Part shown: positions 1 through 7,860 of the stretch, piece by piece
Layout of the letters: each line of letters begins with the position of its first letter
Numbering within the stretch: the first letter of the stretch is position 1
From: a virus
Taxonomy: Duplodnaviria; Heunggongvirae; Uroviricota; Caudoviricetes
Length of the DNA stretch: 7,860 bases
IMG/VR virus record: IMGVR_UViG_3300029219_000192
Reading direction: 5' to 3' (one strand)
Position numbers and translations under genes: made by a program
The notes under the pieces: generated by a model
What the model was told of the DNA's origin: nothing
Seen by the model: the letters and a program-made list of their open reading frames with translations, nothing else
Database searches by the model: none

Positions 1-77
1 TAAGCAGAGTTTTTGAAATGTAAGGCCTTTGAATAAGACAAAAGGCTGCCTCATCGCTAACTTTGCAACAGTGCCCT
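1..77. repeat. Left copy of a perfect 77-bp inverted repeat (partner at 7762-7838); may extend beyond the window edge
   Basis: Bases 1-77 are the exact reverse complement of 7762-7838, checked base by base; first mismatch is at 78 vs 7761. The copy runs to window position 1, so its outer limit is unknown. Confidence 0.95.
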
Positions 78-225
78 TTAAAGCACGTTTTAATCCAGGT
101 CGGCCTGTCCTTATTCCGCTTAATTTATCTTCAAATATTTGTTCACATCCTGCACAAACAAGAGCGTTTCGTTGCAGGTCTGTATTCTGGTCATTTGTTG
201 ATACCCTTACATAGCCAATCAGCAC
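76..225 (-). pseudogene. pin: Serine DNA invertase (Pin/Gin/Hin family), N-terminal 50-codon fragment fused to the inverted-repeat sequence
   Basis: Minus-strand translation from GTG at 223-225, verified codon by codon: MLIGYVRVSTNDQNTDLQRNALVCAGCEQIFEDKLSGIRTGRPGLKRALK. This matches the invertase N-terminus including the catalytic-serine motif VRVSTNDQ; GGGAG lies 7 nt upstream of the start. Homology stops at codon 50 (76-78), exactly at the repeat boundary; the frame then reads GTVAKLAMRQPFVLFKGLTFQKLCL with no stop before the window edge. The catalytic-domain remainder and C-terminal DNA-binding domain are absent. Confidence 0.85.
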
Positions 226-279
226 GCTGAATCTCCCGTCCAAAAGCACAAATCATGCCATGCAGGCCAGAAACCGCCA

Positions 280-305
280 TTATCTAAAACCTCGGTTTAC
301 AGGAA
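280..305. other. pix/gix-like 26-bp crossover site for a Gin-family invertase
   Basis: TTATCTAAAACC-TC-GGTTTACAGGAA at 280-305 fits the gix/hix-type site (two 12-bp inverted half-sites around a 2-bp core; consensus recalled from memory, about one mismatch). It lies between the pin fragment and the tail-fibre cassette, the expected position. No second convincing copy was found in the window. Confidence 0.7.
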
Positions 306-329
306 ACGGTAAACAGGGCCAGGAACGCC

Positions 330-1292
330 GTGCAAAAGAATGGCGATACCTTGTCCGGTGGGCTTACTTTTGAAAACGACTCAATCCTTGCCTGGATTAG
401 AAATACTGACTGGGCAAAGATTGGTTTTAAAAATAATGCCGACAGCGACACTGATTCATACATGTGGTTTGAAACAGGCGACAACGGCAATGAATATTTC
501 AAATGGAGAAGCCGCCAGAGCACCACAACAAAAGACCTGATGACTCTTAAATGGGATGCTTTGTCTGTCCTTGTTAAAGCCCTTTTCAGCAGTGAAGTAA
601 AAATATCGACAGTCAATGCACTGAGGATATTTAATTCATCTTTTGGTGCTATTTTTCGTCGTTCTGAAGAATGCCTGCATATCATCCCTACACGAGAGAA
701 TGAGGGAGAAAATGGTGATATAGGGCCACTACGCCCCTTTACGCTTAATCTCAGAACTGGTCGGATAAGCATGGGGCATGGTCTTGATGTTACAGGGGAT
801 ATATTTGCAAACCGTTTTGCAATTAACAGTAGTACCGGCATGTGGATTCATATGCGTGACCAGAATGTTATTTTGGGACGCAATGCGGTATCCACCGATG
901 GTGCGCAGGCATTACTTCGTCAGGACCACGCTGATCGCAAATTTATGATTGGTGGACTGGGGAATAAGCAATTTGGCATCTACATGATTAATAACTCAAG
1001 GACAGCCAATGGCACCGATGGTCAGGCGTACATGGACAACAATGGCAACTGGCTTTGCGGTGCGCAAGTTATTCCCGGCAATTATGGTAATTTTGACTCA
1101 CGTTATGTGAGAGATGTCCGACTTGGTACACGTGTTGTTCAGACTATGCAAAAAGGCGTGATGTATGAGAAATCAGGTCATGCAATTACGGGGCTTGGCA
1201 TTATCGGTGCAGTTGATGGCGATGATCCGGCAGTATTCAGACCAATACAAAAATACATCAATGGCACATGGTATAACGTCGTACAGGTGTAA
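330..1292 (+). CDS. Side tail fibre protein, C-terminal variable (receptor-binding) cassette; lacks the constant N-terminal part
   Basis: 320-aa ORF from a GTG. The N-terminal region (QKNGDTLSGGLTFENDSILAWIRNTDWAKIGFKNN...YMWFETGDNGNEYFKWR) is the conserved segment found just after the crossover site in Stf-type fibres. The frame is open from 288, just past a TAA at 285-287 inside the pin-proximal pix half-site. It is followed 3 nt later by tfa. No constant tail-fibre region lies upstream. Confidence 0.8.
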   Translation: MQKNGDTLSGGLTFENDSILAWIRNTDWAKIGFKNNADSDTDSYMWFETGDNGNEYFKWRSRQSTTTKDLMTLKWDALSVLVKALFSSEVKISTVNALRIFNSSFGAIFRRSEECLHIIPTRENEGENGDIGPLRPFTLNLRTGRISMGHGLDVTGDIFANRFAINSSTGMWIHMRDQNVILGRNAVSTDGAQALLRQDHADRKFMIGGLGNKQFGIYMINNSRTANGTDGQAYMDNNGNWLCGAQVIPGNYGNFDSRYVRDVRLGTRVVQTMQKGVMYEKSGHAITGLGIIGAVDGDDPAVFRPIQKYINGTWYNVVQV

Positions 1293-1295
1293 TTT

Positions 1296-1823
1296 ATGCA
1301 GCATTTAAAAAATATTAAGTCTGGAAATCCAAAAACAAAAGAACAATATCAGCTAACAAAGAATTTTGATGTTATCTGGTTATGGTCCGAAGACGGAAAA
1401 AACTGGTATGAGGAAGTGAAAAACTTTCAGCCAGACACAATAAAGATTGTTTACGATGCAAATAATATTATTGTCGCCATCACCAAAGATGCCTCCACGC
1501 TTAACCCTGAAGGTTATAGCGTCGTTGAGGTTCCAGATATTACAGCCAACCGCTGCGCTGATGATTCCAGTAAGTGGATGTTTAGGGACGGAGCTGTGGT
1601 TAAACGGATTTATACGGCAGACGAGCAACAACAACAGGCCGAATCACAAAAGGCCGCATTGCTTTCCGAAGCTGAATCAGTCATCCAACCGCTGGAACGC
1701 GCTGTCAGGCTGAATATGGCAACAGACGAGGAACGCACACGACTGGAAGCATGGGAACGCTACAGTGTTCTGGTCAGCCGTGTGGATACGGCAAATCCTG
1801 AATGGCCACAAAAACCAGAGTAA
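1296..1823 (+). CDS. tfa: Tail fibre assembly protein (lambda Tfa family)
   Basis: 175-aa ORF starting 3 nt after the tail-fibre stop. The C-terminal region ([34 protein letters not shown]) closely resembles the lambda Tfa C-terminus (EAW..Y.VL..RVDT...EWP). Confidence 0.85.
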
Positions 1824-1826
1824 AAA

Positions 1827-2258
1827 TTAAGGCCCGATACCGGGCAAAACATCCGTCAACAGTTCATCAATTTCTGTCGGGCCGAAGCCTGTCAGGGAGA
1901 CATCAAAATCAGCATTGATTAGGTCCGACAGCTCCATCCGCAACAGATCTTCATCCCAGCCAGCATTCATCGGTAGGCGATTATCTGCCAGGCGGTACGC
2001 CTTTTTCTGCTCATCCGTCAGGCCAGACAGAACAATGACCGGAACAGAATCCATTTTGAGCATTTCAGCCGCCATAACACGACCGTGACCCGCAATAATT
2101 TCGCCCTTTTCGTCAATCAGCACCGGATTAGTCCAGCCGAATTGCTTAATACTTTCTACCAGTTGTGCCACCTGCTCAGTACTGTGCGTCCTGGCGTTGT
2201 GCGCATACGGTGACAATTCTTGTAATGGGCGATAGACTATCTTTAATTTCTCGCTCAT
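1827..2258 (-). CDS. ParB-like nuclease-domain protein (ynaK-like by position next to trkG)
   Basis: 143-aa ORF with an AAGG RBS. The N-terminal region (PLQELSPYAHNARTHSTEQVAQLVESIKQFGWTNPVLI) resembles ParB/sulfiredoxin-type domains. It sits directly downstream of trkG, as ynaK does in the Rac prophage. Its stop codon is 3 nt from the convergent tfa stop. Confidence 0.6.
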   Translation of the reverse strand: MSEKLKIVYRPLQELSPYAHNARTHSTEQVAQLVESIKQFGWTNPVLIDEKGEIIAGHGRVMAAEMLKMDSVPVIVLSGLTDEQKKAYRLADNRLPMNAGWDEDLLRMELSDLINADFDVSLTGFGPTEIDELLTDVLPGIGP

Positions 2259-2395
2259 ACAGCCTTGCTTTATGAATAAAACGCACCCCAGCAGCCAGTG
2301 CTACTGGGGGCGGAGGTGTTGCTGGTAAAGTTAGGTATTGGATCAATGAGTGAGTCAATATAATATTAAACTCACAATTATAAATCAGCCATATA

Positions 2396-3853
2396 TTAGG
2401 AGCGCCAAAAAAAACCTGAAAACAATATAATAACAGGATAAATTTCAAGGCGACCAAGAATCATAGCTATGCACATTAAATATTTTGCAATGTCATTAAG
2501 CACTCCGAATGACGATGCAGTAGCCCCAAAACCTAATCCCATATTATTAATACATGCAGCCACTGTTGCAAATGATGTAAGAAAATCATATCCCATACCA
2601 TTTAACACCAGTATAAAAAACACCGTGAAGAGAGTATAAAGAAAAAAGAAACTCCATACAGACCTCATTACACGATCTGTAACTATCTTCCCTCCTACAT
2701 TTACACTCAACAACGCTCTGGGATGAGAAAGCTGATTTATCTCGTGTTTGCTTTGTTTGAAAAGTATAAGAAATCGAAGTGACTTAATTCCACCACAAGT
2801 TGAACCTATACATCCCCCAAAGAAACTTGACGACAGCAAAAACACTATCGTGTGCGTGGGCCAGTTTGCATAATCCTGCGTAGCTAAACCATTATCAGTG
2901 AGCATGGAGCTGGCAAGAAAAAACGAATGAATAAAACTTCCATGCAAGTCATACATACCTATATGCCAGACCTGGAAAGAGGTAACAATGATCACCCCTA
3001 AGGCTATTAACAGAAAGAAACGAAGTTCAATATCTCTGATTAAAGGTTTTATCGTTTTCCTGCTAATAACAATATACCAAAGAGTGAAGTTGAAAGCCGA
3101 TAGCAGGGAAAAAGAACCAGCCACCAGCTCAACCAAATAGTTATTAAAATATCCGATACTCTCGCTATGAGTTGAGAAACCACCAAGCGAAACTGTGGAA
3201 ATCCCGTGACAAATAGCATCAAACAAAGGCATTCCTGCAAGTCTATAACAGACAATACAAGCAATACCTAATAAAGAATAAGTTATCCACAGTGTCCGTG
3301 ACGTATCGGCCAGGCGGGGAGTGAGTTTGTCATCCTTAAATGGCCCCGGCATTTCTGACTGATAAAGCTTTGTACCACCAATACCCAATAATGGCAATAC
3401 AGCAACCGCCAGAACAATAACTCCTAAACCACCTATAAAATTTAACTGTGACCGATAGTACAAATATGCCCGAGGTAATGAACTAACATCATCAATTACA
3501 GTTGCTCCTGTTGTTGTTATTCCAGAAACCCCTTCAAACAGAGCATCAATGAACGTTAAATTAAGTTCTGAGTCAATCCATAAAGGGAATGCACTAATAA
3601 CAGAAAACAAAATCCAAAACATTACAATTATAATAAACCCATCACGGGTACGTAATTGAATGCCAGATTTCTTAGTTGTATACCACGCTCCGCCACCAAT
3701 GCAAAAAAATATAACGAAAGTTATAAAGAAAACGAACAGGCTTTTTTCTTTATAAAACAATGCTACAACCATTGGTGGCAACATTGAAAGACTATAGAGC
3801 CAAACCAGGAACCCACACATATGAGTAACAACTCTTACATGAGATGTATTCAT
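2396..3853 (-). CDS. trkG: Trk-system potassium uptake protein, TrkH/TrkG family membrane subunit (prophage-borne)
   Basis: Long, very hydrophobic ORF with repeated glycine-rich pore-loop-like segments (ITTTGATV, FIGGLGVIVL, STVSLGGFSTH, FGGCIGSTCGGIK). It is strikingly AT-rich compared with its neighbours and lies beside Rz/Rz1, as in Rac. The start is taken as the ATG at 3851-3853 (MNTSHVRV..., 485 aa); the ORF-track start at 3871 is a TTG. Confidence 0.85.
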   Translation of the reverse strand: MNTSHVRVVTHMCGFLVWLYSLSMLPPMVVALFYKEKSLFVFFITFVIFFCIGGGAWYTTKKSGIQLRTRDGFIIIVMFWILFSVISAFPLWIDSELNLTFIDALFEGVSGITTTGATVIDDVSSLPRAYLYYRSQLNFIGGLGVIVLAVAVLPLLGIGGTKLYQSEMPGPFKDDKLTPRLADTSRTLWITYSLLGIACIVCYRLAGMPLFDAICHGISTVSLGGFSTHSESIGYFNNYLVELVAGSFSLLSAFNFTLWYIVISRKTIKPLIRDIELRFFLLIALGVIIVTSFQVWHIGMYDLHGSFIHSFFLASSMLTDNGLATQDYANWPTHTIVFLLSSSFFGGCIGSTCGGIKSLRFLILFKQSKHEINQLSHPRALLSVNVGGKIVTDRVMRSVWSFFFLYTLFTVFFILVLNGMGYDFLTSFATVAACINNMGLGFGATASSFGVLNDIAKYLMCIAMILGRLEIYPVIILFSGFFWRS

Positions 3854-3990
3854 ATCTAAATATTCTTTCAATTATAACCACCTTGCTGCAATATTATGAT
3901 TATACTGTATAAAATTTAACTCCTCTTAGATCTTACTTCACTGTTCCTTATGAAACAATCATCAAAATGAATCATATTGTAGTTAAGATT

Positions 3991-4455
3991 TTACTTTAAA
4001 CACTGCTCGGTTATGTATTGCTGAGCACCTTCAAGTTGGGCCTGCATCATTACCAGTCGTTCCCGGAGGGTGAAATAATCCCGTTCAGCGGTGTCTGCCA
4101 GTCGGGGGGAGGCTGCATTATCCACGCCGGAGGCGGTGGTGGCTTCACGCACTGACTGACAGACTGCTTTGATGTGCAACCGACGACGACCAGCGGCAAC
4201 ATCATCACGCAGAGCATCATTTTCAGCTTTCGCATCAGCTAACTCCTTCGTGTATTTTGCATCGAGCGCAGCAACATCACGCTGACGCATCTGCATGTCA
4301 GTAATTGCCGCGTTCGCCAGCTTCAGTTCTCTGGCATTTTTGTCGCGCTGGGCTTTGTAGGTAATGGCGTTATCACGGTAATGATTAACAGCCCATGACA
4401 GGCAGACGATGATGCAGATAACCAGAGCGGAGATAATCGCGGTTACCCTGCTCAT
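3991..4455 (-). CDS. Rz: Rz i-spanin (inner-membrane lysis protein)
   Basis: Near-identical to lambda Rz along its length ([68 protein letters not shown]...). The start is taken as the ATG at 4453-4455, which overlaps the upstream endolysin-remnant stop as ATGA; the track start at 4467 is a GTG. Confidence 0.9.
4050..4235 (-). CDS. Rz1: Rz1 o-spanin (outer-membrane lipoprotein), embedded in Rz in the +1 frame
   Basis: 61-aa ORF wholly inside Rz. It has a lipoprotein signal with lipobox LVVVGC and a proline-rich region ([24 protein letters not shown]), matching lambda Rz1. Confidence 0.85.
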
Positions 4456-4676
4456 TGTTGCCCCCACAAACAGACCTCACGCTCAATCTCACGACGAGTC
4501 ATCAGGCCTTTCCATTGCTTACCGCCAGCGTATGCCCAGCGACGTAGCTGGTCACATGCGCCCTTGATATCGCCCTGGTTTATTTTGCGAAGAAGAGTAG
4601 ATGTTCTGAAATTGCCTGCGCCCACGTTATAGACGAACGAGTAAAGAGCGCCGCGCGTTGTTTCCGGTAGGTGCGA
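4452..4676 (-). pseudogene. Phage endolysin (lysozyme, R21/RrrD-like) 3' remnant: about the last 70 codons only
   Basis: Minus-strand frame ending at the TGA that overlaps the Rz start: ...[71 protein letters not shown]. This matches the C-terminus of lambdoid lysozymes (from memory). The frame is closed upstream by a TGA (plus 4677-4679) with no start codon; the N-terminal catalytic part and the holin gene are absent. Confidence 0.6.
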
Positions 4677-4794
4677 TCACTTTCGTCTACTCCGTTACAA
4701 AGCGAGGCTGGGTATTTCCCGGCCTTTCTGTTATCAGAAATCCCCTGAAAGCACAGCGGCTGGCTGAGGAGATAAATAATAAACGGGGGGCTGT

Positions 4795-4986
4795 ATGCAC
4801 AAAGCATCTCCTGTTGAGTTAAGAACGTGTATCGAGATGGCACATAGCCTCGCTCAAATTGGAGTCAGGTTTGTGCCAATACCAGTAGAAACAGACGAAG
4901 AATTTCATACGTTAGCCGCATCCCTTTCACAAAAGCTGGAAATGATGGTGGCGAAAGCAGAAGCAGATGAGAGAGACCAGGTATGA
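4795..4986 (+). CDS. Small early-region protein, YdfA-like (63 aa)
   Basis: ATG ORF with a G-rich RBS, MHKASPVELRTCIEMAHSLAQIGVRFVPIPVETDEEFHTLAASLSQKLEMMVAKAEADERDQV. Its stop overlaps the next start as ATGA. It resembles, from memory, the first gene of the ydfA-ydfB-ydfC trio of the Qin prophage. Confidence 0.5.
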   Translation: MHKASPVELRTCIEMAHSLAQIGVRFVPIPVETDEEFHTLAASLSQKLEMMVAKAEADERDQV

Positions 4987-5066
4987 CAACCACTGAATGC
5001 ATTTTTCTGGCAGCGGGCTTCATATTCTGTGTGCTTATGCTTGCCGACATGGGGCTTGTTCAATGA
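4983..5066 (+). CDS. Small hydrophobic peptide, YdfB-like (27 aa)
   Basis: MTTTECIFLAAGFIFCVLMLADMGLVQ, a single predicted transmembrane helix. ATGA overlaps with both neighbours suggest translational coupling. The alternative reading is that the next gene starts at 4997 in another frame (93-aa track ORF). Confidence 0.35.
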   Translation: MTTTECIFLAAGFIFCVLMLADMGLVQ

Positions 5067-5278
5067 CACCTCAGCAAGAAAACGCCCTTCGCAGCATTGC
5101 CCGTCAGGCTAATTCTGAAATCAAAAAAGCCAGACAGCAGTTTCCGGATAAAAACGTCGATGACATTTGCCGTAGCGTACTGAAGAAGCACCGCGAAACG
5201 GTAACGCTGATGGGATTCACACCGACTCATTTAAGCCTGGCAATCGGCATGTTAAACGGCGTCTTTAAGGAACGATGA
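5063..5278 (+). CDS. Small early-region protein, YdfC-like (71 aa)
   Basis: MTPQQENALRSIARQANSEIKKARQQFPDKNVDDICRSVLKKHRETVTLMGFTPTHLSLAIGMLNGVFKER. The start overlaps the upstream stop as ATGA. Same frame as the 93-aa track ORF (4997-5278), but the coupled start at 5063 is preferred. Confidence 0.5.
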   Translation: MTPQQENALRSIARQANSEIKKARQQFPDKNVDDICRSVLKKHRETVTLMGFTPTHLSLAIGMLNGVFKER

Positions 5279-5299
5279 ACATGAAAAGCAAAATTATCA

Positions 5300-5324
5300 G
5301 GGAGCTACAGGCTCCTTTTTTATT
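5300..5324 (+). terminator. Short GC hairpin plus T-tract (weak intrinsic terminator or small-RNA 3' end)
   Basis: GGAGC (5301-5305) pairs with GCTCC (5311-5315) around a 5-nt loop, followed by TTTTTTATT. The stem is only 5 bp, so confidence is low. Confidence 0.25.
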
Positions 5325-5376
5325 GCTCGCATTTACCCCCAAGCGTATTAACCAACAATTCAGGGATTAATGGAAG

Positions 5377-5598
5377 ATGGCAGACATCATTGATTCAGCA
5401 TCAGAAATTGAAGAATTACAGCGCAACACAGCAATAAAAATGCGCCGCCTGAACCACCAGGCTGTATCTGCCACTCATTGTTGTGAGTGTGGCGATCCCA
5501 TAGATGAGCTAAGACGCCTGGCCGTTCAGGGTTGTCGGACTTGTGCAAGTTGCCAGGAAGATCTGGAGCTTATCAGTAAACAGAGAGGTTCGAAGTGA
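5377..5598 (+). CDS. DksA/TraR-family C4-type zinc-finger protein (phage TraR-like)
   Basis: 73-aa ORF with four-cysteine motif ...HCCECGDPIDELRRLAVQGCRTCASCQ... Size and motif are typical of TraR-like proteins in lambdoid early regions. Confidence 0.8.
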   Translation: MADIIDSASEIEELQRNTAIKMRRLNHQAVSATHCCECGDPIDELRRLAVQGCRTCASCQEDLELISKQRGSK

Positions 5599-5846
5599 GC
5601 GTAATTCACTCTCAGGCACTGCGTGAAGCGGCAGAGCAGGCAATGCCTGACAACTGGGGATTTGACGCGGACCTTTTCCATGAGCTGGTAACACCATCGA
5701 TTGTGCTGACACTGCTGGATGAACGGGAAAGAAACCAGCAATACATCAAACGCCGCGACCAGGAGAACGAGGATATTGCGCTAACGGTGGGGAAACTGCG
5801 TGTTGAGCTGGAGACAGCAAAAATCAAAACTCAACGAGCAGCGTGA
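5595..5846 (+). CDS. Ead/Ea22-like early protein, N-terminal part; ORF closed by TGA but coding-like frame continues to 6008
   Basis: GTG start overlapping the TraR-like stop (GTGA). MSVIHSQALREAAEQAMPDNWGFDADLFHELVTPSIVLTLLDERERNQQYIKRRDQENEDIALTVGKLRVELETAKIKTQRAA resembles Ea22-family N-termini (from memory). After the TGA at 5844-5846 the same frame stays open for 53 more codons. Confidence 0.45.
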   Translation: MSVIHSQALREAAEQAMPDNWGFDADLFHELVTPSIVLTLLDERERNQQYIKRRDQENEDIALTVGKLRVELETAKIKTQRAA

Positions 5847-6144
5847 GTAGAAGGTGTTATCTCGGATGGAAGTAAGCGTATTGCTGAACTGGAGGCCTGG
5901 GTTGAATACACAAGAGCTGCATACGTAAGAGCAAAAGACAAGGGAGATTTGATCAGAGTTATTACCCGCCAACCAACGGGATTTTACGCTTACGTACCAT
6001 GTAATTAGGAATCCTTGAAGTGGCAGCCTAACTGCGGATACACTGAAATGGCGATTTGGTAACATGTTTCGCACAAGGCTGTTACTACACTTAGAGATAA
6101 TCAGCCATGATTAAACGCTTTGTAAAAAGTAAAAGGAAATTACA

Positions 6145-6759
6145 ATGAAAAAATCAATACTAATTTTAGGGCTTACGTTAATTGTCTCATCTCAAATACC
6201 ATCGGCAATGGCAAAAAATGAATCAAAACTATGGGTTGTTGTTGATCGAACGGAAAGACATACCTGCCCTTCAAGTAAATGTGGAGTGGCTGGGAAACTA
6301 TTTTTCAGGGAAGGCGTAGATTTTCTAGAAAAAAAAGGTGAATGGGTTCGTATAACTGAGCCATATTCAGCCTCATGTGTTGGAGGGGAAAGCGAATATA
6401 TTAAAGAAGGTAATAAATCCTGCACAAGAAAAAATGGAATCGTTAATGGCAAGTTTTCAGAATGGGTTAAACTTAGTGATCTTAGCAGTGAAAGGCCATC
6501 AGATCCTGCTGAAAATGCGAGCGGAGATGATACTTTAATCAAAGGATCTGATGACTACCGTATATACAAAAAAGAGTTTTCTTCGGCAGCTAGGAAGTTA
6601 ATAAATGAAGGGGTCTGCACGGAAAGCGATTTTAAGGAAATCGGAGGGTGGATGGCATCAAGCAATAAGGGTGAAAACATCTATTTCACATATTGCGGAG
6701 GAATGACGTTGTCGAACAGAATATACCTAGATGTTAAAAGTGGAAAGACTTTTAGATAA
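6145..6759 (+). CDS. Secreted (Sec signal peptide) cysteine-containing protein of unknown function; AT-rich cargo gene
   Basis: 204-aa ORF with an AAGGAA RBS. N-terminal MKKSILILGLTLIVSSQIPSAMA-KNE is a typical signal peptide with an AxA cleavage site and no lipobox. Several Cys lie in the mature part. Composition is visibly AT-rich compared with flanking genes, and a strong terminator follows. Confidence 0.7.
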   Translation: MKKSILILGLTLIVSSQIPSAMAKNESKLWVVVDRTERHTCPSSKCGVAGKLFFREGVDFLEKKGEWVRITEPYSASCVGGESEYIKEGNKSCTRKNGIVNGKFSEWVKLSDLSSERPSDPAENASGDDTLIKGSDDYRIYKKEFSSAARKLINEGVCTESDFKEIGGWMASSNKGENIYFTYCGGMTLSNRIYLDVKSGKTFR

Positions 6760-6829
6760 TATGATATTACCAATGACAGTATTGATTTAATGCCTCCATA
6801 GAATTATCTCTAGGAAGTAGGTATAAGAA

Positions 6830-6866
6830 AAGCCCGCACAATGAGCTGCTGCGGGCTTTGTGTTAT
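6830..6866 (+). terminator. Rho-independent terminator downstream of the secreted-protein gene
   Basis: AAGCCCGCA (6830-6838) pairs with TGCGGGCTT (6850-6858) around an 11-nt loop, followed by TTTGTGTTATT. Confidence 0.7.
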
Positions 6867-6912
6867 TCGCCATATTTTATGAAGCAAATACGACACTATA
6901 GATAATTAAGCG

Positions 6913-7052
6913 TTGCTGGTTGTCGATTCCTCAATCACTCCTGTTGATGGCTCTCTTCTTGTATGTGCCATTGAAGGGGAATATCGCGTAAAAAGATACC
7001 GGAAGTATCCGCGCCGCCATGATTGTCTTTCTCCTGATGCAGGAAAAGCAGA
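6913..7052 (+). pseudogene. S24 peptidase (LexA/UmuD/cI-type) C-terminal-domain remnant
   Basis: LVVDSSITPVDGSLLVCAIEGEYRVKRY resembles the conserved core of the S24 autoproteolytic domain (compare UmuD LLIVDSAIT...VIAAVDGEFTVKKL). There is a stop codon 6 nt upstream of 6913, no catalytic-Ser region, and the downstream translation is not protein-like. The homologous core is roughly 6913-7000. Confidence 0.4.
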
Positions 7053-7391
7053 ATGGCTAAATCAGCAACAGAGCACAAAGCCGATCAGAGAGCCAAGCAA
7101 GCATCATCCGGTATGCGTAAGCTGGAGCTTGTACTTGATGCTCAGGAAATTGAAATGCTGGAGCGTAACTGTGCCACGCGTCGCTTCAGGCGTGCGCCTT
7201 GCGAGTTTGGTGAGTACATCGCGTTACTGAGCCGCCAGGATGATGCACGTGTGCGCTGGCGTATAAAATCGATCAGCAGAAAACGGTGCGGTAAGTGCGG
7301 CGAGAGAGTTCCTGTTAATTCATGCCCGTGTAATGGTGACTCACAATGCTGGGTGACCAAAGGCTGGCACGAAACAAAATTAATGATATAA
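7053..7391 (+). CDS. Hypothetical protein with C-terminal Cys cluster (putative zinc ribbon)
   Basis: 112-aa ATG ORF with an AGGA RBS. C-terminal C-x2-C-x8-C-x-C-x5-C (RCGKCGERVPVNSCPCNGDSQCW). No family recognised. Confidence 0.6.
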   Translation: MAKSATEHKADQRAKQASSGMRKLELVLDAQEIEMLERNCATRRFRRAPCEFGEYIALLSRQDDARVRWRIKSISRKRCGKCGERVPVNSCPCNGDSQCWVTKGWHETKLMI

Positions 7392-7397
7392 ATCTCT

Positions 7398-7409
7398 GTG
7401 ACATGTCAC
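7398..7409. promoter_or_regulatory. Perfect 12-bp palindrome GTGACATGTCAC between the two module genes (candidate protein-binding site)
   Basis: Exact dyad symmetry at 7398-7409, in the 28-bp gap immediately upstream of the RBS (GGAGG) of the 7420 gene. Confidence 0.3.
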
Positions 7410-7419
7410 GGAGGCGGCA

Positions 7420-7782
7420 ATGAAATTAGACCAGCAATATCTAAAAGATCTACTTATCGCATTCGAAAAAACTCGTGGCCCTGACACGATGCTTAGTGAA
7501 CTAGAGGATAATGGCTTTAATAGATATGACCAAGATTTTATTTTCCATATGCGATTATTATGTGACTACGAATTAATAGTCAGGGTTGATGGAAAACCTG
7601 GGTTCGGTCATATATTGTCCAAAGCGTTAGGGGAAGGTGTTGGATATAGTTGGATCGAAGTACCACTGAGGTTGACAGCAAGAGGGCATGATTTTATTGC
7701 TGACTTACGTCAAAAGGATGTCTGGCAAGCTATAAAAACAAACTTTAAGGATGAGGGAATTAGGGCACTGTTGCAAAGTTAG
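7420..7782 (+). CDS. Hypothetical protein (120 aa), AT-rich; its last 6 codons lie inside the right inverted repeat
   Basis: ATG ORF with a GGAGG RBS 7 nt upstream. Protein-like composition, no recognised motif. Visibly AT-rich. It ends ...EGIRALLQS* with the stop at 7780-7782. Confidence 0.65.
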   Translation: MKLDQQYLKDLLIAFEKTRGPDTMLSELEDNGFNRYDQDFIFHMRLLCDYELIVRVDGKPGFGHILSKALGEGVGYSWIEVPLRLTARGHDFIADLRQKDVWQAIKTNFKDEGIRALLQS

Positions 7783-7838
7783 CGATGAGGCAGCCTTTTG
7801 TCTTATTCAAAGGCCTTACATTTCAAAAACTCTGCTTA
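7762..7838. repeat. Right copy of the perfect 77-bp inverted repeat
   Basis: Exact reverse complement of 1-77. Covers the last 6 codons and stop of the 7420-7782 ORF plus 56 bp downstream. Confidence 0.95.
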
Positions 7839-7860
7839 CCAGGCGCATTTCGCCCAGGGG

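What the first reader, a model, noticed from the sequence alone, without database searches (positions are those of the whole stretch)
1..7838. Perfect 77-bp inverted repeat brackets the whole segment and coincides with the pin truncation point
Bases 1-77 are the exact reverse complement of 7762-7838. The right copy is the natural 3' end of the 120-aa gene plus downstream DNA. The left copy begins exactly where homology to Pin invertase stops (codon 50), so the pin fragment is fused in frame to inverted tail sequence of the 120-aa gene. Perfect identity over 77 bp (possibly more beyond the window) implies a recent duplication or deletion joining two copies of a pin-associated locus. It also creates a substrate for homologous-recombination inversion of the entire 7.7-kb block.
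Basis: seen in the sequence. Interest (0 to 1): 0.7.

Follow-up and report, generated by a model that had tools for sequence, protein, structure and literature searches.

The report
Two inverted IS26 copies flanking prophage remnant
The perfect 77-bp inverted repeat is simply the ends of two oppositely oriented copies of the very common insertion sequence IS26, which have cut out and now bracket a 7.7-kb piece of a decayed E. coli prophage on an Enterobacter-type plasmid, an ordinary and well-understood arrangement.

Summary
The repeat is real: 1-77 is the exact reverse complement of 7762-7838. It is not a duplicated piece of a pin locus. Bases 1-75 are the last 75 nt of the 820-bp insertion sequence IS26, comprising the tnp26 stop codon and the 14-bp terminal repeat. 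Bases 7764-7860 are the reverse complement of the last 97 nt of IS26. Two further flank bases pair by chance, which gives 77.

The arms are cut short only by the window ends. A 151-kb contig has complete 820-bp IS26 copies at both junctions.

The enclosed 76-7763 is a fragment of a defective lambdoid prophage found at the bioA-ybhB/ybhC site of E. coli chromosomes. One IS26 cuts an already decayed 64-codon pin remnant after codon 50. The other cuts a DUF2513 gene that is natively 142 aa, so the "120-aa gene" is a chimera whose last six codons and stop are IS26 sequence.

The left junction is shared with E. coli chromosomes and Enterobacter mcr-10 plasmids. The right junction is private to an Enterobacter asburiae-associated lineage.

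One relative has 76-2360 inverted, with an extra IS26 and an inverted 8-bp target duplication. That is the classic mark of IS26 intramolecular replicative transposition.

Verdict: known element, ordinary architecture, low interest.

The parts
1..75 (+). Right end of IS26 copy 1: the last 7 codons plus stop of tnp26 at 1-23, and the 14-bp terminal inverted repeat IRR TTTGCAACAGTGCC at 62-75. Cut by the window start.
   Evidence: Identical to the last 75 nt of the complete 820-bp IS26 of L001 (3256-4075, Tnp WP_001067855.1).
76..225 (-). pin (serine invertase) remnant, codons 1-50, running on into IS26.
   Evidence: Pfam Resolvase E 5.8e-12. Annotated as a partial recombinase in L001. The native remnant is 64 codons in L003.
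280..305 (-). Single orphan Din-family (gix/pix-like) crossover site, TTCCTGTAAACCGAGGTTTTAGATAA.
   Evidence: One match with 1 mismatch, none in 200 shuffles, and no second site in the window. The consensus was taken from memory.
291..1292 (+). C-terminal (variable) part of a tail fibre gene, lacking its N-terminus.
   Evidence: RefSeq annotation 'phage tail protein, missing N-terminus'. Pfam Gp34_trimer.
1296..1823 (+). Tail fibre assembly protein.
   Evidence: Pfam Caudo_TAP E 4.8e-37. Annotation.
1827..2258 (-). ParB/Srx N-terminal domain protein (ynaK-like).
   Evidence: Pfam ParB_N. Annotation.
2353..2360 (.). 8-bp site AGTCAATA used as the IS26 target in relative L006, where 76-2360 is inverted.
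   Evidence: Window 1-2360 and 2353-7860 map to L006 with an 8-bp overlap. The IS26 flanks are TATTGACT / AGTCAATA.
2396..3853 (-). trkG, potassium transporter.
   Evidence: Pfam TrkH E 8.7e-144. Annotation WP_001393986.1.
3991..4455 (-). Rz-type lysis protein, with the nested Rz1 ORF at 4050-4235.
   Evidence: Pfam Phage_lysis E 3.5e-53. Rz1 family PF06085 on the nested ORF in L006.
4452..4670 (-). Lysozyme (rrrD) fragment.
   Evidence: RefSeq annotation, missing N-terminus.
4658..7391 (+). Lambdoid early-region small genes: DUF1317, DUF1382, a hypothetical, TraR/DksA (5377-5598), frameshifted Ead/Ea22 (5643-5894), a 204-aa secreted hypothetical (6145-6759), a DNA-repair gene fragment (6913-7020) and a 112-aa hypothetical (7053-7391).
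   Evidence: Annotations. Pfam families.
7420..7782 (+). Chimeric 120-aa ORF. Codons 1-114 plus 2 nt of the native 142-aa DUF2513 gene occupy 7420-7763. The end of codon 115, five more codons and the stop come from the IS26 terminal repeat (7764-7782).
   Evidence: Alignment with native WP_000762732.1. Pfam DUF2513.
7764..7860 (-). Right end of IS26 copy 2, in the opposite orientation, with IRR GGCACTGTTGCAAA at 7764-7777. Cut by the window end.
   Evidence: Reverse complement of the last 97 nt of the 820-bp IS26. A complete copy sits at this junction in L006, 10345-11164.

Best explanation
The inverted repeat is made by two copies of insertion sequence IS26 in opposite orientation. Each presents its right end (IRR, the end downstream of tnp26) to the enclosed DNA. 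75 bp of each arm is IS26 and 2 bp is fortuitous complementarity of the flanks. The arms look short only because the window, like the short-read contigs it resembles, stops inside the repeated element. On a long contig both are complete 820-bp IS26 copies.

The enclosed 7,688 bp (76-7763) is a piece of a decayed lambdoid prophage whose native home is the bioA-ybhB/ybhC (lambda attachment) region of E. coli chromosomes. One IS26 abuts codon 50 of an already defective pin gene. The other interrupts a DUF2513 gene in codon 115. That creates two chimeric ORFs that read on into IS26.

Shown here: the identity of the arms with IS26, the exact junctions, the native uninterrupted locus, and the occurrence of the same junctions with full IS26 copies in other assemblies.

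Inferred: the fragment was carried onto IncF-type plasmids (mcr-10 plasmids of Enterobacter and others) and trimmed by IS26 cointegrate formation, IS26-mediated adjacent deletion and recombination between IS26 copies. Because the copies are inverted, the structure should not move as an IS26 pseudo-compound transposon or translocatable unit. It can be flipped by homologous recombination between the copies. Either IS26 can also rearrange the block further by intramolecular replicative transposition, as one relative demonstrates.
For: - Arms: window 1-75 equals the last 75 nt, and window 7764-7860 equals the reverse complement of the last 97 nt, of a complete 820-bp IS26 with 14-bp terminal repeats GGCACTGTTGCAAA and the annotated IS26 transposase WP_001067855.1. 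IS26 is 820 bp with 14-bp TIRs and 8-bp target duplications (PMC4471558; PMC7986276).
- Copy number: the terminal stretch alone matches 5,982 E. coli records and at least 5,000 plasmids, always annotated as IS26.
- Native locus: L003 (E. coli E2) has 76-7763 uninterrupted (7,691 nt aligned, 1 mismatch) between bioA-ybhB and ybhC. It has a 64-codon pin remnant and a 142-aa DUF2513 gene followed by xis and int.
- Left junction: the identical junction occurs in the chromosomes of AH04, AH02, CT01 and S43, and in pMCR10_SCLZS19.
- Right junction: the exact 120-aa chimera is indexed in 45 blocks of public assemblies and is named from Enterobacter asburiae. L007 contains the whole window at 100% identity, and L008 matches window 1-7852.
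- L006 (151-kb contig): complete IS26 copies at both junctions, 819/820 identical to each other. A third copy, identical to the first, has inverted 76-2360, with the 8-bp target AGTCAATA/TATTGACT duplicated in inverted orientation. [quoted passage not shown]
Against: - The window holds only 75 and 97 nt of IS26 and no outer flanks, so completeness of the two copies in the source molecule is inferred from relatives.
- No direct 8-bp target duplications flank any of the IS26 copies examined. Reciprocal junctions were not found. How and in what order the two copies arrived is therefore not reconstructed.
- The right junction is absent from the curated E. coli, plasmid, GTDB-representative and JGI collections.
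- No direct evidence shows that the whole block flips in any population.
Confidence: 0.96

Rival explanations
1. One reading: a recent segmental duplication or deletion joined two copies of a pin-associated locus. The right arm would be native gene sequence and the left arm an inverted copy of it fused to pin.
For: Perfect identity over 77 bp, and coincidence of the left arm with the end of pin homology.
Against: The native DUF2513 gene is 142 aa and diverges from the window exactly where the IS26 terminal repeat starts. Both arms are identical to the end of IS26. The native locus contains neither arm.
Confidence: 0.01
2. Assembly artefact: the repeat or the junctions are produced by collapsed or mis-joined contig ends.
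For: The window is almost co-extensive with short-read contigs that break inside IS26 at both ends: L008 at 7,866 nt and L007 at 8,103 nt. The arm lengths of 75 and 97 nt therefore reflect where a contig or window stops, not biology.
Against: Both junctions fall on the exact terminal base of IS26. They recur at 100% identity in independent isolate and metagenome assemblies from NCBI, ENA and Logan. On the 151-kb contig L006 they are embedded between complete IS26 copies. The left junction is also present in finished chromosomes and plasmids.
Confidence: 0.02
3. The repeat marks the boundaries of a Pin-type (Din family) site-specific invertible segment.
For: A pin remnant, tail fibre and tail fibre assembly genes, and one gix/pix-like crossover site are present.
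Against: The invertase keeps only 50 codons. Only one crossover site exists, at 280-305, and it is not within either arm. The arms are IS26.
Confidence: 0.01
4. The inverted pair was created in one step, by intramolecular replicative transposition in trans of a single IS26. That event would simultaneously have inverted the block.
For: This mechanism generates inverted IS26 pairs. It demonstrably acted on this very block in L006.
Against: The ancestral flanks deduced from L006 are: left copy CTGCGTAG / CTTTAAAG, right copy GGAATTAG / AATCATAG. They show no reverse-complementary 8-bp pair, and neither do those of pMCR10_SCLZS19. The two copies differ at one base, whereas the demonstrably copied pair is identical. 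Later events could have erased the signature.
Confidence: 0.1

Closest known systems
IS26 (IS6 family) and IS26-driven plasmid reorganisation (He et al. 2015, PMC4471558; Varani et al. 2021, PMC7986276)
   Same: The arms are sequence-identical to the IS26 right end, including the 14-bp terminal repeat. The copies lack direct target duplications, as is typical. A relative shows the inverted 8-bp duplication and inverted extra copy that are diagnostic of intramolecular transposition in trans.
   Different: The cargo carries no resistance gene. It is a fragment of a defective prophage: pin', tail fibre genes, trkG, lysis genes and early-region ORFs.
IS26 pseudo-compound transposons and translocatable units (e.g. 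Tn4352, Tn2680)
   Same: A DNA segment bounded on both sides by IS26.
   Different: Those have directly oriented IS26 copies, which is what allows resolution or excision as a unit (PMC7986276). Here the copies are inverted, so the structure is not expected to move that way.
Din-family invertible tail-fibre segments (Mu G/Gin, P1 C/Cin, e14 P/Pin); compared from my own knowledge
   Same: An invertase gene next to a crossover site, followed by a variable tail-fibre C-terminus and a tail fibre assembly gene. One such half-segment survives at 76-1823.
   Different: The invertase is truncated, only one crossover site is left, and the 77-bp repeat has nothing to do with those sites.
Rac-type defective prophage of E. 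coli K-12 (rzpR-rzoR-trkG-ynaK ... stfR-tfaR-pinR); compared from my own knowledge
   Same: Same gene set: Rz/Rz1, trkG, ynaK-like ParB_N, tail fibre, tail fibre assembly and pin.
   Different: The native copy here sits at the bioA/ybhC (lambda att) site, with a lambda-like int-xis and early region. It is far more deleted, and in the window it is excised from that context by IS26.

Membership tests
IS26 (IS6 family insertion sequence) | 14-bp terminal inverted repeat GGCACTGTTGCAAA at the element tip | tested here: met
   Present at 62-75 (as the reverse complement) and at 7764-7777, exactly at the points where homology to the native prophage stops. The 14-bp TIR is stated in PMC4471558.
IS26 (IS6 family insertion sequence) | 820-bp element encoding the 234-aa Tnp26 transposase | tested here: met
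   The window holds only 75 and 97 nt, both 100% identical to the end of a complete 820-bp IS26 encoding WP_001067855.1. Complete copies occupy the same junctions in L001, L004 and L006. Completeness in the window's own source molecule is inferred.
IS26 (IS6 family insertion sequence) | 8-bp target-site duplication | tested here: inconclusive
   Outer flanks are not in the window. In relatives the flanks are not direct duplicates, which is common for IS26 (PMC4471558). The third copy in L006 does carry an 8-bp duplication, in inverted orientation.
IS26 pseudo-compound transposon / translocatable unit | Bounding IS26 copies in direct orientation | tested here: not met
   Both copies present their right (IRR) end to the block, so they are inverted relative to each other. 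The direct orientation requirement is stated in PMC7986276.
Din-family (Pin/Gin/Cin/Hin) invertible segment | Intact serine invertase gene | tested here: not met
   Only 50 codons remain, covering Resolvase profile positions 2-57 of 145. Even the native copy stops at codon 64.
Din-family (Pin/Gin/Cin/Hin) invertible segment | Two inverted 26-bp crossover sites bounding the segment | tested here: not met
   A single site lies at 280-305 and no other is found with up to 3 mismatches. Neither arm of the 77-bp repeat contains one.
Compound transposon with inverted IS copies that moves as a unit (Tn5/Tn10 style) | Transposase acts on the two outer IS ends to move the whole structure | not testable with these tools
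   No outer flanks or target duplications are available for the whole structure. According to PMC7986276, IS6-family transposition goes through cointegrates, and with inverted copies it would stall at that stage.

The most novel reading that the evidence does not exclude
The IS26-bounded prophage remnant may be more than junk cargo. It could be maintained on conjugative IncF/mcr-10-type plasmids across Escherichia, Enterobacter, Klebsiella and Citrobacter because something in it is selected: trkG potassium uptake, or the uncharacterised secreted 204-aa protein. The inverted IS26 pair could then act as a recombination-driven flip-flop, so that both orientations coexist in populations with different expression of the cargo.
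Probability: 0.07. Interest if true: 0.3.

Novelty: already known. Interest (0 to 1): 0.08.

Why it matters
It matters mainly as a correction. A striking perfect inverted repeat that seemed to indicate a new rearrangement of a pin locus is the signature of IS26, the most common insertion sequence on enterobacterial resistance plasmids. The '120-aa gene' and the '50-codon pin' are IS26 truncation products.

There are modest side points:
- The case documents capture of a chromosomal E. coli prophage remnant, including trkG, onto conjugative plasmids that also carry mcr-10.
- It gives a clean example of IS26 intramolecular inversion, with an inverted 8-bp duplication and an identical daughter copy.
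- It shows that windows cut from short-read contigs will often end in matching IS fragments.

Tried and rejected
- Right junction: I searched for it (DUF2513'/IS26) in complete E. coli genomes, PLSDB plasmids, GTDB representative genomes and JGI metagenome contigs. There was no record with the junction. It was found only through the exact-protein index.
- Reciprocal junctions: I searched for those expected from simple IS26 insertions with 8-bp duplications, namely IRL-GGAATTAG-native DUF2513 3' part and native pin-CTTTAAAG-IRL. None were found.
- One-step inversion: I tested whether the 8-bp flanks of the IS26 pair fit a one-step intramolecular inversion, in the L006-derived ancestor and in pMCR10_SCLZS19. 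They do not.
- Right outer flank: I tried to place the right outer flank of L006 by similarity to plasmids. Only a common malT/IS1 plasmid region came up, with nothing that links it to pMCR10_SCLZS19.
- Outward hybrid promoters at the IS26 ends: none passed the consensus scan at either junction.
- Rfam and tRNA scans of the window found nothing.
- A literature search for this block (trkG + IS26 + plasmid) found no description.
- Pin-type invertible segment and segmental duplication readings were considered and rejected, as listed under rival explanations.


Full report
**Observation.** The repeat finder confirms arms 1-77 and 7762-7838, 77 nt, 100% complementary, 7,684 nt apart. All other inverted repeats in the window are 14-24 nt and mostly imperfect, so the repeat is far beyond chance. 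The 50 codons on the minus strand at 76-225 are the N-terminus of a serine invertase: Pfam Resolvase, profile positions 2-57 of 145, E 5.8e-12. Pin homology does therefore end at the repeat.

**What the arms are.** A megablast of the window against complete E. coli genomes gave matches in 11,066 records and 65,715 places. More than half of these are on plasmids, a copy number that only a mobile element gives. Several best hits listed 'IS6-like element IS26 family transposase' under the match.

From locus L001 (E. coli AH04) I extracted the complete element: 820 bp, bounded by GGCACTGTTGCAAA and its reverse complement, encoding WP_001067855.1. Window 1-75 is identical to its last 75 nt. Window 7764-7860 is identical to the reverse complement of its last 97 nt. 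These values match the published description of IS26: 820 bp, 14-bp terminal repeats, 8-bp target duplication (PMC4471558; PMC7986276).

- Both arms are the right end of IS26, comprising the tnp26 stop codon at 21-23 and IRR at 62-75 and 7764-7777. The two copies are inverted, each with IRR facing inward.
- The innermost 2 bp of each arm (76-77 ct, 7762-7763 ag) belong to the enclosed DNA and are complementary by chance.
- The 22 nt beyond the right arm are still IS26, so the left arm is cut only by the window start.

**What is enclosed.** E. coli E2 (L003) carries 76-7763 uninterrupted (7,691 nt aligned, one mismatch) inside a defective lambdoid prophage between bioA-ybhB and ybhC. The gene order is:

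- tfa' fragment, then a 64-codon pin remnant
- tail-fibre C-terminal fragment, then the tail fibre assembly gene
- ParB_N (ynaK-like), trkG, Rz/Rz1, and a lysozyme fragment
- DUF1317, DUF1382, TraR/DksA, Ead/Ea22 and hypotheticals
- DUF2513 (142 aa), xis and int

The native pin was therefore already dead, and IS26 removed a further 14 codons. The native DUF2513 protein reads ...KDEGISTLMSVSKSLAKGFARKKIKEITGIDIE. The window's version reads ...KDEGIRALLQS*, and the divergence begins in codon 115, exactly at 7763/7764. The '120-aa gene' is thus an IS26 truncation chimera, not a natural gene end. On the minus strand pin' also reads on into IS26, but in another frame.

**Where the junctions occur.** The left junction (IS26 IRR / CTTTAAAG at window 76) is present in the chromosomes of E. 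coli AH04, AH02, CT01 and S43, and in Enterobacter kobei pMCR10_SCLZS19. In that plasmid an ISEc68 has additionally inserted at 90-93. Fourteen plasmids from Escherichia, Enterobacter, Klebsiella and Citrobacter carry at least 80% of the block. Several have IS26 at other positions in the pin remnant (115/116, 158/159) and in the other orientation.

The right junction is absent from the curated collections. However, the exact 120-aa chimera is indexed in 45 blocks of public assemblies and is named from Enterobacter asburiae (WP_248236202.1). L007, a MEGAHIT metagenome contig of 8,103 nt, contains the whole window at 100% identity. L008, a 7,866-nt contig of GCA_023152575.1, matches window 1-7852. 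Both contigs stop inside IS26 at both ends. The window therefore behaves like a short-read contig delimited by a collapsed repeat. The arm lengths are technical, but the junctions are real.

**A relative that shows the mechanism at work.** L006 is a 20,363-nt locus fetched from a 151,595-nt contig of GCA_040537855.1. It has complete IS26 copies at both junctions, 819/820 identical to each other, plus a third copy. Window 1-2360 maps inverted and window 2353-7860 maps direct, overlapping by 8 bp. The IS26 flanks are TATTGACT and AGTCAATA, which are reverse complements. The extra copy is identical to the left copy.

This is exactly the product of intramolecular replicative transposition in trans described for IS26. 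Working the flanks backwards gives a unique ancestor: HxlR-tautomerase flank - CTGCGTAG - IS26(+) - 76...7763 - IS26(-) - AATCATAG. That is the window's arrangement.

The 1,830 nt comprising that outer flank plus IS26 are 100% identical to the right-hand flank of pMCR10_SCLZS19. There, however, that IS26 abuts the int' end of the block rather than the pin' end. So relative to a shared plasmid flank the block occurs in both orientations in related plasmids. This is what recombination between the inverted IS26 copies would produce. Other IS26 routes are possible, though, and the other outer flanks differ (GCTCACGC expected, AATCATAG observed). At least one further event is therefore needed.

**Origin of the pair.** No IS26 examined has a direct 8-bp duplication, and the flanks of the pair do not show the reverse-complement signature of a one-step inversion. 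Reciprocal junctions were not found. I therefore infer, but cannot show, a multi-step history of cointegrate formation, adjacent deletions and IS26-IS26 recombination, as is usual for this element.

**Comparison with known systems.**
- The arms are IS26 by sequence, so membership is met.
- The whole structure is not an IS26 pseudo-compound transposon or translocatable unit, because these require direct orientation.
- It is not a Pin-type invertible segment. Only one gix/pix-like site is present (280-305), the invertase is truncated, and the arms contain no such site.
- What remains at 76-1823 is half of a former invertible tail-fibre segment: pin', crossover site, variable fibre end and assembly gene.

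**Other checks.** There were no Rfam families, no tRNAs and no promoter-like sites at the junctions. The literature search found no description of this particular block.

**Verdict.** The interpretation of its origin is wrong. The feature is two inverted copies of a well-known insertion sequence bracketing a prophage remnant on a plasmid. The prediction that the repeat is longer than 77 bp and could support inversion is reasonable and has indirect comparative support. Novelty: already known. Interest: low.

Noticed in passing
window 280-305 (- strand): A single gix/pix-like 26-bp crossover site (TTCCTGTAAACCGAGGTTTTAGATAA) lies between the start of the pin remnant and the tail-fibre C-terminal ORF. 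Together with the tail fibre assembly gene, this is the surviving half of a former Pin-invertible tail-fibre segment. There is no partner site in the window.
   Followed up: partly
window 76-160; L002 4820/4821; L005 3820/3821; hit H43: At least three different IS26 junctions fall within about 85 bp of the pin remnant in different records: 75/76 with IRR inward, and 115/116 and 158/159 with the other IS26 orientation. This suggests repeated IS26 targeting or stepwise IS26-mediated deletion into this end of the block.
   Followed up: partly
L006 1009-4933 (window 76-2360 inverted; target at window 2353-2360): A clean example of IS26 intramolecular replicative transposition in trans. The extra IS26 copy is identical to the donor copy, and the 8-bp target AGTCAATA is duplicated in inverted orientation.
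   Followed up: yes
L004 3094-4290 (window 90-93): In pMCR10_SCLZS19 an IS5-family ISEc68 has inserted into the pin remnant, 15-18 bp from the IS26 junction. Window positions 90-93 are present on both sides of it.
   Followed up: partly
window 6145-6759 and 7053-7391 (+ strand): A 204-aa protein with an N-terminal signal-peptide-like sequence and a 112-aa cysteine-rich protein have no Pfam family. They are conserved at 100% identity in all copies of the block seen.
   Followed up: no
L001, L002, L016 downstream of int (e.g. L001 13568-15769): In the AH04 chromosome and in several plasmids the prophage int is followed by Dps-ArsR-FAD oxidoreductase genes instead of ybhC. These copies of the prophage remnant therefore sit in a context different from the lambda att site. 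AH04 may carry integrated plasmid DNA.
   Followed up: no
L003 3824-4150: In the native chromosome the pin remnant stops at codon 64 and is followed directly by a tail-fibre-assembly gene fragment on the same strand. An older deletion therefore preceded the IS26 insertion.
   Followed up: partly
L007 and L006 IS26 copies (IS26 positions 522, 568, 614, 685): IS26 copies in these loci differ at a few positions. In L007 the two arms stop matching 137 nt out from the inner edge, and the next base corresponds to the variable IS26 position 685. This suggests short-read contigs break at IS26 variant sites.
   Followed up: partly
window 1827-2258 (- strand): The same ParB_N (ynaK-like) sequence is annotated as a complete 143-aa protein in one RefSeq record (L003). 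In others (L001, L002) it is annotated as a truncated pseudogene. This is an annotation inconsistency, not a sequence difference.
   Followed up: no

What the first reader, a model, noticed from the sequence alone, without database searches (positions are those of the whole stretch)
76..1823. Degenerate Pin-type host-range switch: one pix site, truncated pin, and a silent tail-fibre cassette
A gix/pix-like 26-bp site (280-305) sits between a 50-codon pin fragment and a tail-fibre variable cassette with tfa, the layout of the silent copy next to the invertase in e14/Mu/P1-type systems. In Gin-family systems the recombinational enhancer lies in the 5' part of the invertase gene, so it may be retained here. 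No second pix site and no constant tail-fibre region are present, and pin cannot be functional. The cassette frame is closed by TAA (285-287) in the pin-proximal half-site. The site could still recombine if an intact invertase from another prophage acts in trans.
Basis: partly seen in the sequence, partly recalled or inferred. Interest (0 to 1): 0.55.

Follow-up and report, generated by a model that had tools for sequence, protein, structure and literature searches.

The report
Decayed Mu-type tail-fibre inversion switch
This is the dead remnant of a well-known phage "host-range switch" (one Gin-type crossover site, the first 50 codons of the invertase gene, and one unexpressed tail-fibre cassette), stranded in a broken prophage fragment bounded by IS26 copies; it is real but ordinary.

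Summary
Bases 280-305 are a genuine invertase crossover site, 26/26 identical to the gin-proximal gix of phage SfMu and 25/26 to Mu gixL/gixR. Bases 225-76 (minus strand) are the first 50 codons of an invertase. Bases 288-1292 and 1296-1823 are an intact Sv/U-type tail-fibre tip plus chaperone in the silent position.

Two refinements. The relic is Gin/gix (Mu) type, not e14 Pin/pix type. The invertase is cut at base 75/76 by an IS26 end; a second, inverted IS26 end closes the window at 7764.

Fuller copies of the same lambdoid prophage at attLambda in E. coli carry both gix sites and the constant fibre part. Their gin is already truncated at codon 64. They occur in both orientations (about 136 and 126 of 5,426 genomes), with an exact exchange within the site. 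So the parent switch probably flipped through invertases supplied in trans, which is a known phenomenon.

In the window's lineage, deletions then removed the partner site, so the remaining site is an orphan. The closest chromosomes show no second gix and no gin/pinE-like gene.

Verdict: a decayed member of a known system, low interest.

The parts
1..75 (+). Right-hand end of an IS26 copy. The tnp26 stop is at 21-23 and the terminal inverted repeat TTTGCAACAGTGCC is at 62-75.
   Evidence: Identical to S43 DNA annotated 'IS6-like element IS26 family transposase', whose CDS ends at window 23. It forms a 77-nt perfect inverted repeat with 7762-7838.
76..225 (-). gin' : the first 50 codons of a Gin-type serine invertase (GTG start at 225). 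It is cut by IS26 at 75/76 and reads on into IS26.
   Evidence: Pfam Resolvase E 6.5e-12, profile 2-57 of 145. 47/49 aa identical to Mu and SfMu Gin, 39/49 to PinE, 36/49 to Cin. 146/150 nt identical to Mu gin.
136..207 (-). Enhancer-equivalent stretch (gin nt 19-90), homologous to the annotated enhancer of P1 cin.
   Evidence: The P1 record annotates the enhancer at cin nt 19-90. The window aligns to it without gaps. There are 0 mismatches to Mu gin over nt 1-112. Fis sites lie inside the gin coding region (PMC3378877). Fis binding was not tested.
226..279 (-). 54-bp spacer between the crossover site and the gin start, carrying the ribosome-binding site.
   Evidence: Collinear with the Mu and SfMu gixR-gin spacer. 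Mu has 67 bp from the G boundary to the gin start.
280..305 (.). Orphan gix crossover site: half-site 280-291 (gin-proximal), core TC 292-293, half-site 294-305 (cassette side).
   Evidence: 26/26 to SfMu, 25/26 to Mu gixL/gixR. No chance matches in shuffles. In fuller relatives the exchange maps to site positions 10-34.
288..1292 (+). Silent variable tail-fibre C-terminus (Sv type, as in Mu G(+)). It is an open frame with no constant N-terminal part.
   Evidence: 84% aa identity to the SfMu gin-proximal cassette, 74% to P1 S 655-987, 70% to Mu S 169-504. Pfam Gp34_trimer. RefSeq calls it 'phage tail protein, missing N-terminus'.
1296..1823 (+). Intact tail-fibre assembly chaperone (U type).
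   Evidence: Caudo_TAP E 4.8e-37. 97% aa identity to P1 U and 93% to Mu U, against 56% to Mu U'.
1832..1845 (.). Hybrid hairpin and deletion joint at the former centre of the invertible segment. The crossover falls in the short homology TA(C/G)CGGGC (1838-1845).
   Evidence: Homology to Mu, SfMu and P1 ends at 1845. Relative PK8568 keeps about 0.83 kb here, including 369 bp of the second chaperone gene. Terminator-like stem.
1827..2258 (-). Truncated ParB_N/methyltransferase gene (ynaK-like), now ending at the deletion joint. It marks the other side of the deletion that removed the partner site.
   Evidence: Pfam ParB_N. PADLOC MTase_II profile positions 12-145 of 436. K-12 Rac homology starts at window 2005.
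7764..7860 (-). Second IS26 end, inverted relative to the first. It cuts the DUF2513 gene.
   Evidence: Reverse complement of 1-75. DUF2513 is intact in relatives.

Best explanation
Bases 76-1845 are the gin-proximal half of a Mu-type (Gin/gix) invertible tail-fibre segment. It once belonged to a lambdoid prophage integrated at attLambda (ybhB/ybhC) of E. coli.

In the working system the invertase, helped by Fis bound to the enhancer inside the 5' end of gin, exchanges DNA at the 2-bp core of two inverted 26-bp gix sites. That swaps which of two C-terminal fibre tips, each with its chaperone, is fused to the constant part of the side tail fibre gene.

The decay went in four steps.
1. gin was truncated at codon 64 by a deletion that fused it to the 3' end of a tfa gene.
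2. The two-site segment nevertheless kept flipping, most likely through related invertases made by other prophages.
3. In one lineage, frozen with this cassette in the silent position, deletions running from a ParB-methyltransferase gene into the segment removed the constant fibre part, the partner gix and the other cassette.
4. IS26 then cut gin' down to 50 codons and captured a 7.7-kb prophage piece that also circulates on plasmids.

What is left cannot invert. There is no invertase and only one site. Wild-type Gin-family enzymes act only on two sites on the same supercoiled molecule. The site and enhancer sequences are intact, but they are functionally orphaned.
For: Shown directly:
- Site identity to SfMu and Mu gix.
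- The invertase stub is Gin-like and only 50 codons long.
- The cassette and chaperone are homologous to Mu, P1 and SfMu Sv/U at 70-97% aa and 86-92% nt.
- The order and orientation equal SfMu gin-gix-Sv'-U'.
- IS26 lies at 1-75 and at 7764-7860.
- Relatives without IS26 have a 64-codon gin' joined to a tfa 3' fragment next to ybhB.

Fuller copies:
- L019 carries J-lom-stf(947 aa)-U, then U'-Sv'-gix-gin'. L012, L014 and L015 carry the same 3,053-bp segment (4 mismatches) with the flanks swapped.
- In both, the outer half-sites stay with their flanks. The exchange interval is site positions 10-34.
- The gin' truncation flank is the same in both: the 428-nt junction query is 99.8-100% identical to each, and the two flanks differ at 2 of 485 nt.

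Population counts among 5,426 genomes:
- gin'-gix-Sv2 junction in 136 genomes.
- Sc-gix-Sv2 junction in 126 genomes.
- The gin' truncation joint in 536 genomes.

Deletion intermediate: PK8568.

Orphan status: S43, AH04, AH02 and CT01 each have one gix region and one gin-like 5' region per chromosome.

Mechanistic rule: intramolecular inversion is the exclusive outcome, and the enzyme is inactive without the Fis/enhancer and supercoiling (PMC3798978).

Precedent for action in trans: PinQ, PinR and PinE invert the e14 segment, and PinE inverts Mu G (PMC12529663).
Against: - The window's exact source replicon is not in the collections searched. No record shares the right-hand IS26 joint. A partner gix elsewhere on that replicon therefore cannot be excluded.
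- The DNA search for helper invertases would miss PinR/PinQ-type genes, which share no detectable nucleotide similarity with this stub. Plasmids of the closest strains were not examined.
- That flipping of the parent happened after the gin truncation is an inference from the shared truncation joint. Transfer of the flank between strains by homologous recombination is not excluded.
- Fis binding and site competence were not tested experimentally.
Confidence: 0.9

Rival explanations
1. It is an e14-type Pin/pix relic, as the finding's title says: a remnant of the P segment system.
For: Pin, Gin, Cin and Hin are homologous and functionally interchangeable (PMC12529663). The layout (silent cassette, site, 5' end of invertase) also equals e14. 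pinE matches window 116-261 at 78% nt.
Against: The stub is 47/49 aa identical to Gin against 39/49 to PinE, and 146/150 nt to Mu gin against 107/150 to pinE. The two e14 sites differ from Mu gix at 8-9 of 26 positions, while the window's site differs at 1. The cassette has no detectable nucleotide match to the e14 stfE/tfaE region.
Confidence: 0.04
2. The site is still a live recombination target. An invertase supplied in trans (Gin, Cin, Pin, PinQ/R from a prophage, P1-like plasmid or infecting phage) recombines it with a gix-type site elsewhere. The result would be large inversions, deletions or cointegrates, or the donation of its cassette.
For: The site and the enhancer-equivalent sequence are undamaged. 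The two-site parent is found in both orientations despite its truncated gin. Inversion in trans is documented. Some E. coli that carry the relic have 2-4 gix-like regions per chromosome.
Against: There is no partner in the window or in the four closest chromosomes or the plasmids listed, each with 1 place per record. Wild-type invertases give only intramolecular inversion in a supercoiled invertasome. All 52 records that hold at least 80% of bases 1-2400 are reported as single or near-collinear places with the same gene order. No rearranged junction was seen in the 15 related loci read that carry the site.
Confidence: 0.05
3. The gin-gix-Sv'-U' block is the right end of a Mu-like prophage that transposed into a Rac-like/lambdoid prophage and was then mostly deleted.
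For: Nucleotide identity of 86-92% to SfMu, Mu and D108 extends through the non-coding gix-gin spacer. The gin-proximal gix is identical to that of SfMu.
Against: Fuller copies show the segment as the C-terminal part of a lambdoid side tail fibre gene. That gene is 947 aa with a phage_tail_N domain and lies directly after J and lom, with no other Mu genes. The Sc-proximal half-site differs from that of Mu.
Confidence: 0.03
4. Chance resemblance or an assembly chimera.
For: None.
Against: No shuffle gave a match. The same joints occur in several independent complete genomes and plasmids.
Confidence: 0.01

Closest known systems
Phage Mu / SfMu G segment with Gin and gix
   Same: Same order and orientation: gin 5' end, about 60-bp spacer, gix, then Sv and U on the opposite strand. 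The site is 25-26/26 identical. gin nt 1-112 are identical to Mu. The cassette is of the Mu G(+) S/U type.
   Different: Only 50 codons of gin remain. There is one site, one cassette and no constant S part. The parent element is a lambdoid side-tail-fibre gene, not a Mu fibre.
e14 P segment with PinE (E. coli K-12)
   Same: A cryptic-prophage relic of an invertible fibre segment with the invertase next to the silent cassette.
   Different: e14 keeps both sites and an intact pinE. Its sites and invertase are clearly more distant from the window than those of Mu.
P1/P7 C segment with Cin and cix
   Same: Homologous Sv/U cassettes: 97% aa for U, and 88% nt over the cassette. The enhancer is annotated inside the 5' part of the invertase gene.
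   Different: In P1 the 3' end of cin abuts cixL, so the enhancer lies about 0.5 kb from the site. The cix sites differ from the window's site at 6 or more positions.
Inversion in trans by invertases of other cryptic prophages (PinQ/PinR on e14; PinE on Mu G; Fin on the Salmonella H segment)
   Same: This explains how the two-site parent with a truncated gin can exist in both orientations.
   Different: Those targets keep two sites. The window keeps one. No helper was identified here.
IS26-bounded segments (pseudo-compound transposons) on resistance plasmids
   Same: Two IS26 ends bracket 76-7763. The same prophage piece, with other IS26 joints in gin' (alignment starting at window base 116 or 159), is on IncF and other plasmids of Escherichia, Klebsiella, Enterobacter and Citrobacter.
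   Different: The two copies are inverted. No 8-bp target duplication links the two joints (CTTTAAAG against GGAATTAG, read). The cargo is prophage debris plus trkG, not a resistance gene.

Membership tests
Gin/Hin/Cin/Pin Fis-dependent DNA inversion systems | A complete serine invertase (catalytic domain with Ser9, E-helix, C-terminal HTH), about 185-195 aa | tested here: not met
   Only residues 1-50 remain, then IS26. Relatives have 64 residues.
Gin/Hin/Cin/Pin Fis-dependent DNA inversion systems | A 26-bp crossover site made of two imperfect inverted 12-bp half-sites around a 2-bp core, matching a known gix/cix/pix/hix site | tested here: met
   26/26 to SfMu gix, 25/26 to Mu gixL/gixR, none in 200 shuffles.
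Gin/Hin/Cin/Pin Fis-dependent DNA inversion systems | Two sites in inverted orientation on the same molecule | tested here: not met
   There is a single site in the window at up to 6 mismatches, and a single gix region in the closest chromosomes and plasmids. The feature is met in the parent forms L012 and L019.
Gin/Hin/Cin/Pin Fis-dependent DNA inversion systems | A recombinational enhancer with Fis sites in cis, inside the 5' part of the invertase gene | tested here: inconclusive
   The sequence is retained: window 136-207 equals gin nt 19-90, the homologue of the P1-annotated enhancer, and is identical to Mu gin. Fis binding and activity are not testable with these tools.
Gin/Hin/Cin/Pin Fis-dependent DNA inversion systems | An invertible segment with two alternative fibre C-termini plus chaperones, and a constant N-terminal fibre part outside it | tested here: not met
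   One cassette only. Homology ends at 1845, the old centre of the segment. No constant part is present.
Gin/gix subtype (Mu-like) versus Pin/pix subtype (e14) | Invertase and site closer to Mu than to e14 | tested here: met
   47/49 against 39/49 aa; 146/150 against 107/150 nt; site 1 against 8-9 mismatches to Mu gix.
IS26-bounded mobile segment | IS26 terminal inverted repeats at both boundaries | tested here: met
   GGCACTGTTGCAAA ends lie at 62-75 (reverse complement) and 7764-7777. The arms are 77 nt and perfectly complementary. The transposase is annotated in S43.
IS26-bounded mobile segment | Both full IS26 copies, and evidence that the unit moves as one piece | tested here: inconclusive
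   Only 75 and 97 nt of the two copies are in the window. No record shares both joints. The cargo is found on many plasmids with different joints.

The most novel reading that the evidence does not exclude
The orphan gix together with its intact Fis enhancer, now carried between IS26 copies and present on conjugative plasmids of several enterobacterial genera, might still be used. Gin/Cin/Pin-type invertases of incoming Mu-like or P1-like phages, or of resident prophages, could fuse replicons, invert chromosome segments, or hand the silent Sv/U cassette to a phage fibre gene. That would make such relics a mobile reservoir of host-range cassettes.
Probability: 0.04. Interest if true: 0.45.

Novelty: already known. 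Interest (0 to 1): 0.15.

Why it matters
It matters mainly for annotation. The three partial or 'hypothetical' features at this locus, present in hundreds of E. coli genomes and on plasmids, can be named as one decayed Gin/gix tail-fibre switch.

The by-product is a little more interesting. The two-site parent has a truncated gin in about 10% of complete E. coli genomes, yet it occurs in both orientations at similar frequency. This is a natural population-scale example of an invertase-less segment flipped by invertases from elsewhere. It is in line with classical gin complementation by Pin and with the 2025 PinQ/PinR work. It opens no new question.

Tried and rejected
1. I looked for the published coordinates of the Mu enhancer (sis). 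Two papers were not held. I used the P1 GenBank enhancer annotation and the statement that the Fis sites lie within gin instead.

2. I tried to identify the window's source. No E. coli genome or PLSDB plasmid has both IS26 joints. I first misread the '116-7860' hits as sharing the right-hand joint. One search showed that the second aligned piece is the left-hand IS26 in the other orientation.

3. The e14 pix label was rejected.

4. PinR as the source of the stub was rejected. It shows no similarity in ungapped register, and Rac gives no nucleotide match outside ynaK/trkG.

5. The idea of a Mu prophage inserted into Rac was rejected after one search showed the segment inside a lambdoid stf gene.

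6. The promoter scan found nothing near the site above shuffle expectation.

7. The PADLOC scan of the cassette and neighbouring ORFs gave only a weak chaperone hit and the truncated methyltransferase.

8. I did not manage a genome-wide protein-level search for helper invertases in the closest strains.

Full report
What is in the sequence

The window opens with 75 bases of IS26: the end of tnp26 and the terminal repeat GGCACTGTTGCAAA in reverse complement at 62-75. It closes with the same IS26 end in the opposite orientation from 7764. The two arms are perfectly complementary.

Directly against the left IS26, on the minus strand, lies an invertase stub. It runs from GTG at 225 down to 76, exactly 50 codons, and then reads on into IS26. 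It hits Pfam Resolvase over profile positions 2-57 of 145.

After a 54-bp spacer comes TTATCTAAAACC-TC-GGTTTACAGGAA at 280-305. On the plus strand there follow an open frame from 288 to 1292, with a fibre trimerisation domain, and a complete 175-aa tail-fibre assembly chaperone at 1296-1823. Mu has CAA there and reads ..FIQ|NLGLQETV.. across the site.

Is the site real?

The 26-mer occurs once in the window even at 6 mismatches, and no shuffle produced a match at 3 or fewer. It is identical to the gin-proximal gix of Shigella phage SfMu and differs at one base from both gix sites of Mu. By contrast, the e14 pix sites differ from Mu gix at 8-9 positions and the P1 cix sites at 5-7. This is a bona fide crossover site of the gix subtype.

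Which invertase?

The 50 residues are 47/49 identical to Gin of Mu and SfMu, 39/49 to PinE and 36/49 to Cin. They are unrelated in register to PinR. At the DNA level, 146 of 150 bases equal Mu gin, and bases 1-112 are identical.

The P1 record annotates the Cin enhancer at cin nt 19-90. The window aligns to cin without gaps. The equivalent stretch is therefore window 207-136, and it is untouched. The Mu Fis sites are reported to lie inside the gin coding region (PMC3378877). Fis binding could not be tested.

The cassette

Bases 76-1845 match SfMu over gin-gix-Sv'-U' in the same order and orientation.

At the protein level the fibre tip is 84% identical to the SfMu gin-proximal tip, 74% to P1 S and 70% to Mu S residues 169-504. 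The chaperone is 97% identical to P1 U and 93% to Mu U, but only 56% to U'. It is therefore the Mu G(+) type S/U cassette, sitting in the silent position.

The layout equals Mu and e14. In P1 the 3' end of cin abuts cixL, so P1 is not an example of this layout.

Where it comes from, and how it decayed

In E. coli chromosomes the same DNA belongs to a defective lambdoid prophage at attLambda, between ybhB and ybhC. In one strain it lies at the Rac position, 400 bp from an intact pinR.

In copies without IS26, gin is already truncated. A 64-codon ORF is joined to the last roughly 100 bp of a tfa gene. That joint is present in 536 of 5,426 complete genomes.

Homology to the Mu-type segment stops at 1845, the old centre of the segment. 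From 1838 the window continues into a truncated ParB_N/methyltransferase gene (ynaK-like) and trkG. Strain PK8568 preserves an intermediate that still has 369 bp of the second chaperone gene. The window lacks a further 0.83 kb, lost across the short homology TA(C/G)CGGGC.

These deletions removed the constant fibre part, the partner site and the other cassette. Finally IS26 cut gin' to 50 codons. In other plasmids the alignment to gin' begins at window base 116 or 159, which suggests repeated IS26-mediated erosion.

The two-site parent

Looking up the exact chaperone protein found fuller copies.

In L019 (strain MB52) the order is J, lom, a 947-aa side tail fibre gene, U, then U', Sv', gix and gin' (64 codons). 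In L012, L014 and L015 the same 3,053-bp segment (4 mismatches) lies the other way round between the same flanks. There the window-type tip is fused to the constant part.

In both arrangements the outer half-sites stay put: TTATCGAATACC on the fibre side and TTATCTAAAACC on the gin side. The exchange must have occurred between site positions 10 and 34, an interval of 25 bp that contains the core. The gin' truncation flank is the same in both arrangements: the 428-nt junction query is 99.8-100% identical to each, and the two flanks differ at 2 of 485 nt.

The junction typical of one orientation occurs in 136 genomes and that of the other in 126.

The simplest reading is that the segment went on flipping after its own invertase was destroyed, using invertases made elsewhere in the cell. 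This step is inferred. It matches established knowledge: PinE inverts the Mu G segment, and PinQ and PinR invert the e14 segment (PMC12529663).

Can the window's site still do anything?

Wild-type enzymes of this family are inactive without the Fis-bound enhancer and supercoiling, and they give intramolecular inversion only (PMC3798978). So a lone site has nothing to react with.

The four chromosomes that share the window's IS26/gin joint (S43, AH04, AH02, CT01) contain one gix region and one gin/pinE-like 5' region each. The plasmids listed also have one gix region.

Three caveats apply. PinR/PinQ-type genes are invisible to that DNA search. Plasmids of those strains were not checked. The window's own replicon is not in the collections searched.

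Comparison and verdict

Every part has a direct counterpart in the Mu/SfMu Gin-gix system. The element fails the membership features that require completeness (invertase, second site, constant fibre part), and it meets those that depend on sequence identity (site, enhancer region, cassette type). It is a decayed member of a known system. RefSeq already annotates its pieces as partial recombinase, partial phage tail protein and tail fibre assembly protein.

The label should be Gin/gix rather than Pin/pix, the cause of truncation is IS26, and the speculative trans activity applies to the parent rather than to this copy. Interest is low.

Noticed in passing
window 1-75 and 7764-7860 (cargo 76-7763): The whole window is a 7.7-kb piece of a defective lambdoid prophage (gin', fibre cassette, ynaK', trkG, Rz/Rz1, rrrD', ea-region genes, DUF2513') bracketed by two inverted IS26 ends. 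The same cargo, with other IS26 joints, sits on IncF and other plasmids of Escherichia, Klebsiella, Enterobacter and Citrobacter. No record searched has the right-hand joint 7763/7764.
   Followed up: partly
L012/L014/L015 versus L019 (gix sites at 6985-7010 and 10038-10063 in each locus): The two-site parent of this relic has its gin truncated at codon 64, yet it occurs in both orientations. The two characteristic junctions are in 136 and 126 genomes, and the truncation joint is in 536 of 5,426. The exchange is confined to 25 bp around the gix core. This implies inversion by invertases supplied in trans.
   Followed up: partly
L001 (E. coli S43 chromosome) 1-12075: In S43 the DNA to the left of the IS26 that cuts gin' is plasmid-type (parM, ParA/ParB, a Tn3-family transposase fragment). 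To the right the prophage runs on to xis, int and ybhC. This looks like an IS26-mediated fusion of plasmid DNA into the chromosome at the relic.
   Followed up: no
L003 (E. coli PK8568) 7148-8233: At the Rac position the same gin'-gix relic lies about 400 bp from an intact pinR, a family reported to invert the e14 segment. There is no second gix within 19 kb.
   Followed up: partly
window 1827-2258 (minus strand): The 143-aa 'ParB/Srx' ORF is the N-terminal third of a ParB_N-fused DNA methyltransferase (PADLOC MTase_II profile 12-145 of 436). Its reading frame now ends at the deletion joint, 3 bp from the chaperone stop codon. K-12 ynaK is a shorter remnant of the same gene.
   Followed up: partly
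window 4452-4670 and 4658-4822: A lysozyme gene fragment (rrrD, N-terminus missing) overlaps the start of a DUF1317 gene on the other strand. This marks another internal deletion, one that joined the lysis region to the lambda-like early-left (ea) region.
   Followed up: no
window 6145-6759 (plus strand): A 204-aa ORF with a signal-peptide-like N-terminus (MKKSILILGLTLIVSSQIPSAMA) has no Pfam or PADLOC match. It is conserved in all relatives and may be a prophage accessory gene.
   Followed up: partly

What the first reader, a model, noticed from the sequence alone, without database searches (positions are those of the whole stretch)
1827..3990. AT-rich trkG potassium-transporter cargo gene within the prophage late region
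A full-length TrkH/TrkG-family transporter gene is embedded between Rz/Rz1 and a ParB-like gene. Its composition is visibly much more AT-rich than the flanking phage genes, including its AT-rich upstream region (3854-3990). This matches the known Rac trkG arrangement, here in a rearranged context, and is a host-physiology gene carried by the prophage.
Basis: partly seen in the sequence, partly recalled or inferred. Interest (0 to 1): 0.4.

Follow-up and report, generated by a model that had tools for sequence, protein, structure and literature searches.

The report
Known prophage potassium-transporter gene trkG
This is an intact copy of trkG, the well-known AT-rich potassium-uptake gene that E. 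coli carries on lambda-like prophages. Here it sits in a badly eroded prophage stub bracketed by two IS26 insertion sequences, so the finding is correct but ordinary.

Summary
Window 2396-3853 (- strand) encodes a 485-aa protein that differs from E. coli K-12 TrkG at 4 residues. It aligns end to end with E. coli TrkH (41% identity) and with the solved Vibrio TrkH structure.

- **Composition:** trkG has 38.0% GC (GC3 32.5%) and its 137-bp upstream region has 25.5%. The adjacent Rz and ParB-like genes have 52.6% and 49.5% (p about 1e-13).
- **Gene order:** Rz/Rz1, trkG, ParB-like is the order in K-12 Rac, in 10 sequenced E. coli/Salmonella phages and in 80 of 80 viral contigs examined.
- **Already published:** prophage location, 38% vs 53% GC, partial H-NS repression and Na+-dependent K+ uptake (PMC9898762).

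- **Not Rac:** only 2005-4435 matches Rac. Related copies sit at the lambda attachment site next to ybhC.
- **Two deletions:** the prophage collapsed at junctions 1837/1838 and 4669-4685. The first cuts the ParB-like gene to 140 of 263 codons.
- **IS26 on both sides:** inverted IS26 ends lie at 1-75 and 7764-7860.
- **Spread:** the same remnant occurs at 100% identity on large plasmids of Enterobacter, Klebsiella, Citrobacter and E. coli.

Verdict: already known, low interest.

The parts
2396..3853 (-). trkG coding sequence (485 aa from the ATG). It encodes the membrane subunit of the Trk K+ uptake system. An in-frame TTG at 3871, preceded by AAGGTGG, would add 6 residues.
   Evidence: ORF. 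Pfam TrkH 480 bits, full length. TIGR00933 scores 413 against a cut-off of 331. 481/485 identical to K-12 TrkG. Full-length alignment to solved TrkH. P-loop glycines and D121/E231/D327 are present. dN/dS 0.049 against the E. albertii allele.
3854..3990 (-). AT-rich (25.5% GC) region upstream of trkG, presumed to hold its promoter and H-NS target. It forms part of the transferred module.
   Evidence: GC and sequence. Homology with the independent E. albertii trkG locus extends through this region to 4033. Promoter activity and H-NS repression were shown for the K-12 equivalent in PMC9898762. The promoter-consensus scan here is not above chance.
2286..2309 (-). GC-rich hairpin followed by a U-rich tail, 87 nt downstream of the trkG stop. 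It is a likely intrinsic terminator.
   Evidence: Terminator scan. The RNA fold is -25.2 kcal/mol, z -4.06, with 0 of 200 shuffles folding as well.
1827..2258 (-). Truncated ParB/Srx-like gene (the ynaK homologue). It holds residues 1-140 of a 263-aa phage protein. Its last codons and stop come from the deletion junction at 1837/1838.
   Evidence: Pfam ParB_N. 139/142 identical to the N-terminus of the 263-aa protein of phage vB_EcoS-683R6. Homology to trkG phages stops at 1838.
3991..4467 (-). Rz (i-spanin), full length, with Rz1 (o-spanin) embedded at 4050-4235.
   Evidence: Pfam Phage_lysis 179 bits and Rz1 69.5 bits.
4452..4669 (-). 3' fragment of the phage lysozyme gene (rrrD-like). It ends at the second deletion junction (4669-4685), which fuses the lysis region to the early-left genes DUF1317/DUF1382.
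   Evidence: Pfam Phage_lysozyme, profile positions 78-125 only. PGAP pseudogene annotation. Junction coordinates from comparison with KH_005 and the phage.
1..75 (+). Right-end (IRR) 75 bp of an IS26 copy. It truncates a pin-like recombinase gene at 76.
   Evidence: Exact 14-bp IS26 terminal repeat at 62-75. IS26 transposase is annotated immediately to the left in AH04 and S43.
7764..7860 (-). IRR end of a second IS26 copy in the opposite orientation. It truncates the DUF2513 gene.
   Evidence: Exact terminal repeat at 7764-7777. A 77-nt perfect inverted repeat pairs it with 1-77. This junction is absent from every record in the plasmid and E. coli collections.

Best explanation
Window 2396-3853 is an intact orthologue of E. 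coli trkG. The gene encodes the ion-conducting membrane subunit of the Trk K+ uptake system.

It is an AT-rich cargo (moron-type) gene. It occupies a fixed slot in lambdoid phages, between the lysis cassette (S, R, Rz/Rz1) and the ParB-like and terminase genes.

**Shown here:**
- Identity with K-12 TrkG.
- An intact reading frame with conserved selectivity-filter residues.
- Composition distinct from the flanks.
- The same slot in every phage and viral contig examined.
- Strong purifying selection.

**Taken from published work on the near-identical K-12 gene (PMC9898762):**
- TrkG works with the host-encoded TrkA. Dependence on SapD/TrkE as well is my own background knowledge, not checked in the paper.
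- It takes up K+ in a Na+-dependent manner and also conducts Na+.
- Its transcription is partly repressed by the xenogeneic silencer H-NS.

**Inferred:**
- The phage late promoter and the Q antiterminator are deleted in this remnant. Expression must therefore come from the gene's own promoter in the 25.5%-GC region 3854-3990.
- Transcription probably ends at the hairpin at 2286-2309.

The host element is not Rac. It is a lambda-attB-type lambdoid prophage reduced by two internal deletions. In this window it is bracketed by two inverted IS26 copies.
For: - **Identity:** 481/485 identical to K-12 TrkG.
- **Family scores:** Pfam TrkH is full length. TIGR00933 is above its cut-off.
- **Alignments:** full length to solved TrkH and to K-12 TrkH at 41%.
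- **Key residues:** the four P-loop glycines and D121/E231/D327 are conserved (residues defined).
- **Composition:** GC 38.0%, GC3 32.5%, upstream region 25.5%, flanks about 51%, p 1e-13. ATA, TTA, AGA and GGA codons are enriched relative to trkH.
- **Intact phage order:** S, R, Rz, trkG, ParB(263 aa), two hypotheticals, terS, terL.
- **Synteny:** Rz-homologous DNA upstream and ParB-homologous DNA downstream in 80 of 80 viral contigs.
- **Prevalence:** present in 1551 of 5426 complete E. coli genomes, 1523 records at 99% identity or more.
- **Selection:** dN/dS 0.049 against the E. albertii allele, which is also 38% GC.
- **Terminator:** hairpin of -25.2 kcal/mol, z -4.06.
- **Catalogue and literature:** PHROG phrog_1916 is a phage-borne TrkG family.
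Against: - No expression or transport data exist for this copy.
- It carries four substitutions relative to K-12 (A161T, S330N, L341S, C458Y). S330N lies 3 residues from D327, the residue implicated in Na+ dependence. The same protein (WP_001393986.1) is annotated in all five records inspected.
- Sigma-70 consensus matches in the region are no more frequent than in shuffles (7 found, 6.4 expected). The promoter is therefore inferred from K-12 data, not from this sequence.
- No trkG-less 'empty site' with Rz directly next to this ParB allele exists in 5426 E. coli genomes. The insertion event itself is not documented.
- No low-GC donor lineage was found. The closest non-Escherichia homologues, Buttiauxella (68%) and Morganella (62%), have 47-51% GC.
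Confidence: 0.93

Rival explanations
1. The gene is a decaying passenger: a silent relic in a dead prophage stub with no current function, intact only because there has not been time to decay.
For: - The surrounding prophage is heavily eroded by two large deletions and IS26 truncations.
- A Shigella flexneri copy of trkG in the same slot is fragmented (L017).
- One E. coli genome has IS1 inserted in trkG (H26).
- H-NS represses the K-12 gene.
Against: - The frame is intact and all filter residues are conserved.
- dN/dS is 0.049 across a dS of 0.92 to the E. albertii allele.
- The gene is retained in 29% of E. coli genomes at 99% identity or more, even where the flanking phage genes are lost.
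- K-12 TrkG is expressed at levels similar to trkH and complements loss of TrkH.
Confidence: 0.06
2. The AT-richness is a by-product of encoding a hydrophobic membrane protein, or of local mutation bias, and is not a sign of foreign origin.
For: The protein is rich in F, I, L and Y, which are encoded by AT-rich codons. GC2 is 39.7%.
Against: - The paralogue trkH encodes the same fold at 53.1% GC with GC3 of 62.6%. trkG has GC3 of 32.5%.
- The non-coding upstream region is the most AT-rich part at 25.5%.
- The boundary at the Rz stop is abrupt.
- Buttiauxella and Morganella homologues encode similar proteins at 47-51% GC.
Confidence: 0.02
3. The mobile unit is trkG plus the ParB-like gene together, so the ParB-like gene is part of the cargo and not a resident phage gene.
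For: - This ParB allele is found in 1556 E. coli genomes and trkG in 1551.
- All 10 phage records holding this ParB allele also hold trkG.
- No genome places this ParB allele next to Rz without trkG.
Against: - The ParB gene has phage-like composition (49.5% GC).
- ParB-like proteins are a large phage family: the full-length protein matches 15 PHROG families, phrog_620 best.
- In the intact phage it heads the terminase module.
- The independent E. albertii trkG locus shares only 4033-2392 with the window. That stretch is trkG and its upstream region, with no ParB.
Confidence: 0.12

Closest known systems
E. coli K-12 TrkG (b1363, P23849) in cryptic prophage Rac
   Same: - The protein is 481/485 identical.
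- The DNA is 99.3% identical over window 2005-4435.
- Both have the same Rz/Rz1, trkG, ynaK order, the same 38% GC and the same AT-rich upstream region.
   Different: - The rest of the element is unrelated to Rac at the DNA level.
- Rz is complete here but a pseudogene in K-12.
- The ParB-like ORF is 143 aa here against 87 aa for K-12 YnaK.
- Relatives of this element sit at the lambda attB site (ybhC) and not at ttcA.
- The window copy is flanked by IS26.
E. coli TrkH and Vibrio parahaemolyticus TrkH (PDB 3PJZ, 4J9U)
   Same: Same family and fold-level architecture. The alignment is full length, and the selectivity-filter glycines in all four P-loops are conserved.
   Different: - Only 41% identical.
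- It scores below the TrkH equivalog cut-off (453 against 866 bits).
- 38% GC against 53%.
- TrkG is Na+-dependent and conducts Na+, whereas TrkH does neither (PMC9898762).
Lambdoid-phage morons downstream of the lysis cassette (for example lambda bor; comparison from general knowledge)
   Same: A host-physiology gene sits in the late region just after Rz. Its composition is distinct, it has its own upstream regulatory region, and a terminator-like hairpin follows it.
   Different: Unlike a classic moron, no related phage with an empty site was found. Promoter-consensus evidence in the sequence itself is weak.
trkG-carrying E. coli phages vB_EcoS-683R6, -666R9 and others (ON470595 etc.), and PHROG phrog_1916
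   Same: 99% DNA identity across Rz, trkG and ParB (window 4467-1838). The TrkG protein matches phrog_1916 over its whole length.
   Different: Those records keep the holin, lysozyme, full ParB, terminase and head genes. The window has lost them.

Membership tests
TrkH/TrkG family (Trk/Ktr/HKT superfamily K+ transporter membrane subunit) | Full-length match to the family profile above the curated threshold | tested here: met
   PF02386 scores 480 bits (cut-off 27) over profile positions 3-500 of 502. TIGR00933 scores 413 bits against a cut-off of 331.
TrkH/TrkG family (Trk/Ktr/HKT superfamily K+ transporter membrane subunit) | Four pore loops, each with the conserved selectivity-filter glycine | tested here: met
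   The motifs TTTG, SLGG, TDNG and NMGLG align with the TTTG, AIGG, TTAG and NLGPG motifs of solved VpTrkH.
TrkH/TrkG family (Trk/Ktr/HKT superfamily K+ transporter membrane subunit) | K+ uptake activity that depends on TrkA (and, from my own background knowledge, SapD/TrkE) | not testable with these tools
   Shown for the 99%-identical K-12 protein in PMC9898762, not for this allele.
TrkG orthologue (as opposed to TrkH) | Near-identity to K-12 TrkG, with the acidic residues D121/E231/D327 that mark Na+-activated members | tested here: met
   481/485 identical. D121, E231 and D327 are present. Their role is described.
TrkH orthologue (NCBIfam NF008020 equivalog) | Score above the equivalog cut-off | tested here: not met
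   453 bits against a cut-off of 866. This is the paralogue TrkG, not TrkH.
Phage moron / cargo gene | Located between conserved phage modules and not needed for the phage life cycle | tested here: met
   It lies between Rz/Rz1 and the ParB-like and terminase genes in an intact phage and in 80 of 80 viral contigs.
Phage moron / cargo gene | Composition distinct from neighbouring phage genes | tested here: met
   37.2% GC against 51.4%, p 1e-13. GC3 is 32.5%.
Phage moron / cargo gene | Own promoter and terminator | tested here: inconclusive
   The terminator-like hairpin is significant. Promoter-consensus matches are not above chance. Promoter activity is known for the K-12 fragment.
Phage moron / cargo gene | Presence/absence polymorphism among otherwise syntenic phages (an empty site) | tested here: not met
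   A chimeric Rz-end plus ParB-start query found no joined match in 5426 genomes. Movement of the module on its own is supported only by the E. albertii locus, which shares 4033-2392.
Rac prophage | Homology to Rac beyond the trkG module, and integration at ttcA | tested here: not met
   Only 2005-4435 matches Rac. Related copies lie between the bio/ybhB genes and ybhC.
IS26 translocatable unit / pseudo-compound transposon | Two IS26 copies in direct orientation flanking the segment, with 8-bp target duplications | tested here: not met
   Both IS26 copies face the segment with their IRR ends, so they are in inverted orientation. The flanking 8-mers CTTTAAAG and GGAATTAG are neither direct nor inverted repeats.

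The most novel reading that the evidence does not exclude
The eroded lambda-type prophage stub has been captured by IS26 activity and is now carried at 100% identity on large conjugative plasmids of Enterobacter, Klebsiella, Citrobacter and E. coli, many from wastewater and surface water. The novel reading is that trkG, the only obvious host-physiology gene in the stub, is the selected cargo. It would give non-E. coli hosts an extra Na+-dependent K+ uptake route in such environments. The spread itself is observed. Selection on trkG is speculation.
Probability: 0.1. Interest if true: 0.35.

Novelty: already known. Interest (0 to 1): 0.13.

Why it matters
For trkG itself nothing changes. It is a textbook example of a horizontally acquired, H-NS-damped, phage-borne host-physiology gene, and this copy fits that picture.

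Three points add modest value.
- **Fixed slot:** the trkG slot between Rz and the ParB-like gene is invariant across every phage and viral contig examined. The gene is under strong purifying selection while keeping 38% GC.
- **No donor found:** no low-GC donor lineage is visible among 185,579 species representatives, although that scan reaches only fairly close relatives.
- **Plasmid spread:** a chromosomal prophage stub carrying trkG has moved onto multi-genus plasmids through IS26. This may interest people who track accessory cargo on resistance plasmids.

Tried and rejected
- **Empty-site search.** A chimeric query joining the Rz 3' end to the ParB 5' start found no joined match in 5426 E. 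coli genomes. The insertion boundaries could not be defined that way. They were approximated from the E. albertii locus (4033-2392).
- **Donor search.** The GTDB species-representative scan found only Escherichia (92-99%), Buttiauxella (68%), Morganella (62%) and distant Lentisphaerota/Kiritimatiellia homologues (33-36%). None has low GC. The scan relies on shared exact peptide words, so intermediate relatives could have been missed. The large protein-database searches were not spent on this.
- **Promoter scan.** Not above chance.
- **Rfam scan of the whole window.** No hits at E up to 0.1.
- **IS26-repeat-like site inside trkG.** A 13/14 match to the IS26 terminal repeat lies at 2559-2572. 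It is also present in K-12 trkG, so it is a coincidence and not an IS26 scar.
- **Source of the window.** The right-hand DUF2513|IS26 junction is in no record of the plasmid or E. coli collections.
- **Literature.** Searches for plasmid-borne or IS26-linked trkG found nothing relevant. Ly et al. 2004, on the distribution of trkG among isolates, is not held.
Full report
**1. What is in the window**

ORF listing and Pfam scans give the following map.

| Coordinates | Strand | Feature |
|---|---|---|
| 1-75 | + | IS26 end |
| 76-225 | - | Truncated pin-like recombinase |
| 291-1292 | + | N-terminally incomplete tail-fibre gene |
| 1296-1823 | + | Tail-fibre assembly gene |
| 1827-2258 | - | ParB_N-domain ORF, 143 aa |
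| 2396-3853/3871 | - | TrkH-family gene |
| 3991-4467 | - | Rz, with Rz1 embedded at 4050-4235 |
| 4452-4669 | - | 3' fragment of a phage lysozyme gene |
| 4658-7763 | + | Lambda-type early-left genes: DUF1317, DUF1382, TraR/DksA, an ead/Ea22 fragment, a 204-aa ORF, a 112-aa regulator-like ORF, and DUF2513 |
| 7764-7860 | - | Second IS26 end, which truncates DUF2513 |

PGAP annotation of identical DNA in E. coli AH04, 0H25 and S43 agrees with this map.

**2.

- **Identity.** The transporter gene is full length. From the ATG at 3853 it encodes 485 aa that differ from K-12 TrkG only by A161T, S330N, L341S and C458Y (7 nucleotide differences).
- **Family scores.** It matches Pfam TrkH over profile positions 3-500 of 502 at 480 bits. 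It passes the TIGR00933 TrkH-family cut-off (413 against 331). It falls below the TrkH equivalog cut-off (453 against 866), as expected for the paralogue TrkG.
- **Alignments.** It aligns with K-12 TrkH at 41% identity over 482 residues with one gap. It aligns with the crystallised V. parahaemolyticus TrkH over residues 7-485 (E 4e-121).
- **Key residues.** The filter glycines of all four pore loops are conserved. So are D121, E231 and D327, the acidic residues that Tanudjaja et al. associate with Na+-activated members.

The composition figures are as follows.

| Region | GC |
|---|---|
| trkG | 38.0% (GC3 32.5%) |
| Upstream non-coding region 3854-3990 | 25.5% |
| Rz | 52.6% |
| ParB-like ORF | 49.5% |
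| K-12 trkH | 53.1% (GC3 62.6%) |

- The block 2259-3990 (37.2% GC) differs from its immediate flanks (51.4%) with chi-square 55, p 1e-13.
- The boundary at the Rz stop codon is abrupt: 24% GC in 3900-3999 against 53% in 4000-4099.
- The low third-position and non-coding GC rule out amino-acid composition as the cause.
- The finding's left coordinate (1827) takes in the ParB-like ORF, which is not AT-rich.
- Two other genes in the window (6145-6759 and DUF2513) are also about 38% GC.

**3. Context: the Rac arrangement, but not Rac**

- **Match to Rac.** Against K-12 Rac only window 2005-4435 matches, at 99.3%. That stretch covers most of ynaK, trkG, and the rzoR/rzpR region.
- **Intact phage order.** In an intact-looking phage (vB_EcoS-683R6) the order is S, R, Rz, trkG, ParB-like (263 aa), two hypothetical genes, terS, terL, portal.
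- **Synteny.** Ten phage records share 99% identity across window 4467-1838. All 80 viral contigs retrieved with TrkG have Rz-homologous DNA upstream and ParB-homologous DNA downstream.
- **Deletions.** Comparison with that phage and with the fuller prophage of E. coli KH_005 fixes two deletion junctions.
  - The junction at 1837/1838 removes the ParB C-terminus, the packaging, head and tail genes, and one arm of the tail-fibre cassette.
  - The junction at 4669-4685 removes the lysozyme N-terminus, the holin, Q, and the replication, immunity and recombination genes.
- **ParB stub.** The window's ParB ORF is residues 1-140 of the 263-aa protein plus three junction-derived codons.
- **Integration site.** In KH_005 and S43 the element lies next to ybhC, which is the lambda attB region and not the Rac site at ttcA.

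The map is therefore collinear with a normal lambdoid prophage that has collapsed through deletion. It has not been rearranged by inversion.

**4. IS26 and spread**

- Exact IS26 terminal repeats lie at 62-75 and 7764-7777.
- Positions 1-77 and 7762-7838 form a perfect inverted repeat. Both IS26 copies therefore face the segment with their IRR ends.
- This is not a translocatable unit. The copies are inverted and there is no target duplication.
- The 7.7-kb segment is 100% identical in about 20 complete E. coli genomes, on chromosomes and on plasmids of 145-454 kb.
- In PLSDB it also appears on plasmids of the following hosts, with varying IS26-associated left ends.
  - Enterobacter kobei (pMCR10_SCLZS19, a conjugative IncFIB/IncFII plasmid)
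  - E. roggenkampii
  - Citrobacter freundii
  - Klebsiella michiganensis
  - K. quasipneumoniae
- The right-hand junction in the window is found in no record of either collection.
- I found no paper in the held library that describes this spread.

**5. Population and evolutionary evidence**

- **Prevalence.** trkG is present in 1551 of 5426 complete E. coli genomes. 1523 records are 99% identical or more. The linked ParB allele is in 1556 genomes.
- **No empty site.** No genome has this Rz end next to this ParB start without trkG. No empty site documents the insertion.
- **E. albertii allele.** E. albertii carries a diverged allele (84% nt, 92% aa, also 38% GC).
  - It lies in a different prophage remnant near yebZ/yebY, an NleF-like gene and rsmF.
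  - Homology to the window there runs only from 4033 to 2392, which delimits the transferable module as trkG plus its upstream region.
  - dN/dS between the two alleles is 0.049 at dS 0.92. This indicates long-term purifying selection with the AT-rich composition maintained.
- **Decay does occur.** A Shigella flexneri copy is fragmented.
- **No donor identified.** The nearest non-Escherichia homologues are in Buttiauxella (68%, 51% GC) and Morganella (62%, 47-49% GC).

**6. How it most likely works**

Published work on the K-12 gene (PMC9898762) shows the following.
- TrkG uses the host TrkA.
- TrkG mediates Na+-dependent K+ uptake and also takes up Na+.
- It can substitute for TrkH.
- It is partly repressed by H-NS/StpA.
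- The same paper cites the 38% vs 53% GC contrast and the Rac location as evidence of phage-mediated acquisition.

For this copy I infer the same function. The late promoter and Q are deleted, so transcription must start in the AT-rich region 3854-3990. The consensus scan is uninformative on this point. Transcription probably ends at the hairpin 2286-2309 (-25.2 kcal/mol, z -4.06). An in-frame TTG at 3871, preceded by AAGGTGG, is a possible alternative start.

**7. Verdict**

The finding is accurate, and the gene, its composition and its prophage slot are already known. The non-Rac, deleted, IS26-bracketed and plasmid-disseminated context is a minor addition. Novelty: already known. Interest: low.

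Noticed in passing
window 1-75 and 7764-7860: Both window ends are IRR ends of IS26 in inverted orientation, with no target-site duplication. The left junction (75/76) is shared with E. coli AH04 and S43. The right junction (7763/7764) occurs in no record of the plasmid or E. coli collections.
   Followed up: yes
window 76-7763; L028 (Enterobacter kobei pMCR10_SCLZS19), L002: The whole prophage stub is 100% identical on large plasmids of Enterobacter, Klebsiella, Citrobacter and E. coli, many from wastewater or surface water. The left ends differ (window 90, 116, 159, 1396, 2152), which suggests successive deletions from that end. In E. coli S43 the stub sits at its chromosomal site next to ybhC, with IS26, a Tn3-family remnant and plasmid parAB genes to its left. 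That looks like the capture intermediate.
   Followed up: partly
window 6145-6759 (+): A second AT-rich gene (38% GC, GC3 29.8%) encodes a 204-aa protein with an N-terminal signal-peptide-like sequence. It has no Pfam or NCBIfam match and matches only phrog_8310 (unknown function). It may be another cargo gene, in the early-left region.
   Followed up: partly
window 3854-3890 (-): An in-frame TTG at 3871 is preceded by a strong Shine-Dalgarno-like AAGGTGG at good spacing. The annotated ATG at 3853 has a weak one. The 491-aa TTG ORF is also open in E. albertii (L008), and the phage record ON470595 annotates the longer form. The true TrkG start may be 6 codons upstream of the K-12 annotation.
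   Followed up: no
window 76-1837: The order pin' (-), tail-fibre C-terminal part (+), tfa (+) looks like the alternative arm of an invertible tail-fibre cassette of the Mu G or e14 P type. If so, the 'N-terminally truncated' tail-fibre gene may be a normal promoterless alternative exon. The closest DNA matches (88-95%) are on 45-98 kb plasmids of E. coli and E. albertii.
   Followed up: no
window 2559-2572 (+), inside trkG: A 13/14 match to the IS26 terminal inverted repeat (GCCACTGTTGCAAA). It is also present in K-12 trkG, so it is ancestral coding sequence and a coincidence, not an IS26 scar.
   Followed up: yes
L017 (Shigella flexneri SFBU0723) 6001-7423: trkG sits in the same Rz-ParB slot but is broken into several frames or segments. 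This is a decayed copy, in line with Shigella genome reduction.
   Followed up: no
L001 21568-25229 and L002 18272-21933: In AH04 and on the 0H25 plasmid, the prophage integrase is followed by a Dps-family gene, an ArsR/SmtB regulator, an FAD-dependent oxidoreductase, a methyltransferase and glycogen (glg) genes. E. coli ybhC is not there. The stub is therefore embedded in a larger mobile island of unclear origin.
   Followed up: no
window 6913-7020 (+): A short fragment annotated by PGAP as an incomplete 'DNA repair protein', lying between the 204-aa ORF and the 112-aa regulator-like ORF. It is another decay product.
   Followed up: no

What the first reader, a model, noticed from the sequence alone, without database searches (positions are those of the whole stretch)
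3991..4794. Decayed lysis cassette and breakpoint joining late and early regions
Rz and the embedded Rz1 look intact, but the endolysin is only a 3' remnant of about 70 codons, closed upstream by a TGA at 4677-4679, and no holin gene is present. About 115 bp further on, plus-strand early-type genes begin. Lysis and early regions are far apart in intact lambdoid genomes, so a deletion or inversion endpoint lies near 4665-4680 and the prophage cannot lyse.
Basis: partly seen in the sequence, partly recalled or inferred. Interest (0 to 1): 0.45.

Follow-up and report, generated by a model that had tools for sequence, protein, structure and literature searches.

The report
Deletion scar in a defective lambda-like prophage
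This is the scar of one 13.3-kb deletion in a lambda-like prophage of E. coli, which removed the holin, half of the endolysin and all control and replication genes; it is ordinary prophage decay and is already marked as a partial gene in public genomes.

Summary
On the minus strand lie an intact Rz (3991-4455), an embedded Rz1 (4050-4235) and only the last 71 codons of a phage 21/434-type SAR endolysin (4455-4669). No holin is present. The plus-strand genes that follow are the lambda exo-xis block: orf60a, orf63, an orf61-position ORF, orf73 and an ea22-like fragment.

A far more complete sister prophage sits at the same lambda attachment site (ybhB/ybhC) in E. coli WP8-S18-CRE-02. It matches both flanks with no mismatch, in the same order and orientation, with 13,322 bp between them. 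That interval holds exo, bet, gam, kil, cIII, cI, cro, cII, O, P, nin genes, Q, the holin and the 5' part of the endolysin gene. The event was therefore one short-homology deletion, not an inversion.

The same junction occurs in 21 of 5,426 complete E. coli genomes. K-12 Rac carries the same Rz-trkG module with a different, independent breakpoint.

Verdict: real, correctly read, ordinary. Side observation: the same remnant also sits at a lambda-core-like site on plasmids and is bounded by IS26.

The parts
3991..4455 (-). Rz (i-spanin), 154 codons plus stop, intact. The ORF finder extends it to a GTG at 4467.
   Evidence: PF03245, E 3.7e-53. 94% identical over full length to the 434 i-spanin. 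100% nucleotide identity to the sister prophage that has a complete cassette. Annotated as lysis protein WP_000092276.1.
4050..4235 (-). Rz1 (o-spanin lipoprotein), 61 codons, embedded in Rz in another frame, intact.
   Evidence: PF06085, E 2e-19. Identical to K-12 RzoR and 95% identical to the 434 o-spanin. A lipobox-like LVVVGC motif and a proline-rich stretch are visible in the alignment.
4452..4669 (-). 3' remnant of a phage 21/434-type SAR endolysin (rrrD-like): codons 95-165 plus the stop at 4452-4454. It has no start codon, no SAR domain and no catalytic residues.
   Evidence: PF00959 profile positions 63-125 only. 71/71 identical to 434 R residues 95-165. Nucleotide homology to intact phage endolysin genes stops at 4669 in all listed records. 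Annotated 'lysozyme RrrD, incomplete, missing N-terminus'.
4666..4669 (.). Deletion junction: GGTA, shared by both parental sequences. With one gap the shared stretch is TCCGG(G)TA.
   Evidence: Three-way alignments against phage 434 R and phage Chlobot/lambda orf60a and against both sites in the sister prophage L009.
4677..4679 (-). First in-frame stop (TGA) upstream of the endolysin remnant. It lies in antisense orf60a sequence.
   Evidence: Read from the sequence. Its position relative to the junction follows.
4666..4822 (+). orf60a (DUF1317), missing its first 26 nt (about 9 codons), its ribosome-binding site and its upstream operon. PGAP calls a 54-aa ORF from a TTG at 4658.
   Evidence: PF07026 profile positions 10-60 of 60, E 2.7e-32. 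In Chlobot and lambda imm21 the full gene starts 26-32 nt before the point where homology begins, and overlaps the end of exo.
4795..4986 (+). orf63 (DUF1382), intact.
   Evidence: PF07131, E 7.9e-32, profile positions 1-60 of 60. Same protein accession, WP_000548514.1, as in the sister prophage.
5063..5278 (+). Small ORF at the position of orf61 (hypothetical protein WP_000188870.1).
   Evidence: PGAP annotation. It lies within the block that is 97.8-100% identical to lambda and Chlobot. No Pfam hit.
5377..5598 (+). orf73-like TraR/DksA zinc-finger protein.
   Evidence: PF01258, E 1.5e-08. Same position as the DksA/TraR gene of lambda imm21.
5595..5894 (+). ea22-like gene, frameshifted and truncated. 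This damage is older than the deletion, because the sister prophage has it too.
   Evidence: PF13935, E 1.3e-20. The same pseudogene annotation appears in the remnant and in the sister.
2396..3853 (-). trkG, a potassium-transporter cargo gene directly downstream of Rz. It defines the Rz-trkG module shared with K-12 Rac.
   Evidence: PF02386, E 8.9e-144. 99.3% nucleotide identity to K-12 Rac across window 2005-4435.

Best explanation
The region is the scar of a single deletion of about 13.3 kb in a mosaic lambdoid prophage. That prophage had lambda-type int, xis, att and exo-xis region, a phage 21/434-type lysis cassette, and trkG downstream of Rz. It was integrated at the E. coli lambda attachment site between ybhB and ybhC.

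The deletion joined codon 95 of the endolysin gene to nucleotide 27 of orf60a, across a 4-bp shared GGTA. This points to illegitimate, short-homology end joining or replication slippage rather than site-specific or IS-mediated recombination.

The deletion removed exo, bet, gam, kil, cIII, the immunity region, O, P, the nin genes, Q, the holin and the first 94 codons of the endolysin gene. What remains of the lysis cassette is Rz/Rz1, with its translation signals, plus a catalytically dead endolysin tail. The late promoter and the Q antiterminator are gone.

The element can therefore neither be induced, nor replicate, nor lyse the cell. Rz and Rz1 look intact because the event is recent: there are no substitutions on either flank relative to the sister prophage. 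This is not evidence that they are used.

Shown here: the anatomy, both parental sequences, the exact junction, collinearity and the distribution. Inferred: the molecular mechanism of joining, the lack of expression and the loss of the lysis function.
For: - Gene identities.
- Left homology to intact endolysin genes ends at 4669 in all listed phage records. Right homology to the exo-xis region of lambda and relatives starts at 4663-4666. Base-level alignments show the shared GGTA.
- Sister prophage at the same chromosomal site: window 1838-4669 equals L009 18139-20970 (2,832 nt, 100%). Window 4666-7763 equals L009 34289-37386 with no mismatch. Both are on the same strand and in the same order, and 13,322 bp are missing between them.
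- The same collinearity holds in free phages mEp332 and ev243, where both halves match on the same strand about 14 kb apart.
- A reconstructed intact arrangement, trkG-Rz-R-S, exists in 651 of 5,426 complete E. coli genomes.
- The junction itself is in 21 genomes, all 100% identical.
- The native context, with canonical att cores on both sides, is seen in strains 027_SK3 and E2.
- There is no IS, no repeat and no RNA family at the junction.
- There is no sigma-70-like site on the minus strand upstream of the cassette within 4455-5100.
Against: Nothing contradicts it. Three limits apply.

- The sister prophage carries an IS1 inside the interval. The true ancestor may therefore have lost about 12.5 kb rather than 13.3 kb, or the interval may already have been shortened by earlier events.
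- The joining mechanism cannot be read from a 4-bp overlap alone.
- Absence of expression is inferred from a simple consensus scan and from the loss of pR' and Q. It was not measured.
Confidence: 0.95

Rival explanations
1. The junction is an inversion endpoint. A segment of the prophage was flipped, which brought the lysis genes next to the early genes.
For: Rz and the endolysin remnant are on the minus strand while the exo-xis genes are on the plus strand. At first sight this could suggest a flip.
Against: In an integrated lambda the pL operon (exo to int) and the late operon (S, R, Rz) are transcribed in opposite directions, so divergent strands are what a plain deletion produces. In the sister prophage and in free phages both flanks match on the same strand and in the same order. 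No second inversion endpoint is needed or found.
Confidence: 0.01
2. The net junction is the product of several steps, such as IS1-adjacent deletions or homologous exchange between mosaic phages, rather than one short-homology deletion.
For: The sister prophage has an IS1 between the holin gene and the Q region. Lambdoid phages exchange modules often. The window holds other breakpoints: a ParB-like gene cut at about 1838 and IS26 ends.
Against: No IS sequence or IS end is left at 4666-4669. An IS-adjacent deletion would leave the IS in place. The two sequences that were joined are unrelated genes on opposite strands and share only 4 bp, so homologous exchange cannot have made this junction. 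Earlier internal losses cannot be excluded, but the final joint is still a single event.
Confidence: 0.05
3. 4452-4625 or 4452-4676 encodes a short but functional lysozyme, so the cassette is not dead.
For: An ORF of 57 codons with a GTG start exists at 4452-4625. The retained part is 100% conserved.
Against: The retained part corresponds only to residues 95-165. The SAR membrane anchor and residues E35, D44 and T50 lie in the missing part. These three are the catalytic residues of the phage 21 endolysin by established knowledge, not tested here. The Pfam match covers only the C-terminal half of the domain. Conservation is explained by recency, since the flanking non-coding DNA is equally identical.
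Confidence: 0.01
4. The junction is an assembly artefact, that is, a chimeric contig.
For: None beyond the general possibility.
Against: The identical junction is present in 21 independent complete E. coli genomes, on chromosomes and plasmids. It is also on plasmids of Enterobacter, Citrobacter and Klebsiella.
Confidence: 0.005

Closest known systems
Sister prophage at the lambda attachment site of E. coli WP8-S18-CRE-02 (NZ_AP022245.1; locus L009)
   Same: Same chromosomal site (ybhB/ybhC). Same int, xis, exo-xis genes, Rz and trkG, with identical protein accessions. Both flanks of the junction match with no mismatch.
   Different: It still holds the 13,322 bp between the two breakpoints: holin essD, full-length rrrD, Q, nin genes, O, P, cII, cro, cI, sieB, cIII, kil, gam, bet, exo and full orf60a. 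It also keeps head genes. It is itself cut by IS1 at the tail end.
Cryptic prophage Rac of E. coli K-12 (rzpR, rzoR, trkG, ynaK)
   Same: The Rz-Rz1-trkG-ynaK module is 99.3% identical over window 2005-4435. RzoR is identical to the Rz1 found here. Rac is also a lambdoid remnant that lost its holin and endolysin by deletion.
   Different: Rac's breakpoint is inside Rz, where homology ends at window 4435, 20 nt short of the Rz start codon, and it is joined to ydaW. Rz is therefore a pseudogene there and no endolysin remnant is left. Rac sits at a different attachment site (ttcA/ttcC) and keeps its immunity and replication genes. The two deletions are independent.
Lysis cassette of phages 21 and 434 (pinholin S, SAR endolysin R, Rz/Rz1); DLP12 essD-rrrD-rzpD/rzoD is recalled from memory as a relative
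   Same: The remnant and Rz/Rz1 are 94-98% identical in nucleotides to these cassettes, with the same overlapping R-stop/Rz-start arrangement.
   Different: The pinholin and endolysin codons 1-94 are absent here. The last 20 or so residues of Rz and the last residues of Rz1 differ from those of phage 434 and match Rac instead.
exo-xis region of phage lambda (orf60a, orf63, orf61, orf73, ea22, ea8.5)
   Same: Same gene order and 97.8% nucleotide identity to lambda over window 4666-5300, and 100% to phage Chlobot. The region is described in PMC6213356, PMC5575149 and PMC8614690.
   Different: orf60a has lost its first 9 or so codons. The pL promoter and everything upstream of it are gone. ea22 is frameshifted, and the part closer to xis differs from lambda.

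Membership tests
Rz i-spanin (Pfam PF03245) | Profile match above the curated cut-off, over the full length | tested here: met
   179.5 bits against a cut-off of 25.4; profile positions 1-125 of 126.
Rz i-spanin (Pfam PF03245) | Full-length, uninterrupted reading frame collinear with a phage i-spanin, including the N-terminal hydrophobic segment | tested here: met
   154 aa against 153 aa of the 434 i-spanin, 94% identical, with no gap except at the last residues. The N-terminal segment [18 protein letters not shown] is identical.
Rz1 o-spanin (Pfam PF06085) | Profile match; lipoprotein signal with a lipobox cysteine; proline-rich mature part; gene embedded in Rz in another frame | tested here: met
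   69.5 bits against a cut-off of 27.9. LVVVGC and PPPPP are seen in the alignment. Coordinates 4050-4235 lie inside 3991-4455.
Spanin function (outer-membrane disruption at lysis) | Expression together with a holin and an endolysin from the late promoter | not testable with these tools
   Holin, Q and pR' lie in the deleted interval. No promoter-like site was found upstream on the minus strand. Expression was not measured.
Phage 21-type SAR endolysin (T4-lysozyme-like, Pfam PF00959) | Sequence homology to the family | tested here: met
   83.6 bits against a cut-off of 22.3, but only profile positions 63-125 of 125. 71/71 identical to 434 R residues 95-165.
Phage 21-type SAR endolysin (T4-lysozyme-like, Pfam PF00959) | N-terminal signal-anchor-release (SAR) domain | tested here: not met
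   Residues 1-94 are absent and are found nowhere else in the window.
Phage 21-type SAR endolysin (T4-lysozyme-like, Pfam PF00959) | Catalytic residues (E35, D44, T50 in phage 21 R; their role is from established knowledge) | tested here: not met
   These positions lie in the missing N-terminal 94 residues of the aligned 434 protein. The region is a gene remnant, not a functional member.
Complete lambdoid lysis cassette (holin, endolysin, spanins) | Holin gene directly upstream of the endolysin gene | tested here: not met
In the sister prophage essD lies in the deleted interval.
Lambda exo-xis region | orf60a (DUF1317), orf63 (DUF1382), a TraR/DksA zinc-finger gene and ea22, in this order, between exo and xis | tested here: met
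   Pfam hits. Order and identity to lambda imm21 and Chlobot. xis and int follow just beyond the window in related genomes.
Prophage integrated at the lambda attachment site | Flanked by the 15-bp lambda att core on both sides, between ybhB (bio side) and ybhC (gal side) | tested here: met
   Cores at L007 11767 and 23407 in strain 027_SK3. Same flanking genes in strain E2. The window itself is cut by IS26 before reaching either att site.
Short-homology (illegitimate) deletion | Both parental sequences known, collinear, sharing only a few bases at the joint, with no mobile element or recombinase site | tested here: met
   4-bp GGTA overlap. Collinearity. No repeats or IS at the joint. The enzymology cannot be tested with these tools.

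The most novel reading that the evidence does not exclude
The doubly deleted remnant of about 11.6 kb has no immunity, replication, head, tail or working lysis genes. It keeps int, xis, both att sites and the cargo gene trkG, and it may still behave as a mobile integrative cassette.

After the deletion it would have been excised from the chromosomal lambda site and integrated by Int into a lambda-core-like secondary site (TTATTATAAAAATTT) next to a dps-family gene on large environmental plasmids. There IS26 trimmed it, and it spread to Klebsiella, Citrobacter and Enterobacter.

The alternative is that a full phage integrated there, and the deletions were later copied between plasmid and chromosome by homologous recombination.
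Probability: 0.45. Interest if true: 0.35.

Novelty: already known. Interest (0 to 1): 0.13.

Why it matters
It matters little beyond annotation. The region is a clean, base-resolved example of how lambdoid prophages are disarmed. One short-homology deletion removes every gene that could kill the host (kil, holin, endolysin catalytic part) together with immunity and replication. A host-useful cargo gene (trkG) and harmless leftovers (Rz/Rz1, exo-xis ORFs) remain.

Comparison with K-12 Rac shows that the same Rz-trkG module was disarmed twice, by independent deletions with different endpoints.

The practical point for annotators concerns the Rz/Rz1 pair, the 54-aa 'DUF1317 protein' and the 143-aa ParB-like ORF called in these genomes. 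The first is an orphan and the other two are products of deletion joints, so none should be read as evidence of an active phage.

Tried and rejected
- Inversion: rejected, because both flanks are collinear and on the same strand in the sister prophage and in free phages.
- IS-mediated or repeat-mediated deletion: no IS end, direct repeat or inverted repeat at or around the joint.
- A hidden holin or 5' endolysin part elsewhere in the window: tblastn found nothing.
- A structured RNA in the window: no Rfam family reaches its threshold.
- A promoter that could drive the orphan Rz/Rz1: the consensus scan found no minus-strand site between 4455 and 5100. This is weak evidence.
- An exact 40-mer scan for the junction in one genome per bacterial species found nothing, so the junction is absent from all species-representative genomes.
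- A search for a plasmid that keeps the predicted attR joint of the secondary-site insertion found none. Int-mediated integration into the plasmid therefore rests on the attL side only.
- A literature search for trkG with IS26 and plasmids gave no paper describing this element.

Full report
**Observation**

- The ORF at 3991-4467 (the ATG at 4455 gives 154 codons) matches the Rz profile PF03245 over its whole length, E 3.7e-53.
- The ORF at 4050-4235, embedded in it in another frame, matches Rz1 (PF06085, E 2e-19).
- The frame 4455-4676 matches only positions 63-125 of the 125-position phage lysozyme profile PF00959, E 1.8e-23.
- Rz is 94% identical to the i-spanin of phage 434 along its full length.
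- Rz1 is identical to K-12 RzoR and 95% identical to the 434 o-spanin, with the lipobox-like LVVVGC motif and the proline run in place.
- The endolysin piece equals residues 95-165 of the 165-residue 434 SAR endolysin, 71 of 71 identical. Residues 1-94 are missing.
- The missing part contains the hydrophobic N-terminal anchor and positions E35, D44 and T50. By established knowledge of the phage 21 endolysin these are the catalytic residues; I did not test this.

**The plus-strand genes**

The genes to the right are the lambda exo-xis block.
- 4658-4822 is DUF1317 (orf60a), profile positions 10-60 of 60.
- 4795-4986 is DUF1382 (orf63).
- 5377-5598 is a TraR/DksA zinc finger (the orf73 position).
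- 5595-5846 is Ead/Ea22-like.
- Window 4666-5300 is 97.8% identical to lambda and 100% identical to phage Chlobot.
- In annotated lambda imm21 and Chlobot the same stretch lies directly after exo, in the order orf60a, orf63, orf61, DksA-like, ea22 and so on to xis and int.
- In related genomes xis and int follow about 0.3 kb beyond the right end of the window.

It is orf60a without its first 26 nt. The exo-xis region is described in PMC6213356, PMC5575149 and PMC8614690.

**The junction**
- Homology to intact endolysin genes in phages ends at window 4669 in all 40 listed records.
- Homology to the exo-xis region begins at 4663-4666.
- Base-level alignment shows the endolysin parent reading ...TTTCCGGTA|TATCG and the orf60a parent reading ...ATATCCGGGTA|GGTGCG.
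- The window reads ...TTTCCGGTAGGTGCG. Both parents share GGTA at 4666-4669, or TCCGG(G)TA if one gap is allowed.
- No IS end, direct repeat or inverted repeat lies at or near the joint.

**Proof that it is a deletion**

I built the predicted ancestral sequence from window 3700-4669 plus the upstream endolysin and holin genes of phage 434.
- 651 of 5,426 complete E. coli genomes hold this arrangement, trkG-Rz-R-S, in one piece.
- The best of them, strain WP8-S18-CRE-02, carries a much more complete prophage between ybhB and ybhC, which is the lambda attachment site.
- That prophage has the same protein accessions for int, xis, the exo-xis genes, Rz and trkG as the genomes that carry the remnant.
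- Window 1838-4669 equals L009 18139-20970: 2,832 nt with no mismatch.
- Window 4666-7763 equals L009 34289-37386 with no mismatch.
- Both matches are on the same strand and in the same order, and 13,322 bp lie between them.
- That interval holds the 5' 94 codons of rrrD, the holin essD, an IS1, two cargo genes, Q, ylcG, rusA, nin genes, ren, P, O, cII, cro, the repressor, sieB, an ea10-like gene, cIII, kil, gam, bet, exo and the start of orf60a.
- Free phages mEp332 and ev243 give the same picture, with about 14 kb between the two matches.

An inversion is excluded. Opposite strands on the two sides of the joint are simply the normal divergent orientation of the pL and late operons in an integrated lambda.

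**Where it lives and how common it is**
- The native form is seen in E. coli 027_SK3 and E2: ybhB, att core, a diguanylate cyclase gene, tail-fibre and invertase fragments, a truncated ParB-like gene, trkG, Rz/Rz1, the endolysin remnant, the exo-xis genes, xis, int, att core, ybhC.
- The whole element is about 11.65 kb there.
- An 80-mer across the joint is present in 21 of 5,426 complete E. coli genomes, always 100% identical, on 12 chromosomes and 9 plasmids.
- It is absent from one-genome-per-species representatives.
- PGAP already annotates 'lysozyme RrrD, incomplete, missing N-terminus' at this spot.

**Comparison with Rac**
- K-12 Rac matches window 2005-4435 at 99.3%.
- Its own deletion joint lies 20 nt short of the Rz start codon and is fused to ydaW. 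Rz is therefore a pseudogene and no endolysin remnant is left.
- The same Rz-trkG module has thus been disarmed at least twice, independently.

**How it works, or rather does not**

Shown here: the cassette lacks a holin, the endolysin start and its N-terminal 94 residues. The deleted interval contained Q and everything between Q and the holin gene.

Inferred:
- Without pR' and Q there is no late transcription. A simple scan finds no sigma-70-like site upstream on the minus strand (weak evidence).
- Without a holin and an active endolysin, spanins cannot act, by established knowledge of lambda lysis.
- The intact state of Rz/Rz1 reflects the youth of the event, since both flanks have no substitutions relative to the sister. 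It does not indicate selection.
- The loss of kil, holin and endolysin fits the common pattern in which host-killing functions are the first to go in domesticated prophages. That is a general inference, not something tested here.

**Seen in passing**

1. The window is bounded by IS26 ends at 1-75 and 7764-7860, both showing the same end of the element, so the two copies are inverted relative to each other. The left copy cuts an invertase gene and the right copy cuts a DUF2513 gene.

2. A second deletion joint lies at about 1837/1838. There a 262-aa ParB-like gene is cut after 140 codons and joined to the region downstream of a tail-fibre assembly gene. All head and tail genes are missing.

3. 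On plasmids the remnant, with the same two joints, is followed after int not by ybhC but by a dps-ArsR-oxidoreductase block.
   - Homology with the chromosomal copy stops inside the att core.
   - The unoccupied plasmid site reads GTGTACCTGG TTATTATAAAAATTT GAGGCG, an 11-of-15 match to the lambda core.
   - 168 plasmids have this empty site.
   - About 15 carry the remnant, in E. coli, Klebsiella, Citrobacter and Enterobacter.
   - Strain 027_SK3 has the remnant in its chromosome and the empty site on its own plasmid.
   - No plasmid keeps the attR side.
   - Strain S43 looks like a plasmid-chromosome cointegrate formed within the remnant, so homologous exchange between copies does happen.
   - I therefore cannot decide whether the remnant itself moved by Int after the deletion, or whether the deletions were copied between copies by recombination.

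**Verdict**

This is an ordinary, already annotated case of prophage decay. Interest is low.

Noticed in passing
window 1-75 and 7764-7860: Both window ends are IS26 termini (14-bp terminal repeat GGCACTGTTGCAAA at 62-75 on the minus strand and 7764-7777 on the plus strand). The two stretches are reverse complements of each other, so the two IS26 copies are in inverted orientation around a 7,688-bp prophage fragment. The left copy truncates an invertase (resolvase-family) gene and the right copy truncates a DUF2513 gene.
   Followed up: partly
window about 1824-1840 (joint at 1837/1838): A second deletion joint. The ParB-like gene (262 aa in the sister prophage) is cut after 140 codons, giving the 143-aa ORF at 1827-2258, and is joined to the region just downstream of the tail-fibre assembly gene. 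All terminase, head and tail genes are gone. K-12 ynaK diverges at a different point (window 2005).
   Followed up: partly
window 76-1823: An invertase fragment (76-225, minus strand), a tail-fibre C-terminal part without a start (about 290-1292, plus strand) and a tail-fibre assembly gene (1296-1823, plus strand). They lie in inverted orientation relative to trkG and Rz. This looks like the 'alternative' half of a Pin/Gin-type invertible tail-fibre segment with its invertase (a resemblance recalled from memory). It shows no detectable nucleotide similarity to K-12 stfR or tfaR.
   Followed up: no
L002 22180-22200 (plasmid pABWA45_1), L010 5989-6003 (empty site, p027_SK3a), L007 23407-23421 (chromosomal attL): The same doubly deleted remnant occurs next to a dps-family gene on plasmids. 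The switch from phage to plasmid sequence falls exactly inside a lambda-core-like sequence, TTATTATAAAAATTT. 168 plasmids have this site empty. This suggests Int-mediated integration at a secondary attachment site, possibly after the deletion. No plasmid keeps the attR side.
   Followed up: partly
L012 (E. coli S43 chromosome) 4319-14405: In S43 the IS26-truncated left end of the remnant is preceded by plasmid genes (a Tn3-family transposase and ParA), while the right end runs through int into ybhC. This looks like a plasmid-chromosome cointegrate formed by recombination within the remnant.
   Followed up: no
window 5595-5894 and 6913-7020: A frameshifted ea22-like gene and a short UmuD-like 'DNA repair protein' fragment. 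Both defects are also present in the more complete sister prophage, so they are older than the 13.3-kb deletion.
   Followed up: partly
L007 12422-13753 (outside the window): A sensor diguanylate cyclase gene sits between attR and the tail-fibre fragments of the native remnant. It is a second cargo gene besides trkG, and it is lost from the IS26-bounded copies.
   Followed up: no

What the first reader, a model, noticed from the sequence alone, without database searches (positions are those of the whole stretch)
4795..5846. Orphan early-operon block of five overlapping small genes with no repressor gene upstream
Five small ORFs (63, 27, 71, 73 and 83 aa) are chained by ATGA or GTGA start/stop overlaps at 4983-4986, 5063-5066 and 5595-5598. 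They resemble the ydfA-ydfB-ydfC plus TraR-like plus Ea22-like early genes. In Qin this type of operon follows the dicA repressor and leads to the dicF/dicB division inhibitors. Here the upstream flank is the lysis-remnant junction, with no repressor gene and no dicB-like gene, so regulation and expression are unclear.
Basis: partly seen in the sequence, partly recalled or inferred. Interest (0 to 1): 0.4.

Follow-up and report, generated by a model that had tools for sequence, protein, structure and literature searches.

The report
Stranded lambda exo-xis gene block
These small genes are the well-known "exo-xis" block of phage lambda, left without their promoter and repressor by a 13-kb deletion in a decayed E. 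coli prophage, so the finding is ordinary apart from a conserved, unstudied 27-codon gene inside it.

Summary
They are not ydfA/ydfB/ydfC relatives. Window 4666-5893 is 96% identical in DNA to the phage lambda exo-xis region and 100% identical to phage Chlobot. It holds a truncated orf60a, orf63, a 27-codon ORF, orf61, orf73 (a TraR homologue) and a truncated ea22.

In intact relatives at the lambda attachment site next to ybhC, the block lies directly after exo. It is the far end of the pL early-left operon, about 4 kb downstream of the cI repressor gene.

Here one deletion of about 13.3 kb, at the microhomology TCCGGTA (4663-4669), fused the 3' end of the endolysin gene to about codon 9 of orf60a. 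It removed holin, Q, nin, O, P, cII, cro, cI, kil, gam, bet and exo, together with the interval that holds pL.

The identical junction occurs in 21 of 5,426 complete E. coli genomes, so it is not an assembly error. No promoter-like site precedes the block, so it is most likely silent cargo.

One point is of modest interest. The 27-codon hydrophobic ORF, unannotated in reference lambda, shows a clear purifying-selection pattern, whereas the overlapping N-terminal extension of orf61 does not.

The parts
3991..4467 (-). Rz spanin gene, with the Rz1 lipoprotein ORF embedded at 4050-4235. It belongs to the left (late-operon) side of the deletion.
   Evidence: ORF list. RefSeq calls it 'lysis protein' WP_000092276.1, and the same protein is present in the intact parent-type prophage.
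4452..4670 (-). 3' remnant of the endolysin gene (rrrD-type, last 72 of 165 codons). Its 5' part was deleted.
   Evidence: RefSeq annotates it as a pseudogene 'missing N-terminus'. Its translation equals residues 94-165 of the full-length lysozyme in L235.
4663..4669 (.). Deletion junction: the microhomology TCCGGTA, shared by the endolysin gene (TCCGGTA) and orf60a (TCCGGGTA).
   Evidence: Three-way comparison of the window, an intact endolysin gene and an intact prophage. The parental positions are about 13.3 kb apart in L235. The junction is 100% identical in 21 complete genomes.
4658..4822 (+). orf60a', a truncated lambda orf60a homologue. True homology starts at about 4670, so the first 9 or so codons, the start codon and the ribosome-binding site are lost. 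The TTG start at 4658 is an annotation artefact of the fusion.
   Evidence: Pfam DUF1317, residues 4-54 matching profile positions 10-60 of 60. Identical to lambda Orf60a residues 10-60 at 51/51 positions.
4704..4726 (+). Hairpin inside orf60a, published as predicted terminator t1. It has a weak T-tail.
   Evidence: Terminator-like hit. The same sequence is listed as t1 in PMC4195576.
4795..4986 (+). orf63 (DUF1382), homologue of lambda Orf63.
   Evidence: 59/63 aa identical to lambda Orf63. Pfam DUF1382, E 7.9e-32. Matches PDB 8DSB, E 8.6e-33.
4983..5066 (+). 27-codon hydrophobic ORF (MTTTECIFLAAGFIFCVLMLADMGLVQ), joined to both neighbours by ATGA overlaps. It is a candidate small membrane protein. 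The lambda equivalent is 31008-30925 on the complement strand, where it is unannotated.
   Evidence: The amino-acid sequence is identical in lambda. Alleles seen in at least 2 haplotypes are 9 synonymous to 2 non-synonymous in this frame (p = 2.5e-4) and 0 to 11 in the orf61-extension frame. GRAVY is 1.62. It appears only as 'hypothetical protein' in a few E. coli records.
5063..5278 (+). orf61 homologue in its full-length form. It is 71 aa from ATG 5063, and some annotations extend it to 93 aa from ATG 4997.
   Evidence: phrog_303, E 4.7e-36. Residues 1-24 match lambda Orf61 residues 33-56, after which reference lambda is frameshifted (A7 against A6 at 5123-5128). Substitutions are 16 synonymous to 6 non-synonymous. 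RefSeq uses the 71-aa model.
5275..5370 (+). 31-codon ORF in the orf61-orf73 gap. Some phage records annotate it, and it is probably the 31-aa peptide reported from lambda ribosome profiling. Conservation as a coding sequence is not shown here.
   Evidence: ORF list. Annotated in phage 21, Chlobot and others. The review PMC8614690 mentions a 31-aa 'orf2313'. Substitutions are 4 to 5, not significant.
5299..5327 (+). Intrinsic terminator-like hairpin followed by a T-run, between orf61 and orf73. It is published as predicted terminator t2.
   Evidence: 8-bp stem followed by TTTTTTATT. Predicted fold of -13.5 kcal/mol, z = -2.5. The stem and T-run are those of the t2 listed in PMC4195576; the window differs from that listed sequence at 3 flanking bases.
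5377..5598 (+). orf73, a TraR/DksA-family zinc-finger protein and homologue of lambda Orf73.
   Evidence: 70/73 aa identical to lambda Orf73. PF01258 at 35 bits. Matches TraR structures 5W1S and 6N57. The DxxDxA motif (D3, D6, A8) and two CxxC pairs can be read directly in the sequence.
5595..5846 (+). ea22', the N-terminal part of an Ea22-like gene. It is ended by a +1 A insertion (run at 5819-5823) that brings TGA at 5844-5846 into frame.
   Evidence: 91% identical to lambda Ea22 residues 1-78. PF13935, E 1.3e-20. RefSeq marks it frameshifted and incomplete. The same truncated state is found in intact prophages and in phage Chlobot.
5847..5893 (+). Last stretch of ea22 homology with lambda, after a 4-nt deletion at 5849/5850. 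Beyond 5893 the sequence belongs to a different module.
   Evidence: The blastn alignment with lambda ends at window 5893.

Best explanation
The block is the exo-xis segment of a lambda-type prophage sitting at the lambda attachment site beside ybhC. It holds orf60a', orf63, a 27-codon ORF, orf61, orf73 and ea22'. This segment is the promoter-distal end of the pL early-left operon. In the intact phage it is transcribed from pL, which the CI repressor keeps off in the lysogen, and N antitermination carries RNA polymerase through internal terminators such as the hairpin between orf61 and orf73. The overlapping stop and start codons would allow translational coupling along orf63, the 27-aa ORF and orf61, and from orf73 into ea22. 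In this window a single illegitimate deletion of about 13.3 kb, at the microhomology TCCGG(G)TA, joined the 3' end of the endolysin gene (opposite strand) to about codon 9 of orf60a. It removed the holin gene, Q, the nin genes, O, P, cII, cro, cI, cIII, kil, gam, bet and exo, and with them the cI-to-exo interval where lambda carries pL/oL and N/nutL (N itself is not annotated in the parent record). The remaining genes therefore have no known promoter and no regulator. They are most likely silent passengers, still intact only because the deletion is recent. Shown here: the identity of the genes, their synteny, the junction, the parent arrangement and the spread of the junction. Taken from the literature: pL transcription, Orf73 acting on RNA polymerase like TraR, and the pro-lytic or pro-lysogenic effects of the other genes. 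Inferred: the silence of the remnant and the translational coupling.
For: Window 4666-5893 aligns with lambda 31.3-30.1 kb at 1184/1233 identities and is 100% identical to phage Chlobot. Pfam finds DUF1317, DUF1382, zf-dskA_traR and Ead_Ea22, all above their cut-offs. Intact prophages at ybhC carry identical proteins in the order cI, sieB, cIII, kil, gam, bet, exo, orf60a, orf63, orf61, orf73, ea22'..., xis, int. One of them (L235) also carries the same trkG, Rz and full-length endolysin on the other side, with the two junction points about 13.3 kb apart on one strand. The junction shows the microhomology TCCGGTA against TCCGGGTA. The same junction is found at 100% identity in 21 of 5,426 complete genomes. 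No sigma-70-like site lies on the + strand between 4414 and 6300, and all upstream genes are on the opposite strand. The published view is that exo-xis genes are transcribed from pL (PMC8614690 and PMC4195576). Lambda Orf73 binds RNA polymerase and inhibits rRNA promoters, and its expression from pL slows host growth (PMC9239242).
Against: Silence was not measured, because no expression data were available. BPROM predicted a promoter (p1) upstream of orf73 in lambda and Phi24B, and orf73/ea22 transcripts rose independently of upstream genes in H2O2-induced Phi24B (PMC4195576). Some pL-independent expression of orf73 therefore cannot be excluded. The consensus scan used here is crude and would miss weak or non-sigma-70 promoters. 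The intactness of the ORFs says nothing either way, because all 21 copies are identical.
Confidence: 0.85

Rival explanations
1. The remnant is still partly active. An internal promoter upstream of orf73 (the published predicted p1), or a fortuitous one near the junction, drives low-level synthesis of the TraR-like Orf73 and possibly the other small proteins. The host or plasmid would then keep a transcription-modulating gene from the dead phage.
For: A BPROM-predicted p1 overlaps the t2 hairpin, and orf73/ea22 mRNA was high after H2O2 induction of Phi24B despite the terminator (PMC4195576). orf73 is intact and 70/73 identical to functional lambda Orf73. The remnant has been carried onto IS26-flanked plasmid regions.
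Against: The proposed -10 element (TATTAT) is not conserved. It reads TATTAT in 120 of 212 sequences, TATTGT in about 80 and TATTGC in 10, including this window, where the critical final T is lost. The promoter scan found no site there. p1 has never been mapped experimentally in the papers read. Orf73 expression slows growth, so constitutive expression would be costly. All 21 copies are identical, so there is no sign of selection for retention.
Confidence: 0.12
2. One reading: a Qin-type early operon (ydfA-ydfB-ydfC plus TraR-like and Ea22-like genes) that would normally follow a dicA-type repressor and lead to dicF/dicB.
For: The only support is a general analogy. Both are small-gene strings in the leftward early operon of a lambdoid prophage, and ORF sizes are roughly similar.
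Against: There is no sequence similarity to K-12 YdfA, YdfB or YdfC (best E = 4.8). The Pfam family differs: DUF1382 here against DUF1391 for YdfA. No DicF or other Rfam match was found. The block is 96% identical in DNA to lambda instead. In intact relatives the upstream repressor is a cI/LexA-family protein, and the division inhibitor is kil, not dicB.
Confidence: 0.02
3. The junction of the lysis remnant with the early genes is an assembly artefact, and a repressor gene would appear upstream in a corrected assembly.
For: None found.
Against: The 251-nt junction segment is 100% identical in 21 independently assembled complete genomes, on 12 chromosomes and 9 plasmid records. It also has a clean 7/8-nt microhomology, typical of a real deletion.
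Confidence: 0.01

Closest known systems
Phage lambda exo-xis region (orf60a-orf63-orf61-orf73-ea22; lambda 31.35-29.85 kb), also present in Stx phages 933W, Phi24B and VT2-Sakai
   Same: 96% DNA identity over 1.23 kb. The gene order, overlaps and two predicted hairpins (t1, t2) are the same. The Pfam families are the same. In intact relatives the block sits between exo and xis.
   Different: Here orf60a lacks its first 9 or so codons, and everything upstream (exo through cI and on to the holin gene) is deleted. orf61 is the full-length 71/93-aa form, whereas reference lambda has a frameshifted 61-aa version. ea22 is cut to 83 codons, and from 5894 onward the ea22 3' end and ea8.5 region is replaced by another module.
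Escherichia phage Chlobot (PP925838) and intact ybhC-site prophages such as those of strains AMSHJX01 and WP8-S18-CRE-02
   Same: 100% DNA identity from 4666 onward with Chlobot. The prophages encode identical RefSeq proteins for orf63, orf61 and orf73, have the same truncated ea22' and, in AMSHJX01, the same downstream genes up to xis-int. WP8-S18-CRE-02 also has the same trkG, Rz and endolysin side.
   Different: These relatives keep the complete immunity, replication and recombination regions. The window lineage has lost about 13.3 kb of them.
F-plasmid TraR and lambda Orf73 (DksA/TraR family binders of the RNA polymerase secondary channel)
   Same: The 73-aa ORF has the C4 zinc finger (PF01258), the N-terminal DxxDxA motif and the same length. 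It is 70/73 identical to lambda Orf73, which inhibits rrnB P1 in vitro.
   Different: No promoter is available here, so activity in this context is untested. There are three substitutions relative to lambda: I30V, R45L and V49A.
Qin prophage dicA-ydfA-ydfB-ydfC-dicF-dicB operon
   Same: Both are strings of small genes in the leftward early operon of a defective lambdoid prophage.
   Different: There is no sequence or family relationship for any ORF, no DicF RNA and no DicB. The repressor type differs in intact relatives.

Membership tests
Lambda exo-xis region | Sequence homology and collinearity with lambda orf60a-orf63-orf61-orf73-ea22 | tested here: met
   1184/1233 nt identical to lambda in one collinear alignment. 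Protein identities are 51/51, 59/63 and 70/73, and 91% over Ea22 residues 1-78.
Lambda exo-xis region | Position between exo and xis in the prophage | tested here: met
   In intact relatives with identical proteins, the block follows exo directly and precedes xis-int at ybhC. In the window itself exo is deleted, while xis-int remains downstream in the matching genome.
Lambda exo-xis region | Characteristic protein families (DUF1317, DUF1382, zf-dskA_traR, Ead_Ea22) | tested here: met
   All four are above the Pfam gathering scores.
Lambda exo-xis region | Transcription from pL under CI and N control | tested here: not met
   cI and the interval that holds pL, oL, N and nutL in lambda are absent from the window, removed by the 13.3-kb deletion. 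The segment is a member by descent but is detached from the operon's control.
Qin ydfA-ydfB-ydfC / dicB operon | Sequence similarity to YdfA (DUF1391), YdfB and YdfC | tested here: not met
   The best blastp E-value was 4.8, and there was no DUF1391 hit.
Qin ydfA-ydfB-ydfC / dicB operon | DicF sRNA and dicB downstream, dicA-type repressor upstream | tested here: not met
   No Rfam match at E <= 1 anywhere in the window. No dicB-like ORF was found. Intact relatives have cI/cro and kil instead.
TraR/DksA family (for the 73-aa ORF) | C4 zinc finger of the DksA/TraR type | tested here: met
   PF01258 at 35.0 bits against a cut-off of 24.9. CxxC pairs are at C34-C37 and C53-C56. Matches TraR structures 5W1S and 6N57.
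TraR/DksA family (for the 73-aa ORF) | N-terminal DxxDxA motif needed for TraR and Orf73 function | tested here: met
   The sequence begins MADIIDSA, giving D3, D6 and A8. PMC9239242 shows that D3N and D6N affect lambda Orf73.
TraR/DksA family (for the 73-aa ORF) | Binds RNA polymerase and alters transcription initiation | not testable with these tools
   This is shown for lambda Orf73, which is 70/73 identical, in PMC9239242. For this copy it is inferred only.
Ead/Ea22 family (for the 83-aa ORF) | Full-length protein with N-terminal, coiled-coil and C-terminal domains | tested here: not met
   Only residues 1-78 align with the 182-aa lambda Ea22. A +1 insertion brings a stop codon into frame at 5844-5846. 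RefSeq flags it as frameshifted and incomplete.

The most novel reading that the evidence does not exclude
The 27-codon ORF (window 4983-5066; lambda 31008-30925, complement) would be a genuine, translationally coupled gene for a small single-helix membrane peptide. It would be conserved in lambda and the Stx phages but missing from the lambda reference annotation. In that case the annotated N-terminus of orf61 (lambda ATG 31024, or the 93-aa model) is wrong and Orf61 starts at the ATG/GTG that overlaps the peptide's stop codon. Published orf61 deletion mutants may then have removed two genes.
Probability: 0.5. Interest if true: 0.35.

Novelty: already known. Interest (0 to 1): 0.15.

Why it matters
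For the block as a whole it matters little. It is a textbook region of lambda, stranded by an ordinary deletion in a decaying prophage, and RefSeq already annotates most of it correctly.

Two minor points have some use. First, the exact parent and product of a 13.3-kb microhomology deletion are both available among complete genomes. The product has since moved onto IS26-flanked plasmid regions, which gives a clean example of prophage decay and of how remnants spread.

Second, the 27-codon ORF between orf63 and orf61 shows the substitution pattern of a real coding sequence, while the overlapping N-terminal extension used in lambda and Stx-phage orf61 annotations does not. If confirmed, this would add a small membrane peptide to the exo-xis region. 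It would also change how orf61 deletion and structure-modelling studies are read.

Tried and rejected
- **Homology to Qin YdfA/B/C:** blastp with short words and no composition correction found nothing. Rejected.
- **Known RNAs such as DicF:** an Rfam scan of the whole window at E <= 1 gave zero matches.
- **Promoter at or near the junction:** the consensus scan found no + strand site between 4414 and 6300. The nearest site (4385-4413, 9/12 matches) lies inside Rz/R antisense and is no better than chance, with 5 sites found against 3.1 expected.
- **Cross-species diversity for the conservation test:** the genome-contig scan returned almost only lambda contamination contigs in unrelated taxa, so it was not useful. 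IMG/VR and phage records were used instead.
- **Distant homologues of the 27-aa peptide:** tblastn at E <= 10 found only copies at 92% identity or more, all within the same module. Diverged Orf63 homologues (about 55% identity) are followed by other genes, so no deep conservation test was possible.
- **Downstream frame of ea22' (5847-6008) as a conserved alternative C-terminal domain:** tblastn found only Chlobot and two weak hits, so it is not supported.
- **Solved relatives of Orf61:** there were only stretch-less ankyrin noise hits. The Pfam ZapA hit (E 0.014, 16 bits against a cut-off of 23.8) is below threshold, so the RefSeq name 'cell division protein ZapA' on some copies is not backed here.
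- **The lambda ribosome-profiling paper (PMC3718152):** it is not held in the library, so translation of the 27-aa ORF could not be checked.
Full report
**1. Observation**

- ORFs lie at 4795-4986 (63 aa), 4983-5066 (27 aa), 5063-5278 (71 aa), 5377-5598 (73 aa) and 5595-5846 (83 aa, GTG start). The 71-aa ORF uses the second ATG of a 93-aa ORF that begins at 4997.
- The overlaps are ATGA at 4983-4986, ATGA at 5063-5066 and GTGA at 5595-5598.
- Upstream, on the opposite strand, are an Rz/Rz1 spanin pair (3991-4467 and 4050-4235) and the 3' end of an endolysin gene (4452-4670). There is no repressor gene.

- A truncated sixth gene at 4658-4822 overlaps the first ORF (Pfam DUF1317, E 2.7e-32).
- A 31-codon ORF lies at 5275-5370.
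- A terminator-like hairpin lies at 5299-5317 and is followed by TTTTTTATT.

**2. What it is**

A search of complete E. coli genomes found the segment 4400-6300 at 100% identity in a set of genomes. In most other E. coli genomes it matched only in part.

In strain S43 the region lies in a defective prophage next to ybhC, the side of the lambda attachment site. The gene order there is IS26, pin', stf', tfa, a ParB-like gene, trkG, Rz, R', then orf60a', orf63, orf61, orf73, ea22', several other genes, xis, int and ybhC.

In strain AMSHJX01 the same right-hand genes, encoding identical RefSeq proteins, follow a complete early region. That region runs cI (annotated as a LexA-family protein), sieB, cIII, kil, gam, bet and exo.

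A direct alignment shows that window 4666-5893 matches phage lambda 31.3-30.1 kb at 1184 of 1233 positions. Protein identities to lambda are:

| Window ORF | Lambda counterpart | Identity |
|---|---|---|
| orf60a' | Orf60a residues 10-60 | 51/51 |
| 63-aa ORF | Orf63 | 59/63 |
| 73-aa ORF | Orf73 | 70/73 |
| 83-aa ORF | Ea22 residues 1-78 | 91% |

The isolated phage Chlobot is 100% identical from 4666 onward. The Pfam families are DUF1317, DUF1382, zf-dskA_traR and Ead_Ea22, all above their cut-offs.

This is therefore the exo-xis region of a lambda-type phage. It has been studied by the Wegrzyn and Donaldson laboratories and, for orf73, by the Gourse laboratory (PMC8614690, PMC4195576, PMC6213356 and PMC9239242).

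**3. The comparison with Qin**

I fetched the K-12 Qin locus and translated ydfA, ydfB and ydfC. Sensitive blastp of all window ORFs against them gave no hit better than E = 4.8. YdfA belongs to DUF1391, whereas the 63-aa ORF belongs to DUF1382. An Rfam scan of the whole window found nothing, so there is no DicF. The Qin reading is rejected. The TraR-like and Ea22-like calls were correct.

**4. Why the block is orphaned**

A three-way comparison places the junction at TCCGGTA, window 4663-4669.
- To the left, the window follows an endolysin gene, which reads ...GTTTCCGGTA|TATCG.
- To the right, it follows orf60a, which reads ...ATATCCGGGTA|GGTGCG.

Strain WP8-S18-CRE-02 carries what looks like the parental arrangement in one prophage. 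It has trkG, the same Rz protein, a full-length endolysin and the holin gene. An IS1, Q, rusA, the nin genes, ren, P, O, cII, cro, cI, sieB, cIII, kil, gam, bet and exo follow, then orf60a and the rest. The two junction points lie on the same strand about 13.3 kb apart.

One illegitimate deletion at a 7/8-nt microhomology therefore produced the window's structure. It removed the first 93 codons of the endolysin gene, the first 9 or so codons of orf60a, and everything between them. That includes the repressor gene cI and the interval where lambda carries pL/oL and N/nutL.

A 251-nt probe across the junction matched in full, at 100% identity, in 21 of 5,426 complete genomes. These comprise 12 chromosomes and 9 records labelled as plasmids. 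The junction is therefore real and arose once or very few times. On plasmid pECO-cbb3 the remnant begins at an IS26 just left of trkG.

**5. How it works**

*In the intact phage.* Published work places these genes in the pL transcript. From general lambda biology, pL is repressed by CI in the lysogen and depends on N antitermination to pass terminators.

The hairpin at 5299-5327 has the stem and T-run of the published predicted terminator t2. In lambda, mRNA levels drop across it. The conserved ATGA and GTGA overlaps (212/212, 212/212 and 144/144) are consistent with translational coupling, but that is an inference.

Lambda Orf73 is a TraR homologue. It competes with DksA for RNA polymerase, inhibits rrnB P1, raises phage yield and slows host growth when expressed from pL (PMC9239242). 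The window's copy keeps the DxxDxA motif and both CxxC pairs.

Deletion studies describe Orf60a, Orf63 and Orf61 as pro-lytic and Ea22 and Orf73 as pro-lysogenic. Orf63 matches a solved structure, PDB 8DSB.

*In the remnant.* All upstream genes point the other way. No promoter-like site lies on the + strand between 4414 and 6300. orf60a has lost its start codon. The most likely state is silence.

The main rival is low-level expression of orf73 from the BPROM-predicted promoter p1, which overlaps t2. That prediction is weak. Its -10 hexamer varies among relatives: TATTAT in 120 sequences, TATTGT in about 80 and TATTGC in 10. The window has TATTGC.

**6. The 27-codon ORF**

This is the only part with some novelty. 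Three gene models exist for 4967-5066.
- Reference lambda starts orf61 at the equivalent of 4967.
- Many phage records start it at 4997, giving the 93-aa model.
- RefSeq and phage 21 start it at 5063, giving the 71-aa model.

I collected 212 related sequences, which form 127 haplotypes at 94-100% identity, from phage records and IMG/VR. Each variable site and allele was classified as synonymous or non-synonymous in each frame.

For alleles seen in at least two haplotypes:

| Region and frame | Synonymous : non-synonymous | Statistic |
|---|---|---|
| 4987-5062, 27-aa frame | 9 : 2 | omega about 0.08; p = 2.5e-4 against a 27% synonymous expectation |
| 4987-5062, orf61-extension frame | 0 : 11 | includes one stop codon |
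| orf61 (71-aa part) | 16 : 6 | comparison gene |
| orf73 | 31 : 19 | comparison gene |

Other observations point the same way.
- The peptide is identical in 186 of 212 sequences, including lambda. The differences between the lambda, Sakai and window lineages are all synonymous in its frame.
- The upstream extension is broken in many lineages. Codon 4994-4996 is TGA in 74 sequences, and the ATG at 4967 reads ACG in 43.
- The published AlphaFold model of Phi24B Orf61 excludes residues 1-23 from the fold. That fits a start at Met23.
- The peptide is strongly hydrophobic (GRAVY 1.62; residues 6-26 average 2.4), so it may form one membrane helix.

The peptide exists in databases only as 'hypothetical protein' in a few E. 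coli records. It was not found in the searchable literature. The review of lambda ribosome profiling mentions extra peptides of 7 and 31 aa in this region, but none of 27 aa.

Several caveats apply.
- The sample is shallow, at 94% identity or more.
- Sites are not phylogenetically independent.
- Eighty loci were retrieved with an 18-mer from inside the ORF. That suppresses variation in the 18-mer but does not bias the synonymous to non-synonymous ratio.
- Translation was not shown.

**7. Other details**

- Reference lambda orf61 (61 aa) differs from the window by an extra A. It has A7 where the window has A6 at 5123-5128, and this shifts the frame after residue 56. The review also calls lambda Orf61 truncated. 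The window carries the full-length form.
- ea22' differs from lambda by a +1 A (run at 5819-5823) and a 4-nt deletion at 5849/5850. The TGA at 5844-5846 falls between these two changes. Homology to lambda ends at 5893. The same state occurs in intact prophages and in Chlobot, so it predates the deletion.

**8. Verdict**

The block is the already known lambda exo-xis region in a decayed prophage, and a single identified deletion explains its orphan status. Interest is low. The conserved 27-codon ORF and the corrected orf61 start are worth a short experimental check.

Noticed in passing
window 5123-5128 (lambda about 30870): Reference lambda has A7 where the window and nearly all relatives have A6. 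As a result the annotated lambda orf61 (61 aa) is a frameshifted version of a 71/93-aa gene. The review PMC8614690 independently calls lambda Orf61 truncated.
   Followed up: partly
L114 (plasmid pECO-cbb3, NZ_CP026206) 10996-21446; also the 145-454 kb records: The same remnant, with the identical junction, sits on 9 records labelled as plasmids. It runs from trkG through Rz, R' and orf60a' to xis and int. On pECO-cbb3 it begins at an IS26 and is interrupted by IS5 and IS110 before xis. This suggests IS26-mediated movement of a chromosomal prophage remnant.
   Followed up: partly
window 2396-3871 (-) and L235 3622-5079: The potassium transporter gene trkG lies between Rz and the terminase genes of an otherwise lambda-like prophage at ybhC, with a ParB/Srx-like gene beside it. 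This is the same neighbourhood as in the K-12 Rac prophage, so trkG travels as phage cargo in more than one prophage type.
   Followed up: no
window 6145-6759 (+): A 204-aa ORF with a signal-peptide-like N-terminus (phrog_8310, E 1.8e-136; weak SH3_3 hit) occupies the place of the ea22 3' end and ea8.5. A UmuD-like pseudogene fragment and other small genes follow before xis. Its function is unknown.
   Followed up: no
L010-L023: Contigs of about 48.4 kb carrying lambda-identical sequence appear in genome assemblies of unrelated species, including Shewanella, Pseudomonas, Oceanobacillus, Kitasatospora and Chromatium. Shorter fragments appear in Bradyrhizobium and several other assemblies. This is almost certainly lambda control-DNA contamination of those assemblies.
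   Followed up: no
window 4798-4982 (orf63): orf63 shows only weak purifying selection in the same data set: 14 synonymous to 32 non-synonymous changes (omega 0.85) with all alleles, or 10 to 14 (omega 0.52) for alleles in at least 2 haplotypes. By comparison, orf61 and orf73 give omega of about 0.15-0.46 in the same counts.
   Followed up: no
window 5847-6008 (+): After the in-frame TGA of ea22', the same reading frame stays open for another 54 codons, because the +1 and -4 indels cancel to -3. tblastn found no conserved homologue except Chlobot, so this is probably a chance open frame.
   Followed up: yes
RefSeq protein names: Many copies of the orf61 protein are named 'cell division protein ZapA' in NCBI records. 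The Pfam ZapA match here is sub-threshold (16.1 bits against a cut-off of 23.8), so the name looks like over-annotation.
   Followed up: partly

What the first reader, a model, noticed from the sequence alone, without database searches (positions are those of the whole stretch)
5595..6008. In-frame TGA splits an Ea22-like reading frame; 53 further codons continue in frame
The ORF ending at the TGA (5844-5846) continues in the same frame as VEGVISDGSKRIAELEAWVEYTRAAYVRAKDKGDLIRVITRQPTGFYAYVPCN to a TAG at 6006-6008. No competing ORF with protein-like translation covers 5847-6008. This suggests a recent nonsense mutation (pseudogene) or, less likely, stop-codon readthrough.
Basis: seen in the sequence. 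Interest (0 to 1): 0.4.

Follow-up and report, generated by a model that had tools for sequence, protein, structure and literature searches.

The report
Ea22-like phage gene broken by two indels
The in-frame TGA is real, but it comes from a one-base insertion plus a four-base deletion that together scramble nine codons of a lambda-type ea22 gene, leaving an ordinary prophage pseudogene that RefSeq already flags as frameshifted.

Summary
A GTG-started ORF (5595-5846, 83 aa, Pfam Ead_Ea22 E=1e-20) ends at TGA 5844-5846, and the same frame stays open for 53 more codons to TAG 6006-6008.

The cause is not a nonsense substitution. Compared with lambda ea22 and uninterrupted alleles, the window has one extra A in an A-run (5819-5823). 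It also lacks TTAC after 5849. The net change is -3, so codons 77-85 are read out of frame (IKTQRAA*V instead of SKLNEQREYY). The TGA is the cgTGAg of native CGT GAG.

The downstream 52 codons are the native C-terminus. They occur in uninterrupted ORFs in rare metagenome contigs and match two PHROG families.

The two-indel allele is in about 100 complete E. coli genome records, 32 IMG/VR contigs and the isolated phage Chlobot. The codon is TGA in the window, Chlobot, one metagenome contig and all 32 IMG/VR contigs. Neither single-indel intermediate was found.

No complete E. coli genome among the 118 that carry this short-tail allele class was seen to have it intact. A second lineage has two TAG stops instead.

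There is no hairpin after the TGA and no Rfam hit. PGAP already calls the locus "frameshifted; incomplete". It is ordinary gene decay in a degraded prophage, and interest is low.

The parts
5377..5598 (+). Upstream TraR/DksA-type zinc-finger gene. Its TGA stop overlaps the GTG start of the Ea22-like ORF (GTGA at 5595-5598).
   Evidence: PF01258, E=1.5e-8; annotated as TraR/DksA in identical RefSeq loci.
5595..5846 (+). The reading frame that is still open: 83 aa, covering the Ea22 N-terminal region and most of the coiled coil. It starts at the GTG homologous to lambda ea22's annotated GTG start and ends at the TGA.
   Evidence: PF13935, E=1.3e-20. The lambda CDS starts with GTG.
5819..5823 (+). 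Run of five A's carrying one extra A relative to lambda ea22 and the uninterrupted alleles (+1 insertion).
   Evidence: DNA alignments.
5823..5849 (+). Out-of-frame patch, codons 77-85, read as IKTQRAA*V. The same bases read one position later give SKLNEQRE, as in homologues.
5844..5846 (+). The in-frame TGA. It is formed by the last base of native CGT plus the first two bases of native GAG.
   Evidence: The codon is TGA in all 32 IMG/VR copies of this allele.
5849..5850 (+). Site of the 4-nt deletion. Lambda and the uninterrupted alleles have TTAC here (GAGTA|TTAC|GAAGG). The deletion returns the reading to the native frame.
5850..6008 (+). Remaining 3' coding sequence in the native frame (52 codons plus TAG), now cut off from translation.
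   Evidence: It is identical in the uninterrupted contig L004.
5895..6005 (+). Short C-terminal tail module that replaces the lambda-type Ea22 C-terminal domain. It is related to an internal segment of phrog_21749 and phrog_20174 proteins, for example phage Cyrano CDS CYRAN_97.
   Evidence: Lambda similarity stops at about 5893. PHROG hits have E=6.6e-9 and 1.2e-8. tblastn gives 77% identity to Cyrano.

Best explanation
This is an inactivated (pseudogenised) mosaic allele of the lambdoid exo-xis gene ea22.

Shown:
- The ancestral gene encoded about 138 aa: a lambda-like N-terminal region and coiled coil, followed by a short non-lambda tail.
- Two small indels lie 26 nt apart. One is an extra A in an A-run, typical of replication slippage. 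The other is the loss of TTAC.
- Together they shift nine codons out of frame, and the shifted reading exposes a TGA hidden in native CGT GAG.
- Because the indels sum to -3, the downstream sequence falls back into the native frame. This is why the frame appears to continue.

Inferred:
- Translation from the GTG at 5595, coupled to the upstream TraR/DksA gene, ends at the TGA. It yields at most an 83-aa fragment with the N-terminal region and most of the coiled coil.
- The tail is not translated, apart from whatever basal UGA leakiness the host allows.
- The allele spreads passively inside lambdoid phages and prophages, because ea22 is an accessory lysis-lysogeny modulator and is not needed for phage growth.
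For: - The one-frame translation shows the TGA and the open continuation. The next frame reads KSKLNEQRE* across the same bases.
- Protein alignment: uninterrupted homologues read AKSKLNEQREYYEGVISDGSKRIAELEAWVEY...VPCN, while the window reads AKIK-TQRAA*VEGV.
- DNA alignments with contig L004, E. coli ET358 and lambda ea22 place a +1 A at 5819-5823 and a 4-nt gap (TTAC) after 5849. Lambda reads ACAGCAAAATCAAAACTCAACGAGCAGCGTGAGTATTACGAAGGT.
- Undoing the two indels gives a clean 138-codon ORF that is 92% identical to lambda-type Ea22 over residues 1-102. It also matches the full Pfam Ead_Ea22 model, positions 2-139, at 95 bits.
- RefSeq PGAP annotates the identical locus as 'ead/Ea22-like family protein; frameshifted; incomplete'.
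- The allele is real and widespread: 104 E. coli records match a 91-nt query over the patch at >=99% identity, and 32 IMG/VR contigs carry it, all with TGA. The isolated phage Chlobot carries it identically.
- A second, independent inactivation of the same allele class exists. It has two TAG stops after AEL in all four genomes I translated (ET358, TC24, AH65 and 1409).
- Among the 118 of 5,426 complete genomes carrying the short-tail class, none matched the uninterrupted L004 allele above 97.4%.
- Three of 31 IMG/VR copies carry further upstream damage.
- Polymorphism within the allele is 6 nonsynonymous to 3 synonymous sites.
- The window as a whole is a decayed prophage with six annotated pseudogenes next to IS26.
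Against: - The tail has picked up no stop codon in any type-A copy examined. Only one strict nonsense event separates the gene from an open frame. That leaves room for low-level readthrough product.
- One 887-nt metagenome contig (L002) has TTA in place of TGA, which restores a 137-aa ORF. It could be a true revertant.
- The two indels were never seen apart. Their order, and whether they were one event or two, is unknown.
- Whether the 83-aa fragment keeps any activity was not tested.
Confidence: 0.9

Rival explanations
1. A single recent nonsense substitution (for example TGG or CGA to TGA) in an otherwise collinear reading frame.
For: The frame is open on both sides of the TGA. One database protein (P0011) shows W at this position, and one (P0001) shows L.
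Against: Homologues are not collinear here: nine codons are out of frame and the length differs by 3 nt. P0011's DNA has TGA, and its W residues sit at TGA codons, so the call was probably made under a TGA=Trp code. The TGA bases are present unchanged in lambda ea22 as cgTGAg.
Confidence: 0.02
2. Programmed recoding of the UGA, by readthrough or selenocysteine insertion, producing both an 83-aa and a 137-aa isoform.
For: The downstream frame is open and intact in every type-A copy examined. The net -3 of the two indels keeps the tail in frame. From general knowledge, UGA is the leakiest stop codon in E. coli.
Against: There is no stable hairpin after the UGA: MFE -18.9 kcal/mol, z=0.34, and 122 of 200 shuffles fold at least as well. 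There is no Rfam family match anywhere in the window. In homologues the UGA position is not a Cys or Sec codon and is not even in the same frame. A net multiple of 3 is expected by chance about one time in three. The sister lineage is closed by two TAG stops.
Confidence: 0.03
3. The truncated 83-aa product (N-terminal region plus most of the coiled coil) is itself a maintained, functional short Ea22. It might, for example, co-assemble with Ea22 from co-resident lambdoid prophages. On this reading the gene is shortened rather than dead.
For: Two independent truncations (83 aa here, 100-103 aa in type B) both keep this part and are far commoner than uninterrupted short-tail ORFs. Codons 1-100 show dN/dS of about 0.22 between the two lineages, against about 0.88 in the tail. 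Full-length Ea22 is tetrameric and the coiled coil makes up over half the protein (PMC10834534).
Against: The low dN/dS may date from before the truncations, because the N-terminal module is shared by recombination with full-length alleles. Within type A, sites upstream of the TGA are 4 nonsynonymous to 2 synonymous, and 3 of 31 copies have further upstream indels or deletions.
Confidence: 0.08
4. A sequencing or assembly error in an A homopolymer.
For: One of the two changes lies in a homopolymer run (5819-5823).
Against: The allele is identical in many independently sequenced complete genomes, in 32 IMG/VR contigs and in one isolated phage. The second change is a 4-nt deletion that is not in a homopolymer.
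Confidence: 0.01

Closest known systems
Bacteriophage lambda Ea22 (NP_040612, 182 aa; exo-xis region, pro-lysogenic; PMC7093339, PMC10834534)
   Same: The GTG start is homologous. The DNA is 93.4% identical over the first 299 nt, and the repaired protein is 92% identical over residues 1-102, which cover the N-terminal region and coiled coil. The position is the same, downstream of the orf60a (DUF1317) and orf63 (DUF1382) homologues and upstream of xis/int.
   Different: The lambda C-terminal domain (residues from about 102 to 182, solved by NMR) is absent and is replaced by an unrelated 38-aa tail. The reading frame is broken at codon 84 by the two-indel patch. A TraR/DksA gene directly precedes it here.
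Uninterrupted short-tail Ea22 alleles (P0002-P0005, 141-183 aa, from metagenome contigs such as L004)
   Same: The tail is the same, and the tail DNA is identical in L004. The neighbours are the same: Rz-type lysis gene, DUF1382, a 93-aa ORF, TraR, Ea22 and a 204-aa ORF.
   Different: They read SKLNEQREYY with no stop. They are singletons or very small clusters. L004 combines a type-B N-terminus with a type-A tail, so it may be a recombinant or an assembly chimera.
Type-B short-tail alleles (E. coli ET358, TC24, AH65, 1409; 100- and 103-aa products such as P0096)
   Same: They belong to the same allele class, sit at the same locus and are also inactivated. PGAP marks them 'incomplete; missing C-terminus'.
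   Different: The patch is intact. The lesions are GAG>TAG and TGG>TAG just after AEL, plus five amino-acid replacements in the tail.
phrog_20174 and phrog_21749 proteins (for example Escherichia phage Cyrano CYRAN_97, 220 aa, function unknown)
   Same: They share the segment WVE(Y/C)TRAAYVRAKDKG(D/E)L(I/T)RV(I/V)T at 77% identity.
   Different: In those proteins the segment is internal to a larger protein that has no Ea22 domain. Here it forms the C-terminal tail.

Membership tests
Ead/Ea22-like family (Pfam PF13935 / IPR025153) | Significant match to the Ead_Ea22 profile | tested here: met
   The 83-aa ORF scores 74.8 bits (cut-off 27, E=1.3e-20). The repaired 138-aa sequence scores 95.3 bits and covers profile positions 2-139.
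Ead/Ea22-like family (Pfam PF13935 / IPR025153) | Location in the exo-xis region of a lambdoid phage, on the same strand as exo and xis | tested here: met
   In E. coli AMSHJX01 and phage Chlobot the identical allele lies between exo and xis/int, after the DUF1317 and DUF1382 genes. Lambda has the same order. In the window itself exo has been lost to prophage decay.
Ead/Ea22-like family (Pfam PF13935 / IPR025153) | Three-part architecture: short N-terminal region, central coiled coil, C-terminal domain (PMC10834534) | tested here: inconclusive
   The N-terminal region and coiled coil are present and lambda-like. The lambda C-terminal domain is absent and a 38-aa unrelated tail takes its place. 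C-terminal regions are known to vary within the family. No structure was predicted here.
Ead/Ea22-like family (Pfam PF13935 / IPR025153) | Uninterrupted reading frame encoding the whole protein | tested here: not met
   TGA at codon 84 lies inside a frameshifted patch. PGAP annotates the locus as frameshifted and incomplete.
Ead/Ea22-like family (Pfam PF13935 / IPR025153) | Pro-lysogenic activity and tetrameric state | not testable with these tools
   This needs lysogenisation assays and light-scattering or similar measurements. Only the literature on lambda and Stx-phage Ea22 is available.
Compensated (double) frameshift pseudogene | Two indels summing to a multiple of 3, with the intervening bases matching homologues only in a shifted frame | tested here: met
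   The indels are +1 at 5819-5823 and -4 after 5849. The next frame reads KSKLNEQRE as in homologues.
Bacterial selenocysteine or programmed UGA recoding site | Stable stem-loop (SECIS-like) immediately 3' of the UGA | tested here: not met
   Folding 5835-5920 gives z=0.34 against shuffles. There are no Rfam matches in the window.
Bacterial selenocysteine or programmed UGA recoding site | Homologues carry Cys or another sense codon, or a conserved UGA, at the aligned in-frame position | tested here: not met
   Homologues are in a different frame at these bases. The only sense variant is a TTA in a single 887-nt metagenome contig.

The most novel reading that the evidence does not exclude
The two-indel allele might be a pseudo-revertant rather than simple decay. 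On this reading a first lesion closed the frame, and the second put the leaky UGA in frame with the native tail. Basal UGA readthrough would then supply a trickle of full-length Ea22-like protein alongside an abundant 83-aa coiled-coil fragment. That dosage combination would be tolerated or even favoured in lambdoid phages, which could explain why the allele persists unchanged in an active phage and in about 100 genomes.
Probability: 0.04. Interest if true: 0.4.

Novelty: already known. Interest (0 to 1): 0.08.

Why it matters
It matters little beyond annotation hygiene. The case shows that an in-frame stop with an open continuation can be the product of a compensated double frameshift rather than a point nonsense mutation. 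It also shows that database homologues with a sense residue at the stop can be gene-calling artefacts, as with the W at a TGA codon in P0011. For Ea22 biology, it documents a short-tail allele class that was interrupted in every complete E. coli genome I translated, by two independent routes. It also shows that a plaque-forming phage (Chlobot) carries the broken allele. Both points fit ea22 being dispensable.

Tried and rejected
- **Recoding signals.** RNA folding after the TGA gave z=0.34 and the Rfam gathering-threshold scan of the whole window found nothing.
- **NCBIfam.** No hits for any of the three pieces.
- **Opposite-strand ORF 5781-6074.** It has no significant Pfam or PHROG match. 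It is annotated as a hypothetical protein in phage Chlobot, but I treat it as spurious.
- **Apparent sense-codon homologues.** P0011's W sits at a TGA in its DNA, so it is most likely a code-4-type call. P0001's L is a real TTA, but only in one short contig.
- **Single-indel intermediates.** Synthetic deletion-only and insertion-only queries against 5,426 E. coli genomes gave no full exact match. Degenerate exact patterns against IMG/VR gave zero hits each.
- **Unresolved records.** Three E. coli records in the 95-99% identity band were not looked at individually.
- **Tail-only protein search.** It returned only four short chimeric ORFs. The first attempt failed because the query was one residue too short.
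- **Not run.** Structure prediction and the large representative-protein search, because they would not change the verdict.

Full report
**Observation**

A GTG at 5595 opens an ORF of 83 codons that ends at TGA 5844-5846. The same frame then runs for 53 more codons (VEGVISDGSKRIAELEAWVEYTRAAYVRAKDKGDLIRVITRQPTGFYAYVPCN) to TAG 6006-6008.

The GTG overlaps the TGA stop of the upstream TraR/DksA zinc-finger gene (GTGA). It is homologous to the annotated GTG start of lambda ea22.

The 83-aa product matches Pfam Ead_Ea22 (PF13935) at 74.8 bits, E=1.3e-20.

Given the window's base composition, 53 open codons have a chance probability of about 0.04.

A 97-codon ORF on the opposite strand (5781-6074) overlaps the region but has no significant family match.

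**What the stop codon really is**

The next reading frame over the same bases reads ...KSKLNEQRE*. That is the sequence homologues show at this point.

A protein search with the joined sequence found a few uninterrupted ORFs with the same tail (P0002-P0005). They read ...ELE(T/A)AKSKLNEQREYYEGVISDGSKRIAELEAWVEY...YVPCN. The window reads ...ELETAKIK-TQRAA*VEGVISDG....

DNA alignments with metagenome contig L004, E. coli ET358 and lambda ea22 locate the cause:
- Lambda reads ACAGCAAAATCAAAACTCAACGAGCAGCGTGAGTATTACGAAGGT.
- The window has five A's instead of four at 5819-5823.
- The window lacks TTAC after 5849.

The net change is -3. Codons 77-85 (5823-5849) are therefore read out of frame. The TGA is the cgTGAg of the native CGT GAG (Arg-Glu), and from 5850 the native frame resumes.

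Undoing the two indels in silico gives a clean 138-codon ORF. It is 92% identical to lambda-type Ea22 over residues 1-102 and covers the whole Pfam model at 95 bits.

Homologues do span it, but in another frame, and the lesion is a compensated double frameshift rather than a nonsense substitution.

**Apparent sense-codon homologues**

P0011 shows W at the stop position. Its contig L003 has TGA there and a second in-frame TGA upstream, also shown as W. The tool reported that the locus does not translate to the query. The W most likely comes from a gene call made with a TGA=Trp code.

P0001 shows L and really has TTA, but it comes from a single 887-nt metagenome contig. It could be a revertant or an error.

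**Is the downstream part coding sequence?**

Yes.
- It is identical at the DNA level in the uninterrupted contig L004.
- Residues 16-44 of the 53 match phrog_21749 and phrog_20174 (E=6.6e-9 and 1.2e-8).
- tblastn finds 77% identity to an internal segment of a 220-aa hypothetical protein of phage Cyrano.
- Lambda similarity ends at about 5893.

The ancestral gene was therefore a mosaic: a lambda-like N-terminal region and coiled coil, plus a short foreign tail in place of the lambda C-terminal domain. This fits the known mosaic nature of Ea22 C-termini (PMC10834534).

**Distribution**

The 768-nt stretch covering the TraR gene, the Ea22-like gene and the spacer is 100% identical in at least 40 complete E. 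coli genome records. 118 of 5,426 genomes carry a place that covers at least 80% of it.

| Test | Result |
|---|---|
| 91-nt query over the patch, E. coli records at >=99% identity | 104 |
| Same query, records at 95-99% identity (not inspected) | 3 |
| Synthetic deletion-only allele, E. coli genomes | no record at >=99% |
| Synthetic insertion-only allele, E. coli genomes | no full-length exact match |
| IMG/VR contigs with the two-indel patch | 32, all with TGA |
| IMG/VR contigs with either single-indel pattern | 0 each |

The isolated phage Chlobot (PP925838) carries the allele identically within a normal exo-to-int early region. Full-length product is therefore not needed for phage growth.

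**Signs of decay**

RefSeq PGAP annotates the identical locus as [quoted passage not shown].

Among the 118 genomes with the short-tail class, none matched the uninterrupted L004 allele above 97.4%. By identity and hit length, 26 listed hits form a second lineage, type B. In all four type-B genomes that I translated, the patch is intact but AEL is followed by two TAG stops, and the tail carries five amino-acid replacements. I did not translate the other 22; they share the same identity values.

| Comparison | Result |
|---|---|
| Type A vs type B, codons 1-100 | 10 synonymous, 7 nonsynonymous changed codons; dN/dS about 0.22 |
| Type A vs type B, tail | 1 synonymous, 7 nonsynonymous or nonsense changed codons; dN/dS about 0.88 with the stop codons left out |
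| Within type A, 28 IMG/VR copies | 6 nonsynonymous, 3 synonymous polymorphic sites |
| Type A copies with extra upstream indels or deletions | 3 of 31 |

The numbers are small. They fit relaxed constraint and do not suggest a protected recoding site.

**Recoding**

The 86 nt around and after the TGA fold no better than shuffles: -18.9 kcal/mol, z=0.34. The Rfam scan of the whole window found nothing.

From general knowledge, UGA is the leakiest E. coli stop codon, so a trace of readthrough product cannot be excluded. Nothing here points to a designed mechanism. A net multiple of three for two indels is expected about one time in three.

**Context**

The window sits in a decayed prophage remnant. 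In order it contains:
- a tail-fibre fragment and a tail-fibre assembly gene;
- a ynaK fragment and trkG;
- an Rz-type lysis gene and a lysozyme (rrrD) fragment;
- exo-xis genes (DUF1317, DUF1382, a hypothetical gene, TraR/DksA and the Ea22-like pseudogene);
- a 204-aa ORF, a DNA-repair gene fragment and a DUF2513 gene.

In strain AH04 this stretch has IS26 on one side and xis/int on the other, and PGAP marks six pseudogenes in it. In other strains the same block lies on 145-454 kb replicons.

**Verdict**

The feature is real, but it is ordinary gene decay and is already captured by standard annotation. The added value is the exact mechanism (+1 and -4, net -3), the demonstration that the tail is native coding sequence, the independent type-B inactivation, and the exposure of a misleading database homologue.

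Noticed in passing
L006:3001-3417, L008:301-726, L009:301-717, L010:301-717: A second lineage of the same short-tail Ea22 allele (E. coli ET358, TC24, AH65, 1409) has the patch intact but two in-frame TAG stops right after ...KRIAEL (GAG>TAG, TGG>TAG), plus five replacements in the tail. It gives the common 100- and 103-aa products such as P0096, which is seen on 211 contigs.
   Followed up: partly
L003:191-739 (ENA contig k141_214511): Database protein P0011 shows W at two positions where the DNA has TGA, so it was most likely called with a TGA=Trp code. This contig also puts the two-indel patch behind a different, longer Stx-phage-like N-terminus. That could reflect recombination or a chimeric assembly.
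   Followed up: partly
L002:56-469 (ENA scaffold_7657, 887 nt): This is the only copy found in which the TGA is TTA (Leu), restoring a 137-aa ORF that still contains the frameshifted patch. It may be a true revertant or an error.
   Followed up: no
P0121-P0124 (Logan/ENA short ORFs): Four 56-63-aa ORFs fuse unrelated N-termini to ...KRIAELEAWVEY...VPCN. Two begin MHKASPVELRT, the start of the window ORF at 4795-4986, which is annotated as a DUF1382 family protein in strain AH04. This suggests deletion variants or assembly joins in this region.
   Followed up: no
window 5781-6074 (- strand): A 97-codon opposite-strand ORF overlaps the Ea22 3' part. Most of it is annotated as a hypothetical protein in phage Chlobot, but it has no significant Pfam or PHROG match. 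It is probably a spurious call.
   Followed up: yes
window 1-4800: The rest of the window is a rearranged prophage remnant: a tail-fibre fragment (330-1292), tfa (1296-1823), a ynaK/ParB-like fragment (1827-2258, - strand), trkG (2396-3871, - strand), Rz and an embedded Rz1-like ORF (3991-4467 and 4050-4235, - strand) and a lysozyme rrrD fragment (4452-4625, - strand). The lysis genes abut the exo-xis genes head to head. IS26 lies next to it in several genomes, and in some strains the block is on 145-454 kb replicons.
   Followed up: partly
window 6145-6759: A 204-aa ORF with an N-terminal signal-like hydrophobic segment and several Cys residues has no Pfam match. It always follows the Ea22-like gene in these loci, in the position that ea8.5 occupies in lambda. 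Its function is unknown.
   Followed up: partly
window 6913-7230: PGAP annotates a 'DNA repair protein' fragment with a missing C-terminus within this ORF (window 6913-7020 in strain AH04). In phage Chlobot the whole ORF is called UmuD-like. There is no Pfam hit at E<=0.01. It is another likely pseudogene in the same block.
   Followed up: partly
L004:2791-3216 and L008:301-726: Some alleles carry a 9-nt tandem duplication (GTGCTGGAAC-TGCTGGAAC) that gives LELLELL instead of LELL in the N-terminal region.
   Followed up: no

What the first reader, a model, noticed from the sequence alone, without database searches (positions are those of the whole stretch)
6145..6866. Self-contained AT-rich gene for a secreted Cys-containing protein of unknown function
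A 204-aa protein with a clear Sec signal peptide (AxA cleavage site, no lipobox) and several cysteines is inserted in the early region. It has its own strong RBS and a strong intrinsic terminator, and is visibly more AT-rich than its neighbours. This is the hallmark of a horizontally acquired cargo gene, such as a periplasmic virulence, immunity or superinfection-exclusion factor. I recognise no family.
Basis: partly seen in the sequence, partly recalled or inferred. Interest (0 to 1): 0.6.

Follow-up and report, generated by a model that had tools for sequence, protein, structure and literature searches.

The report
Phage cargo gene for periplasmic SH3b protein
This is a real, well-conserved add-on ("moron") gene carried by phages, plasmids and islands; it encodes an exported, disulfide-bonded protein made of a cell-wall-binding SH3b domain and a small uncatalogued domain, and its function is untested.

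Summary
ORF 6145-6759 (+) encodes 204 aa with a KK/hydrophobic/A-M-A signal sequence, no lipobox, six cysteines, an AAGGA ribosome-binding site, a downstream hairpin and 38% GC.

About 1,500 sequence clusters in double-membraned bacteria share the module. About 93% of the relatives examined carry a signal peptide, lipobox or membrane anchor. The C-terminal domain also occurs alone as a lipoprotein of about 110 aa.

The unit is mobile. It occurs in lambda-like prophages (133 of 5,426 E. coli genomes), a viable phage, a phage-plasmid, Pseudomonas integrase islets and a 5.3-kb ColE1-type plasmid. In this window it lies inside an IS26-bounded composite. dN/dS is 0.075.

No conserved partner gene and no enzyme domain were found. 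My best guess is a peptidoglycan-docked periplasmic binding or protective protein. This is an ordinary kind of element with an uncharacterised domain, so interest is moderate to low.

The parts
6003..6144 (+). Conserved upstream non-coding region that travels with the gene, probably a promoter plus 5' UTR. A weak candidate promoter is TTGAAG (6015-6020), 18-nt spacer, TACACT (6039-6044).
   Evidence: DNA homology with the E. fergusonii phage-plasmid starts at 6003. Identity is 80.6% in 6003-6144, 38% just upstream, and about 53% at synonymous sites in the ORF. Both hexamers are invariant while the spacer varies. The match is only 8 of 12, so the scanner did not call it. The promoter is inferred, not shown.
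6133..6137 (+). Shine-Dalgarno sequence AAGGA, 7 nt upstream of the start codon.
   Evidence: Read directly from the sequence. It is conserved in the E. fergusonii copy.
6145..6759 (+). ORF of 204 aa (NCBI WP_000748282/WP_000748281 family; PHROG 8310).
   Evidence: dN/dS is 0.075 against the E. fergusonii copy.
6145..6213 (+). Sec-type (signal peptidase I) signal peptide, residues 1-23: MKKSILILGLTLIVSSQIPSAMA. Predicted cleavage after A-M-A.
   Evidence: Read from the sequence. pLDDT is below 50 here, as expected for a signal peptide. The equivalent region in relatives is a signal peptide, lipobox or membrane anchor in 191 of the 205 relatives examined. No SignalP run was possible.
6226..6474 (+). 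SH3b (bacterial SH3, cell-wall-binding type) domain, residues 28-110.
6376..6441 (+). Cys-stapled insertion in the SH3b domain, residues 78-99, with the C78-C93 pair. The distant clade lacks it.
   Evidence: The alignment gap in P0081/P0082 spans residues 81-99. C78 and C93 co-occur, as do C41 and C46.
6517..6756 (+). C-terminal alpha/beta domain, residues 125-204: two helices and a three-stranded sheet, an invariant C158-C184 pair, and the motifs SDD, GGW and YFTYCGG. It is not catalogued in any library searched.
6828..6868 (.). Terminator-like hairpin AAAA-GCCCGCA...TGCGGGC-TTTGTGTTATT. It has an A-run on one side and a T-run on the other, so it could work in both directions.
   Evidence: Fold of -22 kcal/mol, z = -2.9. 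The scanner called it on the minus strand. A homologous hairpin arm follows the E. fergusonii copy.

Best explanation
The feature is a moron: an autonomous cargo unit made of about 140 bp of upstream sequence, an ORF and a terminator hairpin, which moves between mobile elements. Its product is exported by the Sec pathway, loses a 23-residue signal peptide and is oxidised in the periplasm to three disulfides (C41-C46, C78-C93, C158-C184). The mature protein has two domains. The first is an SH3b domain of the kind that anchors cell-wall enzymes to peptidoglycan. The second is an uncatalogued alpha/beta domain of about 80 residues.

My best guess at the mechanism is as follows. The SH3b domain docks the protein on the cell wall. 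The C-terminal domain then acts as a non-enzymatic binding module that protects the carrier cell's envelope, for example by blocking foreign wall-degrading proteins such as phage tail lysins, secreted effectors or lysozymes. It acts alone, without a partner gene.

Shown: the ORF, its conservation and purifying selection, its mobility, the SH3b fold, and the extracytoplasmic signature across the family. Inferred: actual export, disulfide pairing, peptidoglycan binding, expression from the prophage, and the protective role. The confidence given is for the whole statement. The structural and cargo part alone I put at about 0.85. The specific protective or inhibitor mechanism I put at about 0.25.
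For: A real, selected gene:
- 83 close relatives.
- 1,487 clusters at E <= 0.001.
- dN/dS 0.075.

Moron behaviour:
- Sharp homology boundaries at 6003 and at the stop codon between two unrelated phage backbones.
- Low GC only in the mobile copies.
- Variable positions in phage genomes.
- Adjacent to integrases in Pseudomonas islets.
- Found in an Aeromonas prophage, in the viable phage Chlobot, and in 133 of 5,426 E. coli genomes.
- Apparently the only non-backbone gene of a 5.3-kb ColRNAI plasmid, which argues that it functions alone.

Envelope location:
- 113 of the 205 relatives examined have an N-terminal signal, 27 a lipobox and 51 a membrane anchor.
- Cysteines co-occur in three pairs.
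- The genomes that carry it are all from double-membraned lineages.

SH3b domain.

No enzyme domain is ever fused to the module. The only extensions seen are ankyrin repeats, zinc-ribbon plus membrane segment, a HIRAN domain or extra SH3b repeats. No partner gene is conserved across taxa. The weak fold neighbours of the C-terminal domain are small binding or inhibitor-type alpha+beta folds: the MapZ ectodomain, cystatins, a BLIP-like protein and VirB8.
Against: - No experiment or expression data are available.
- No promoter reached the scan threshold.
- There is no hit to known defence-system models or to any inhibitor or immunity family in Pfam.
- Chromosomal, non-mobile copies in Vibrio, Rhodobacterales and Shewanella have host-like GC. 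This points to a housekeeping envelope role in those lineages rather than a dedicated defence role.
- The gene is disrupted by IS1 in at least two E. coli strains, so it is dispensable.
- SH3b domains bind varied ligands, and peptidoglycan binding was not tested.
Confidence: 0.5

Rival explanations
1. The C-terminal domain is a small enzyme that modifies or cleaves the cell wall, targeted there by the SH3b domain, as in endolysins and NlpC/P60 peptidases.
Confidence: 0.12
2. It is a phage lysis or infection accessory that acts during the lytic cycle, for example by modulating endolysin or spanin action at the wall. On this view it is not a lysogen-benefit gene.
For: In lambda-like phages it lies on the pL-transcribed strand and would be read through after induction. 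Some phage copies lie beside an ORF I judged endolysin-like by eye from its N-terminal sequence (L138), or just after similarly judged lysis genes (L129). In the Aeromonas prophage it lies between a Pfam-annotated antiterminator and lysis genes.
Against: Its position in phage genomes is not conserved; it also sits on the opposite strand within head genes and next to integrases. Many copies are in chromosomes or plasmids with no phage nearby. Only 2.5% of E. coli genomes carry it, although lambdoid prophages are far more common than that.
Confidence: 0.13
3. It is a host-directed virulence or colonisation factor released from the cell.
For: It is a secreted, cysteine-rich prophage cargo in E. 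coli from human and animal sources. Some relatives are fused to ankyrin repeats.
Against: Relatives are spread across free-living marine, soil and groundwater bacteria: Rhodobacterales, Vibrio, Shewanella, Acidobacteriota, Sulfurimonas. Many are lipoproteins or membrane-anchored, so they are retained in the envelope. No secretion-system genes are linked to it.
Confidence: 0.05
4. It is a selectively neutral passenger with no current function in E. coli, hitch-hiking within a prophage block and, in this window, within an IS26 composite.
For: In E. coli it almost always sits in the same 2.5-kb block at 97-100% identity, which suggests one acquisition. It is disrupted by IS1 in two strains. Its neighbours are gene fragments: an Ea22-like gene and a umuD-like gene.
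Against: dN/dS is 0.075 against the E. fergusonii copy, and the upstream region is conserved above the synonymous-site level. The ORF is intact in nearly all 133 genomes, while adjacent genes have decayed. The unit has been captured repeatedly and independently by different mobile elements.
Confidence: 0.15

Closest known systems
PHROG 8310 (phage protein family of unknown function)
   Same: Full-length match: residues 1-204 against profile positions 1-204 of 204, E 1.8e-136. The window protein is a member.
   Different: The PHROG entry carries no function, domain description or structure. The SH3b assignment, the separate C-terminal domain and the wider non-phage distribution come from this analysis.
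SH3b cell-wall-binding domains (Pfam SH3_3, PF08239) of lysostaphin, phage endolysins and NlpC/P60 peptidases
   Different: No catalytic domain is attached. The protein is periplasmic in double-membraned bacteria rather than on a Gram-positive wall. It carries a 19-residue insertion and two extra disulfides. This sequence scores below the Pfam cut-off (16.2 against 27 bits).
Classical phage morons encoding envelope proteins (lambda bor and lom, phi80/N15 cor, T5 llp, T4 sp and imm). This comparison rests on my own knowledge of these genes.
   Same: A single gene with its own terminator and atypical composition, inserted among conserved phage genes. The product is exported to the envelope. It is absent from most related phages.
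Small periplasmic inhibitor and immunity proteins (lysozyme inhibitors Ivy, MliC/PliC and PliG; immunity proteins against T6SS wall-degrading effectors). This comparison rests on my own knowledge of these families.
   Same: Small, disulfide-bonded, exported as soluble or lipoprotein variants, functional as single genes, and often found as orphans on mobile elements. This is a resemblance in lifestyle only.

Membership tests
Moron (autonomous phage cargo unit) | Present in some but absent from most related phages, with sharp homology boundaries | tested here: met
   The unit is in 133 of 5,426 E. coli genomes. The neighbouring TraR/DksA and Ea22 sequence is found in many prophages that lack it, and similarity stops near window 5894 (H18-H31). 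Homology to the E. fergusonii phage-plasmid is confined to 6003-6761.
Moron (autonomous phage cargo unit) | Own terminator | tested here: met
   Hairpin at 6828-6868, -22 kcal/mol, z = -2.9. An equivalent hairpin with a T-run follows the E. fergusonii copy. The T-tract here is interrupted, so its strength is uncertain.
Moron (autonomous phage cargo unit) | Own promoter | tested here: inconclusive
   No sigma-70 match of at least 9 of 12 on the + strand. However, the 142 bp upstream are 80.6% conserved against about 53% at synonymous sites, and they contain an invariant TTGAAG-N18-TACACT.
Moron (autonomous phage cargo unit) | Base composition different from the surrounding phage genes | tested here: met
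   38% GC against 48-52% for the immediate neighbours. The same offset is seen in the Pseudomonas, Aeromonas and IS-rich loci.
Moron (autonomous phage cargo unit) | Expressed from the repressed prophage | not testable with these tools
   No transcript data are available here.
Sec (signal peptidase I) secreted protein | Positively charged n-region, hydrophobic h-region of 7-15 residues, small residues at -3 and -1 | tested here: met
   K2 and K3; SILILGLTLIV; A21-M22-A23 then K24. This is by inspection and family comparison; no SignalP run was possible.
Bacterial lipoprotein | Lipobox [LVI][ASTVI][GAS]C at the end of the signal peptide | tested here: not met
   There is no Cys before residue 41. 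The Pfam LPAM_1 hit is only 14.1 bits against a 20-bit cut-off. 27 relatives do have a lipobox.
SH3b domain (Pfam SH3_3, PF08239) | Sequence score at or above the Pfam gathering threshold (27 bits) | tested here: not met
   This protein scores 16.2 bits, E 0.012. Relatives pass or come close: 30 of 40 match at E <= 0.01, best 5.9e-8.
SH3b domain (Pfam SH3_3, PF08239) | SH3-like beta-barrel fold superimposable on solved SH3b domains | tested here: met
SH3b domain (Pfam SH3_3, PF08239) | Binds peptidoglycan or another wall polymer | not testable with these tools
   This needs a sacculus pull-down or muropeptide binding assay.
Known anti-phage defence systems (PADLOC-DB 2.0) | Match to a defence-protein model | tested here: not met
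   No hit for the protein or for its Pseudomonas island neighbours.
Known periplasmic inhibitor or immunity families represented in Pfam | Sequence match of the C-terminal domain to any such model | tested here: not met

The most novel reading that the evidence does not exclude
The 80-residue C-terminal domain (motifs SDD...GGW...YFTYCGG, one invariant disulfide) would define a new extracytoplasmic domain family of about 1,500 sequence clusters. On this reading its mobile, stand-alone copies in phages, phage-plasmids, integrase islets, a ColE1-type plasmid and IS26 composites on resistance plasmids form a new class of single-gene envelope defence. The protein would be tethered to peptidoglycan and would neutralise incoming wall-degrading proteins such as phage tail lysins, T6SS or bacteriocin effectors, or lysozymes. 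That would give superinfection exclusion or orphan immunity.
Probability: 0.2. Interest if true: 0.6.

Novelty: new variant of a known kind. Interest (0 to 1): 0.35.

Why it matters
If the protective reading is right, this would be a compact one-gene envelope shield. It moves freely between phages, plasmids and islands, and in this window it already rides an IS26 unit on multi-species Enterobacteriaceae plasmids. It would also give a function to a widespread uncatalogued periplasmic domain.

If the reading is wrong, this remains a cleanly delimited example of a moron with a structural annotation: an SH3b domain plus an uncatalogued domain. That is useful for improving 'hypothetical protein' labels, but it is not surprising to a phage biologist.

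Tried and rejected
1. A PDB profile search gave E of about 1e-8 to de novo designed TIM barrels. I rejected this. The score is the sum of four repeated weak matches of 8-9 bits each (each with an individual E-value of about 20) to one helix motif.
2. P0131 and P0218, glucosaminidases of about 1,300 aa in the big search, match only through their 11-12 SH3b repeats. They are not family members and are not evidence for an enzymatic partner.
3. Clustering the neighbours in 83 loci found no partner conserved across taxa. The Vibrio neighbours are the nap nitrate-reductase operon, which is plain synteny.
4. The small Citrobacter plasmid was checked for a bacteriocin or toxin that the protein might neutralise. 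By inspection of its ORFs I saw only mobilisation-type and small membrane proteins, with no family scan run.
5. The Pseudomonas island neighbours (208, 131, 336 and 174 aa) gave no PADLOC hits. The only PHROG hit was a transcriptional regulator.
6. An Rfam scan of 5850-6950 found nothing.
7. A BFVD (viral structures) search found only SH3b-level similarity, with no hit at E <= 0.001.
8. The AlphaFold-database fold library (afdb50) was unavailable.
9. Literature searches for the accession, the PHROG id and SH3b/prophage/periplasm/moron terms found nothing about this family.
10. I looked by eye for a sigma-E-type promoter upstream and found no convincing match.

Full report
**1. The observation**

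The window has an ORF at 6145-6759 on the + strand encoding 204 aa. The N-terminus, MKKSILILGLTLIVSSQIPSAMA|KNE, has the three parts of a Sec signal peptide and A-x-A before the predicted cut. No cysteine occurs before residue 41, so there is no lipobox. AAGGA lies 7 nt upstream of the ATG.

Downstream, GCCCGCA (6832-6838) pairs with TGCGGGC (6850-6856). An A-run precedes the stem and TTTGTGTTATT follows it. The region folds at -22 kcal/mol, z = -2.9. The simple scanner called this hairpin only on the minus strand, because the loop is long and the T-tract is interrupted.

The gene is 38.0% GC, against 44.2% for the rest of the window and 48-52% for its immediate neighbours. No promoter reached the scan threshold on the + strand. 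The description is therefore confirmed, with two caveats. 'Strong terminator' is somewhat generous. An own promoter is not shown.

**2. Where the gene sits**

In intact relatives the gene lies in a lambda-like prophage integrated beside ybhC. It is on the pL-transcribed strand, after exo, a TraR/DksA gene and a truncated Ea22-like gene. It comes before a umuD-like fragment, a 112-aa ORF, a DUF2513 gene, xis and int. The same arrangement is found in the isolated phage Chlobot.

The window itself is a rearranged remnant. A Rac-like block (tail fibre, tfa, ynaK, trkG, Rz/Rz1, truncated lysozyme) is fused at about 4600 to this lambda left arm. The whole segment 76-7763 is bracketed by IS26 ends at 62-75 and 7764-7777. 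This composite occurs on chromosomes and on large plasmids. The protein is 100% identical on plasmids of Enterobacter, Citrobacter and Klebsiella.

**3. A real, selected and mobile gene**

The moron unit (6003-6866) is present in 133 of 5,426 complete E. coli genomes at 97-100% identity. In two strains it is interrupted by IS1. An 89%-identical copy sits in an 88-kb E. fergusonii plasmid that carries a terminase and a phage repressor gene.

DNA homology between the two copies runs only from window 6003 to the stop codon. Identity is 38% just left of 6003 and 80.6% in the 142 bp upstream of the ATG, while only about 53% of synonymous sites are unchanged. So the upstream region is under constraint. 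It contains an invariant TTGAAG-N18-TACACT with a variable spacer, which is a weak candidate promoter. A homologous hairpin arm followed by a clean T-run lies downstream in E. fergusonii. dN/dS between the two copies is 0.075.

More distant copies (57-69% identity) were found in several settings:
- immediately downstream of tyrosine integrases in small Pseudomonas islets;
- in an Aeromonas prophage between an antiterminator and the lysis genes;
- in an IS-rich region;
- as apparently the only non-backbone gene of a 5.3-kb ColRNAI plasmid of Citrobacter braakii.

IMG/VR holds 51 viral loci with relatives. About 37 of these are the E. coli type. The rest are diverse and sit at different places in their phage genomes.

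GC is 4-16 points below the flanks in the mobile copies. It equals the flanks in chromosomal copies of Alphaproteobacteria, Vibrio, Shewanella and Mitsuaria. This fits a gene that is native to some lineages and horizontally acquired in E. coli, Pseudomonas and Aeromonas.

**4. What the protein is**

Pfam gives only a sub-threshold SH3_3 hit (16.2 bits, residues 40-72), and NCBIfam gives nothing. PHROGs gives a full-length match to phrog_8310, which has no known function. PADLOC gives nothing.

An AlphaFold model built from a 40-sequence alignment has mean pLDDT 90. It shows a disordered signal peptide, a beta-barrel domain (residues 28-110), a short Pro/Asp-rich linker and an alpha/beta domain (residues 125-204).

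**5. Family-level evidence for an envelope location**

An exhaustive profile search found 1,487 clusters (at 50% identity) with E <= 0.001, and 170 with E <= 1e-30. I classified the N-termini of 205 relatives with a hydropathy and lipobox heuristic:
- 113 have an N-terminal hydrophobic signal;
- 27 have a lipobox;
- 51 have a membrane segment after an N-terminal extension, some of which are probably mis-called starts;
- 12 have no hydrophobic segment and 2 are short or partial.

The six cysteines behave as three units. C158 and C184 are always present together. C41/C46 and C78/C93 are each gained or lost as pairs. This is the pattern expected for three disulfides in an oxidising compartment.

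The C-terminal domain also exists without SH3b, as lipoproteins of 106-113 aa in Marinobacter, Rhizobium and Methylobacillus, and as a membrane-anchored form. Added N-terminal parts are ankyrin repeats, zinc-ribbon plus membrane segment, a HIRAN domain or extra SH3b repeats. They are never an enzyme domain. The genomes that carry the family are all from double-membraned lineages: Alpha-, Beta- and Gammaproteobacteria, Sulfurimonas and Halarcobacter, Acidobacteriota and Vampirovibrionales.

**6. No partner gene**

I clustered the neighbours in 83 loci. Only lineage-specific synteny emerged. The single recurrent neighbour across loci is the integrase of the Pseudomonas islets. The Vibrio neighbours are the nap operon. 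Together with its solitary presence on a 5.3-kb plasmid, this suggests that the protein works alone.

**7. Mechanism**

The following are shown: a conserved, selected, mobile gene; an SH3b fold; an uncatalogued second domain; and an extracytoplasmic signature across the family.

The following are inferred: Sec export and cleavage after A23, three disulfides, docking on peptidoglycan through SH3b, and a non-enzymatic binding role for the C-terminal domain.

My preferred mechanism is a wall-tethered periplasmic binder that protects the carrier's envelope, for example against incoming wall-degrading proteins. I put this at about 0.25. The structural and cargo description I put at about 0.85. The rivals are a small wall-modifying enzyme, a lytic-cycle accessory, a released virulence factor and a neutral passenger. 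Each is weighed in the rival-explanation entries.

**8. Comparison with known systems and novelty**

The protein is a member of PHROG 8310 and carries an SH3b domain. It behaves like a classical moron.

It is not a member of any known defence, inhibitor or immunity family that I could test. The new element is the C-terminal domain and the architecture: SH3b is fused not to a hydrolase but to a small uncatalogued domain, in the periplasm of double-membraned bacteria.

I class it as a new variant of a known kind. A specialist would not be very surprised, so interest is 0.35. The most novel reading that the evidence does not exclude is a new single-gene envelope defence family. I give that a probability of about 0.2.

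Noticed in passing
window 1-75 and 7764-7860: Both ends of the window are IS26 termini. GGCACTGTTGCAAA occurs at 62-75 on the minus strand and at 7764-7777 on the plus strand, and the same IS26 end faces inward on both sides. Segment 76-7763 is therefore an IS26-bracketed composite carrying a prophage remnant. It occurs on E. coli chromosomes and on 145-300 kb plasmids, and the SH3b protein is 100% identical on Enterobacter, Citrobacter and Klebsiella plasmids.
   Followed up: partly
window about 4450-4850: This is a rearrangement junction. A Rac-like late and accessory block (tail-fibre fragment, tfa, ynaK, trkG, Rz with nested Rz1 at 3991-4467 and 4050-4235, and a lysozyme rrrD fragment lacking its N-terminus) is fused head-to-head to the lambda-like DUF1317/DUF1382/TraR-DksA genes. 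In between, the whole immunity and replication region is missing.
   Followed up: partly
window 2396-3871 (- strand): trkG, the potassium transporter known as cargo of the Rac prophage, forms a second low-GC block (33-41% GC) in the window. In plasmid pABWA45_1 the same gene is annotated as frameshifted.
   Followed up: no
window 6913-7020 (+ strand): A short fragment of a umuD-like S24 peptidase ('DNA repair protein', missing its C-terminus) lies just downstream of the gene. In the E. fergusonii phage-plasmid a complete S24 peptidase gene lies just upstream of the homologue. No DNA similarity was detected between the two S24 regions. The repeated association may reflect how the unit moved.
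   Followed up: partly
window 7420-7782 (+ strand): The DUF2513 gene is cut by the right-hand IS26. The ORF is 120 aa here, against 142 aa in intact prophages (L001, L015).
   Followed up: partly
window 7053-7391 (+ strand): A conserved 112-aa hypothetical protein (WP_001129736.1) has a cysteine cluster near its C-terminus (CGKCGERVPVNSCPCNGDSQC). It always accompanies the SH3b gene in E. coli, and its function is unknown.
   Followed up: no
L002 8402-14411; L006/L007/L008; L012 5731-11886: Pseudomonas carries small integrative islets of about 6 kb. Those in L006, L007 and L012 lie next to nadB, and in L006 and L012 also next to sdhE. The L002 islet lies elsewhere, beside pyocin S and immunity genes. 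All share a recurring gene set: a tyrosine integrase, sometimes a Bro-N protein, the SH3b protein, and unannotated proteins of about 130 and 337 aa. Several also have proteins of about 105 and 174 aa. The 174-aa protein matches a phage transcriptional-regulator PHROG. The nature of these islets (satellite or defence islet) is unknown.
   Followed up: partly
H90 (NZ_AP027713.1) and H109 (E. coli ATCC 8739, NZ_CP033020.1): In two E. coli strains, including the common laboratory strain ATCC 8739, the moron unit is interrupted by an IS1 element. These are natural knock-outs that could be compared with intact carriers.
   Followed up: no

What the first reader, a model, noticed from the sequence alone, without database searches (positions are those of the whole stretch)
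7053..7782. Two-gene module of unknown function at the right repeat (Cys-cluster protein plus AT-rich 120-aa protein)
A 112-aa protein with a C-terminal C-x2-C-x8-C-x-C-x5-C cluster is followed 28 bp later by a 120-aa AT-rich protein. The gap holds a perfect 12-bp palindrome (GTGACATGTCAC) just upstream of the second RBS. The module ends inside the inverted repeat, and I recognise neither protein. Its position at a prophage boundary next to an S24-repressor remnant makes it a candidate accessory module, such as a regulator with effector or a defence or exclusion pair, but this is speculative.
Basis: inference. Interest (0 to 1): 0.55.

Follow-up and report, generated by a model that had tools for sequence, protein, structure and literature searches.

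The report
Phage DNA-binding gene, palindrome, IS26-cut neighbour
The supposed two-gene module is one intact phage gene for a small DNA-binding protein that carries its own conserved palindromic site, followed by a neighbouring gene of unknown function that an IS26 insertion has cut short, so it is an ordinary phage remnant apart from the protein-plus-site pairing.

Summary
The sequence features are real: a 112-aa ORF (7053-7391) with a Cys cluster, a 28-bp gap holding GTGACATGTCAC (7398-7409), then a 120-aa ORF (7420-7782). The second ORF is not a native protein. It is a 142-aa DUF2513 gene cut by IS26 at 7764, keeping 114 native residues plus 6 encoded by IS26. The "right repeat" is an IS26 end, not a prophage boundary.

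ORF A belongs to an uncharacterised temperate-phage family (PHROG 536; epsilon15 gp49). Its high-confidence model is a ribbon-helix-helix fold followed by a four-Cys domain.

The palindrome travels with ORF A, not with DUF2513:
- It lies on or beside the ORF A stop codon in 25 of 31 loci from different species.
- It recurs 1-3 times in all six ORF A phages checked, and is absent from P22 and lambda.
- Its sixth base changes with the protein clade.

ORF A followed by DUF2513 recurs in a subset of phages, but each gene more often occurs without the other. No defence-system hit was found.

My best reading is a regulator-plus-operator cassette at the end of an early operon, with DUF2513 (probably a winged helix) as one of several alternative downstream genes. 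Binding is inferred, not shown. Interest is moderate.

The parts
6913..7050 (+). UmuD-like (peptidase S24) gene fragment; context only, not a repressor
   Evidence: Pfam S24 match is weak, E 0.037. RefSeq annotates it as a 'DNA repair protein' pseudogene. Phage Chlobot annotates it as 'UmuD-like'.
7053..7391 (+). ORF A, 112 aa, intact. N-terminal basic helix, then ribbon-helix-helix (about residues 20-62), a long helix to residue 74, the Cys cluster C79/C82/C91/C93/C99 (7287-7349), and a final helix at 100-108.
7398..7409 (.). Perfect 12-bp palindrome GTGACATGTCAC, the probable binding site of ORF A. It has the same 5-bp half sites as matS, with a spacer of 2 instead of 3.
   Evidence: matS consensus from PMC6907758.
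7410..7414 (+). Shine-Dalgarno GGAGG of the DUF2513 gene. In RNA it can pair into a 9-bp hairpin built on the palindrome.
   Evidence: Sequence. Hairpin of -10.8 kcal/mol, z -1.98.
7420..7763 (+). Native part of the DUF2513 gene (residues 1-114 of 142), 3'-truncated
   Evidence: Pfam PF10711, 42.8 bits against a cut-off of 29.6. PHROG 585. Alignment to the intact 142-aa gene.
7764..7860 (.). End of IS26 (inverted repeat GGCACTGTTGCAAA at 7764-7777). It supplies the last 6 codons and the stop (7764-7782) of the chimeric 120-aa ORF.
   Evidence: 100% identical to the end of an annotated IS26. Thousands of plasmid matches.
1..75 (.). The same end of a second IS26 copy, in inverted orientation, bounding the captured 7.68-kb prophage fragment

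Best explanation
The functional unit is ORF A plus the palindrome, not ORF A plus the 120-aa ORF.

ORF A is a small temperate-phage DNA-binding protein. It has an N-terminal basic helix, a ribbon-helix-helix domain, a long helix and a C-terminal four-Cys (probably zinc) domain (shown by model and fold comparison). I infer that a dimer of it recognises GTGAC-N2-GTCAC. This site sits on or just after the gene's own stop codon in most family members and recurs at a few other places in the same phages, often at operon ends beside terminators. Because the gene is usually the last one in an early operon, the most likely action is local control of what lies downstream: blocking or limiting read-through, or repressing the next gene. 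That last step is a guess.

In the native lambda-like phage both genes lie in the early-left operon between the ea22-like genes and xis/int, the slot that ea8.5 occupies in lambda. DUF2513, a probable winged-helix protein of unknown function, is one of several alternative genes found downstream of the cassette.

In this window the whole stretch is a passenger in a prophage fragment captured between two inverted IS26 copies, found on plasmids. IS26 has removed the conserved C-terminal 28 residues of DUF2513.

Approximate likelihoods:
- ORF A is a ribbon-helix-helix DNA binder: about 0.8.
- The palindrome is its site: about 0.6.
- It acts as a roadblock or repressor: about 0.3.

For: **The site tracks ORF A.**
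- GTGAC-NN-GTCAC lies at or next to the stop in 25 of 31 loci found by protein search in different species, whatever gene follows.
- It is present for 72 of 85 unique homologs overall, most often with the TGA stop inside the palindrome.
- All six ORF A phage genomes carry 1-3 perfect copies, 12 in 254 kb against about 0.04 expected per 40 kb. P22 and lambda, which lack ORF A, carry none. Five of those six lack DUF2513.

**Co-variation.** The clade with ribbon sequence INEIRARLE has GTGACG half sites (15 against 0). The RKLELVLD clade has GTGACA (33 against 2).

**Position.** ORF A is the last early gene, before a terminator, in epsilon15. It is the last early-left gene before xis/int in AH07.

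**Truncation and IS26.**

**Native context.**
Against: - No binding data exist, and nothing in the searchable literature covers the family or the 12-mer.
- An operator downstream of its own gene is unusual.
- The extra sites are heterogeneous. Some sit beside terminators and some inside coding regions of ZF40 and AH07. One Yersinia phage has no site at the ORF A stop.
- The genome comparison covers only 6 phages with ORF A and 2 without.
- The palindrome is also kept, 11-12 of 12 bases, upstream of DUF2513 genes that have lost ORF A. That would also fit a role in DUF2513 expression.
- The RNA hairpin that covers the DUF2513 ribosome-binding site is an alternative or additional role.
Confidence: 0.6

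Rival explanations
1. The pair is a toxin-antitoxin-like or defence/exclusion module: a ribbon-helix-helix antitoxin or regulator (ORF A) followed by its effector (DUF2513), autoregulated through the palindrome.
Against: - ORF A mostly occurs without DUF2513 and with no constant partner; terS, a 70-aa ORF, a 123-aa ORF, NinB-like and UmuD-like genes all follow it.
- DUF2513 occurs alone in about 10 of 26 clusters and in other contexts. A free-standing toxin would not tolerate that.
- There are no PADLOC hits.
- DUF2513 gives winged-helix echoes, not a toxin fold.
- The palindrome lies downstream of ORF A rather than at a promoter, and no promoter-like site is found in the region.
Confidence: 0.08
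2. The palindrome is the operator of DUF2513, a winged-helix dimer regulating its own gene, and ORF A is unrelated to it.
For: The palindrome sits 22-24 nt before the DUF2513 ATG in every locus that keeps it, including loci where ORF A has been reduced to a 3' remnant. Winged-helix proteins commonly bind palindromes.
Against: - The palindrome is present at ORF A ends in phages and genomes with no DUF2513 at all: epsilon15, ZF40, AH07, TL-2011b and 25 species loci.
- DUF2513 loci that lack any ORF A remnant also lack the palindrome.
Confidence: 0.08
3. The palindrome acts at the RNA level. A hairpin masks the DUF2513 ribosome-binding site, so that DUF2513 is translated only when ribosomes finishing ORF A open it (translational coupling). 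No protein binding is needed.
For: A 9-bp hairpin of -10.8 kcal/mol pairs with GGAGG. ORF A stops 6 nt before it. The palindrome always abuts the GGAG of DUF2513.
Against: - The fold z-score is only -1.98.
- The core palindrome alone gives a 4-bp stem.
- The stem bases are invariant rather than co-varying.
- The same 12-mer occurs where no gene start follows, beside terminators and inside coding regions.
- This reading can coexist with DNA binding.
Confidence: 0.15
4. The site is a matS-like target for the host protein MatP, or ORF A is a phage MatP homolog acting on host matS sites.
Against: - The spacer is 2, not 3.
- No 13-bp matS was found in the four phage genomes checked.
- Profile comparison of ORF A with E. 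coli MatP is not significant, E 0.21.
- ORF A lacks MatP's N-terminal four-helix bundle.
Confidence: 0.05
5. ORF A is a TraR/DksA-type zinc-finger factor that binds RNA polymerase rather than DNA.
For: The profile of the family weakly matches YbiI and TraR chains over the C-terminal half, E 0.05-0.07. A true TraR/DksA gene lies nearby at 5377-5598.
Against: - The E-values are not significant.
- The Cys spacing (C-x2-C-x6-9-C-x7-9-C) differs from C-x2-C-x17-C-x2-C.
- The N-terminal half is ribbon-helix-helix.
Confidence: 0.03

Closest known systems
Ribbon-helix-helix regulators (CopG/Arc/MetJ superfamily, e.g. P22 Arc and Mnt, and the MazE/ParD/TacA antitoxins)
   Same: The predicted strand-helix-helix core. 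The best structural matches. Small size, phage origin, and a short palindromic target.
   Different: - No significant match to any Pfam RHH family for this protein.
- An extra N-terminal basic helix, a long third helix and a conserved four-Cys C-terminal domain.
- The candidate site lies on the gene's own stop codon rather than at its promoter.
E. coli MatP and its matS site (GTGACRNYGTCAC)
   Same: A ribbon-helix-helix DNA binder preceded by a basic helix and followed by a long helix. The 5-bp half sites are identical. Several copies of one palindrome are scattered over a replicon.
   Different: A 12-bp site rather than 13-bp. No four-helix bundle. No detectable sequence homology. A zinc-type domain in place of the C-terminal coiled coil. 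Phage-borne.
YbfE, the 'LexA regulated protein' (NCBIfam PRK11675, CopG family), and the IncFII CopB/RepA2-type RHH proteins (the latter recalled from memory)
   Same: The layout of an N-terminal basic stretch followed by the ribbon and first helix. Weak profile match at E 0.007 over residues 9-48. One phage record names its homolog 'RepB-like replication regulatory protein'.
   Different: The score (16.8 bits) is far below the family cut-off of 62. Those proteins have no Cys domain.
DUF2513 (Pfam PF10711; PHROG 585)
   Same: The second gene is a clear member, 42.8 bits against a cut-off of 29.6.
   Different: The window copy lacks the conserved C-terminal 28 residues. The family has no known function, and only one unrelated paper mentions it.
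Accessory genes of the lambda early-left operon (ea8.5 slot, between ea22 and xis)
   Same: Same position and same flanking genes: DUF1317, DUF1382, an ea22-like gene, the 55-aa ORF, xis and int.
   Different: The gene content of the slot differs.

Membership tests
PHROG 536 / epsilon15 gp49 family | Full-length profile match | tested here: met
   E 7.3e-48 over residues 1-111. 70% identity to epsilon15 gp49.
Ribbon-helix-helix superfamily | Strand-helix-helix fold | tested here: met
Ribbon-helix-helix superfamily | Significant match to a curated RHH sequence family | tested here: not met
   No Pfam family for the window protein. Only 1-2 of 59 homologs give E 0.01-0.07 matches.
Ribbon-helix-helix superfamily | Dimer that binds a repeated or palindromic DNA site | not testable with these tools
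   Only indirect support: conserved palindrome, recurrence and co-variation.
MatP/matS | Sequence homology to MatP | tested here: not met
   hhalign E 0.21. No PDB sequence hit.
MatP/matS | N-terminal four-helix bundle | tested here: not met
   Only one helix (residues 5-19) precedes the ribbon.
MatP/matS | 13-bp site GTGACRNYGTCAC | tested here: not met
   The site is 12 bp. No 13-mer was found in four phage genomes.
TraR/DksA zinc finger | C-x2-C-x17-C-x2-C finger and a significant profile match | tested here: not met
   Different Cys spacing. E 0.05-0.07 only.
DUF2513 (PF10711) | Profile match above the gathering score | tested here: met
   42.8 bits against 29.6.
DUF2513 (PF10711) | Complete protein | tested here: not met
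   114 of 142 residues remain; the rest is replaced by IS26.
Type II toxin-antitoxin or known defence system | Conserved obligate gene pair | tested here: not met
   0 of 33 species loci of ORF A carry DUF2513. DUF2513 is often alone.
Type II toxin-antitoxin or known defence system | Match to a known defence or toxin model | tested here: not met
   No PADLOC hit for either protein.
IS26 | Terminal inverted repeat and identity to an annotated IS26 | tested here: met
   97 of 97 bases identical to the end of an annotated IS26.

The most novel reading that the evidence does not exclude
The ORF A family is a phage counterpart of MatP/matS in principle. A ribbon-helix-helix plus zinc-domain protein recognises a dedicated GTGAC-N2-GTCAC site that marks the ends of transcription units: its own stop codon and the flanks of terminators. 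There it would insulate operons or control read-through into late or cargo genes, or bridge the sites to organise the phage chromosome. In epsilon15-like phages, which have no annotated Q-type antiterminator, it could be the missing switch between early and late transcription.
Probability: 0.15. Interest if true: 0.7.

Novelty: new variant of a known kind. Interest (0 to 1): 0.4.

Why it matters
For this window it matters little. The stretch is a broken passenger in an IS26-bounded prophage fragment on plasmids, and there is no sign of a defence system.

The by-product is more useful. An unstudied but widespread temperate-phage protein family now has a confident fold and a specific candidate DNA site that can be tested directly. 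The family has about 390 sequence clusters in Enterobacterales and Aeromonas phages, and includes epsilon15 gp49. If the pairing holds, it would give a handle on how epsilon15-like, P2-like and lambda-like phages delimit or switch their operons. It would also replace the bare label 'transcriptional regulator' with a mechanism.

Tried and rejected
- **Sequence searches for ORF A found nothing significant.** Pfam, NCBIfam, PADLOC and PDB sequence searches were all tried.
- **First AF2 run.** Using only close homologs gave an unusable model, pLDDT 54. Adding distant representatives fixed it.
- **Structure-library searches.** Foldseek against PDB and the viral library gave nothing useful. The only viral hit was a 46-aa fragment of the same protein, auto-named 'ubiquitin-binding zinc finger'. 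The AlphaFold database library was not available.
- **MatP homology rejected.** hhalign E 0.21.
- **TraR/DksA reading rejected.** Different Cys spacing and no fold match.
- **First conclusion revised.** My early view that the pair never co-occurs changed after I saw ORF A 3' remnants upstream of DUF2513 and scanned 80 viral DUF2513 loci.
- **Promoter in the gap.** I considered one with GTGACA as the -35 element and dropped it. The scan found none, and transcription would start inside DUF2513.
- **Other searches.** Rfam gave no match. The viral-contig search with the broad alignment failed for lack of a conserved stretch.
- **Literature.** Nothing on DUF2513 function, the 12-mer or epsilon15 gp49.

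Full report
**1. What is in the sequence**

- A 112-aa ORF at 7053-7391 ending in CGKCGERVPVNSCPCNGDSQC.
- A 28-bp gap.
- A perfect palindrome GTGACATGTCAC at 7398-7409, followed at once by GGAGG.
- A 120-aa ORF at 7420-7782.

ORF A has GC 0.50 and the second ORF 0.38. They therefore have different compositional histories.

**2. The right end is IS26, and the second gene is truncated**

The window ends are a 77-nt perfect inverted repeat. The right arm from 7764 is 100% identical to the end of an annotated IS26. The last 90 bases match thousands of plasmid loci.

The 7,684 bp between the repeats are 100% identical and contiguous in several E. coli chromosomes as part of a degenerate prophage. 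The same stretch occurs on plasmids of E. coli, Enterobacter, Citrobacter and Klebsiella.

In intact copies the second gene is 142 aa and is annotated 'DUF2513 domain-containing protein'. The window copy is identical through residue 114, then reads RALLQS-stop from IS26. The lost 28 residues are conserved across the subfamily.

Some plasmids keep the gene intact, followed by the 55-aa ORF, xis and int. So the 'prophage boundary' is an IS26 junction, and the 120-aa protein is an artefact.

**3. Native context**

In E. coli prophages at the ybhC site and in phage Chlobot the order is as follows:
- exo, DUF1317, DUF1382, TraR/DksA
- an ea22-like gene, a 204-aa lipoprotein, a UmuD-like fragment
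- ORF A, DUF2513, a 55-aa ORF, xis, int

This is the early-left operon of a lambda-like phage. In lambda the same slot holds ea8.5. I found no promoter-like site in or around the gap, so both genes are presumably read from the upstream operon.

**4. ORF A**

- It matches no Pfam family but matches PHROG 536, labelled 'transcriptional regulator', at E 7e-48.
- There are 394 clusters of homologs at 90% identity and 183 representatives at 50% identity. They come from Enterobacterales, Yersinia and Aeromonas phages.
- Members include epsilon15 gp49, phiV10, TL-2011b and ZF40 gp22. The epsilon15 record notes similarity to N15 gp46.
- Across 70 diverse members C79 and C82 are invariant, and C99, P87 and G95 are nearly so. 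One Cys at position 91 or 93 is usually kept, giving C-x2-C-x6-9-C-x7-9-C.

With close homologs only, AF2 gave pLDDT 54. With the diverse alignment it gave 90.8. The model has helix 5-19, an extended stretch at about 20-29, helices 30-43 and 52-74, a Cys knuckle, and helix 100-108.

A weak C-terminal resemblance to the TraR/YbiI fingers (E about 0.05) is not backed by Cys spacing or by fold.

**5. The palindrome belongs to ORF A**

In 33 loci found by protein similarity in 33 species, none has DUF2513 within 4 kb, and the downstream genes vary. Yet 25 of 31 evaluable loci carry GTGAC-NN-GTCAC at or next to the ORF A stop. Typically it appears as G-TGA-CATGTCAC, with the stop codon inside the palindrome. 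Over all loci held, 72 of 85 unique homologs have it. That set is partly biased by loci that were seeded with the palindrome.

Counts of the palindrome in complete phage genomes:

| Phage | ORF A homolog | Perfect copies |
|---|---|---|
| epsilon15 | yes | 3 (after terL; on the stop of gp18, 2 nt before a terminator; on the stop of gp49 before a terminator) |
| ZF40 | yes | 3 |
| AH07 | yes | 2 |
| TL-2011b | yes | 2 |
| Chlobot | yes | 1 |
| Yersinia vB_YenM_42.18 | yes | 1 |
| P22 | no | 0 |
| lambda | no | 0 |

The chance expectation is about 0.04 per 40 kb. Only Chlobot among the six also has DUF2513.

The Yersinia prophage clade has a different ribbon sequence, INEIRARLE instead of RKLELVLD. 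It uses GTGACGCGTCAC plus an extra GTGACG half site about 30 nt downstream. The counts are 15 GTGACG against 0 GTGACA in that clade, and 2 against 33 in the main clade. This co-variation is the best indirect evidence that ORF A reads the site.

An exact search of viral contigs found 135 sites. Of these, 41 lie at ORF A ends and many abut terminators. Some are inside conserved coding sequence and some sit in arrays of GTGAC half sites.

**6. The matS resemblance**

However, profile comparison is not significant (E 0.21), ORF A lacks the four-helix bundle, and no 13-mer occurs in the phages checked. I treat this as a working analogy, not as membership.

**7. DUF2513 and the pair**

The second gene is a clear DUF2513 member and belongs to PHROG 585, of unknown function. 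It has no PADLOC hit, no solved relative and no relevant literature. Sixteen of 38 homologs give weak winged-helix matches, best E 0.001, so a winged-helix fold is likely. I could not model it.

I examined 86 DUF2513 loci plus the native one, forming 26 clusters at 90% identity:
- ORF A lies directly upstream in 9 clusters.
- An ORF A 3' remnant plus the palindrome is kept in about 7.
- About 10 clusters, mostly the most distant, have neither.

Where present, the palindrome is always 22-24 nt before the ATG and abuts GGAG.

Seen from the ORF A side, 22 of the 80 closest viral loci have DUF2513 downstream, all from the lambda-like lineage at 93% identity or more. Fifty-five have other genes.

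The adjacency is therefore real and recurrent but not obligatory. It looks like one of several cargo genes placed behind a regulator-plus-site cassette.

In RNA, the palindrome extended by its flanks forms a 9-bp hairpin that covers the DUF2513 ribosome-binding site (-10.8 kcal/mol, z -1.98). Translational coupling may add to, or in this lineage replace, a DNA-level role.

**8. Verdict**

It misreads the second ORF, which is truncated by IS26, and the boundary, which is IS26 rather than a prophage end.

The best explanation is an early-operon terminal ribbon-helix-helix/zinc protein with its own palindromic site, plus a broken DUF2513 cargo gene. The fold is shown by prediction. The link between site and protein rests on conservation, recurrence and co-variation. 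The mode of action is a guess.

I rate novelty as a new variant of a known kind and interest as moderate, 0.4.

Noticed in passing
window 1-75 and 7764-7860; interior 76-7763: Two inverted copies of the same IS26 end bracket a 7.68-kb piece of a chromosomal E. coli degenerate prophage that includes the potassium transporter gene trkG (2396-3871, minus strand). The same piece occurs on large plasmids of E. coli, Enterobacter, Citrobacter and Klebsiella. Some of these plasmids have IS26 only on the left (junction at window 116) and keep DUF2513-xis-int intact.
   Followed up: partly
window 330-6759: The interior is itself a deletion mosaic. Tail-fibre C-terminus, tail-fibre assembly, a ParB/Srx-like gene, trkG and Rz/Rz1 run straight into early-left operon genes: DUF1317, DUF1382, TraR/DksA at 5377-5598, an ea22-like fragment, and a 204-aa lipoprotein of PHROG 8310 at 6145-6759.
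   Followed up: no
window 6913-7050; L002, L004, L010, L025, L026, L029 just downstream of the ORF A homolog: A UmuD-like fragment lies upstream of ORF A here. In other phages an intact UmuD-like gene or another gene with a near-perfect LexA box (e.g. TACTGTATATAAATACAGTA) lies just downstream of ORF A and its palindrome. ORF A and SOS-controlled genes are therefore frequent neighbours.
   Followed up: no
L126 (epsilon15) 2142, 19517, 39612: Three identical copies of GTGACATGTCAC mark the ends of the terminase unit, the structural late operon and the early operon. Two of them supply the TGA stop of the last gene, and at least two (19517, 39612) lie just upstream of an annotated rho-independent terminator. 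The record annotates no Q-type antiterminator.
   Followed up: partly
L148, L196, L234, L177, L167 (viral contigs): In some contigs the palindrome sits inside dense arrays of GTGAC/GTCAC half sites, which look like iterons.
   Followed up: no
L036-L041, L080, L082-L084 upstream of DUF2513: DUF2513 genes in Citrobacter and Serratia prophages and in related viral contigs carry a 60-80-nt fossil of the ORF A 3' end (coding ...GWHETKL) plus a slightly decayed palindrome. This shows that the cassette moved by recombination inside ORF A.
   Followed up: yes
L128 (Yersinia phage vB_YenM_42.18) 7980-8318, 11675-11719: This P2-like phage has an ORF A homolog after gene A with no palindrome at its stop. 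A perfect copy and a near-perfect copy lie 3.3 kb downstream, after an Smc-like gene.
   Followed up: no
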